A stretch of 64,000 bases of DNA from Octopus vulgaris (taxonomy: Eukaryota): the NCBI GenBank assembly GCA_951406725.2, contig OX597826.1, positions 11,656,001 to 11,720,000 of the forward strand, in the 5' to 3' direction. The translations under genes were made by a program, and so were the position numbers. This document shows positions 1 to 64,000 of the stretch, piece by piece. The notes beneath the pieces are model-generated. The model did not search any database and was not told the DNA's origin. It worked only from the letters and a program-made list of their open reading frames with translations. Positions within the stretch are counted from its first letter, which is position 1; each line of letters starts with the position of its first letter.

Positions 1-72
1 TATGTATGTATAGAGGGAGAGAGGGAGGGAGAGAGCAGAGAGAGTGAGTGGGTGATACATAGATAAGTACAC

Positions 73-125
73 ATGCGTGAGTATATATATGTACATGCAT
101 ATACATATAAATATATATTGGTATA

Positions 126-202
<77 letters not shown>

Positions 203-336
203 TATATATACATACATACCTATATATATATACCTATATATATACACATATATTACATATATATATATATACATATATATTACATATATATATATACATG
301 TATATATATACACATATATATGTATATATATACATG

Positions 337-387
<51 letters not shown>

Positions 388-439
388 TATTACATATATA
401 TATATACATGTATATATATACACATATATATGTATATAT

Positions 440-510
<71 letters not shown>
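73..510. repeat. (TA)n/(TACA)n compound microsatellite
   Basis: Dinucleotide array read directly; explains the YIYI ORFs. Confidence 0.97.
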
Positions 511-512
<2 letters not shown>

Positions 513-730
513 CATCCCGCTTTGCTACTTAAATAGCACAACAACAACAACGGCAGTTTAATACTAATAAATGGAATTAGCAACACCGAATGGCGGCTTT
601 TCAATTCCGTTGACATTTAGCATACAACATAACGTTTTATGAATACGACGACATTGCGCAGGGAAACAACGAGGGAGGCGGGAAGAAACGTTCCAGTTGG
701 ATTTCGCACTGTTATTGCTGAGAGCGTTGA

Positions 731-764
<34 letters not shown>

Positions 765-1047
765 GGTGGTGATGATTATGATGATTATGATTTTTGCGAT
801 TGATGGGGATTGATATATATGGAATCACAAAAACACATAAACGTATAAATTTACACATGTACACACACATCAAACATTAAGAGAAACATAAAGAGAGAGC
901 AGTTAATATGTATGCATATGTATGTGTATAGATATGAACATATACATGCATATGTATATGGGTATATATGTATACATAAGCACGTATGTATCCGATGTAT
1001 GTAGGCGCGCGCGTGTATATATGTATATATATCGTTAGAAAGAACAA

Positions 1048-1078
<31 letters not shown>

Positions 1079-1426
1079 GGATATATATCTAACATAAATA
1101 TATATGTATAGATAAATATATACACACATACGTATATATTTAAATGCATACATATATGAACATTTATATGCATACACCAATTTGGATAGAGCTAAATGGA
1201 TGTACTAAAGTTATGAATGTATATATAGAGAAATACCACACATACACACACAAACACACACACACACACATGCGCACACACACACACATACACATACACA
1301 CATACACACACACACAAACTTTTTCACGTTCACTTATCTTCCTTCCTCGTTCTCACTCTCTTCCACAGGATATTCTTGAGTCAAGAATCAGCATAAAAAA
1401 GAAATGACAATATGTCAGGTGAAAAA

Positions 1427-2035
1427 AGGTGACAAACTGGCAGAAACGTTAGCACGCCGGGCGAAATGCTTAGCAGAATTTCGTCTGTCTTTACGTTCTG
1501 AGTTCAAATTCCTCTGAGGTCGACTTTGCCTTTCATCCTTTCGGGGTCGATAAATTAAGTAACAGTTATGCACTGGGGTCGATGTAATCGACTTAATCCC
1601 TTTGTCTGTCCTTGTTTTTCCTCTCTATGGTTAGCCCCTTGTAGGCAATAAAGAAATAAGAAACGTTAGAACGTCGGACGAAATGCTTAGCGGTATATCG
1701 TCTGCCGTTACGTTCTGAGTTCAAATTCCGCCGAGGTCGACTTTGCCTTTCATCCTTTCGGAGTCGATTAAATAAGTACCAGTTACGCACTGGGGTCGAT
1801 ATAATCGACTTAATCCGTTTGTCTGTCCTTGTCTTTTCCCCTCTGTGTTTAGCCCCTTGTGGGTAGTAAAGAAAGAGGTATTTCGTCTGCCTCTACGTTC
1901 TGAGTTTAAATTCCTCTGAGGGAGGCTTTACATTTTATCCTTTCTGGGTCGATACATTAGGTACCAGTTGCGTACTGGAGTCGATCTAATCGACTGGCTC
2001 TTCCTCATAAATTTCGGGTCTTGTGCCTACAGGTG
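1427..2035 (+). mobile_element. tRNA-derived SINE family B, tandem multimer (about 3 bodies)
   Basis: Head ctggcagaaacgttagcacgccgggcgaaatgcttagc, B-box-like gagttcaaattcc, core gtcgactttgcctttcatcctttcggggtcgataaattaagtacc repeated three times. Confidence 0.85.
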
Positions 2036-3903
2036 AAAAGAGAAAGGAGGATGACAGTAAAAGTACAAAAGTAGAAAGTAAAAAATTAAAAGAAAGCAAA
2101 AGTGTAAAAAAAGAAAATAAAAATGAATGAAATAAACAATGGAAACGAAATATGAATATGAAAAATATAACAATATTGTATAAATATAAAATTAACAAAA
2201 TAAACAAGGCAAGAAGAACGGTGAGAAACGAGGGAGGACTCCAGAAGAATAACCGTATGACATGATATACATCTTTACGTCGCATACGCAACAGGTATAC
2301 AACCTTATATCGCACACACACAAATACACACACACACACATTCATATACAAGTGCACACGCACACATACACACACGCACACACGAACACACACAAATACA
2401 CACACACACACACGCACACACACACACAAATACACATGTACACATACACACACGCACACACGAACACACACAAATATACACGCACACACACACACAAACA
2501 CACACACACACACACACACAAACACTCACACACACACGCACAAACACACACTCATATACAAGTGCACCACACACTTGTACGTGAGTAAGTCAGGCCGTGA
2601 AGTGGAATATTATTTATGAAGTTTTCCTGTTTTCACCGTGTGTCGGAAATGTGATGCTGATATCAAGGTGAAAGTACGTGTGTGTGTGTGTATATATATG
2701 TGTGTGTGTGTGTGTATACGCATATACACTCACTTGTATATACGCATATACACTCACGTTATATATATATATATATGTATATATCTATATACATATGTAT
2801 ATAAATATATAAACACATGTATAAATATATTATATTCACATATACACACACACACGTATATATATATTTATTTATTTGTTATATGCATGTATAAATGCAT
2901 ATGCAATTTCGTCAGCTTGTTTTCTCATTCGGCAAATAAATGGATATATTTGTAAGAAACAAGACGATTCAACGGACAGCGACCATAAAAGACGGTTTTT
3001 GATTTCGGAAATTGCTTGTGTAAAAGTGTAATTGTTGTTGGATCGTATTGACGGTTTTATAGAGGCTGAGAGCGAGAGAAACTGAGGGAAAGAGAGAGAG
3101 AGCGAGAGAAACTGAGGGACAGAGAGAGAGAGAGAGAGAGAGAGAAAGCATCGTGTGAAAAGAGAACAATAGAAAGATAGAGAAGGGTGAAGAGGTATGG
3201 TTTGGTAGATAACATGGAAGATACCTCACTATCTTCCATCTCTCTGTCTGTCGCCATCTTTCTATTACTCCTTCTGTGTGTCAGAAATACAGAAAAATGT
3301 GTGAGTGAAAGTGAGAGGGAAGATGTATAGTGAGTGAGTAACAGATAGACTAAAGGAGAGATAACGATAGAGAAAGAGATACAGATTTAAAGAGGCGGAA
3401 AGATAGAGAAAAAACAGAGAATGTACGGGAGTAGGAGAAATACAAAGATTATTACATTCTCGTAAACATTCATTCAAACACACATTATATATATATATGT
3501 GTTTGCTTGTATTTGTTTGTGTTAGTCTTGATATAGACAGGCAGAAAGAACGAGCGAAAGAGAGAGATAGAGATAGAGTGTGTGAGTGAGAGTGAGAGAG
3601 AGCGAAAGAGAGAGAGAGAGTGAAAGAGGGAGTGAAAGAAAGCGAGAGGGAGATTGTGTGTGTGTTGGAGAGAAGGACGGATGAAAAGGGGAGGGGGGGA
3701 GAAAGAAAGTTAGAATAAGAGAGAGAAGGCAAAGTTGAGAGGATGAGAAGGAGTGATTCGTGTTGTCGGCTGCAGTTTATGACAAATAAACCAACTGAAT
3801 GGAAATGATTGGCGATTGATTCCTCCTCTTCTTCTTCCACTGGACTCGCTCAATCTGTTGTCTTCGCCATACCGCCCATCTCTCATTTGTTTCTCCCTAC
3901 CAC

Positions 3904-4199
3904 TTTCTTCTTCTTCTTCTTCTTCTTCTTCTTCTTCTTCTTCTTCTTCTTCTTCTTCTTCTTCTTCTTCTTCTTCTTCTCCTCCGCCTCCTTCTTCTTC
4001 TTCTTCTTCTTCTTCTTCTTCTCCTCCGCCTCCTTCTTCTTCTTCTTCTTCTTCTTCTTCTTCTTCTTCTCCTCCGCCTCCTTCTTCTTCTTCTTCTTCT
4101 TCTTCTTCTTCTTCTTCTTCTTCTCCTCCGCCTCCTTCTTCTTCTTCTTCTTCTTCTTCTTCTTCTTCCTCTCCTTCTTCTTCTTCTTCTTCTTCTTCT

Positions 4200-4230
<31 letters not shown>
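3904..4230. repeat. (TTC)n microsatellite with four TCCTCCGCC interruptions
   Basis: Read directly; source of the poly-E/S/F/R ORFs. Confidence 0.95.
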
Positions 4231-4577
4231 CTAAAACACATCTGCAGACGCAAACACACACGTAAGATATACGCTTGCGCATGAAATTTACACATACATG
4301 CAAGCATGTAATTTGCACACGAAATGAAACCAAACTGTCGTAAGTTATTTTGCAGTGAGTTAAAAATGTTAAATTAGCGACATTATATGTTTTCACAGAA
4401 AAGGGAAAGGAAAGAAAAAATAATAATAATAACAATAATAACCTCTTTATCGTAGAAATACTTCCCTCAACCTGACTCTTTCCAACGCAAAAACACAAGC
4501 ATGACTAAATAAGTAAATTCTAGAGGATTATATTGTTATAGTTGTCATCAGTTTCATTGCTTCACCTATAAAACTAC

Positions 4578-4995
4578 ATGGCTGTGTGGTTAGAGGCTTG
4601 CTTCCCATCCATAAGGTTCCGGGTTCAGTCCCACTGCGTGACACCTTCGGCTAGTGTCTTCAACTATAGCCTCGGACCGACCAATGCCTGGGAGTGAATT
4701 TTGTCGACGGAAACTGAAAGAAACCCGTCGTGTGTGTGCATATATATATAAATATATATATATTGAGGTGTGTGTCTTTGTGCCTCTGTGTGTCGCTCCC
4801 CCACTATCGCTTGACAACCGGGATTGGTGTGTTTATGTCCCTGTAACTAAGTACTTCGGACAAAGAGACGGATAGAATAAGTACTAGGCTTACAAAGAAT
4901 AAGTCCTGGTGTCGAATTCTTTAACTAGAACCCTTCAAGACGGTGCTCCAGCATGGCTGCAGTCAAATGACTGCAACATGTAGAAGAATAAAAGC
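4578..4995 (+). mobile_element. tRNA-derived SINE family A with internal microsatellite
   Basis: A/B-box head (tggctgtgtggtta ... ggttcagtccc), internal (TA)/(TG) tract, tail ggtgctccagcatggctgcagtcaaatgactg. Confidence 0.85.
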
Positions 4996-5006
4996 ATACA
5001 TACATA

Positions 5007-5042
<36 letters not shown>

Positions 5043-5366
5043 CTTTATATGTATAAATGCGTTTAATGTGGTTGGCTGTCGAAAGAAGAGTGCCCGATCC
5101 CACTGTAGCAATAAATGATACTTTGTTGGTCGAGTTAGTCTCTTGCTACTCTGAGTTTCGCCTGTGAGTAGAGAGGGTCTTGAGGCAGGTTTCGACTAAA
5201 CAAAATGATGGAACATATGTACTCACATATACGCGTACACACACACACACACACGCACACACACACGCACGCACACGCACATACATACACACACACGCGC
5301 TCATACACACACGTATGTGCGTCTTTGTGTGTGCATTTACATATATCAAATATATGTGTGTATGTT

Positions 5367-5398
<32 letters not shown>

Positions 5399-5407
5399 AA
5401 TATATAC

Positions 5408-5604
5408 TCTTTTACTTGTTTCAGTCATTTGACTGCGCCCATGCTGGAGCACCACCTTTAGTCGAGCAAATCGACCCCGGGACTTATTCTTTGTAAGCCC
5501 AGTACTTATTCTATCGGTCTCTTTTGCCGAACCGCTAATTGGCGGGGACGTAAACACACCAGCATCGGTTGTCAAGCAATGCTAGGGAGACAAACACAGA
5601 CACA

Positions 5605-5688
<84 letters not shown>

Positions 5689-5832
5689 ACAGGCTTCTTT
5701 CAGTTTCCGTCTACCAAATCCACTCACAAGGCATTGGTCGGCCCGGGGCTATAGCAGAAGACACTTGCCCAAAATGCCACGCAGTGGGACTGAACACGGA
5801 ACCATGTGGTTGGTTAGCAAGCTACTTACCAC
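5408..5832 (-). mobile_element. SINE family A
   Basis: Reverse complement of the copy at 21710-22120. Confidence 0.88.
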
Positions 5833-5942
5833 ACATATGAAAAATATATATATACTTTCTCACTTTCCCGAGCGTCAAACTAATACACTAGTTTGTTTAT
5901 ACACCTGTCTTCGTCTTTTGTTTTCCTGTAAATTTCAACTGA

Positions 5943-6040
<98 letters not shown>

Positions 6041-6252
6041 CTATCTGTGTGTGTTTTTGTGCCTATGTTTGTCCACTTGCCACCGCTTGAGAAACGGTGT
6101 TGGTGTGTTTACATTTCAGAAAAGTGTTATATAGAATAAATACTACGCTTTAAAAAATTAGTCCTGAGGTCGATTTGTTCGACTAAAACCCTTCAAGGCG
6201 GTTCTCCAGCATGGTCGCAGTCAAATGATTGAAGCAAGTAAAAGAATAAAAG

Positions 6253-6329
<77 letters not shown>

Positions 6330-6330
<1 letters not shown>

Positions 6331-6655
6331 GTAGGATAAAATGTTTTCGAAAACAAATTTTATCAATGGCCAGCATATTAAAAATACCTTTAAAGGTTAA
6401 ATTATGAACAACTTATAAATAAGGGCAAACGAAAAAATTTCTAATGCCAAATATGCCGAAAATTGGACGTATTGTCCATTTACCATATAATTTTTTTCCC
6501 AGTAAGCACGCTACTCGAAAAAAGGCCGACAGAAATTTCTAAAAAATCCATTATTACCATATCGGACCGATTTCAGGGTTAGTTCAAAAAGAACCCTCCC
6601 TTCGTCAGTGATACATGTGGCAAAGACGTAAATGAAATACTTACTCATACCCATG
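6330..6655 (-). mobile_element. PLE-like short element in (TA)n, related to 44638-45340
   Basis: Adjacent to TA tracts, resembles the pseudo-LTR at 45200-45340, carries a hammerhead. Confidence 0.55.
6558..6615 (-). ncRNA. Type I hammerhead ribozyme motif (slightly degenerate)
   Basis: GTATCA-CTGACGA-AGGG-AG-GGTTC(TTTTT)GAACT-AA-CCCT-GAAA-TCGG-TC-CGATAT; first stem I pair is an A-C mismatch. Confidence 0.72.
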
Positions 6656-6685
6656 GAAGAATGTATGTGTATATATACACATACA

Positions 6686-6717
<32 letters not shown>

Positions 6718-6718
6718 C

Positions 6719-6796
<78 letters not shown>

Positions 6797-6798
<2 letters not shown>

Positions 6799-6991
6799 TA
6801 TCAGGACAAATTACTCACGGAAACAAAATCCTCTCGGACAAATTTTAACGCAAAAATATTAACTAATAGATATTTAAAAGTTTTCTCTTTAATATAAAAT
6901 ATCACTTTCCTAAATTATTTTTATCATAAAGAAAGAACAATATCCCAGGGATATTGATTTTGTCCTCGGAGGCGGGGGTTGTCCCATTACC
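6797..6991. mobile_element. Small MITE-like element with imperfect GG-starting TIRs
   Basis: ggtatcaggacaa ... ttgtcccattacc; ggacaa sub-repeats; no TSD seen. Confidence 0.4.
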
Positions 6992-7020
6992 ACACACAGA
7001 CACATTACACACACACATAT

Positions 7021-7163
7021 ATAGGAGTGGCTGCGTGGTAAGAAGCTTGCTTCCCAACCGAGTTCAGTCCCACTGCGTGGCACCTTGGGCAAGTGTCTTC
7101 TACTATAGCCTCGGCCGATTAATGCGAGTGGATTTGGTAAACGGAAACTGGAATAAGCCCGTC

Positions 7164-7222
<59 letters not shown>

Positions 7223-7419
7223 TATAAATGTGTGTGTGTGTATGTGTGTATTTGTGTATCTGAATTTGATACCGATGTTGGCTTGTTTACGTTCCCGAGT
7301 CGTGGAGGTTCGGCCAAAGAGACTGATAGAATAAGTTCTGGGCTTGATTTCTTTGACTAAAAGCAGTGATCCCGCATGGCCGCTGTCAAATGACTGAAAC
7401 AAATAAAAAACAAATGAAA

Positions 7420-7420
<1 letters not shown>
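7021..7420 (+). mobile_element. SINE family A
   Basis: Same head, internal microsatellite and tail. Confidence 0.85.
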
Positions 7421-7476
<56 letters not shown>

Positions 7477-7480
<4 letters not shown>

Positions 7481-7648
7481 AACTACAAAATGGGACAAGA
7501 ATGCAAAATATCCGGACAGTTAGGTGATACAAAAAGGGGACAACAAAACATCCAGATAGACGATACAAAAAAAAAAAAAAACACGGACGGGTCATTCGAA
7601 GCCTTTTATCTTCAGTCAAGAACCGGATCATCTTCGCAATTTTGGCTG
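7477..7648 (-). mobile_element. TA-embedded element, family P (truncated)
   Basis: Homologous to 19416-19650 and 36715-36835 (cagccaaaattgcgaag...cttgactgaaga...cgaatgacccgtcc). Confidence 0.75.
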
Positions 7649-8077
7649 TATATATATATATATATATACACATACATATGTGTTTGTGTGTGTGTCTACA
7701 TATATGCATAAAACACTATGCTAAAATGAATACGTTTGTAAACCAGTGTGTGATCAGTAAAATAACCCATGGACTTTCTCACGACAAGCAATGAATATGT
7801 GCCTGTTTTGTTTATCTTTGTCAGGATTGAATGTATAAATTTACAAATATATATGTGTGTGTGTGTGCGTGCGTGAGATTAATTGTACCAGTATGTGTGC
7901 GCGCGTACTTAAACTGTGAAACAGAGAAAGTGAGAGGGAGAGAGAGAGAGAGAGAGGTGAGTAAGGTTATTTATCGAGGAAAGAGAAAGTGTTACACAGA
8001 TGTGTTTTATTGGTTTTAGTGTAAGGCAATGGCTAATTGATTCAACTTCGTATGTGTATTTATGACTGCATAAATAA

Positions 8078-8181
<104 letters not shown>

Positions 8182-8192
8182 CTGTGTGTGTG

Positions 8193-8235
<43 letters not shown>

Positions 8236-8685
8236 GTAAGCGTGTTCTTCTTGTAGAGGTTAATTTTATGCAAACTGCCTCTTCAACTGCTATCGAAACC
8301 CAGCCGTTACTTCCACTTTCCTTACTTCTCATTATATTCCTGGTGTGAGCTAATGATGTAATACGGCCAACATCAGCACTGAACACTTCATTTGATCCCT
8401 TTTTATATGGAATAACAACCATCAAGAATTCCCCTCCTCCTTATTTACGTTTTTCCAAGCAGGCATCCATTTATAGAAATTCAATTTGGCTATCGACTAC
8501 ATTGACTTCGCCTGTCTGCGAAGAACTCCTCTCATGCTCTTTGAATTAAAACGAGAAAATCGGTAATAAAAAGAGCATATTGAAGCAAACAGCCTAAACA
8601 TTTCCTCAGTTAATATGTGAGTTAGTCTTTCTACCACATCCAAGTGCAGTAACCCTTTTCAGCATCTCCATTGAGCCTCAAAAAC

Positions 8686-9589
<904 letters not shown>

Positions 9590-10330
9590 CTCTGTACAGT
9601 CGTTAATCTTGCTAAAAATGGCAGTTAAAACTGGGCCATTGCGCCTCCCCAGCGTTGATGTTGTCTCTTAATTACTGACTCCATAGCTCTACTGGTAATG
9701 ATGCTATGTAATAAGGACGCCGCTATATCCAGAGATCGAATTTGGCACTATTCTAATTTTCTTTTATCCTTTACTTGTTTGACTAAAACTCTCAAAACAG
9801 TGTCCCATGCTGGAGTATCACGTTGAGAGGTTTAATCGAACACATCAAAATCAATACGCATTTATTCATTGCTATGTAGTACGTATTCTATCGGTCTCTA
9901 TTTCTGAATGAAGACATGGTTGTATGCTTAGAAAATATGTTCGTTGGCACGAATTTCGTTCGTCTCCGTGCTCTGAGTTCAAATTCTGCCGAGGTCGACT
10001 TCGCCTTTCATCCTTTCGGGGTTGATAAATTAAATAAGAGGAAAAGTGCCGCCCGGGACGGAGCGCCCCCAGCTACGCTAGTGCCAACTTGTACTTGCGG
10101 TTGCTTTCATTCGGGTGGGGTTGAGCCGGTGTTCTGATCAACGAATTCACCACATCTCTGACAAATTCTGATCACATCTGCCGGTCGGCAGCAGTCGAAG
10201 CTGTGGTGGATGGATACTTACGTTCGCTTCCTACTTTGCAGCAAAGTTAGTTTAGTTTAGCCCTCTCTCACTAGAGATGTGAACCAAAAAAATCACTAAG
10301 GATCCGACTTGGGTGAGGGCTCGTATTGGT

Positions 10331-10391
10331 TGGCCATATGTCACATGGCCACAAGTCACATGGCCACATGTCACATGGCCATATGCCACAT
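10331..10391. repeat. 15-bp minisatellite, about 4 x GGCCACATGTCACAT
   Basis: Read directly, inside a GC-richer unclassified segment (10038-10470). Confidence 0.9.
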
Positions 10392-12517
10392 GAAGTATCT
10401 CGCGGAGACGAGACTGATTGGAACACTGTTCGGAGAGTTCCTTGGGACGAACCAAGCAAATACCGACAAATGAATGTATGTATGTATGTATCTGTCTGTA
10501 TAAGTATGTATGTGTATGTGTGAGCTTTTGCGTGCATGTAAGGTGAATGCAGCGATGCGTTGCAACGGCGCATGCCCTCATACCTGCCCTGGCTGATGCT
10601 AGAGTCTCTAACGTATTGTAGATGTGTCACTTTGCTTGTTGAAACTTCATTTTCTCATCTATGTCATTAATCTTCTAATTAGTAAAAGATACGATGCTTT
10701 CTTCCAGAAGTCCTTTTGCATTTGTCATCACTCTGGAATTGAACTCAAGTTTATTTATTGTGAATATTTCATTGATGTGACACAAGTCACATCAATTTAT
10801 GGCACTCAACCTCATCTCCTGTTGAAATCAGTCGCCGCTGCTTCCTAACATCATTATTACGTTATATCCTGCAGAGGATTGACTTGAAACCCAAACAACT
10901 AAAGAAGGTCCTGAGATACTTGTTGAAGATTTAGGAGGATTTCCAAAATTGTGATAGATTTAGTCACCACTGGGAGAAGAGCTTACAATATCTTTAAATA
11001 ATGTCTGCAGTTTCTGCTTATGATAAAGCATCTCAAATGTTTATCTAACACCATCTAATACATTCTTTGTTAATACTGGCTTCAAATTTTGGCACAAGGC
11101 CAGCAATTTTGGGATATGGGGTAAGTCGATTACATAGATCCCAGTACTCCACTGGTACTTATTTAATAAGAGTATGAAAGGCAAAGTCGACCTCAGCGAA
11201 ATTTGAACACAGAATGTAAAAGACGGACGAAATACCACTAAACATTTTGGCCACCCTATTCTTTGCTAATATTGCCTTGAAAAATACTAGGGAAAAATCA
11301 AATAATTGTAAAGCTTCTTAATGTTTCTCTTATAATTCCAATCACGTTTAGAATACTTTTTAAGGAATAAAATTACCTTCTCGACCACAGATTCCCCTCT
11401 TAGCATTAATATTGCTGCAATAAGACATCAACATTGTGCATTAACTATATTGACTATATTAATATTGTGCATTATGATCACCAGTTGCCGCCCAAAACAC
11501 AAGTTCACGTCCATGTTTTTCTCTGGTAGTTTTCCTGGTTGATGTTGTTGCAGTTTATACTCAGGCAAGCCATGATTGAGTAGACCTATCTAGGGTCACG
11601 TTGAAACCAAAACCGCTCCGTCTTTCACTCAGATAAAGTGTAGACGGAAAGAATTACATTAAGTAAAATGTTCGAGCGTTTGGAGGTAGATTTAGCTGCT
11701 ATATCTAGCAGGTTGAACGATCAGATAGAGACACGATCGTTTGATGGAGTCAGCTTGTTCATGTTGTTGATGTTGCTGTTTCATAGTTCCAAATCAGTCC
11801 TCATGAACAGACCTATCGTCATCTCATCATATTTTCAATAACCTAACTCATTATCCAATACAAACTTCCTTTAGAAAGACGGTATGAGGTGAATTAAGGG
11901 AACTTTGGTTGCTATTTTCAGCATCTCAAGCTGTCATATACGGGCCCTCTCGTTAGCAATAGTTCATGAGCAGTTGTCAGTTGGAGGTGAAAAGCTGCAG
12001 TTATGTTGATTTGCCAATACTGAGAACTCTAAATGTATATATTTATAATTGACCACCACAGAGAAATACAACTTAACCGTTATTGCCAACAGGAGTACGG
12101 CACAAATATATCCTTACTAATGATTTCGACAGTGTACAAAGCTAAAATCCTTCTTCGTTTACAGTTGAAGTCCTTTCAGGGCTATGCTAGTTCTCCTATT
12201 TAAGGGCACAAAAACTCTCATTTTCATAATACCGTGTAAATTATGCATAATTTTAGTAAATGTAGTCTCCAGTTTGGAATACCCAAGTATTAGAACATGT
12301 GAAGGGATTTAAATTATAAGAACGATATGTCTATTGTGTAGCACTATTATTTTTTTTCCCTATATAAGTCGGTGATTTGGTAGAATCGTTAGTATTTCTT
12401 CCGGTTCTTTACGTTCTGCGCTCAAATCCTGCCGAAGTCAACCTTTGCCTTTCATCGTTAGAAACGAATAAAATAAAGTACCAGTTGAGCACGGGAGTCA
12501 ATGTAATTGGCATATAA

Positions 12518-12948
12518 GGCGGCGAGATGGCAGAAACTTTAGCACATCGGGCGAAATGCTTAGCGGTATTTCGTCTGCCGCTATGTTCTGAGTTCAAATT
12601 CCGCTGAGGTCGACTTTGCCTTTCATCCTTTCGGGGTCGATTAAATAAGTACCAGTTACGCACTGGGGTCGATGTAATCGGCTTAATCTCTTTGTCTGTC
12701 CTTGTTTGTCCCCTCTGTGTTTAGCCTCTAGTGGGTAATAAAGAAATAAGAAACGTTAGCACGCCAGGTGAAATGCTTAGTGGTATTTCGTCTGTATTTA
12801 CGCTCTGGGTTCAAATTCTGCCGAGGTCGACTTTGGCTATCATCCTTTTGGCGTCGATAAATTAAGTACCAATTATATACTAGGGTTGATCTAATCGACT
12901 GGCCCCCCTCGCCCCAAATTTCGGGCCTTGTGACTAGAGTTGAAAAGA
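12518..12948 (+). mobile_element. SINE family B dimer
   Basis: Head ggcggcgagatggcagaa plus two bodies. Confidence 0.85.
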
Positions 12949-13641
12949 ATGTAATTGACATATTCACTGTCCATAAAAATCTGCCGTCATTGTACCAAAA
13001 TCTGACATCATTATTGTTTTCCTCGTAAAGAGGAATGGAGCGTGTGAAGAATAAAAAAAATGTTTACACTGCTTCAGTTATTTCATTCCTTTGTTCAAAA
13101 GCAGTTCTTTTCAATCAACATACCACGCTTACGAGAAACAAAAAAGGATAATAGCCAACGAGGGGGAAATTTGAGCACATGACATTGGCTTGTAAGATGT
13201 AGAGACAGAGGGAAAAAATCTTCGTCATAAATCTACATTAGAATTCAATCTACATGTGTATTACGCATATCAGTAAGGCATAAAACACTAAAAAAAACTT
13301 GGCTGATGTTAAGATAAAAGCTTGAAGCGAAATACTATATACACAGCCGATGCTAAACAACAGATACACTCGATTTGTTCTAAACAACACTTGATATTTT
13401 CCAGCCTTATTCTATGATGATAGAATAAGCAGAAATGGTGACATTCACAGATTAAAAGATACGTCGCAGTTGTTCTAGTTGAACCCCAAATCAGTTATTA
13501 TTGCGTTGATGTGTGATGATCAAAGACGGGCCAGCAATGAACATCCTATTTTTTTCTTTCAGCCATTCAATAAAATAAATAAAACTATGTTACCCAATGA
13601 GCCTTTCCACATGCCCCATCAATTTATTTTTTAATATATAT

Positions 13642-14055
13642 TTCTTTACTACCCACAAGGGGCTAAACATAAAGGGGACAAACAAGGACAGACAAAGGGA
13701 TTAAGTCGATTACATCGACCCTAGTGCTTAACTGGCACTTAAGTTATCCATCCCGAAAGGAGGAAAGGCAAAGTTGACCACGGCGGAATTTGAACTCAGA
13801 ACGTAAAGACGGACGAAATACCTATTTCTTTACTACCCACAAGGGGCTAAACACAGAGAGGACAAACAAGGACAGACAAAGGGATTAAGTCGATTATATC
13901 GACCCCAGTGCGAAACTGGTATTTTATTTAATCGACTCCGAAAGTATGAAAGGCATAGTCGACCTCGGCGTAATTTGAACTGAGAACGTAACGACAGACG
14001 AAATACCGTTAAGCATTTCGCCCGGCGTGCTAACGTTTCTACCAGTTCGCCGCCC
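13642..14055 (-). mobile_element. SINE family B dimer
   Basis: Reverse complement of the family B head and two bodies. Confidence 0.85.
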
Positions 14056-14387
14056 TTTTATTTTTTAATATAGTAGAGAAAGATTCGACTTCTGTTACAT
14101 GTGAGATACTTATAATGCAAGGAATGTCTTTGTTATTGAAGAATGGACCGCAACTTAGAAATCGGATACCGAATAATGATCTTCTGACTGTTGATTCCAA
14201 CAGCGAATAGTCATAGGTGATGGGTTCGGGTTACATAAATACTCTTACTACTGTGTTTCTGTGGTTGAAAATGTATGTGTGTGTGCGTGTGTGTGCGTGT
14301 GTATGTGTGTTCGTGTGTGGGTGTGTGTGTGTATTTTCATTTATAAACCTGTATGTAAACACTCATACGCACGCTTATATTTGTCGC

Positions 14388-15012
14388 GCAGGCGTGGCTG
14401 TGTGGTAAGAAGCCTGTTTCCCAGCCTCGTGTGTCCGAGTTCAGTCTCACTGCGTGGTACCCTCGGCAAGTCCCTTCTACTACAGCCTTGTGAGTGGATT
14501 TGATAGACGGAAAATATATATATATATATATGATATATAAATATATGCATATATACACACATATATGTATATACCTACATATATACATGCATATATACAT
14601 GCATATATACATGCATATACAGGTACAGGAATCAAAAAACGTTGAACACAATGAGAAATAAAAACAAAAACATAGAACCGAACTTTTTCGAACAACGAAA
14701 AAAGACAGAGAAACGAGACATACAACATAAAGAATATTCCCCTTCTTCAGTTGTCCCTGTTTCATCTACTCCAAAATATATATATATATATCCATATGTT
14801 TATGTGTGTGTGTGTGTCTGTGTTCACCATCACCGTTTGACAACCGGTGTTGGCGTATATACGTCTCCGTAACGTAGCGGTTCGACAAAAGACACCGATA
14901 GCATAAGTGCTGAGCTTAACCAAATGTCTTGGAGTCGATTTGTTCAACGAAAAAAACCTTCAAGACAGTCCCTCAGCATGACCGCACTCAAATGATTGAA
15001 ACAAGGAAAAGA
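14388..15012 (+). mobile_element. SINE family A with a foreign insert (14620-14775) in its internal (TA)n
   Basis: Head at 14388, tail 14820-15012, unrelated segment bounded by TA repeats in between. Confidence 0.75.
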
Positions 15013-15117
15013 TATATGAAAGGACTTGTTTACGTGCATCCATATACACAAATATATATGTGCACCACATGTTTGTATGCATATATAAGTATGCGCGCAT
15101 GTTTACATGTATTCATG

Positions 15118-15157
<40 letters not shown>

Positions 15158-15158
<1 letters not shown>

Positions 15159-15516
15159 GAGCAAAAGCCCACTCCCGTCCAATGTCGTCGAACAATTAAA
15201 CCAAATTTTCTCAAAACAACTTGTCCGTCCGTCCCATAGGCCTTCCCGTTGAGAAACACTGATTTAACCTAAATTTGAGACACCAACAAAAGAAGAAATA
15301 GAGATAGACTTTTTTTCTATTCCAAAGAAAAACGATTTTATTCACCTTATCGATCGCATTCTCACCTGGAATCTGTTTTTGTAATTTTTTCAAGACTAAT
15401 ACACGCCCTGATACCGTCGGTATCTACATATCAAATTTGAGCGCAATCGGATGGAGGATGCCCGAGATCCTAAAAGGCACACAGACAGACAGACAGAACG
15501 GATTTTATATAATAGA
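15158..15516 (-). mobile_element. Non-autonomous Helitron-like element
   Basis: Minus strand starts a|TCTATTATATAAAA, then (TCTG)n, and ends in a GC-rich stretch plus CTCG|t (CTRR-like) at an AT site. Confidence 0.55.
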
Positions 15517-15557
15517 TATATGTGTGTGTGTGTGTGTGTGGTTGTGTGTGTGTGTGG

Positions 15558-15599
<42 letters not shown>

Positions 15600-16074
15600 A
15601 CACATGATTTGCTTTAATGCGTGAAAGAAGCATTCGTGGAAATGTATGTGTAGTGACCATATAGTTTGAACTCTTTTGTCGTTTCAACAAAGATTTCAGC
15701 AAGACGCAGTTGCACATGTTGCTGCTACCTTAATTTGTTTGTACATCGTACATGACGAATATTAAAATTAGAGAGGGCAGTCGCAATTTCTTGTTCCTCA
15801 AGCTTGTATTGGTCTGGTACAACAAGCGACACGACACCAGTAGTTTTCAGGATGCGGGATTTGTATGGAGTTATCTTCTCTTAGATGAGTAAATAAGAAG
15901 CTGAAGAGCCTTATCGGGTTGTCTTTCGGAGGCAACTCCTGAGAGGTCAAGGAACGCACTGCTGCAGTATTTTACACAACAAAATAATACCTTACTGGAA
16001 GTTCATAGAAATGGAACCTTGACCGGGAAAAGTTAAACCCTTCGACAACTTATGTAGTATTTATCTTTATCTGA

Positions 16075-19000
16075 ATTTTTTTAATAATTAACTTATTTTA
16101 ATTTCCAGTTTTCCTTGTTATAATTTAAGACAGCACGGCCAGGGGACCATGAAGTCTTGTACAACACAAATGGAGAACATGGCCTTTTTTTGGAAAAGAA
16201 AGAAAAAGAGAAAGCAAATAAAAAAGTAAATAATAAATGAATAAATAAGAAAGAGAAGAGAGAGAAAAGAAGGAATAAAAAATGATTAAACAGAATAAAA
16301 TAAATAGACTACACACTGCTACACATTCACTCGTCAATCACTCATAAATTCGTAATGCAGTTCTACAAGAAGTGACACTAGAGGGCTACCACGCGTTTAC
16401 AGACTCATAGGACAGTCGACACTTTTTATAAAATTCCTCTTGCTTGCTTTCATTGTATGATCTGGGTTTTTTTTTTTCAATTAGATATCTGTCGTGCACA
16501 AAATATCTAAAATGCTTGAAGGTGAGAGTGGTTTTTGACATTTTGCTTTTATATATATATAAAAAAAAATCTTTGCTAATAATATTAGCAAGTCAAAAAT
16601 GCCATCAGTATATGTGTTTTTTACTCAACCCGAACAGAATGAGATGAGGGTCAAGTTTCATGTTGCGAACATGTATGCACTTTTCATACAGCAAATCTGA
16701 AAAGCGTTGCCAGAAGACCTGTACACATTCACAATACCAGAAAAGGTGTGATACCTATTTCTTTACTACCCACAAGGGGCTAAACACAGAGGATAAACAA
16801 GGACAGACAAACGGATTAAGTCGATTATATCGACCCCAGTGCATAACTGCGTAACTGGTACTTATTTAATCGACCCCGAAAGGATGAAAGACAAAGTCGA
16901 CCTCGGCGGAATTTGAACTCAGAACGTAGCGGCAGACGAAATACTGCTGAGCATTTCGGCCGGCGTGCTAACGTCTCCCCCTCACGTTGACAAAAAGTGC
17001 ACAGGTTGCTTTCGGTCAATTTAATCTTGAATAATAAAGAATTAGTTGCTAGAATATTGTGCATGATTCTGAACTGGAACCATCGTAGTTTAGTATCTGT
17101 TGTTGTCTTTATAGGTCGTAAAAATATTTTTCCCATTCCCGTTCAGCAAGCATACACTCTTCCCATTTGTGTTTGAATATTAAACAAGCATCAACATTGT
17201 TTAAAACATGGTAGTATCGTTTCTTAATAGACATGAGCTTTCGGATAGCTGTTTTATCCTCTAAATGTTGGAAAGCAGTAGGTTTGCTTATTTTAAACTT
17301 TGTTTGGTAGCTTTTAATGACTCTGATAAGCCCATTATACTGGAGAAAATTTGTATCTAGTTTTAAAAATTCTGGAATTCTTCCAGGGTGCGGTAAGATT
17401 CATCTCAATTGATAACGTCACGAATCTGGCCAATTACTCTCTCAAACCACGTAGGAAAAAAGATTGCCTCTTTACTGACGCTTAAGTGTTTATTAAAGTA
17501 AATTGGTTCTGCTTTGAATTCATCAGATGAATTAGGCTCTGCTTTGTTTATAAACTTGTCAAAGGCAGAAATACAATTATGCCAAAAATCTTTCCTGATA
17601 TCGTTAGCTAGTTTGCTCGGGAAAAATGTTACCAAACACAGCTAAATTTTTCAGTTTTGTGGAGGAGGCATAGCATAAGTGTTTCCATTTGGATTCATAG
17701 TGAATTTCAAGCAACTTTCTCATCCAGAATAGCTTTAAAGATCTGACGTAAGTAAAAGCTTCGACCATACCAAGTCCATCTTCTTTAACAGGCTTATAAG
17801 CAACAGTCCTCTTAATTTTATCAAGTTTTCCACTCCAGAGAAATTTAAATATTTTGTTTAGTTCCTGGAGAAATTTACCCGGTGGATTTCGGAGAGTAAG
17901 GAAGAGGTAGTTCAATTTTGAAATGAGTAGTGCTTTTATAACCGTAATTCTACCCGGTTATCCATCTATCTATTATTACCTGAATTTCAAATAGTTTATT
18001 TTCAAAATTCTTTTTGGTCATATCCTTTAAATCTATTGAGAATATTACACCCCAAAGCGTGAAGTGATCTGAGTTCCATTTTATATTTAAATTAGGTAAG
18101 TATATGACTGAACTACCTCTTCTTGAACCTATCCATATCACCTGAGACTTATCATAGTTAAGTTTAAATACGGATATATCAGAGAAAAAATTCAAGGTGT
18201 CAAAAGTGGCTTCAAAAGACTCTTGTGAACCGTCTAAAACGATCTCTAAATCGTCTGAATATTGCGCCAACAGCTACTCCCCATCATCAACTGTGATTCC
18301 TTTAATATCTCGTTTTTTTTTTGTCTTATAAGACCAGCCAAGACCTCGACGCAGAGGATAAAATATACGGAGGGAGGGGATTGCTCTGTCTACAGCCCCG
18401 CTCAACAGCGAACCAAGGAGACAATGTACCATTAATTGTCAGGCAAGATCTGGGACCATTGTACAGAATATTGAACCACTTACGGACGTCCTCACCAAAA
18501 CCCAAAAAAATCTAATGTCTTGTTTGTAAATGACCACGAGACAGAATCAAATGCCTTCTCAAAATCTATTAAAAACAATATTCCCGGTATGTCATTTGAT
18601 TCTGTGTAGTGCATCAGAATCATATATCAATCTTACGTTTTCCCCATGTGTCTATTAGATATGAATCTTGTTTGACCATTACTAACCAACTTTGGAAGGA
18701 TACTTTTAAACCTCTCAGTAATAACAGATGAGAGTAGTTTGTAGGCAGTATTGAGAAGTGAAATAGGTCTCCAGTCCTTCAAAAAACGCTTGGGCTTATC
18801 TCCTTTCGGAATACGAGTAATCATACCTTACCTCTGTGACACAGACAGATAACCTTTGGCAAAGCTATAGTTGAATGACCTCAACAAAAACGGAGGTAAA
18901 TCTTTCCAAAAGAATTTATGAAAATCATCGAGGGTTATTGGGCCTTCCAATGAGTCCCAATCTCCCTTACTAAGCCTATACAGGTTCCTTTCAGAAAGAA

Positions 19001-19215
19001 AGTTCAAGATCTCAATCTTTCAGCACATGCTCCCTAAAAGAATACAATCTTTCGTAAAATGATGTTGCTTCAAGAACAAAATCCTTTGTATTTTCTATAG
19101 TAGATCCATTATCTGGCTGTAATTGGGGCCATACCTTTACTTACAAAATTCCTATTTTCTAGATTGCAAAATTAACGGCTAATCTTCTCCCCTTTATCTA
19201 TCCTTTATCTGAAAT
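16075..19215 (-). pseudogene. Decayed L1/Tx1-clade LINE ORF2 (RT and C-terminal CCHC region)
   Basis: Frameshifted fragments IPKGDKPK..DWRPISLLNTAYKLL, QYSDD (YADD), FLWSGKLDKIKR..GLG, KLRWFQFRIMHNILATN..CTFC..HLFWYC. Ends approximate. Confidence 0.92.
16754..16975 (-). mobile_element. SINE family B inserted in the LINE zinc-knuckle region
   Basis: Splits CTFCQREGET from HLFWYC. Confidence 0.88.
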
Positions 19216-19262
19216 TTGAATGTTTTGCAGAAACACACCTATACACACACATCCATAAGTAC

Positions 19263-19328
<66 letters not shown>

Positions 19329-19415
19329 TAATACATAAACATATAAATGTATATATAACATACATATATGTATACATACATATATATATACGTATATATA
19401 TATATATATATATAT

Positions 19416-19650
19416 GTCCTTGTTTCGTATACATTCGATCCTTTTTCCAAGAAATCTAATGCTCGTAGCTTAGTTTTTCCTTGGAGCTGGCCGGATCAGA
19501 GCGATCTCAAGATTAATCAGCCGAAATTGCGAGGATGATCCGGTTCTTGACTGAAGATTAGAGGCTTCGAATGACCCGTCCGTTTTTTGTGTCGTCTATT
19601 TGAGTGTTTTGCGTTCTTATCCCATTTTGTATTTTTATATATAATTTTTA
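19416..19650 (+). mobile_element. TA-embedded element, family P (most complete structured region)
   Basis: (TA)n on both sides; homologous to the 7477, 36715 and 62400 copies. Confidence 0.75.
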
Positions 19651-20356
19651 AGGATATATATATATATATATACATGTATGTATCTACACACACACATATA
19701 TACATATATATATACATATATATATACATATACATATACACACACATGCATATGTACATACACTCAGAAAGATATATGGTATAAATAAATGAATAATTAA
19801 ATAAATAAATAAATGGATAAAGTAAAAAAAACAAATAAATAAATAAATAAACAAATAAGACGCGTTCGACTAAAGGGATGAAGAGACTGAAAATAACATG
19901 AAATACAGAAATGAGAAAAGCTGAGAGAAAACCAGAAGCAGAAAAGAAAGCTAGAAGGAAGAAAGGATATTCGAATAAGAGAATAAGAGAATATATAAAA
20001 CAAAGAGAGAATGTGGATGCGTAAGCGTAAATAATTCGCGGACACGAAGCGGACACTTGGTGTGATTACGTTACGTAGAAACGGTTAATCAGTCGCTAAT
20101 TTACGATATCAGAGGTCGGCATATGTCAAAGAAACTCGCCGACTCTCTGTCCTTGAGGTCGAGAATAAAAGCTAAACTGTGCTTGGTGTTTGCCATACAC
20201 GTTCAACAACTGTCTTCACCTGGGAATTACGATGAATAAAAGAATATCAGAAATAGACGAAGAAAGAAAAAAAAGTAATAAAAAATAATGTAAGGGGAAA
20301 ACAACGATCCATTAGTGTTTTATACATACATATATGTGTGTGTATCTGTGTATATA

Positions 20357-20453
<97 letters not shown>

Positions 20454-20474
20454 ATATGTATGTATTTATATATG

Positions 20475-20533
<59 letters not shown>

Positions 20534-20622
20534 ATATGTATTTATTTATATATATATATATATATATGTACATATATGTATGTGTGTATATACATAAATA
20601 CACACATATATGTATGTATATG

Positions 20623-20658
<36 letters not shown>

Positions 20659-21018
20659 TACTATCAACTGTTATACTTATATATATGTGTGTGTATTATG
20701 CATCTATGTATATCTATGTAATGTGTGTGTGTGTATAAATATATTTAATATGTTTATATCTACATCAGTTACCTATCTATTTTTCTGTCCTATACATGCA
20801 TATACATATACATAAATACATATATACGTGTGTATATGTAACTGTGTGTGTGTGCATTTAGTATCTGTAAGTGTTATTTCTTCTTCGGGTGAAGTGAGTT
20901 TTATTGAGTTAGGTTGCTGTCATTGAGTTTGGTGCAACCCGATGCACAAAGTCGCTGCATAAACTTCGTACAACGGGCATCGTCTTACCGGATACACACA
21001 TAAGTACAAAAATTATTA

Positions 21019-21071
<53 letters not shown>

Positions 21072-21709
21072 CCACACACACACACACAATGCTAGCACAT
21101 AAACACACGCATACACTAGTGATCGCAACTTGATACGTCTCTTGTAGCTGGAAATTCTTAAGAGAGCCTTCATGATAGAATTTACCGAATATATTAGGTC
21201 AACTGCCCCCATGACAGCATCATTTTCACACTGCTACCAGCTCCACCTTCACTGTTCGTACCACAAAACCCTCACTGCTTTCTACTAACATAAGTACTAC
21301 TATATGGTCATATCAATTGGGAGGATTAAGATCCATTGAGACCCTAGGCGCTTAAAAGGTTTTGATGTCTCCATATACATGTAATTTAAAATATAAGCCA
21401 TAATAATGTTTATTTTTGTGTACTTCTAATTCATTTATGTTTGATAAATTTTCTCCTCACTATTACACTATAAACAATTCGAAATCATAGTTGCGATCTT
21501 CGAATATTAGCAAGTTTAAAGTGATTTCTTTTGTGACGTAAACCAGTTACCATTTCTGTGGTGCTCCCTTTCGTTGATGCCCTAAGCACGTGCTTATTTT
21601 GCTTAGTGGCTAATGTAGCACTGCAATGCCAACCACACATCTGTACTTGTACCAAAACGGCACTAACTTTACACAGACTTAGCAACACCACAAATATACC
21701 ACATCCACA

Positions 21710-22120
21710 TAGGCGTAGGAGTGGCTGTGTGGTAAGTAGCAAGCTTATGAATCACATGGTTCCTGGTTCAGTCCCACTGCGTGGCACCTTGGGAAAGCGT
21801 CTTCTACTATAGCCTCGGGCTGACCAAAGTCTTGTGAGTGGATTTGGTAGACGGAAACTGAAAGAAGCCCGTCGTATATATGTATATATTTATTGAAATT
21901 GTGTGTATGTTTGTGTGTCTGTGTTTGTCTCCCCAACATCGCTTGACAACCGATGCTGGTGTGTTTACGTCCCCGTAACTTAGCGGTTCGGCAAAAGGGA
22001 CCGATAGAATAAGTACTAGGCTTACAGAAGAATAAGTCCTGGGGTCGATTTGCTCGACTAAAGGCGGTGCTCCAGCATGGCCGCAGTCAAATGACTGAAA
22101 CAAGTAAAAAGAGTAAAGAG
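21710..22120 (+). mobile_element. SINE family A, near-consensus full copy
   Basis: ggcgtaggagtggctgtgtggtaag ... ggtgctccagcatggccgcagtcaaatgactgaaacaagtaaaaagagtaaagag. Confidence 0.9.
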
Positions 22121-22865
22121 TATCTACTTTCAACACTACAAACGGCATCACAAGACCATTATTTCATTGACCAACACTAAATCCACATCACACCCAACAT
22201 CACAGCACCAAGACCCCTTTCATCACCCTGATCTGTATTCAGATATCCCTCACCCCTGTGCGATCTTTAAATGACTTAAACGGCCTTCACACCAGCCCCT
22301 TCGACCATTTCCTCCACTCACTTCTTTACATCTCTGCAAAACAATATTTGTCTTCATTGACAGCGATGTGTCAGAATAAATAACTTAATCTGTTGGTCCG
22401 TTTGCGAATGTATGTGTGTGTGTGTGTGTGTGTGTGTTATATGAGTGTGCATGTGGATGTGGATGTGTGTGCGTGTATGTGCGTAGTTGCTGGCGAGCGC
22501 GTGTGTACGTAAATTATGTATGTGTATGAGTGTTTTAGTTTGTAAGGGTGTATACGTGTTTGTTAATTGATGGTACGTAAGTGGGGTTATTTCTTAGATG
22601 CATTATGCACCATGCAGATACACACATGCATGCACCCCCCACACACAAACACACATACAGATAATACACACGCCACACATATACTTATATACGAACATAT
22701 ATATGTGTATATTCAGTGTGTATAGTTGTACGACTACACGCATTTGTAAGGTTTAACGTTGGGCTATGTGGCAGTTTCGAAATACATAGGAGTGGTGGCC
22801 AGATGAGACACAGGAAATAAATGTATAGGTAGAGTTTAGATGAGGGTAAGATACGATAAGATAAC

Positions 22866-23070
22866 GTTTGTGATGGTCATGATGATTGATGACAATGATG
22901 ATGATGATGATGATGATGATGGTGATGATGATGGTGATGGTGCTGAAAGTGGTAATCGTGATGATGATGCTGATGACGATGGTGATGGTGGTGGAAGTGA
23001 AGTTGTTGGTGGAAGTGGTGATCGTGATGATGATGCTGATGACGATGATGATGGTGAAGTGGTGATGACG

Positions 23071-23101
<31 letters not shown>

Positions 23102-23210
23102 TAATGATTGTGAGAATAATGATGATGATGATGATAATGATGGTGAGAATGATGAAGTGGTGATGATGACGATGACGACGATGATGATGACGATAATGAT
23201 GGTGAGAATG
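22866..23210. repeat. (GAT)/(GGT)/(GAC) trinucleotide low-complexity tract
   Basis: Read directly. Confidence 0.9.
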
Positions 23211-23537
23211 TAATGTGTACTCATGGTGGTGGTTTTGGTAATAGAGGTGGTGCTTGTGATTGCGGTGGTTATAGGAATTTAAAGGTGATCGATGGTAGGT
23301 GGGGGTTGTAAGGGTGGGGCATGCAAGTACGTATGCTTGTAAAGTAAAAGAGTGATAGAGGTCTGTGAAACAGACACTTGGGCGTCAGAGCTAAGCCATA
23401 GTTTGACCTCCATCGGACGAGATTATTGCAGTTTTAGCATTCCATAGCATGCACGGAACGAGGGAATTTAATTAGTAACTAAATGAAGAAGAGAAAAACA
23501 CCACACGGCAAATAAACAAGACATACTACGAACTCAT

Positions 23538-23820
23538 TGAAAGAAGAAAGGAGAGGAAGAGAGGGAGAGGGAGAGGGAGGAGAAGAGGAGGAAGAAGAAG
23601 GGGAAGATGAAGAAGAAGGGAAAGATGAAGAAGAAGAAGAAGAAGAAGAAGAAGAAGAAGAAGAAGAAGAAGAAGAGAGAAGAAGGAGAAGAAGAAGAAG
23701 AAGAAGAAGAAGAAGAAGAAGAAGAAGAAGATGATGATGATGAAGAATAATAATAATAAGGAGGAGAAGAAGAAGAAGAAGAAGAAGAAGAAGAAGAAGA
23801 AGAAGAAGAAGAAGAAGGGA
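23538..23820. repeat. (GAA)n purine tract
   Basis: Read directly. Confidence 0.93.
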
Positions 23821-24417
23821 TAGGAAAATACTGAAAGGAAAAGGAGATGAAAATGTGGGTGTGACAGTTATACAGATGGATGATAACTAAGTTGATTGGC
23901 AGTCATACGCACAATGTGTGTATGCGTTTGTGTATATGTGTGTGTGTGTATGTGGGTGTGCGTGTGTTTGATTGTATGACAAACTTTGTATATCATAAGA
24001 GAGCGCAGAGAGAGAGAGAGAGAGAGAGAGAAAGTGAAAGTGAAAGTGAGAGAGTAATTAGCTGCATATGTGTATGTATACATCATATGTGCATAAAATG
24101 CATATGTGCGAAACATATACACACACACACACACACACATATCATATATATACACACATAAACACAGAGATACACATATGTAATATATATATATATATAT
24201 ATATACATATATATACATATAATGCATGCGTATGTGTGTGAGTTTGTGTGTGTGTGCACACAAACACATGTCTACGCGTAGAAACATTTCGACAATAATG
24301 ATTAAATACAAAGATTGGATGATAGGAAGATATATATTTAAATAGATAGATAGACAGACAAATAGATTGATATATAGATAGATTGATATATATATATATA
24401 TATATAATTATTTGAGG

Positions 24418-24452
<35 letters not shown>

Positions 24453-24682
24453 GGTGGATAGATAGATACATAGATAGATAAACCGATGTATATATTGACA
24501 GATGGATAAATAGATATATAGACAGACAGATGGATAGATAGATGGATAGATAGGTAGATAGATAGGTAGATAGATAGATAGATAGATAAAGGGATATATA
24601 TATATATATGTATATAATTAGACAGATATATATATATTTATATAAATATATATATATATATAGAGAGAGATGGATAGATAGG

Positions 24683-24746
<64 letters not shown>

Positions 24747-25047
24747 CGCAAGGATGGATTTATTGGATATGAGTTTGCTTAATATTTCCTATCCTACCCC
24801 TATCTCATGTATACACCCGCATCTCGAATATATTAGGACTATACTTTTAGCTCTTTGGAAGGTTTTTTTCTTTAAATATGCCTTATCATTATTATCATTT
24901 CTGTTGAGGTTGTTGTCCTTATTGTTATAATTATTGTTATTTTATTATTTTATCATTATTATTATTATTATTATAGCAGAGTTATCATCATTAAGATTGG
25001 AATTTCTATTCCATTTATCATATATCAACTGTTTCCCATTACTCACC

Positions 25048-25108
<61 letters not shown>

Positions 25109-25193
25109 AGTATATATATATATATGACTATATATATATATATGTAAATATATATATATATACTTATATATATATATTAATACATGTATGTAA

Positions 25194-25246
<53 letters not shown>

Positions 25247-25329
25247 TATATATACTTATATATATGTATATATATTAATACATGTATGTATGTGTGCGTA
25301 TACATACGTACATGCACATATATATATTA

Positions 25330-25360
<31 letters not shown>

Positions 25361-25378
25361 CATACATACATACGTACG

Positions 25379-25410
<32 letters not shown>

Positions 25411-26630
25411 CACACACACACACATGTACGTGTACACACGCATACAGGCACACTTATAAAGCATGCACATACAAACATGTTGTGAATGTATGTAATTAAG
25501 TGTGTAATTTTATATTGTACAGATGGTTATATGCATTGATATTTGTATTTTCTTTCTTACTACTTCTCTCTCTGTGTCTCTCCCCGTATATGAATGTGTG
25601 TGTGTGTGTGTGTGTGTAATATACAAGTCATTTTCCCCTACAATCTAAAGTGAAGTAATTCATTTAAATGATCTAATAAGTATAAACTGTGCTGTGTAAT
25701 TATTGTATCGACCTGCTGCATCCGTGGTACATTACGCTATCGGTATTTCCTTCTCAATTAACTCCAACACTCTTTATTGACATTGGCACACCACCACCAC
25801 CACCTACACCAATACCACCACCACTATAGCCGCAACCACCTACTATGACAACCACAACTCTGGCATATCAGTTTTAAGAAAGATTTTATTTGCTTGTTGC
25901 TTTCTGTTTAAATGAGGCATTTTCAAACTTCTTAATAGATATTATCATAAAATAGACGACGGGTGACATTTTTCGAAGAAGAGTGCCGCTTGGGGCGTGG
26001 GTCATCATCATCAAGCGGGCGGCACTGCTAAAACATTTCAAGGTAATACATTTTCGTTAGGTGTGCCATTCAGAAAGTCCCACGAGCCACAGCTTTTCCA
26101 TGACTATATAAAAATGTATCCACTTTTAACAAACTTAAAATGAGATTACTAATAAAACTAACATCCCCACCGCCACTACGTTGGTTTCAAATTTTGGCAC
26201 GATGCCAGCAATCTCAGAGGAGGGGGTGTTGTCGATTACATTGACCCCTGTAGTCAACTGGTACTTATTTTATCGACCTCCTAAGTGTGAAAGACAAATT
26301 TGACCTCGGCGGAATTTGAACTCAGAACCTAAAGTCGGACGAAATGCTACAAAGCATTTTAACCGATGTGCTAATGATTCTACCAGCTCACTGCCTTAAA
26401 GGTAACAAATAACATTATCAACAATAATGGCAAAAATAACAACAGCAATATGAACAACCACAGCAATAACATCGCCAACGATTTTACAATGTTTACAGTA
26501 AATACGTCAGAAATGTTTAAATACTGATTTCTACAAAGTCATAAAACTAAAACGTACAGAGAAAATATAAAAATGACAATTTTATTCTTCATAGGTGCAG
26601 GCGTTACTGTGTGGTAAGAATAAGCACAGG

Positions 26631-27447
26631 CGAGCTAACGTTTCTGCCAGCTCGCCGCCTTGCTCTCGCCGCCTTGCGAGCAAGGCGGCGAGCTGGCAGA
26701 AACGTTAAATGCTTAGCGGTATTTCGTCTGCCGTTACGTTCAGAGTTCAAATTCCGCCGAGGTCGACTTTGCCTTTTATCCTTTCGGGATCGATTAAATA
26801 AGTACCAGTTGCGTACTGGGGTCGATATAATCGACTTAATCCGTTTGTCTGTCCTTGTTTGTCCTCTCTGTGTTTAGCCCCTTGTGGCTAGTAAAGAAAT
26901 AGGTATTTCGTCTGCCGCTACGTTCTGAGTTCAAATTCCGCCGAGGTCGACTTTGCCTTTCATCCTTTTGGGGTCGATTACATAAGTACCAGTTACGCAC
27001 TGGGGTCGATACAATCGACTTAATCCGTTTGTCTGTCCTTGTTTGTCCCCTCTGTGTTTAGCTCCTTGTGGGTAGTAAAGAAATAGGCATTTCGTCTGCC
27101 GCTACGTTCTCAGTTCGAATTCCGCCGAGGTCGACTTTGCCTTTCATCCTTTCCCGGTCGATTAGATAAGTACCAGTTATGCCCTGGGATCGGTCTAATC
27201 GACTTAATCCGTTTGTTTGACTTTGTTTGTATTCTCTGTGTTTAGCCCCTTGTGGGTTGTAAAGAAATAGGTATTTCGTCTGCCGTTACGTTCTGAGTTC
27301 AAATTACGCCGAGGTCGACTTTGCATTTCATCCTTTCGAGGTTGATAAATTAAGTACCAGTTACGTACTGGGGTCGCTGTAATCGATTTAATCCCTTTGT
27401 CCTTGTTTGTCCCCTCTTTGTTTAGCCCCTTGTGGGCAATAAAGAAA
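26631..27447 (+). mobile_element. SINE family B tetramer with 5' fold-back, flanked by a 16-bp TSD
   Basis: One head and four ~184-bp bodies; TSD taagaataagc(a/g)cagg at 26615-26630 and 27448-27463. Confidence 0.85.
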
Positions 27448-27624
27448 TAAGAATAAGCGCAGGTGTGGTTGTGTGGCAAGCAGTTTGCTTCCCAACTACA
27501 TGGTTCAAGGTTCAATCCCACTGCGTGACACCTTGGGTAAGTATCTTCTACTATAGCTTCGGGCCGACCAAAATCTTGTGAGTGGATTTGATAAAAGGAA
27601 ACTAAAAGAAGACCGTCGTATATA

Positions 27625-27682
<58 letters not shown>

Positions 27683-27711
27683 CAAAATAGGCAACAGGAT
27701 ATCAAATAGTA

Positions 27712-27799
27712 ATGCAGTACGACCGTTTCAAGCGGCTCCATTTAACTGAACAATGCAATCATTACACCAATGTAAATGCACTGTTATCTTCAGCTGCAC
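27712..27799 (-). ncRNA. Type I hammerhead motif (left arm)
   Basis: GTGCAG-CTGAAGA-TAAC...GCTT-GAAA-CGGTCG-TA-CTGCAT; stem II weak. Confidence 0.6.
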
Positions 27800-27828
27800 A
27801 AATGAATAAATGGAATTTTAACAAGTAG

Positions 27829-27916
27829 GTGCAGCTGAAGATAGCCCTGCATTTAAATTGATGTAATAATTGCATAGTTCAATTCAATGGAGCCGCTTGA
27901 AACGTTCGTACTGCAT
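27829..27916 (+). ncRNA. Type I hammerhead motif (right arm)
   Basis: GTGCAG-CTGAAGA-TAGC...GCTT-GAAA-CGTTCG-TA-CTGCAT; stem I GTGCAG/CTGCAT. Confidence 0.7.
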
Positions 27917-28404
27917 CACTACTTGATATCCTGTGGCTTATTTTATTTTCATTCCCCTTCGAGCTGTGCGGATAATACCGGACTGACTTAGTGCTTCAAC
28001 TTAAGTACCTAATTCAACTGAGTCTTAATTATATGTGTGTGTGTGTGTGTGTATGTATATGTGTGTGTGTACGTATGTATGTATGTTTGTATATTTGTGT
28101 GTTTGTGTGCGTGCGTATGTGCGCACGCGTAGCTGTGTCTCACTGCTTGACAACCATATTCTTCAAAGACCTGAATAAGTGGAAATCCGAAGGAGCAATA
28201 TCTGTTGAATATGGAGAGTGAGGTAACACATCCCAGCCGAGCTGCAGGAATTTTTGTTTGGTTCCGAAAGCATCAAGTGCCGAAAATGAACTTTCCCATC
28301 TTCCATTTTAAAGAATTACAGAATTAACACAGGTTATAGGAACATAAACCTTCTTCTACGAAAAGATAGCTTAAACTGTGCTCTAAATGGAGGTGTAGTT
28401 AAAT

Positions 28405-28752
28405 CACCTGACCCCGGCTGACAGTACCCGGTATGGGCCCCTATCCAGGGTTACAAGAAGGAGACAACCTTCAAAGAAATCCGGAGTGGAGCCCCGAAGG
28501 CGATTTAGTGTTCGACTCGACACTCTTGTGGCAGCTCCTGCAACCAAGCTGGTGCCAAACGTAATGCTCTGCACTCCTTTTGACTACGTTAGCAAGGTCG
28601 AGAGAGGAAGCTTGACGATTGGGCTACCCAGGATTTTCTTACATCTATCCCAGGCCTGCGCAGAACTGGAGAGGACATTAAATGTAAAAACCAGACTGGA
28701 TAAGTTTATGCGCAATTCCATTGTCTCCCGAGACAAAAGGATGCCAACAATA
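28405..28752 (+). mobile_element. RTE-derived non-autonomous retroposon
   Basis: 3' end ccattgtctcccgagacaaaaggatgccaac resembles RTE LINE tails (from recall); a second copy lies inverted at 30722-31155. Confidence 0.55.
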
Positions 28753-29828
28753 TATACATATGACTACCTGTGACCCGTTGGGTCACTGACGGTTCAGGTT
28801 ATAAAACATTGAAGCTCATTTCAACATTGAATTTGAAATGAAAGCTAATTTTTTGATGATTCATTTAAATATTTCAATTTGCTCGTGTCATCATAGGTCT
28901 GGTTTACAAGTTCATGTTTAAGGTTCCATTGATATTTACAGCATCTAATAGAAATAGAACTTCCGGGATAAACTTGAACTCCAGTAACAGCCAGCAATGC
29001 GACTTTTATACCCTAAATGACGATTCTCTTGCCCAAAATATAAGCAAATATACTGTTGACCTGAAAGCAGACAAAGCTGTGTTACGGTCGTCGTCCCATC
29101 ACGTAGTTTATTTCATGATAAATTTCTGGTTTCATACTCTATACCAGCATATTGTCACAATATTGTATTTATATACGCAGAACCATACATTTACCGCTAG
29201 AAAATCACTTCGAAATATTTTACAATAAGTGTCTGATGACGTGATGAAAATGGTTAGGCTGACTTTAATCATATTTTGGATCTGATTATTCAAAAATGAC
29301 AGTGTCAATCGTTAAAGGTTGAGGATATTAGACACAACCATTAGGCTTTGGGTTCACTTTCATTGTGTGGATCTCGAGGAGAGTCTTCTATTGTTGTTCT
29401 GGATCGACTAATAACTTGTGAGTAAATTTGGTGGATGGAATTGTGTGAAAGCCCACCGTAAACATACACACATATATGTGTTTGTCTCCATATTGCTTGA
29501 CAACCAGCTTTATTTTGTTTACGTACATGTAACTTAGTGGTTCAACAAAAGAGACTGAATAAGTACCAGGCTTAAAAAATTAAGTACTGGGATCAGTTTA
29601 ACTAAAACTCTTCAATGCATTGCCCCAGTATAGCCGGAGTCCAATGACCGAAACAAGTAATATCAAAAATAAGATAACTGTATTATTGCAAAATTTAAAT
29701 GGATAAGTTGTGAACGATACTGAATATTTAAAGTAAACGAAAACAAGATGAAGCATTCTTTCGAAAGACGATAAATTCTACTACACTTATTATGGTAAAT
29801 TAACTGATTGTTTATTTCTTATTGCTCA

Positions 29829-30227
29829 GTGGAGGCGCAATGGGCCAGTGGTTAGGGCAGCGGACTCGCGGTCATAGGATCGCGGTTTCGATTCCCAGAC
29901 CGGGCGTTGTGAGTGTTTATTGAGCGAAAACACCTAAAGCTCCACGAGGCTCCGGCAGGGGATGGTGGTGATTCCTGCTGTACTCTTTCACCACAACTTT
30001 CTCTCACTCTTACTTCCTGTTTCTGTTGTACCTGTATTTCAAAGGGCCGGCCTTGTCACTCTCTGTGTCACGCTAAATATCCCCGAGAACGACGTTAAAT
30101 GTACACGTGTATGTGGACTGCTCAGCCACTACTTACACGTTAATTTCCCGAGCAGGCTGTTCCGTTGATTCGGATCAACTGGAACCCTCGTCGTCGTAAC
30201 CGACGGAGTGCTTCCATCTATCCATCC
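29829..30227 (+). mobile_element. tRNA-derived SINE family C, tail type 1
   Basis: Head ggaggcgcaatgggccagtggttagggcagcggactcgcggtc...ggtttcgattccc; (ATCC)n end; 15-bp TSD atttctt(a/g)ttgctca at 29814-29828 and 30228-30242. Confidence 0.9.
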
Positions 30228-30721
30228 ATTTCTTGTTGCTCACATTCTATGAAATTCATAAAAGTTACTACACATAAATTTTGAAAATAATTATTTTAGT
30301 TAAATTGCACGTCTATTTAGCAATCTTTACAGTACTAATTCAGCAAATACAGCAAGGTCTATGCTTTTTCGAAGGGTTTTAATAAGAGCGAAATATATTG
30401 TCTCCTTATAAATCCTGAATTGATCTAAATAATGATATGAATTTCGATAACAGTTTCCTTCCTACATTAATATTTTAAATTAAAGCTTTGAAGCTCATTA
30501 CATTAGATATGTTAACACTAGTTTTACTAGTAATCTGTTTTGTTTTAGTATTTTTGTGGTGCGTATGCGTATAATTATATATATAACTATCAACATATAT
30601 TATTATATATAATTATATATTATACTATTTTTATTATAAATAAATATCGTTATGTATTGACATATATATATATTTATATATATATAATATGTATGTATAT
30701 ATTATTTCTAACTAACTATAT

Positions 30722-31155
30722 TGTTGGCATCCTTTTGTCTCGGGAGACAATGGAGTTGCGCATAAACTTATCCAGTCTGGTTTTTACATTTCTTGACCTC
30801 TCAAGTTTCCTCTCCAGTTCTGCGCAGGCCTGGGCTTGATGTAAGAAAATCCTGGGTAGCCCAGTCGTCAGAATTCTTCTCTCGACCTTTCTTACTTAGT
30901 CCAAAAGAGTGCAGAGCATTACGTTTAGCACCAGCTTGGTTTCAGGAGCTGCCGGAAGAGTGTCGAGTCGAACACTAAACCGCCTACGGGGCTCCACTCC
31001 GGATTTCTTCGAAGGTTGTCTTCTTTCCGTAACCCTGGATAGGGGCCCATACCGAGTACTATCAACTGGAGCCAGCTGAGCCCGGGATTCGTGTTAGGCA
31101 GGGTCGACACTCCCTGAAGTAGTGAAGAAAATTGCTACCCACTACCTAAAATTTC
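30722..31155 (-). mobile_element. RTE-derived non-autonomous retroposon, copy 2
   Basis: Reverse complement of 28405-28752; ctaactatat repeated at 30712 and 31156 (possible TSD). Confidence 0.6.
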
Positions 31156-31164
31156 CTAACTATA

Positions 31165-31253
<89 letters not shown>

Positions 31254-31280
31254 ATGTATGTATGTTTTGAATATATAGTG

Positions 31281-31317
<37 letters not shown>

Positions 31318-31318
<1 letters not shown>

Positions 31319-31980
31319 TCAATATAAAATAGTGTACATTTAAACACAAGAGAAAACTATCCTTTAACAGGTAATTTTTACACACTAGAAGAAGCAGTCA
31401 AAACGACCAAAGCCACATTTAAGAGCAATTTTCGAAGGGAAGGAAAAATAAAAACTTTTACTTTGTTATTTTTATACGGTTATATCTAGGTTTCAGATTT
31501 CTTTAGCAAATAAAATAATTTGCTTGGCAAATCCACATCAGTAACTGTGCCATAACATTAACATATAATTTAGAGACAAATAACACGTGTCTCATCACTA
31601 TATGTTATAATTTTTCAAAATTCACCACGCAAGCGCAGTTTCAGTCGGCAGTAATAAAAATATGCCGAACCGATCTTCGAATTGCTAAAATCATATTCGT
31701 AAAATATATAGGACTAAAGGTAGTTTTCTCTTGTGTTTAAATGTACATTATTTTAGATTGAGAATATGTTCTATATTGACTTTTTATACATGCTAGGCCA
31801 CTGGTCGTGAAACTTCTAAAAATATTCGCCACCCTATATATTTTACGAATATGATTTTAGTATTTCGATGGTCGGTTCGGTATTTTTCATTTTCTACCGA
31901 CTGAAACTGCGCTTGCGCGGTGAATTTTTAAAAATTATTACATAATAATGAGACACATATTATTTGTCTCTAAATTATAG
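31318..31980. mobile_element. TA-adjacent element with interleaved inverted repeats (PLE-like)
   Basis: 31318-31368 is inverted to 31715-31762, and 31565-31712 is inverted to 31832-31978. Confidence 0.7.
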
Positions 31981-32479
31981 TGTATACAGATTTAGGAGGA
32001 AATACTAATAAGGTATGTATACTAAAATCGTGAAACATGTTACGTAATAACAGGCTAATTAGATATGAGATAATAACAATTCAAAGTAATTAACTGTGAA
32101 AAAAAGTTTTTGTGCGTTCCCAGAGAATATTACCCTCAGCAGCGCTAGTGTTGGTATATTCGTGAATAAGTCACTAACCAAATAATTAGATCTATTGTTT
32201 AGGAGAATACTATTTGTTTAAGCGTTGTATTGGATAAATTGAGAAAATAACATTTCCTGGTTATTTCCAGGAGGGAATGGGTTATTGCCCTTGGGAGCTT
32301 AAGAATAATTACTCCCACCGTTCATTCACGCCCAAATGTTATTCCGTTATTCCTCCCGCTGAATTTTACTGATGAATTTTGGCAACTTCTATCTCCATGG
32401 TATATAATTAATTTGATAACATTTCTAGTCCAGTCGTTGCAGAATTGTTTTCTTTATTTTCGGATATAACACATAAATA

Positions 32480-34095
32480 TTAATCGCTTGTTCTTTATTT
32501 TCCTGCTTTGATAATGAGTAGTGAAAAGAATTGCAATTAGAGACATTTTATTTCACCTGTGGATACAAGGACTGAGATGAAGAGCAGAAACAACAACAAT
32601 AGCAACAAAATAATGGTTTGGAACGCACAGGATCTGTCAAGGGCGTGTGGCACAAAACTGGTTCAGACGCTTCAAGGAAGGTGAGACTAGCTTTGTTCTG
32701 TTGTGGAAGATGAGGCCTTACTTGAAATGGTAGAACAACAGCAAAGCACAAGAACTCGTACACTGTCGGCAGAATTTGGTCCTTCAGAAAACAAGATCTT
32801 TAAGCTCGGCCTTGTGAACAGACGCTGGCGAGAAGTTCCTCATGAACTGACCAATGACCAAAATCAACGGCGTCTGAGCATTTACGAACAACCGCTGACA
32901 AAAGCTCGCGATGCCCGTTTATGGCGTCGAATTGTTAATGGAGAAGAAAAATTAACCTTCTTTCGTAATACTAATAAGAGAAACCAGCCATACTTCAGAA
33001 TTTGTCAGACAAGAGCAGTTTGAACCGAGAGTTGTGTGTTTGGTGGAATTTCGAGCGGTTGTTGCGCTTTGAGCTTGTTCCAGATAGTCATGCCGTGAGA
33101 TTTAAGTTTTATGCTCAACAATAGCTACAGTGGAGGCGCAATGGCCCAGTGGTTAGGGCAGCGCACTCGCTGTTGTAAGAATGCGGTTTCGATTCCCAGA
33201 CCGGGCATTGTGAGTGTTTATTGAGCAAAAACACCTAAGCTCCACGAGGCTCCGGCGGGATGTGGGGATGAACCCTGCTGTATTCTTTCACCACAACTTT
33301 CTCTCACTCTTGTTTCCTACTTCTGCCACAAAGCTGAGGAACCATGGTGTAACCCACTATGGTGTGGTAAACTTTCAGACCCTAGTCTAGATTGTGAATC
33401 CTCTGTACCCCAGGATGGTTCAGCTCTCCACCCGTTAAAAGCCACCGTTTACGGAATGAGGATAACAACGTAGCTTTCGTGCCCTTGCAACCGCCAGTCT
33501 ATCGCGTGTGGTGGGTGGATCTTCAAGTTGCCACACGCATTCTTAGTAGCTTAGGGTAGGCTCGAATTAGAGATTATTCTTTGTGGCTAATGGCGTGAGT
33601 CCTGATTGGCAGAAGAAGAAGAAGAAGAAGAAGAAGAAGAAGAAGAAGAAGAAGAAAACAACAGCTGCAAGATGATGTTTTGAAAGCTCGCTATCCGGCA
33701 TTGGTCAATGGAACATACCCACTCCTACAGCATGACAATGTCCCAGCACACACTGGTAATTTGACCAAGATCAAACATTAGGAATTTGAGGGGCTGGAAG
33801 TGCGGTTTCACCCTGCCTACAGTTCAGATCTTGCATCATCAGATTGCGACATTTTTCCAAGCCTTGGTTCAACGGTGTAGATGAGGCTGAAACCTGATGC
33901 AGGGAGTTTTTTGTCTCTAAGCCAGCCAAATAGTATAAGCGTGGAATTGAGCTTCTGGCACAATGATCGCAACAGACAATAGAATATGATGGGATATATT
34001 TTGGCGAATAAACGCTTTTCGTATATAATTAGCTTGAACTATTAATTAAATCTTGGAATCCTGAAATACGAAAAAACCTTTGACTTACACTGATA
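32480..34095 (+). mobile_element. Decayed mariner transposon (DD34D-type)
   Basis: EVPHELT, RIVNGEEK (RIVTGDEK), WWNF, LLQHDNVPAH, HPAYSSDLASSD (YSPDLAPSD); many stops and frameshifts; left TIR not found. Confidence 0.92.
33130..33656 (+). mobile_element. SINE family C, tail type 2, inserted in the mariner
   Basis: Same head as 29829 with a different ~290-bp tail and a (GAA)n end; TSD aacaatagctaca / aacaacagctgca. Confidence 0.85.
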
Positions 34096-35072
34096 TTCGT
34101 CTGTGTGTATGTGTGTGTGTGGTGTGTGCGCGCGTATGTATGTATATATGTATATATATATGTATGTGTGTGCGTATATATACATACATTTCTTTCATAG
34201 TAAGTCACCTACTATTTGTTCATGCACTGTGTCCCCATTTCTGTAACGATATAAGAAATCTCTATTATTATTGTTGTTGTTATACTCTAGGCAAAACGTT
34301 TCTTATTTTTGAAATTTGTCTTTATAGTGTTCCTTATTTCTCACTCATATGAAATAAAAGAAAACACCACCACCACCATCACCACTGTCACCACCACCAC
34401 CACCGTCACCACCACCGTCACCACTACCGTCGCCGCTGCCATATATCATCATGATCATCATGATCATCATCATTATTATTTTTATTCACCAAGAATTGCT
34501 GTCAACAGTAAGCACTGAAATCATAAACATCATCTCTCTCTCTCTCTTCGTTCATAGATTCTAATATTCTCTTATATGCATATATTCCGTTAGCATTTCC
34601 GTTCACTCTTGGTGGATTTCATCTTAACCATTTCAATAATATGTCCGACACAGCTGTGACCAAAATTTGACCAAAGTCACTTTGACCAAAAATGGTCACT
34701 CTTTAGCGAATCGTTTCAATTTCTTTCTTACTTTATGCCTCATTGCAGTTTGGCAGTCGCCGGGTCAATCCTTTCTTCACAATAAATAGACACGAAATGA
34801 TTTCCTTTGAAATATTACCAAAATAAATATTGTGTCCTCAGTTTGGATATTCTGTTTAGGTTTTCCTGTGTGTCCCCTTATCTCTCTATGTCAGTCTGCC
34901 CCCCCTCTCTCTCTCTGTTCTCTCTCTTGCTATATATATATATATATGCATAAGCATATATATATACACACACATATATATGTATATATATATATTAACA
35001 CATACGTGTATAGGTTTATAGACATACATATATATATATACATACATATATAAAACCCATATACGCGTATAG

Positions 35073-35146
<74 letters not shown>

Positions 35147-36004
35147 CACACACACACACGCATATATATAAAGGTATGATCCAAGGATCAAAGTGTAGGA
35201 AGTTACTGAATACACACACGCACACATATATATATATATGTACATATGTGTGTGTGTGTATGTATATATACATATACGTATATATATATATATATATATA
35301 TTCACTTATAATTGTATGTATGTATATTAACAGTGTCCTAGCACGCACAACAGTGAGTTTAGGGTTTGGTAATCGGCTCTACATCAAACACCAATATTCG
35401 TATATCCTACGTGCTGTGAATTCAAAGATCTTATCGGAAGGTTGACTAAGGTGCAGATTCCAAGCCATATCACTCAATGAAAAACACAAGAAACCTTATT
35501 AGTATTATTATGCTTTAATATACAAATGATTCAATAAGCAGGTGGTTCATTTCTTTGGTATTCGTGAAATAAAATCCTTTTACCGAAACGCCAAAAAAAT
35601 GAGCTGTCGTCTTTTTGAAATATTTTCTATATTAAAACGAAGAACACTAGTTACATTTCTTGCATTTCTCTCTGAGTTTCACGTAACCCGTCATCAGACA
35701 GATGCGGAATTCTGGAACAAGAAAATGGCATTTTTAAATTGTTATAGGTGATGTACATGGTAGTATTTGACAAATAATCAAATAACTAATCGAATTTGAT
35801 AGGATGAAGTTCGTGATGTTTCAAAATGAATAGAATCTAGGGGATAATATGTCTGACCGTCACACACACACACACACATACACACACACATTAGTCACTC
35901 TATCTCTCTCTCTATTTTTCACCTTTTCACTTTCTCTTCCTCTCTCTCTCTCTCTCTTTATTTTTCCCCTTTCTCACTCTCTCTCTCTCTGTTTATTTTC
36001 TCTT

Positions 36005-36110
36005 ATTCCTTTCTGTTGAAGAACATAGGTCCAAGCGTCAAACTAATACACTTTGCCTATTGTTCACACACCTGTCTTCATCTTTTATTTTTCTATAAAT
36101 TTCTACTATC
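36005..36110 (+). mobile_element. Minimal-HHR family element, internally deleted
   Basis: CTTT-CTGTTGA-AGAAC-ATAGG followed by the family body (aactaatacac...cacctgtcttc); a further HHR-less piece is at 5855-5940. Confidence 0.7.
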
Positions 36111-36146
36111 TCTCTGTCTGTCTGTCTCTGTCTGTCTCTGTTTGTC

Positions 36147-36225
<79 letters not shown>

Positions 36226-36531
36226 ATATATAATTAAATTCAAGTCCCAATATATAGTTTCAAGTAATTCGGTAGTACTCATAAGACGAACTCCTTCATG
36301 TATCATTCTACAAAACGAAATATATAGTACGGTAGAAGAGAAAACGATAATTTAACGAAGACATTTTCAGCTGAGGACGTGGCCAAATTCTGCATCATTT
36401 TGAAGGGTTTTTATCATTTTACCTCAATGCAGAAATATAAGTAATTTATCTAAAATGAGATATGATAATATAAATTATTTACGAAACAATCTGTCTTGAT
36501 ATTAGAATATATACATACATACATACATACA

Positions 36532-36625
<94 letters not shown>

Positions 36626-36672
36626 TGTATGTATGTATGTATGTATGTATGTATATATTCTAATATCAAGAC

Positions 36673-36714
<42 letters not shown>

Positions 36715-36717
<3 letters not shown>

Positions 36718-36835
36718 CCGAAATTGCGAGGAAGATCCGGTTCTTGACTGAAGATTAAAGGCTTCGAATGACCCGTCCGTGTTTTTTGTATCGTCTTCTG
36801 GATGTTTTGCGTTCTTGTCCCATTTTGTATTTTGT
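36715..36835 (+). mobile_element. TA-embedded element, family P (truncated)
   Basis: cagccgaaattgcgaggaagatccggttcttgactgaagattaaaggcttcgaatgacccgtcc. Confidence 0.8.
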
Positions 36836-36864
36836 ATATATATATATATATATACATACATACA

Positions 36865-36899
<35 letters not shown>

Positions 36900-39157
36900 G
36901 ACAAATAATATAAACATCAATAACGAGTGAAATTAAGTCGAATAAATCGAATCGTTAAGAATCGTTACAGAAAAATGGTTTTAATAATTGCAGGCATGGA
37001 TATACTTCTTTGATCTCACGTCAAGGCTGGCTCAATTACCTGTGGAACAACATCATGTTTCTTTGAGCATCTCTATATTCCTTGAACTAGAATGTTGTTT
37101 CTTTTATGTGACTTATATTAAAAATCATTGAAAAAATTTCCCAGTCATTGACTGCACCATATATTTACCTGTATAGTGTTACCTGTACCAAGAGTCAACT
37201 GAACCTCAAAGAAGTTATGTTCTAATTCGTCTGATTTATCTCTTCTGACATTGCATCGAATAGATTGTTTGAAGTGTGCATGACAAACAAACGGCAACAT
37301 TTTGGTGGAAATTGTGAGGTATTAAACTTCATCTAGTGTCTTCTTCCAATGGGATTCAACTTTCGAGATGTCGAAAATTTGGCAGATATTCTGTTTTCGA
37401 AGATTTTTGCCATAATGCAAATAAAATAAGTGCAAATAAAATTATTCAGTATTATGTAGTTAGGTCATGTAAACACACTCAATGGCGTCACTTATTCGAG
37501 TACTAGATATTCAAGGGCAAGTATGTGTTTTTGAACTTATGTTTTTGAAAGCATTTTCTCTTTCCTTGAAAGCATTTTCACTTCTCTTGCCATGTTTTAG
37601 GAGATCACAGTATTGAAGAAATTTGGCAAATTCTCCATTTAGACATAGTTAAAGCAATGTTGTATGCCTGGACATGGTTAAAGCAATTCTGTGTGCCTAC
37701 ATAGGATGCGATCTTGAGCATTTTCTCCGAATAATTCGCCGTTTTCTTGCTGGATCTTCAGTTTCATCACACTCTATCGAGGCACATAGATCGAAAATTT
37801 CAGAACAATCAAAACTTCTTTCATAGTGCTGTGTTTTTTTTTATCTTTGTGTAAAAGATGCTGGCATGATGGTAAATCGACTGCCATTACCTGGATTTTC
37901 ATCGCTGTTTCTTTATTAGCCACACAGAATTTGAAAGATATAATAAAGTGTAAAGAATGTTGAATAGGGAAATTACAACTGGGACAAACAAGATGTATAA
38001 AAACGAAGCTATCGGAGAGAGACGTGTACAATTGTAAAGATATTGGAAATGTATAAATAATTACACATAAAAGATAAAAGAGTATAATAAAAAGAAACAG
38101 TTACAAAATATACGCATAGAAATTAAAGACTAGTCGTGTTCACCGGGATACACCATATACACACATCCCTCTTTCCGATATTTTTGGGTTTTATTTTTGT
38201 ATTCTTCAACGCTGTTGAGTCAAGATCTTTCACAGGGGGTTCTTTGGTAGGAGTGGGTAAGAAAGGGTCCGCGCCTTTCGGTTGGTTGAGTTGTAGTATG
38301 AGTTGTAATATACATAGACTACTTTACTAGAACCCCATCTCATCTCCTATTCGATTAGTATCTTGTCTGGAAAGTTCTCGTACATATCAAAAACGTCTGG
38401 CATTAGGCTTGAGTTAGTCTTGCAAAAGGTTGTGAAAACCATTTCCCTCGCCCTGGGTTCCCAGTCATAATTACTTCTTCTCAGCATGCTTAGCGGGATA
38501 CAACGATAGGATTATCATGTAGACTCGCGAACTCTCCCACTGATCATAGGATGCGTATGGTGACTTTGTTGCTGACCAAATGCCTATATTGTACCCCGGA
38601 AGTGACCACAAGTCAGAATCGACGCTAACGTCGATAACCTTGAGATGATCCTCGTATTTCTTCATAAATATTGTTTGACTAATCTACAAGCAGAAATATC
38701 TTGTACTATTTAAGTTTGTGCTTCCCCTGTATCCTATGTTTTGCAGAATATTATTATGTTGCTATACTCCCTCCTTTTTCTACTAAATGAAATCTCATTC
38801 AACATATCTGCGAGAGCTGTCTCTAGTTGATCTTTCAATAGAACAAGGAAAGTTCCATGGACATGGTAGGACAAATAGTTACACTAAAGTTTCTTCTTAC
38901 ATCACCCATGTTTTAGATTCTGGTCGGCTGGAGCCCATCTTATATGTGAAATACTGCCAAGCTTTAGTCTATTCTAGATTTAAGATCACATATATAGATA
39001 GATACATATATATTCATATATATAGATAGATACATATATATTCAAATATATACATTTATGTGCATATATACATATTTCAACATGTACGTGAGTATGTCAG
39101 CATGTATATATGTTTATTTGTACATACATATATACATATATGTGTATCTATCTATTC

Positions 39158-39219
<62 letters not shown>

Positions 39220-39464
39220 ATGTATATATATATGAATACATATATATATATAAATATATACTTGCATATATATGAATAAATATATCTATATCTATATCCA
39301 TATCTATATCTATATCTATATCTATATATATATACAGACACACATACACGCATATATATATATACATTAGTATTCGCTATAGTTTTGCTTGACGTGTACC
39401 TGTGAATGGCCTGTTGTTGCTAAAGCTGTAGTTGTTGAGGTCGATCCAATTGTTGTAAGTCACA

Positions 39465-39642
39465 TTTTACTTGTTTTAGTGGTTACACTGTTGCCATGCT
39501 GGGGCAACGCCTTAGTCGAAGAAATCAACGCCTGGACTTAATTTTGTTTATTCTATCGGGCTCTTTTGCCGAACCGCTAGATAACGAGGACGTAAACACA
39601 CTAATACCAGTTGTCAAGCGGTGGGGATGGGGGCAGATACAG

Positions 39643-39720
<78 letters not shown>

Positions 39721-39885
39721 GAGACGCGTTTCTATCAGTTTCCTCTACCAAATCCACTCACAAGGTTTTGGTCAGACCGAAACTATAGTAGGAGACATTT
39801 ACCCGATGTGCCACGCAGTGGGACTGAACCCCTAATCATGTGATTAGGAAGCAAACTTCTTACCACTCTGCCACACCAGCACCTA
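39465..39885 (-). mobile_element. SINE family A
   Basis: Reverse complement of the family A head, microsatellite and tail. Confidence 0.82.
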
Positions 39886-40004
39886 TGACATTTTTTGCTG
39901 AAATGTCTCTATTTTTTTCTGTTTGGATATTGTTTTGATCAGTTCACTACTTCAATTGGGACATTTCCGTATAACAGAGAAAGAAAATTGAAAGCTATTA
40001 AGAA

Positions 40005-40086
<82 letters not shown>

Positions 40087-40124
40087 GTAATAGTAATAGT
40101 AATAGTAATAATAATAATAATATA

Positions 40125-40208
<84 letters not shown>

Positions 40209-40415
40209 GAAAGGAAGAGAGAAAGTCTACCCTGGTACAGAGTAGACTTAGAAAATGTTTAGTAGAAGTCCCCGTGTAAGAAAAATTAAAACAAAGAAAA
40301 TGAAAACTAATTCCTTCATTTACACTTGAAAATATTCTCGAAGACTGGCAGCAAATCTTTAGATACGTCTAAACTAATCAGCATCGAAAGATGACGATGA
40401 CAACGATGACGGCGG

Positions 40416-40490
<75 letters not shown>

Positions 40491-40522
40491 GGAGGATGAG
40501 AATGCTGATGAGGATGATTAAA

Positions 40523-40573
<51 letters not shown>

Positions 40574-40699
40574 ACAATAATGACATAAAAAAATTAAATT
40601 GGCATCGTCAGTTGAAGAAGAAAAAAGAGGAAGAGAAGAAAACAAAAGAAAACGAAGACATGTACCACCAACAATGCTGCCGTTTCTACTACTACTACA

Positions 40700-40756
<57 letters not shown>

Positions 40757-40765
40757 TCCACCACC

Positions 40766-40808
<43 letters not shown>
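40005..40808. repeat. Cluster of (AAT)n, (GAT)n and (TAC)n microsatellites
   Basis: 40005-40205, 40391-40572, 40687-40808. Confidence 0.95.
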
Positions 40809-41102
40809 AACTAAAACGAGTATCCTTTGTCAATGACGATGATCATGTCAAATGAATTAAATGTTTTGCATATAGTAAAACGATATAATATAATAGGGTG
40901 GACGGTACTATCTACTTAACACCTTATCAACCACCAACACCATCTGTAAATCTGTACAATGGAAACAAAAACAAGGGGAAAAACATAACAGCAAACCACG
41001 TCAAAAATACTGACGAGTGCTACAAAATCGAACAGAGACGTATATACATACACATGCATACATATATATATACATACATACACACAATATATATATATAT
41101 AC

Positions 41103-41299
<197 letters not shown>

Positions 41300-41307
41300 G
41301 TGTGTAC

Positions 41308-41353
<46 letters not shown>

Positions 41354-41634
41354 CTGTCTGTATAATCGTTCAATTTTAATTCAAAACTTCTGTACTGGAG
41401 TATATTGGCTTCTGATTGATTTCTTTCTTACTTTTTTGTTTCTGTGTCTGTGGCTCATTGTAAATTGGTCATTGCTGTTTTTTTTTTGTTATATTTATTT
41501 TCTAATATACTTCATTTTCACAATAATTATATTGCAACCTGTTATATGTGTATTTTACGCGCGCGTGCGCAAGTTTATACATACATACATACATACATAC
41601 ATACATACATACATACATACATACATACATACAT

Positions 41635-41697
<63 letters not shown>

Positions 41698-41968
41698 CTT
41701 ATATAGATACATACATATATATTCAAATACATACATTTATGTGCATATATACATATTTCTACATATTTTTACATGTACGTGAGTGTTTATTTGTGCATAC
41801 ATATATACATATATGTGTATCTATCTATCTATCTATATATATATATATATATGAATACATACATACATATATATAATATATATATATATATATACATATA
41901 TACTCATATATGTCTATGTATATAGACACATTTATATACATGAATATATATATATGCATATATGTATA

Positions 41969-42009
<41 letters not shown>

Positions 42010-42150
42010 CCATATCTATGTATATGAATATACATAGAGAGAGATAGAGGGCATGTATATATCTACAAATATGCAAGTAGTTATGTGTATTTATCCTATT
42101 TATCTCTCTTTTCGTCTTTGTCTTTTTCTGCGTATGTATATGTATATATA

Positions 42151-42223
<73 letters not shown>

Positions 42224-42735
42224 GTATATATATGTTTATGTATATATACACACACATACACACATATACACCATAAGCAAACACACGGGCACTCACACAC
42301 ACACTCACTCACACACACACTCACTCACACACACACTCACTCACACACACAGACGATTATATATATGTTTGTGACGGACCATTATATATTAATAGGATAT
42401 TAATGTCTATGCATGGATGTGCCTACATGGATGTGTGTGACATTATATTAATAGACAAAAACATTACTTTTAATTCAAGAGCTTCAGTCGGAGTTAAAAT
42501 TGAAAAATACGCCATTGACAAGATGGAGATGACTTTTAATTGAGTGACATGCATTTTTTATGATTGCCAATATAAAAATTGTATTATGCTCGGTCAACAT
42601 CATTATCTTGGTAGAATTACATATTCATATACACAAGTGTACGTGTGAAGACATGTATACACATTTTAACATATATATTTCTTACCACCAGAATGCACAC
42701 ACAAACATATATGTATATAACTGTAGTTAACACCC

Positions 42736-42969
<234 letters not shown>

Positions 42970-43075
42970 GAGCGTGTATGTATATATCTATCCGTGTATC
43001 GCTGTATATCTGTGTATGCATATGTGTATATATGTATACATATATGAATGTGAGTACGTATATACTCACACACAT

Positions 43076-43115
<40 letters not shown>

Positions 43116-43497
43116 GTAAATGATTTCATACACGAGAATGTGTATATAGTTACGCGGATGTGTGTGTGTACATGTCTGTATGCATATTACTACAAGCATA
43201 TATGCATACATGTACGTGCCTATATGTACGAATTGTAAATATGTATAGATGTCTCTTACATATTATGTGTGTGTGTGTGTGTGTGCTGATGTATGCATGC
43301 TTGGGTATGTGTGTGTTGCTAGGCATCAATAATTTACATGGACATGGATATACATATGTATGTATAAATGAGCAATTTACATGGGCAGACATTTTCCATG
43401 ATTATGATAGCAACATACATATATAGATGCCAAGATTTTAAATTCTTTCAACGATTGCTACCACCCGATTGTAGTCACGGTAAAATATAGAGATGAA

Positions 43498-43596
<99 letters not shown>

Positions 43597-43707
43597 TATG
43601 TGTGCGTGGGAGCATACGTGTTTTATGAAATATCAGCATATAGACAGTTATGAAAGTGACTATAGGCACCCAGCCATGCAGATATACACAATCACGCATA
43701 TACAAAC

Positions 43708-43794
<87 letters not shown>

Positions 43795-43907
43795 CGCAAA
43801 CATGTGTGTGTGCATTATGTGTGCATATATGATTATAATGAACCCCAAAACACAAACAACACATACTTATGTATGAGTGTTTGCGCATGTATATATATAT
43901 ATATATA

Positions 43908-44060
43908 TCCTTAAATCCTTTAAAATGTTTTAGCCCGAAGGCCGCGGCCATGCTGGGGCACCACCGCTGAATGAGCTACACTAATTTGTGAATCCACCTC
44001 TGATACGTGGCACTTGATCAAGAAGGGAGTTCGAGCTGCTGCCCGCATCCACGTCTCCTG
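43908..44060 (-). mobile_element. 3' end of a CR1-like LINE sharing the SINE A tail
   Basis: Encodes [12 protein letters not shown] (frameshifted; resembles invertebrate CR1 ORF2 C-termini, from recall), then ggtgccccagcatggccgcgg-ccttcggg-ctaaaac. Confidence 0.6.
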
Positions 44061-44087
44061 TATATATATATTTATATATATATATAC

Positions 44088-44156
<69 letters not shown>

Positions 44157-44516
44157 ACTTCGGGGGAGTGTATAATAATTCCTTTTTAGAGCGCTGTATC
44201 TTGAAACGAAAAAAGCTCTTTGGATGATAGCGTGTAAGTATAGTGCTGTTCTTGGATAGGAAAAGACGAAGACTACCCTTGACACCCGAATCTACAAATC
44301 TTGTAGACATAGTAGGTGATATATATATATATATATATATATATACGTACATACACACACGTATATATATATACACATATATACACACACACATATTGGT
44401 TTCAAATTTTGGCACAAGGCCAGCAATTCCAATGGAATTTGAACTCAAGACGTAAGCAAGGACGAAACGCTGCTAAGCATTTCACATCGCATGCTAAACA
44501 TTCTGCCAGCTCCCCA

Positions 44517-45340
<824 letters not shown>

Positions 45341-45345
45341 CGTAA

Positions 45346-45618
45346 TGCGTAATCCAAGTCCTCCAGCTTGTTCATCAGTGTCCACTGAATACCTTTCCCG
45401 GAGGTAGCGTAGGCCGTCCTGGTGACCCAGTCCAGCACGACGAGGAACAGGAGCGATGACAACAAACAGCCCTGTTTGACTCCCGTGCTGACTCTGAATT
45501 CCTCCGACAATCTCCCAGCATGGATGACCTGGCAAGAAAACCCCTCGTAGAGTAATCGAATAATGCTCACGATCTTCTCTGGCACACCATAGTGTCGTAA
45601 GATGTCCCAAATTGTCTG
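45346..45618 (-). pseudogene. RTE LINE RT fragment (non-inverted part)
   Basis: QTIWDILRHYGVPEKIV..GVKQGCLLSSLLF..LEDLDYA; ends at YADD. Confidence 0.93.
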
Positions 45619-46627
45619 CATGTCGGTTGGCTCTCCACAATCGATTGGAAGCCCTACAGACGGAGGAGACAGAGGCACCTTCGGAACAATCCTGGACAAA
45701 CTTGAAAGAGGCTACAGTTGGAGCGGGCAAAGAGGTTCTGGGAAGGCGACCATTGAACAGGAAACCTTGGATAAATGACGAGACTTGGCAGAGGGTGGAG
45801 GAGAGGAAAATGCTGAAGAAGGAATTGAACCAGGCCAGAACCCATCAGCAGAAGCAGGCCGTTGCCAGTAAGTAAAGTGAGGTGGTGAGAGAAGTCAAGA
45901 AGAAACTAAGGAGAGACAGAAGAACATACTTCAATGAAGCGGAAACAGCAGCGAGGAAAGGAGACTTGAAGGTTGCTGAGTGGAAGGAGAGGCAACCCCG
46001 TCAGATCAGTAAAGGACAAGGCGGGACGGTTGCTAACTTCCATTGAGGGCCAACTGGCGAGATAGAAGGAACACTTCCAAGAAACATTTAACCGCCCTCC
46101 GCCTCAAGAGCCGCCAGAATTGTGGCCATGGATCCTGCTCAATATTCACATTGGAGAAATCACCAAGCCAGAAATCCGCAAATCCGTGAAGAGCTTAAAG
46201 AACGGAAAGGCAGCAGGAGTGGACAGCATACCAGCAGAGGCACTGAAGGCAGGAGAAGAGATGATCGATTACATACACCATGTGCTGAACTTGGTATGGA
46301 CAACAGAGAAGATCCCAACCGACTGGAAGATGGGTCTTTTGGTGAAGCTGCCAAAGAGTGGGGATTTATCACAATGTGAAAAGTGGAGAGGAGTTACCTT
46401 GCTTTCCATTCCAAGTAAAGTCTTTACAAGAATCATCCTGGAGCGATTTAAAGATACCATTGACAAGCAGCTCAGAGATGAGCAGGCAGGTTTCAGAAAG
46501 GAGAGATCATGCACGGACCAGATTGCGACGCTCAGAGTCATCGTGGAGCAGACGATGGAATGGCAAACGTTACTCTATTTGTGCTTCGTCAACTTTGTAA
46601 AAGCATTTGGCAGGGTAGACAGCCAGA
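45619..46627 (+). pseudogene. RTE LINE ORF fragment (inverted part)
   Basis: LHNRLEAL, KPWINDETW, LKNGKAAGVDSIPAE, KWRGVTLLS, EQAGFRKERSCTDQI, FVNFVKAFGRVD. Confidence 0.94.
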
Positions 46628-46761
46628 TAAATACAAATACGTGTGCTTAAAAACATGCGCATGCATATGACATACGCATGCATATTGTGTACACATACGC
46701 AGACAACGGTGTGCACATTCATATATCTATACGTAACAGTATACATACATTACATATATAC

Positions 46762-47069
46762 GCAGCTGTGTGGTAAGAAGCACGCTTCCCAAGCAAATGG
46801 TTCTGGGTTCAGTCCCACTGCGTGGTACCTTGGGCAAGTGTCTTCTACTATAGCCTCGGGCCGACCAAAGCCTTATAAGTAGACCAGGTAGACGGAAACT
46901 GAAAGAAACCCATCGTACATATAGAGTAGTAAGAAGTTTACTTCCTAATCACATGATTCGGGGTTCAGTCCCACTGCGTGGCACCTTGGGCAAATATCTC
47001 CTACTATAGTTTCGGTATGATCAAAACCTTGTCAGTGGATTTGGTAGACGGAAACTGCTAGAAACTCGT

Positions 47070-47150
<81 letters not shown>

Positions 47151-47455
47151 CTTTGTGTCTGTTTTTGTTACCCCCACTATCACTTGACAATCGATGTTAG
47201 TGTGTTTACATCCCCTGTAAATACAAGGCTTACAAGGAATAAGTTTTGGGATCAATTTGTTCGACTCCAGGATGATTCAAATGACATGACTGAAATAAGT
47301 AAAAAATAAAAGAATATACATACATGCATATACATACATACATACATACATACATACATACATACATACATACATACATACATGCGTCTATTTGCCCGAC
47401 TAAAGGTGGTGCTCCAGCACGGCCGCAGACAAGTGATTGAAACAAATAAATGAAA
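46762..47455 (+). mobile_element. Clustered SINE family A copies and fragments
   Basis: Two heads (46762, 46925) plus tail pieces. Confidence 0.8.
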
Positions 47456-47887
47456 AAAAAGTGGTTTCAAATACTGGCCCATGGTCGGCGACTTTAGTAG
47501 GTTGGGGATAGTCGACCCCGGTGCTCCCCTGGGGCTTTTTTTATCGACGCTGAAAGGATGAAAAACAAAGTCGACCTTGGTGGAATAAACTAAGAACTAA
47601 CCATCAGTTCAAAAGTTTAGCAAATTTGTTCTGCATTAATAAATTTTAAATGTTTTTTTTTATAACAAAAAGGAAATACTGCAAGATCACGCACCCAATC
47701 ACACACATCCAAACGCGCACAAACACACAATTACACACACTCACCATACAGCCACACATACACATATATACACATATGTGTGCGTACGTCTATTTAAATG
47801 CGTATACATTCCAGCATATATATGCATACATACATATTCATAGAACTCATGTATATGTATATGAATATATGTATGTAACTCTGTGTC

Positions 47888-47965
<78 letters not shown>

Positions 47966-49096
47966 ATCACCAATGTGTGCACAATAGAAAATTGCATTTA
48001 GATGGTTTCCTATTGCAGCAGATGTCTTTTATTGCCGTTGAGTAAAGCCATTATAATGTTTAAGCTCAAGAAATTTGATATTTCGAGTAAATTAAATGAA
48101 TATACATATTACAATGAGTAACATGGAAACGAACTCCTGGCTCTCTGGTTCATCGATAGTCGAATTGACAGAGTATCTGGTTACCTGTTGAAAGGTTTAT
48201 TATATGTATCCCGTCGTTGTAGCAAGGTAATATATTCAGTTCTCCCTGGAGCTTTCTAGCCATAAATAAACAATTCTCTAGGCAGGAGCACAAATTATAC
48301 GCGCAGGTGGAATATATTAATACTATAATGTTACAAAAGTAGAATATTTATAATCTTCCTTTATTTAAATTTCGTGGTGCTTATACGAAATAATAAAATG
48401 AATACAAATATTTTTTTAAATATTTATTTCATTAAAGTTAAATTAAATTAATTTCTCATTTGTACATTTGCAATGGATATACATTATCAATAACAATAAT
48501 ATTGTTTAACTATCACTTTATTACAAATGTTTCGTAATCTGTTATTAATAACACTGGTAAAAATATATTTCCATACATAGTTGTCATGATTGGTATTTAG
48601 TCATTGTAGAAGTGAACTCCAATCTTAATGGAGTTTTCTTTCTCCAATAACTATGACGTGTCGTAACACCAACATTGAATATATACAAATGTATATATAA
48701 GTGTATGCAATTATTTTCTTAGCTGAAAGTGATGATAAAATATATGTACCAGTTGTAAAAGACAATTTTAGTTAGTTTGAATGAAAAGCTGTTAACGCGT
48801 GAAAAATAATCAGCCACTCAGCTTGTTAGAAATAACTCCCAGATTCTCTCAACTTACGCTGTTACCATCTTAAAAGAGAAGGCCAAATCAGATATGGTTT
48901 TAGATTTACTTAAAAAAAAAAAGAACGGGATAGTTGTGGTTTGAACATACTTAGTTATGCTGGTTTTCAGAGAAATTGAAGCAAACATAAGAATAGTTGT
49001 TCTAGCATAATTTTGGGGTACTGATTTCAGATACAAAACCAGTTTTCACTCAAATCTAACTTTTGAGATATACATTATGATTTTGCGACAATTTGA

Positions 49097-49503
49097 TAGG
49101 CGCAGGAGTGGCTGTGTGGTAAGAAGATTGCTTACTAACCATATGGTTCCGGGTTCAGTCTCACTGTGTGGCACCTTGATCAAGTGTCTTCTACTATAGC
49201 CACGGGCCGACCAAAGCCTTGTGAGTGGATTTGGTAGACGGAAACTGAAAGAAGCCCGTCGTATATATGTATATATATATGTGTTTGTCGTAAATATGCA
49301 TATATATATATGTGTTTGTCTCCCCAACATCGCTTGAAAACCGATGCTGGTGTGTTTACGTCCCCGTAACATTAGCGGTTCGGCAAAAGTGACCGATAGA
49401 ATAAGTACTAGGCTTACAAAGAATAAGTTCTGGGGTCGATTTGCTCGACTAAAGGCGGTGCTCCAGCATGGCCGCAGTCAAATGGCTGAAACAAGTAAAA
49501 GAA
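49097..49503 (+). mobile_element. SINE family A, full copy
   Basis: Near-identical to 21710-22120. Confidence 0.9.
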
Positions 49504-49584
49504 TAATTCACGTAACCAATTTTTATGATCAATTTTTATTTTGTTTTCCAGTCTTTTGTGACACATATGATACATGTCTCTATA

Positions 49585-50254
49585 ATGGCTCCAGGCACTT
49601 CAAAATACCGAGGATGCACCAACAAGGTAAGTTCATTCTGCTACGTGTTGTGGGATCTCATGACAGTTGCACAGCGCCGAACAATTACTTCCCCCCTGAG
49701 AACTGCTTACCTTCATTATTTTGACTGTAAAATTGGAGATCAGGACAAATCCTGGATCCCACACATCTGTTGTAAATCCTGCTACAATGGACTAACTACA
49801 CGGTTTAATGGCACGAAAGCAGCCTTCAACTTTGCTGTCCCGATGGTGATAAATCCTTTCGCAAAATACGACAGTTACACCTGCCATTAACACTAAAAGA
49901 AGAAGAAATTTTAAGAAAAACGGATCCTGTGCACAAAGCCCCATTTTTCTGTGCTAGAATTGTCAGAATTTTGAATTTCACTTTGGAGCCAACATCATCG
50001 ATTAGCTACAACAGCCGTTAAATCTCAGTTGCCTTTTGTATCATCGTATCTTTGCGAATTAGGTGTCCCTGCGATTATGGATATGAAGTAAAAAAGAAAA
50101 AGCACAGGAACGATAATAGATGGTAGATGAGGAGTTACGAATTTATTTAACTAATTTAGAGCCGCGTTCTGATAGAATTCTTTCTCAAAATCAATTGCAT
50201 TCTTCTCACTGAAAACATCATTATAGTCTTATATTACCTATATATATGTGTGTG

Positions 50255-50292
<38 letters not shown>

Positions 50293-50655
50293 TGCCCATC
50301 TGAAGTACTCGTATGACAATATGGAGCTCCTTTTGTTGGAAGCTGTCAAGTTCAACCAGTACCAGTGGAGTCTCTGCGGGGACCTCAAGTTCATTGGACT
50401 CCTTATGAGTATGCAAGCAGTCTTCACAAAGTACTGTTACTTTCTCTGTCTCTGGGACAGTCGGGCTGTGTCCAAGCACTACAAGCAGAAAGACTGGGGA
50501 TGTAGGAGCACTTTCGTGCCAGGTGAACACAGCGTCCAAGAAAATCCTCTGGTGGGCATGAACAAAGTGCTTCTTCCCTCCTCTTCATATCAAACTTGGT
50601 TTAATGATGAATTTCCTGAAGGCCATGTATAAAAGTGGCGCTACCTTTCATGAAC
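49585..50655 (+). pseudogene. Fragments of a Chapaev-like (CMC) transposase (49585-49848 and 50292-50655)
   Basis: SFCYVLW..AYLHYFDCKIGDQDKSWIPHICCKSC..FAVPMV and WSLCGDLK..FTKYCYFLCLWDSRA..KVLLP; family assignment from recall. Confidence 0.72.
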
Positions 50656-51026
50656 ATAAGAGACTGTGCGGAGAAAATGCTACTTTTTAACTAAGACTCT
50701 ATCAGAAAAGTTTGAGAGTCGGTTACAGCGAATTGAGTCGAACCCTGTTATATGCCAAGTACTTATTTTATCGATTCGTAAAGATGAAATCGGAAGGATG
50801 TAACGGAAATAATTATGTACATCAAGGCATTTTATTCGTTCGTCATTCTACCGATTCTGTCATACATTGCATTTCTTTATTGTTACAGCCTTTTTTAAAA
50901 TTTCAACTCTTGATAAAACCGTAACGGTGCAGTCGGGATATACAGGATGCCTTGTTCTCTCTTACCTTCAAGATTTCTGATAGTTATGTTACCAAAAGAA
51001 ACGATTATATTCTTAACTAATAATTT

Positions 51027-51306
51027 TTTTATGCGCCCTTTTCAGGCTCATGGGCCCGTTCTCCCGGTTTCTATGGCGTATGTGTTCCCCCCAGCTGGAC
51101 GGAACGCTAGGCCATCGCAGCGTTACTCAACAAACAGGAAGAAAGAGTGAGAGAAAGTTGGGGCGAAAGAATACAACAGGGGTCTCCACCCCATCCCTGC
51201 CAGAGCCTAGTGGAGCTTTAGGTGTTTTCGCTCAATAGACACACACAACGCCCGATCCTCCGACCGCGAGTCCGCTGCCTTAACCACAGGGCCATTGCGC
51301 CTCCTC
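51027..51306 (-). mobile_element. SINE family C, tail type 3
   Basis: Same head, a third tail (gctgcgatggcctagcgttccgtccag...gaaaccgggag), A-rich end, TSD taactaataattt at 51014 and 51307. Confidence 0.85.
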
Positions 51307-51792
51307 TAACTAATAATTTAATTTCAAAATTTGGCACATGGTCAGAAATTTTTTGTAGGTGGTGGTGAGGGCGGTTAAGTCGATTACGCGACCCCAATAT
51401 TCAACTGGTACTTATTTTATCGACCCCGAAAGGATGATAGACAAAGTCATACTCAGTAGTATTTGAACCCAGAACGTAGCGACGCACAAAATGCTGGTTT
51501 GCTCGGTGTGCTAACGATTCTGCCAGCTCGCTGCCTTACTTGAACTATTAATATTATAGATTACTTTAAGGTGGTGAGGTGGCAGAATTGTTAGAACTTC
51601 CGAGGTTGACTTTGTCTTTCATCCTTTTAGGATCGATAAAATAAGTACAAGTTGAGCACTGGAGTCGATGTAATTCACTTATCCCCTGCCTCGAAGTTAC
51701 TGGCCTTGTGCCAAAATTTGAAACCATTAGTATATGATACTTAGTTTAACCTGGCGAGCTGGCAGAACCGTTACCGTTCCGGAAAAAAATGC

Positions 51793-52238
51793 GGATCTTT
51801 TCGGTTTGAACGGCAGTTTTTTAAAATAATTTCCACGTAACTAAACACTTTTAAACTTCGTATACTGGCGTATACTGATAGAATGTGTTTATAAAACATC
51901 TTTTTCTCTCGGCTTTATTGAGAAAATTCTATAGTTTGTAAGATATTTGTTTTTTTTTTCTTCAATGTCTGCAATTTCAACCAATCAATGACGTCTATTG
52001 AGGTGCAAACATTCTGTGCCGTATGAATATGTCCCTCGTTTAAGAAATAAATTGGATTTATTTACATTTCTGAAGAAAAAAAATAACCTTCCCCCACCCC
52101 TAACCCTAACTAACCCTAACTCTAACCCTAACCCTAAAATAGATTGAAATGCAATAGATCGATACTAGGGTCATAATTATGGGTGACAATTTCATATGAC
52201 ACCGCTAGAAAAAACTGCTGTTCAAACCGAAAAGATCC
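51793..52238. mobile_element. MITE with 29-bp GG-starting TIRs and 8-bp TSD (Merlin-like), nested in SINE B
   Basis: TIR ggatcttttcggtttgaac(g/a)gcagttttt; TSD aaaaatgc at 51785-51792 and 52239-52246; internal (CCCTAA)n. Confidence 0.88.
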
Positions 52239-52562
52239 AAAAATGCTTAGCAGCATTTCTTCCGACTTTGCGTTCTCTGAGTTCAAGTGTCACCGGAATT
52301 GACTTTACTTTTCATCTTTTCGGGGGCTATAAAATAAGCAACAATTGAGTCCTGGGGTTGATTAATCGACTTAACCCCTCCCCCGAAATTGCTGGCCTTG
52401 TACCAAAGTTTGAAACCAATATAATAAATCTTAGTTGGTTTGATTCACCGATTGACTGGGCGTCACGCACTCACTAGATTGATCGTCATATATTAATCCA
52501 AATTTGAGAATTGTGTATTTTAATTCTTTCATTTGGACATAGGTAATAATATAAAGAAGGTG

Positions 52563-52740
52563 AGAGCGACGAGCTGGCAGAAACGTTAGCACGCCGCGCG
52601 AAATTAGCAGTATTTCGTCTGCCGCTACGTTCTGAGTTCAAATTCCGCCGAGGTCGACTTTGCCTTTCATCCTTTCGGGGTCGATTATAAGTACCAGTTA
52701 TGCACTGGGGTCGATATAATCGACTTAATACCTTTGTCCA
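52563..52740 (+). mobile_element. SINE family B
   Basis: Family B head and core. Confidence 0.85.
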
Positions 52741-52918
52741 GTAGTATTGGAATTGGAACTTACTCACAAGGTATTGGAATCTTCTATGTATACCATTCTG
52801 TCTAAATAATGGATCTACAGATGCAATATCCCTGCATATCTCACGTCTATTTTCATTCCTCCACTCTCTATTTCATATCTTATCTAAAATAACTATTGTT
52901 TAACTATTTTCTCACACC

Positions 52919-52970
52919 GTCTCCGATGCAGGGATATAATAAATAAATATCCTGGAAACAGCTGTAAGAC
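52919..52970 (+). ncRNA. Type I hammerhead-like motif, CCGATG core variant
   Basis: GTCT-CCGATGC-AGGGATAT...ATATCCTG-GAAA-CAGCTG-TA-AGAC; A9 replaced by C. Confidence 0.6.
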
Positions 52971-53181
52971 CTTTTTATAAATGTTCTAAAATCTTTCACA
53001 GCCTTGGACTTCTATCTCATTCTGAAAAACTTTTTGATATATACACATGCTGATGTATGACTTACGTTGGACTCCTCATTCGCATTATCACCGAACCTGG
53101 AGCTTAACTATAGTATGTCCATTGCACTTACTCAGCATTACTTGACACCTTTGGGTCTTATTGACACCCTTACCTCTCATA

Positions 53182-53259
<78 letters not shown>

Positions 53260-53324
53260 GTTCGTTAGCCCCTACACGCAATTTTTTCTCTCCTTATTTC
53301 TCTCCTTGTTTCTTTTCTGTGTAT

Positions 53325-53360
53325 ATTTCTATCGAAGAGCGTAGGCTCGAAACGTAAAAG
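53325..53360 (+). ncRNA. Minimal HHR, U6 family (element 53237-53490)
   Basis: ATTT-CTATCGA-AGAGC-GTAG-GCTC-GAAA-CG-TA-AAAG. Confidence 0.6.
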
Positions 53361-53487
53361 ACTTGTTTTATTTCTATTCCTCAGCGCCATACTAATACAT
53401 TATTTGTTTGTACTCCACCTGCCTTCGTCTTTTGTTTATTTTCGTAAACCTGCCTTCGTCTTTTGTTTATTTTCGTAAACCTTCCGT

Positions 53488-53520
<33 letters not shown>

Positions 53521-53689
53521 CCTTCAAAATATAAGTGAAATAGATTAAACTGACTGATTGTTATTAAGTTTTGATTAAGGTGGCGAAAAGGCAGAATCGT
53601 TTAGACGTCTGACAAAAAAATCTTAGTGGTATTTATTCAGGGTTTAAGGCGGCGAGCTGGCAGAATCGTTAGCACGCCAGGCAAAATAC

Positions 53690-53920
53690 TCAGCATAAAC
53701 ATATACCCTTAACGTAGTTCTCAGGATGACTCCAAATGTGAGAAGGGGCTGGCTCTTTGAAAAACAGGCCGTACTACTCATTATTACCAGCTGAATGGAC
53801 TGGATGAAGCAACGTGAAATAAAGCGTCTTGTTCAAAGACAGAATGCGCCGACGAGAATAGAACTCACAACTTTGCGATCGCGAGCCGAATACCATAACC
53901 CCATAGCCACGCGCCTCCAC
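53690..53920 (-). mobile_element. SINE family D (different head, type 1 tail) nested in SINE B
   Basis: gtggaggcgcgtggct...ggctcgcgatc head, gtctttgaacaagacgcttt core, tail matching 30035-30125. Confidence 0.65.
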
Positions 53921-55197
53921 GAGTAGATAAACTAAGTACCAGTTTAGCACTTGGTCGAGATAATCCACAAAACTCTTACCACAGAATTTCAGGCCTTGTG
54001 CCTAGAGCAGAAACGGTATTTATTCTGGCTTTACGTTCAAAGTTTCCGTCAGGATCGACTTTGCTAATCATCCATTTAGGGTCGATAAAATAAGTGCCTG
54101 TCGAGTAATGGTGTCAATCTAATCGACTATCGCTCGCCCCCTCCTACAAATTTCAAGCCTTTTGCCCATATATTAGAAAGGATTATTAGATAAGGATAAC
54201 AAACCCTACAAGCTATATTACTGATTGATTTACATTCAGTCATCGGCTTAGAACGTTCTGGAGGTTCTCGTCTGAAACGTCTTAAAGAAATACCAGAGAA
54301 AGAAAAAGAAAGAAAGAAAGAGAAAGAAAAAGAGAAGGGGAGGGAGAGAGAGAAGAAGGAAAGATGGGAAGAATGAAACAAAGACAGTGGGGAGAGTGAT
54401 TAAACAACAAAGGGAGAAAGAGACAGAGAGAGGACTAGTAAGGACAGAAAGAAAATGGAATAAAACGACCACTGTATACTGTCCATTGAAATCTGACACC
54501 GTATTGATTAGTATGACTCTAAACTCGTAAGTTATCAATTGTAATGGAATCCATTTTCCTCTACACTTCCGGTTTTAAATGTTTCTATGATTTATGGTTA
54601 AAAATAAAGAATTACTAAGATATATAAATGTAAATGGACCTCCGTCAGTTTTGACGTTGACTGTTCAAATTATACAATCAGTAGAACGGCCACCTCAATG
54701 AATTATGGGTGTGATTGAGTATTCGACTGGCAAATGTAGCCTTAATCTAACTCTTAAGCAGAATTAGTGTGACAAAGTGTAGGACAAATCCAGTCGTTTA
54801 AATTACAGGTAAAATTTAGTCTTGGATTGGGCTTCCAAGCAATTTCCGTCTTCCCAATTTCAGGCATAAGGCTTGCAAGTGTCAGAGGCTATTGTTAAAA
54901 GGAGAATGAGACGATTGTGCAAAACTGTTCGGACGGTGGTGATTTGGCATGGTTGACTGGACATTGAATCCGTTTTCGTAGTTGTACTTTTAACATTGGG
55001 GGCAAACACACACACGCATGCATGCAGATATATTCGCATACACATGGTGAAGGTGAGAGAGAGAGTGAGAGAGAGAGGGGGAGGAAAGGAGAGAGACATT
55101 ACAATTTATTAACTGAATTTGATTGATATAAACACTTTCCTTCTCCTCAAACACATAAGATAACTATGCTCAGAGAGAGAGAGAGACAGACAGACAG

Positions 55198-55245
<48 letters not shown>

Positions 55246-55505
55246 GGATGATATTATTAAAATACCATCACAAGTGGTAAGCGAATTATTAGCCGTACAG
55301 GCAAATTAATAAAATATATACATACAATATTAGATATGTACATATATACACAAGGGTACTAAATGAGTACCTATATCGCCAATGATAGAAGTCAAAAAAT
55401 ACTTCTCTACCACCGAAAAGTCACAATTCCATTCCAGACAAGATAGGAAAAAATATCAGCGAACAATAATAATGTCTTACCTCAAATGGGTCAGAACAAG
55501 AAGAT

Positions 55506-55581
55506 GCTGGTCAACTCAGTACAGGTTTCGAAATTTAGCGCCACCTAGGCGCGTGATTTCTCATCAACCAAGTCTTCCAGC
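55506..55581 (-). ncRNA. Type I hammerhead motif with extended stem I (element 55243-55610 in TA)
   Basis: GCTGG-AA-GACTTGG-TTGATGA-GAAAT..GCGCC(TAGGT)GGCGC..ATTTC-GAAA-CCTG-TA-CTGAGTT-GA-CCAGC; C3 replaced by U. Confidence 0.75.
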
Positions 55582-55605
55582 TTAATAACTACTAACATTT
55601 TTTGC

Positions 55606-55639
<34 letters not shown>

Positions 55640-55640
<1 letters not shown>

Positions 55641-57480
55641 GAACAATAGCGTCTAGTTTCCTTGTGTTTCCCCTTTGCTTTACATACTGTGTACCTCTTT
55701 GAAGTATTTGTCTTCTTGGCAGTGGAGGGAAAACAGCCGTGGAAAATGTCCACGTCCTTTCACTATGCGGTGAGGTGGGAGTTCCGCGTGGGGATCTCCG
55801 CGCGTTCTGTATTCTGGCAGGTCTGATGTTTCTATCATTTCACGGAACAATAGATTCCTGGATGTCAATCCATCCCCAACACCGCCAAACATCTGCCAAA
55901 TCTAATGTGAGTTCCCGACACTCATGTCAACTATATACAAGAAAATTCTTTTGTACCATTTCACAAATTTTCTCACCGATTTGTGTCGTCGCCAGCTGAT
56001 CTGAGCGCTCGACCCCGCGATCTACACTATGTTTCCTAATATCCTTCATGCTTTTAAAATGCATTGTGGATAACATGCAGACGTTTTTCTTGTCACGCCT
56101 CAGTAGATTGAGAATGCCACTATCGGTGCACCGGTACACACGCTGTTTCCCCCTTTTGAAGTTTGATCATGTGAAGATCGGGCGGCATGTTTTTCCTGTG
56201 CGTCCTCACAGTCCCACAGGCATTAGTGTTCCTCATCTGCCACTGCAAGAAGAGGTCTGAACTGGAAAACCAGTTGTCCATTTAAATATTGTAGTCTTTG
56301 TCAAACAAATTTTCATTCAGCGACAATACGACATCAGTTGATGCTAAAGCAGACGCTGGAAGATCCAATCTGAACTAACTAATGTAGATTTTGTAATTCC
56401 ACGTGTACCCACAGGTTCTGTCAGTTGACTGGCATACCTTATAAACCTTGACTTCAAAGTGGGAACGTTTGGTCGGGTTGTATTGTTTGAATCGGAGCCT
56501 TCCCTTGAATTTCCACAAATTCTCGTCTGTACAAATGTCTTGTGTGTAGACATACACCTTTCTGAAATTTTCGGCCACTTCGTCAACGATAGGACGTATT
56601 TTGTGCAGCTTGCATCCTGGTTATCGCCTGAGCTGATTTCGAAGAAGCGCCAAAAATCGATCACGTGGCATCGTTTCCGGATCCTGATTCCAAAATGACG
56701 CCAGGGTCGGTTTCTTGACGATGCCCATCAGTATCAGCTGGGAAAGCAGAACTTTGATTTTGTCCCCTGTGGTCGGAAACCAATCACTGCCATGCCTTGG
56801 TCTGATATGTTGGGGATGGTTTTCAGCATAGACATTTACTTCGTCCTCTATATATTGGAACATTTCATCCCTCAAAACCTCTTGGAAGATTTCCAACGGC
56901 GAACTTTCATGTTCAAAGTTTGCCTTTATGCCAGGCGTACCAGTAAACCCATGCCATCGGACGAAGTTGTCTCTCGCTCGCCAGATTCATTTGCTGCCCG
57001 CCTGTACCTTTGATTCACCGGAATATCATCATCGCTATCGGAATCATCTGATTCTGAAGTAGGAAAATTCTCACTCTCTCCAAGTCATCGTTCGAACCGG
57101 AAGAAACAAGTGTTGAGGTGGTGGAGCTCGGTGTCGCTTGGCGCGACGACCGTAAACTCGACGAAACAGGACGCGACGACGAAAATGACAGAGCCGGAGT
57201 AGCAGGACCAACCTATCGGGTTGTAAATATTGACATGAAACATCTAATTGGTTCCAAGTCAGAGCTGTACGGAAAGGTTTTATGCAAGTACAAATCGAGA
57301 TGAAGAGAGATGGGAGCCCGCAGGGGGTTTGGTGCCGTGAAATTCAGTTACGCTGCTCTATTGGACAAACCGTTGGAGACAGAAGGACGAACGATATAAG
57401 CAGTTCCATCTCCATTTATGAGACCAAATATATATGACACAGCAATTACGGATAACTCACTCATTCAAGTCATGTTTTAA
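55640..57480 (-). mobile_element. Decayed piggyBac (PGBD4-like) transposon
   Basis: LILMGIVKKP..FW, MPRDRF, ICTDENLWKFKGRLRFKQYNPTK, GYTWNYKIY, RDKKNVCMLSTMH, GVERSDQ; frameshifted; ends approximate. Confidence 0.9.
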
Positions 57481-57630
57481 TCACTATATAGTATATATCA
57501 ATATATGATAAACACCTACACATTACGACATAACGATATAAACACGCACACTAACATATGTATAAATTTATATACATGTGTGTGTGTGTATGTATAGTTG
57601 TATATATGTATGTACGTACGTATGTATGGA

Positions 57631-57670
<40 letters not shown>

Positions 57671-57700
57671 TATATCTATATATATATATATATTCATAGT

Positions 57701-57741
<41 letters not shown>

Positions 57742-59207
57742 ATATATCTATATATATATATCTAGCCATGAACGTGTATATATACGCACACACACATATG
57801 CATATGCATTTGTGAGAGTATGTTTGCGATAATACTGTGCTAATTAATATACTGATAAATATTAATAGAATACATTTCTAAATATTCATATTGTTATAAG
57901 CATCAGCTTTTGCTGTGTAATAACAGATATCAAGCAACATTTGTTGTGTGTGTGTGTGTGAGTGTGTGTGTATGTGTGTGTGTGTGTGTGAGTGTGTGTG
58001 TGTGTATTAAAGTGAATATGTCCTCATCTGAATATGTATATATATGTGTGTGTGTGTTTATATGTATATTAATATATATTATCACACACACACATACACA
58101 CACATACACACATGCATTGATATGTATATATATATGTGTGTGTATATGTGTGTTCGTGTGTATGTGTGCGTGAGAGAGAGAGAGGGAGAGAAAGAAGGAG
58201 AGAGAGAAAGAGGGGGAGAGAGAGAAAGAGTGAGAGAGAGAGAGAGAAAGAAGGAGAGAGAGAGAGAGTATGTATAGACTCACGCACGTACATAAATAAA
58301 GTAAATAAGTAAATACAGGCAATGAACGGGATCCGCCGTCGGGTCGACTTTGCCTGTTCATCCTTTTGGGGTATTCTCGATTACCACTATAAGTACCAGT
58401 TACAGAATCACTATGGGATTGTGTTTGGTTAGGTCTGGCTGCTCATAGCCACTGCGAAAGCTAACATCATGGACTCGGATACCAAAGTACAGTTGCTCTT
58501 TTTTCCTGTGCTTTTTTGGGCAGGCGCATTTCAGCACGCTTTGTTAGAGTTGCCTCTGACGTTAAGGCGACGAGCTGGCAAAAGCGTTAGCACGCTGCGC
58601 GAAATGCTTTGCGGTATTTCGTCTGCTGCTACGTTCTGAGTTCATATCCCACCGCGGTCGACTTTGCCTTCCATCCTTTCGGGGTCGATAAATTAAGTAC
58701 CAATTGCGTACTGGGGGTGATCTAATCCCGAAACATTTCGGACTTTATGGAGTGGAAAAGTGTTGCCACTGGTGTTGCAATTAGTTCTGAGTTTTCTTTT
58801 TACTTTTTCAGTTGTTTCAATGCGACCATGCTGGAGTAACACCATGAGGGATCTTAGTCGAACAAATCGATGCCAACACTTCCTTTTCTTTGTTTTCTTT
58901 AAAGTGTGGTACTTCTCTTCTCGGTGTTTATTCTCTTGCTGGAGTGCTATATTACGGGCACGTAAACAAACCAATATCGGTTGTTGAGCTCTAGGAGAGA
59001 GGGCAAACACAGAACAAAATCACACACACATATTTATACATATATGTAGAGAGAGAGAGAGAAAGAGAGAGAGAGAGGGAGAGATAGAAAGAGAGAGGGA
59101 GAGTGAGAAAGAGAGAGAGTTGAAATTTACAAACAAACAAAAGACGAAGACAGGTGTATGAATAACAAGCAGGTGTATTAGTTTGACGTTTGGGAAAGTG
59201 AGAATGT

Positions 59208-59243
59208 CTTTTATGTTTCGAGCGTACGCTCTTCAGCAGAAAG
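59208..59243 (-). ncRNA. Minimal HHR, same family (element 59118-59295 inside a SINE A microsatellite)
   Basis: CTTT-CTGCTGA-AGAGC-GTAC-GCTC-GAAA-CA-TA-AAAG. Confidence 0.6.
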
Positions 59244-59604
59244 GAATATGAGAAAATAAACAAAGAAAATAAAGAAAAACTTGTGGATTTAGCGAGATAT
59301 ACACACATAGACACGCACGCAGGCATACATATATATACATGCATACAGTGGGTTTCCATTCAGTATCCATCAACCAAATTCACTCACAAGGCATTGGTCG
59401 GCCCAAGGTGCCGAGTAGTGGGACTGAATCCGAAACTCTGCGGTAGCAAAACGAGCCTCGGGGATCAATGATGAAGTCACATTTTTTTTTTTGTCTTTCC
59501 TTCAATTATACAACCTCACTCAGGATGTAAAGCCTAGATCACGATAATATTTAAAAAAAACCAGCAATTTTCATGCAGTATGTCTTCCCTCTATCAGTGT
59601 TTTC

Positions 59605-59878
59605 GTAAATATTTAAGAAAAAGTGGAAGTGGATTGGTAGCACAATTAGAAAAGACACACCAAATGTAGTGAAAAGTGCTTTACAGTGGAATCCGGATGG
59701 ATATAGAAGGAGATGTAGGCCTAAGAACTCGTGGCGTAGATGAACACAGAAGGAACTAGAGAAAGGGGGACATCCATGGCAGAGTGTAAGTACAGAAGCG
59801 AAAAATTTTGCGACATGGAATTCAACTATAAGTGGCCCTCCGCGTTGAGGGTTAAAGGCATAAAGAAGAAAGAAAGAT
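59605..59878 (+). pseudogene. 3' end of an RTE LINE
   Basis: KKWKWIGSTIRK..ALQWNPDGYRRRCRPKNSWRR; AAG-rich tail. Confidence 0.85.
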
Positions 59879-60469
59879 GTCTTCTCTCACTACGCCCCTA
59901 AGGGCAAAGCTCCATATAACGCAGCAGGACAGTCGTACGAGCAACCAGATCGATATTGATGACAACTTCAGATTGGATTCAAATTTTGTCTCAACGCCAG
60001 CACTTTCAGTGCTCACCTGGTACTTGTTTTATCAACCCTGAAAGAATGAAAGGCAAAACCAATCTCGTCAAATTTTAACACAGAATGTAAAGACGGACGA
60101 AATGCGGCCAAGGGTCCTGCCACCTCGCCGCCTTAATATAACAAATTCAGATTGCCTGAGAGAATGTTTGAAGTGGATCGCGGCTATATTGCAATTTTAG
60201 ACTATTGGCGAAAGCACCGTTCATACTAAGAAATCCTCCTCGATTGCTAGTAACGGCCTCTGATTCGCTACATACGTAGCACTCCTTCAGCAACTGCAGC
60301 AGAATCTGTCGGTGATTGATGAGTCTGAAATCCCAAACAGAAGCATGAAGGGATGTTGCGAACTATTTACATGTACTACATACGCACGCGCACTATTTCC
60401 CCTCACTCTCTCGCTCTGTCCCTCTCTCACACACAGACTCACAGTCATTCATCTATCCATGTGTGCGTA

Positions 60470-60533
<64 letters not shown>

Positions 60534-60907
60534 GACACACACACACACAGATATATATATATATACATACACACGCACACACACACACACACATGTATAT
60601 ATATGCATAGATATACATATATACACACACACATATATATATGTGTGTGTATATATATGCATAAATATACATATATACATCGTTGTATGTATATTCGTGT
60701 ATATATATATATATATGTATGCATACAACACACATAATTACACACGTATGTACACACACGTATTGATTTATGCATAAATATCTATACATATCATAAATAT
60801 TATAATATCACTTTGTATGTGTGCATATGCATATATCCATATAAACATATATACATATTTACATTTCCGTATCAAGCCAGCTACTTATATATGTATATCT
60901 ACGTACA

Positions 60908-61027
60908 TAACAACAACAGCAACAACAACAATAATAATAACAATGATGATAATAATAATAATAACAACAACAACAATAATGATAATAATAAGGATAAAAA
61001 TACTGCTACTACTATTACTACTACTAC

Positions 61028-61123
<96 letters not shown>

Positions 61124-61148
61124 TAATAATAATAATAATAATAAATAA
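60908..61148. repeat. (AAC)/(AAT)n microsatellite
   Basis: Read directly. Confidence 0.95.
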
Positions 61149-61659
61149 TGGTAATATCTCAGTAGATTTTCTTATGATTATCGGCGATCATATTAAACGG
61201 TATAACGAATGAAGCAATTTCGCCATAATAAATTGTTTATATAAAAACAATCAATCTTATGGAGAAGTCTCATTAAGCTGGCAACGCTCTTCTTCATCCA
61301 TTAATCAATAAGTACAGCGAACTTACTGTCGTTAAATCTTTGATTAAATTAGTTGCTTATCACCGAATGAATAGCAAATGAAAGATAAATTAGAAAATTT
61401 ATGACCGTATCGTTCCATCAGACTATAAACTATATCATTTACTTATATTTATAATCGTTTCATGTTTCCTCCGAGCCATGTATTGGAGATAACTGACTTT
61501 ATTGTGTTTTTTTTTTCCTTTCCTATTCTCTGCTGCACATAAATTACATGCTCATTTATACATATGATACCTTAAATATTGGTGTGTGTGTGTACGCGCG
61601 TATGCGTATGTGTAAGTGTTTGTGTGGTGCGCGTATGTGGTGCATTTACACGCATATTC

Positions 61660-61795
<136 letters not shown>

Positions 61796-61837
61796 CTCTG
61801 TATGTCTATATGTATACATATATATATATAAAATTCT

Positions 61838-61871
<34 letters not shown>

Positions 61872-61961
61872 AGAGTTTACAAAAAAAACAACAAAAGACG
61901 AAGACAGGTGGCGTACAAAACAAACAGATGTATTAGTTTAACGCTCAGGAATAGAAAAAGT

Positions 61962-61997
61962 CTTTTACGTTTCGAGCCTACGCTCTTCTACAGAAAG
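61962..61997 (-). ncRNA. Minimal HHR, U6 family (best copy)
   Basis: CTTT-CTGTAGA-AGAGC-GTAG-GCTC-GAAA-CG-TA-AAAG; all stems intact. Confidence 0.7.
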
Positions 61998-62126
61998 GAG
62001 ACAGAAAAAAGGGATCGAAACGTTAAAGACTTGTTTTATTTATATTTCCTGAGCGCCATACTAATACAATTGTTTGTTTGTTTTCCACCTGCCTTCGTCT
62101 TTTGTCTATTTTCATAAAGCTTCCCG

Positions 62127-62184
<58 letters not shown>

Positions 62185-62270
62185 GTAATTTACGAAATAA
62201 ACAACAAAAGACGAAGACAGGTGGTGTACAAAAAAGATGTATTAGTATAACGCTCAGGAAAAGAAAAAGT

Positions 62271-62306
62271 CTTTTACGTTTCGAGTCTATGCTCTTCTAC
62301 AGAAAG
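62271..62306 (-). ncRNA. Minimal HHR, U6 family
   Basis: CTTT-CTGTAGA-AGAGC-ATAG-ACTC-GAAA-CG-TA-AAAG. Confidence 0.62.
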
Positions 62307-62331
62307 GGACACAGAAAAAAGGAGAGAAACA

Positions 62332-62399
<68 letters not shown>

Positions 62400-62402
<3 letters not shown>

Positions 62403-63120
62403 GGACAAAAACGCAACAGAGGACAATAAAACATGCGGACAGATAGACAATACAAGAGCGGACAGGAAAAACAACAATTAGAGGAACAGGAAAAATGGAC
62501 GGGTCATTCGTGGCTTTCTTTCCTCAGTCAAGTTATCAGATATCCCTACAGTTTCAGGTAGTTACAGTTGAGTCTGTTAGAGCATTAGATTTTTTTTATA
62601 AGAAAGCAAGCGAATGTGTACGAGAACAAAGACAAAAAAACAGAGAACATGGTACACAATTACAAATACAAACAACAAGAATATAACAAAAGGTGACTTT
62701 CAACTGAGGACGAATCAGATTGAGCTGGCGTGTATAAAGGGAAAGCCTTAAGGCAGGAAAACAGGAGATAGACATAAGAGGTGTTGGCGGTCGGCAGTCA
62801 AACCAAGAAAGAAAGACCATGGCTGACGGAACACCGATCACGTGGAAGGAGGAAAGAGGAGTAGGGGCAACGCGATTGAAGGATTAGAAAGAATTAAAGA
62901 GACAAAGGGAACGGTACAGGGGAGACAAATGAGGGGGAAAAGTAGGAGTTAAAGAAAGAGAGGGTCAGGAAATGTGAGAGAGAAGGAGCCAGAAATGTGA
63001 AAGAGGGGGAGCCAGAAAAGAGGAAGAAAGTAGGAGGGGAAATAAAAGACAGTAAAAGAACCGTACGAAATTTAGATACATGCATACTATAAGGTGAGCA
63101 AAAGTGTATGTGCACCGTTA
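62400..63120 (-). mobile_element. Longer diverged member of family P
   Basis: 62495-62635 aligns to 19418-19585 (aatctaatgctc, ttgactgaNga, cgaatgacccgtcc); extent beyond that is approximate. Confidence 0.6.
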
Positions 63121-63246
63121 TATGAATATATAAACATTAAAATGATGAAAATAGGGGAGAATTCACAAAAAAACACAAAAGACGAAGACAGCTGGTGTAG
63201 ACAACAAAGAAATGTATTAGTTTAACGCTCGGGAAGTGGAAAAAGT

Positions 63247-63282
63247 CTTTAACGATTCGAGCCTACGCCCTTCCACAGCAAG
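63247..63282 (-). ncRNA. Minimal HHR, U6 family (degenerate; element 63150-63400)
   Basis: CTTG-CTGTGGA-AGGGC-GTAG-GCTC-GAAT-CG-TT-AAAG. Confidence 0.5.
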
Positions 63283-63436
63283 GAATACAAAAATAAACAA
63301 GGACCGAAAATAAAGAATGTGTAGTGGCTAGCGATCTATCATGGCGAATGCCGGACAGAGGGCTCACACAGGAGAGCTACGAAGAAGGGAGATAATAAAG
63401 TATTGTATATATACATACATACATATATATACATAT

Positions 63437-63467
<31 letters not shown>

Positions 63468-63477
63468 TACATATATG

Positions 63478-63512
<35 letters not shown>

Positions 63513-64000
63513 ATATATAGATAGATAGATAAATAGATAGATTGATAGATAGATAGAATGATAGATATATATATAGATAGATAGATAAATAGATAGATAG
63601 ATAGATAGATAAGATAGATAGATTGATAGATAGATAGATAGATATGTAGACACACACATGCACACATTTACATGCATGCGCACGTACGTACACACACATA
63701 CACAAATATGTCTGTATTTAGTAGTGGTGGTGGTGATGGTGATGGTGATGGTGATGGTGATGGTCATTTATTCATCCGTTTGTACAATTACAAGCATGCA
63801 GCGCCATGCAAATATGCTCTTATAAATACATATGCATGAGCGTGTGTGAATACATATACATATGTATGGAAGCTTATACGTCACAACAAGAAAAAAACAG
63901 ACAAAAAATAAAATGCGAAAAACGGCGTTATAATAACGGTATAATGGCTTTACGCAAAGAATTTCGTGATCAGATCTGATAGATGCTAGACAACAAAAGG

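What the first reader, a model, noticed from the sequence alone, without database searches (positions are those of the whole stretch)
61866..63400. Multi-copy minimal hammerhead family with a non-canonical CUGUNGA core
Seen: a 36-nt motif CTTT-CTGTNGA-A-GAGC(GTAG)GCTC-GAAA-CG-TA-AAAG at 61962, 62271, 63247, 59208 (all minus), 53325 and partly 36009 (plus), always in the same short element sitting in microsatellite. It has type I HHR architecture: stem I CTTT/AAAG, stem II GAGC/GCTC, palindromic stem III ACGT, GUA site. Position 7 is A, A, G, T, C, T across copies, matching the free HHR position, but position 6 is T in five copies and C in one, never the canonical A. Established: PLEs carry minimal type I HHRs with palindromic stem III that cleave as dimers, and A6 is part of the conserved core. 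Inference: an amplified HHR lineage with a fixed core substitution that standard CUGANGA searches would miss, either a working variant ribozyme or a fold kept as a recognition signal.
Basis: partly seen in the sequence, partly recalled or inferred. Interest (0 to 1): 0.82.

Follow-up and report, generated by a model that had tools for sequence, protein, structure and literature searches.

The report
Active retrotransposon with altered hammerhead core
These repeats are truncated ends of a young, intact Penelope-type jumping gene whose tiny hammerhead RNA motif carries U in place of the normally fixed A6 in about 18,000 copies, while a related lineage in the same genome keeps A; it is likely a slowed, conditional self-cutter, and the pair gives a natural test of what these ribozymes do.

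Summary
Observation confirmed. The motif is the minimal type I hammerhead in the pseudo-LTR of a Neptune-type Penelope-like retrotransposon (PLE); the window holds only 5'-truncated ends in (TA)n. The parent is a ~4.5 kb element with a 1,071-aa RT + GIY-YIG ORF, at least 150 copies at 98-100% endonuclease identity; 30 of 30 checked carry U6. Genome-wide, the exact motif occurs 17,695 times with U6 and 229 with A6. Across six subfamily consensuses only N7 and H17 vary (2 of 36 columns against 32 of 86 downstream); an older U6 layer shows compensatory stem changes. A related lineage (4,844 hits) has the same stem II and canonical A6, so U6 is likely derived. Cleavage is untested: published A6 mutants cut poorly, and insertions show no ends at the cut site. 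Best reading (0.5): a slow, dimer- and protein-assisted ribozyme; main rival (0.33): a non-cutting fold. I found no natural U6 family in the papers I could read, but the largest survey (Lunse 2017) was not available. This scan noted the U6 repeat twice before in this genome; the autonomous element and the A6 sister lineage are added here.

The parts
61962..61997 (-). Intact 36-nt minimal type I hammerhead motif with U6 (N7=A, GUA site; predicted cut between 61966 and 61965)
61863..62012 (-). 5'-truncated PLE 3' end (subfamily 'TA'); fixed 3' end followed by (TA)n
62012..62134 (+). Inverted 5'-truncated PLE end of the youngest subfamily, starting inside the motif; 97.6% identical to the intact element
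62175..62331 (-). 5'-truncated PLE end; U6 motif at 62271-62306 with a stem II mismatch
63151..63400 (-). 5'-truncated PLE end (subfamily 'TG'); decayed U6 motif at 63247-63282, GUU site
59126..59300 (-). Old PLE end; motif at 59208-59243 with C6
53254..53500 (+). PLE end; motif at 53325-53360 with U6 and G5 changed to A; short internal duplication in the tail
35996..36110 (+). Old PLE end; 5' half of the U6 motif from 36009, 3' half deleted
5856..5940 (+). Tail-only remnant of the same family, no motif

Best explanation
The motif is the minimal hammerhead in the pseudo-LTR of a young Neptune-type Penelope-like retrotransposon, the window copies are its 5'-truncated ends in (TA)n, and its U6 core is likely a slowed ribozyme that would cut only when two copies pair through the ACGU palindrome, probably with help from the element's own protein. 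Shown: the parent element, its structure, the fixed U6, and conservation and covariation of the fold. Inferred: the RT-endonuclease nicks TA repeats and starts copying about 105 nt downstream of the motif, so most template RNA must be uncut (or cut and re-joined) at the motif; a weak, gated cutter suits that. Inferred: U6 arose from A6 in an old ancestor of this lineage and was kept since. Untested: any cleavage. The PLE identity I put at about 0.97; the 0.5 is for residual catalysis.
For: Parent: endonuclease ORF 850 nt upstream of a U6 motif; at least 150 scored matches at 98-100%; 30 of 30 loci carry the U6 motif 790-900 nt after the endonuclease; pLTR-ORF-pLTR and tandem units about 4.5 kb apart, all 25 motif hits (22 distinct) U6; ORF 1,071 aa with RVT_1 (E 1.8e-7) and GIY-YIG (E 0.0064, below cut-off), DKG, YIDD and CxxxxCxxC linker. 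Selection follows hammerhead rules: in six subfamily consensuses only N7 and H17 vary, 2 of 36 columns against 32 of 86 downstream, Fisher p=2.8e-4; N7 takes all four bases, H17 is A, U or C (61 A, 14 U, 1 C, 1 G of 78, one gap). Covariation: 5 of 8 pairs change on both sides in 19 hand-picked copies and RNAalifold recovers exactly stems I and II; within U6 copies, three old ones have G-C for A-U at 10.2-11.2. Polarity: sister lineage 4,844 hits, 97 of the first 100 A6, none U; 660 hits of other A6 motifs against 36 for U6 with altered stems (the patterns differ by one constraint). Precedent: a natural A6C hammerhead cuts slowly in Mg2+ and well in Mn2+ (PMC3088659, PMC7151607); a PLE hammerhead cuts only with its protein present (PMC11167929).
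Against: No cleavage data. In a saturation scan, mutations in the CUGA turn had low activity and were not rescued by a second change, apart from the C3-G8 swap (PMC9901934). No 5' ends pile up at the cut site: 0 of 30 junction-bearing copies within 25 nt, 1 of 99 short copies within 3 nt. Hammerhead mutants did not affect insertion in vitro for a Poseidon PLE (PMC11167929). Parts of the tail are also invariant across subfamilies, so conservation alone need not mean catalysis. Most copies behind the subfamily consensuses were chosen by motif patterns, two consensuses rest on 3 copies, subfamilies are related, and the covariation set was hand-picked, so the p-values overstate. The G-C stem II layer with U6 is only 3 to 4 copies.
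Confidence: 0.5

Rival explanations
1. The U6 motif no longer cuts; its fold is kept as an RNA signal, for binding the RT-endonuclease or pairing two RNAs through the palindrome.
For: A6 mutants are weak (PMC9901934, PMC3088659); no end signature at the site; cleavage was dispensable in vitro for another PLE (PMC11167929); Naiad PLEs thrive without canonical hammerheads (PMC8557442); the U6 lineage is the younger and larger one (99.4% against 87.2% mean pairwise identity, differently chosen samples).
Against: The unpaired catalytic bases (G5, G8, A9, G12, A13, A14) stay fixed and H17 avoids G across subfamilies while N7 drifts: the pattern a cleavage constraint predicts.
Confidence: 0.33
2. 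The motif is a dead relic: U6 was fixed by drift and the block looks conserved because of a DNA-level role (pLTR promoter) or ascertainment.
For: PLE promoters lie in the pLTR (PMC6765202, passages); most samples were motif-anchored.
Against: The tail-anchored sample and the endonuclease-anchored sample give the same picture; both-sided pair changes and free N7 are RNA-level signatures.
Confidence: 0.1
3. U6 is fully tolerated here and the RNA cuts as well as the A6 sister, through a compensating contact (for example the 4-nt loop II).
For: U6 goes with a 4-nt loop II and A6 with a 3-nt loop in the sister; long persistence of U6.
Against: Older A6 families also have 4-nt loops; no second-site rescue in the mutagenesis scan (PMC9901934); RNAalifold shows no extra helix.
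Confidence: 0.07

Closest known systems
Minimal type I hammerheads of metazoan Penelope-like elements (Cervera and De la Pena 2014, PMC4209133)
   Same: Core layout, extra base after A9, G10.1-C11.1 pair, palindromic 15.2-16.2, short stem I, one copy in each pLTR, thousands of solo copies.
   Different: U6 instead of A6; all 44 of the 56 rows of their Fig. S3 that I saw have A6, and the core variant they describe is U3-A8.
Neptune clade of PLEs (Craig et al. 2021, PMC8557442)
   Same: One ORF with RT and C-terminal GIY-YIG, CX2-5CxxC linker with the long spacer seen in their Neptune rows, DKG motif, partial tandems, inverted 5'-truncated copies, microsatellite targets.
   Different: Clade placed by motifs only, no tree with references; non-canonical hammerhead core.
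Natural A6C hammerhead of phage Bcep176 (PMC3088659, PMC7151607)
   Same: Natural change at position 6.
   Different: A single C6 example in a phage with measured low Mg2+ and good Mn2+ activity; here U6, fixed in about 18,000 exact copies, untested.
Poseidon PLE of green anole, PAc (Frangieh et al. 2024, PMC11167929)
   Same: pLTR hammerhead upstream of an internal RT start; AT-rich targets; no RNA ends seen at the cut site.
   Different: Other clade; canonical core; its motif overlaps the ORF start, here it lies about 750 nt before the first ATG of the conserved ORF.
Non-LTR retrozymes (PMC7229834; bioRxiv 10.64898/2026.07.22.740005)
   Same: Short hammerhead-bearing repeats tied to PLE pLTRs; one tandem array of about 210-nt units was found (L021).
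   Different: Most copies here are dispersed, variably truncated ends of an autonomous element with a minimal motif; no circular RNA shown.

Membership tests
Minimal type I hammerhead ribozyme (PLE type) | A at core position 6 | tested here: not met
   U6 17,695 against A6 229; 74 U, 2 A, 2 gaps of 78. So it is a homologous variant, not a canonical member.
Minimal type I hammerhead ribozyme (PLE type) | C3 U4 G5 N7 G8 A9, G12 A13 A14, A15.1-U16.1, H17 | tested here: met
   Invariant in six subfamily consensuses except N7 and H17; per-position counts.
Minimal type I hammerhead ribozyme (PLE type) | Stems I and II with compensatory changes; G10.1-C11.1; extra base after A9; palindromic 15.2-16.2 | tested here: met
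Minimal type I hammerhead ribozyme (PLE type) | One copy in each pLTR flanking an RT-EN ORF, sense strand | tested here: met
Minimal type I hammerhead ribozyme (PLE type) | Self-cleavage after NUH, as a dimer | not testable with these tools
   No raw RNA reads listed; genomic 5' ends show no excess at the site, which is inconclusive.
Neptune-clade PLE | Single ORF, RT with DKG motif, C-terminal GIY-YIG | tested here: met
Neptune-clade PLE | CX2-5CxxC zinc-finger-like linker before GIY-YIG | tested here: met
   aa 836-844; compared by eye with Fig. S2 rows of PMC8557442.
Neptune-clade PLE | pLTR/partial tandem structure, 5' truncation, microsatellite targets | tested here: met
   94 of 99 tails followed by a TA-type repeat.
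Neptune-clade PLE | Groups with Neptune references in an RT tree | not tested
   No reference proteins fetched.
Naiad PLE | N-terminal endonuclease | tested here: not met
   GIY-YIG lies at aa 874-907, after RT.
Non-LTR retrozyme | Non-coding tandem unit of fixed length with canonical type I hammerhead | tested here: not met
   Variable 5' ends contiguous with a coding element; one array only.

The most novel reading that the evidence does not exclude
A retrotransposon lineage evolved a protein-gated hammerhead: U6 all but silences the free RNA, the element's own RT-endonuclease (or Mn2+ in its complex) restores cutting at one step of the cycle, and this throttling helped the U6 lineage outgrow and outlast its A6 sister.
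Probability: 0.2. Interest if true: 0.82.

Novelty: new variant of a known kind. Interest (0 to 1): 0.55.

Why it matters
What PLE hammerheads do in vivo is an open question in every paper read. Here a very young, intact PLE has carried a substitution at a 'fixed' catalytic-core base through at least six subfamilies while keeping the rest of the fold, and a related lineage with the canonical base and the same stem II sits in the same genome. That is a ready-made matched pair for cleavage and transposition assays. Either result informs: activity widens the natural hammerhead core and means CUGANGA searches undercount by tens of thousands of copies in one genome; inactivity shows the fold is kept for something other than cutting. 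The element class and the motif class are both known, which caps the score.

Tried and rejected
Rfam: no hammerhead among the 150 listed of 348 window matches, none at E<=10 on a U6 copy or an A6 sister copy; uninformative. A6 as a young active sub-lineage: rejected, the A6 copies with a 4-nt loop carry the diagnostics of several U6 subfamilies and form no clade in a 58-row tree (8 intended rows not parsed; short alignment, rough support). A residual doubt: in the old layer the first 100 of 785 hits read 82 T, 12 C, 5 A, 1 G by my count, so small C6 or A6 side-branches are possible. The 'TG' consensus showed A6 only because A6-selected loci were included; redone without them. The first block statistic was mis-indexed; one search is the corrected one. 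Window 62440-63150 as the 5' body of this element: rejected, it is a separate repeat. Alternative registers that make the core canonical: rejected by alignment with the A6 sister. End pile-up at the cut site: none. Expression: no RNA holder listed; four contig runs hold the pLTR and list no other letter at position 6, but N7 variants are not listed either, so this is no evidence; coverage of the ORF in RNA runs and a 5' intron remain unexamined. ORF remnants next to sister-lineage copies: none clear in 90 loci, so its kinship rests on the motif and a modest tail likeness (z 2 to 4.7 in most of 56 pairs, none for one query). Dimer energy: only parts could be scored.

Full report
Observation. 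Five match a 24-letter pattern with up to two mismatches, against 0.01 expected. Only the copy at 61962-61997 is intact; the others carry decay in the core or stems. Two further remnants of the family lack a full motif. The window lies in a 2.8 Gb microsatellite-rich animal genome; it looks like an octopus to me, which is recalled and untested.

Is U6 the family state? Yes. An exact 25-letter pattern gives 17,695 hits with T at position 6 and 229 with A (reversed-pattern controls 0). With the core left free and only stems specified there are 19,156 hits, and the first 100 read 97 T, 2 C, 1 G, 0 A (my count). A sample anchored on a tail word 60 nt downstream, independent of the motif (21,541 hits; first 100 fetched parsed, 78 spanning the motif), gives 74 T, 2 A, 2 gaps; N7 is 31 T, 23 A, 15 C, 7 G, 2 gaps; H17 is 61 A, 14 T, 1 C, 1 G, 1 gap. 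These listings come from the start of contig 1 only. A6 copies with the same loop are scattered among subfamilies.

What carries it. One locus showed a GIY-YIG frame 850 nt upstream of a U6 motif. Searching with it gave 150 scored matches of 17,420 candidates, all 98-100% identical and without stops, in open frames up to 1,214 codons. All 30 loci fetched have the U6 motif 790-900 nt past the endonuclease. Fourteen longer stretches show pLTR-ORF-pLTR units about 4.5 kb long, including a run of four motifs in tandem, all 25 motif hits (22 distinct) U6; nine other units are 97.4-98.5% identical to L140. The ORF (L140:3350-6562, 1,071 aa) has RVT_1 and a sub-threshold GIY-YIG match, DKG, YIDD and a CxxxxCxxC linker, matching the Neptune rows of the alignments in PMC8557442 by eye. 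The window has no ORF remnant: its copies are 5'-truncated ends. The 3' end is fixed about 105 nt past the predicted cut and 94 of 99 tails run into a TA-type repeat. At tandem junctions the unit itself has a short TA run, which suggests priming by annealing to a nicked (TA)n target (inference).

Selection on the fold. Six subfamily consensuses (40, 27, 17, 6, 3 and 3 copies; A6-selected loci left out) are 71-95% identical in the tail, yet only N7 and H17 vary in the 36-nt motif: 2 of 36 columns against 32 of 86 downstream, Fisher p=2.8e-4. The subfamilies are related and mostly motif-anchored, so this overstates. Three old U6 copies with homologous tails have a G-C pair for A-U at 10.2-11.2 and a GUC site, one also a compensatory change in stem I. 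In 19 hand-picked copies 5 of 8 pairs change on both sides, 96.7% of cells pair, and RNAalifold predicts just stems I and II.

Polarity. A related lineage has the same stem II, a 3-nt loop and A6: 4,844 hits, first 100 read 97 A, 2 G, 1 C, 0 T (my count). Its outer stem I pair is G-C or G.U where the U6 lineage has C-G. Its consensus is 58-66% identical to U6 subfamilies over the region including the motif; tail likeness alone is modest, and I did not recover its ORF. Other motif families in the genome are A6 too. U6 is therefore most likely derived. The sister's copies are older (87.2% mean pairwise identity, 24 copies) than the youngest U6 copies (99.4%, 29 copies chosen by the endonuclease).

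Does it cut? Unknown. 5' ends do not cluster at the site (0 of 30 within 25 nt; 1 of 99 within 3 nt), so templates are mostly uncut or re-joined; the same was reported for a canonical PLE motif, which cut only with its protein present and was dispensable for insertion in vitro (PMC11167929). Mutations in the CUGA turn gave low activity without second-site rescue (PMC9901934); natural A6C cuts at under 0.1 per min (PMC3088659) but well in Mn2+ (PMC7151607). I saw no rate for A6U. The fixed unpaired catalytic bases, free N7 and G-avoiding H17 tip me to a slow, gated ribozyme (0.5) over a non-cutting fold (0.33), a relic (0.1) or a fully active variant (0.07).

Comparison and novelty. It works like a PLE minimal hammerhead and is homologous to one, but fails the A6 criterion, so I file it as a variant. 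Searches for a natural U6 family found none. Seen: PMC4209133 (parts 1-2 of 4; supplement file 2 searched and part 2 of 3 read; file 1 not searchable), PMC11167929 (parts 1-2 of 4), PMC7151607 (part 1 of 4), PMC3088659 (passages, section 8), PMC8557442 (passages, supplement search, part 54), bioRxiv 10.64898/2026.07.22.740005 (part 1 of 5), and passages of PMC9901934, PMC7761336, PMC7229834, PMC6765202, PMC6962438 and PMC13282606. Lunse et al. 2017, a large survey of such variants (scope recalled), was not held and may list U6. PMC13282606 reports recently active Penelope families in an octopus with no mention of ribozymes, so the element itself may already be in repeat libraries. Two earlier notes of this scan saw the U6 repeat in this genome. 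Verdict: real, new variant of a known kind, interest 0.55.

Noticed in passing
window 62440-63150 (-): A separate ~750 bp repeat (at least 3,210 candidates) with a fixed TA-flanked 3' end and partial-tandem copies. About 100 nt before its end it has CUGANGA with a free N7 but no canonical second half: possibly a non-autonomous PLE with a half-core.
   Followed up: partly
window 61863-62134: The inverted pair joined at 62012 is made of two different subfamilies (the plus half is 97.6% identical to the youngest element, the minus half 78%); either two RNAs served one insertion or a later insertion hit the junction.
   Followed up: no
window 61831-61846 and 62134-62175: Several ends inserted tail-to-tail into the same TA run on opposite strands.
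   Followed up: no
L021 (-) 1518-2761: Tandem array of seven U6 motif copies, units 172-241 nt with TA spacers, most sharing one stem I change: retrozyme-like local amplification.
   Followed up: partly
G000:C8:18600685-18602192: Four junction matches 492 nt apart: a tandem mini-element containing the pLTR-5'UTR junction; not fetched.
   Followed up: no
alignment A1, columns 77-99: A short word about 25 nt after the cut site recurs in U6, A6-sister and more distant families; candidate protein-binding or RT-positioning signal.
   Followed up: no
L140:6240-6560: The ORF has no stop right after the endonuclease's last conserved residues and runs about 110 codons into a variable pyrimidine-rich tract.
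   Followed up: no
L223, L235, L239, L266: Another canonical A6 minimal hammerhead family with a different stem I and II, followed by TA repeats.
   Followed up: no
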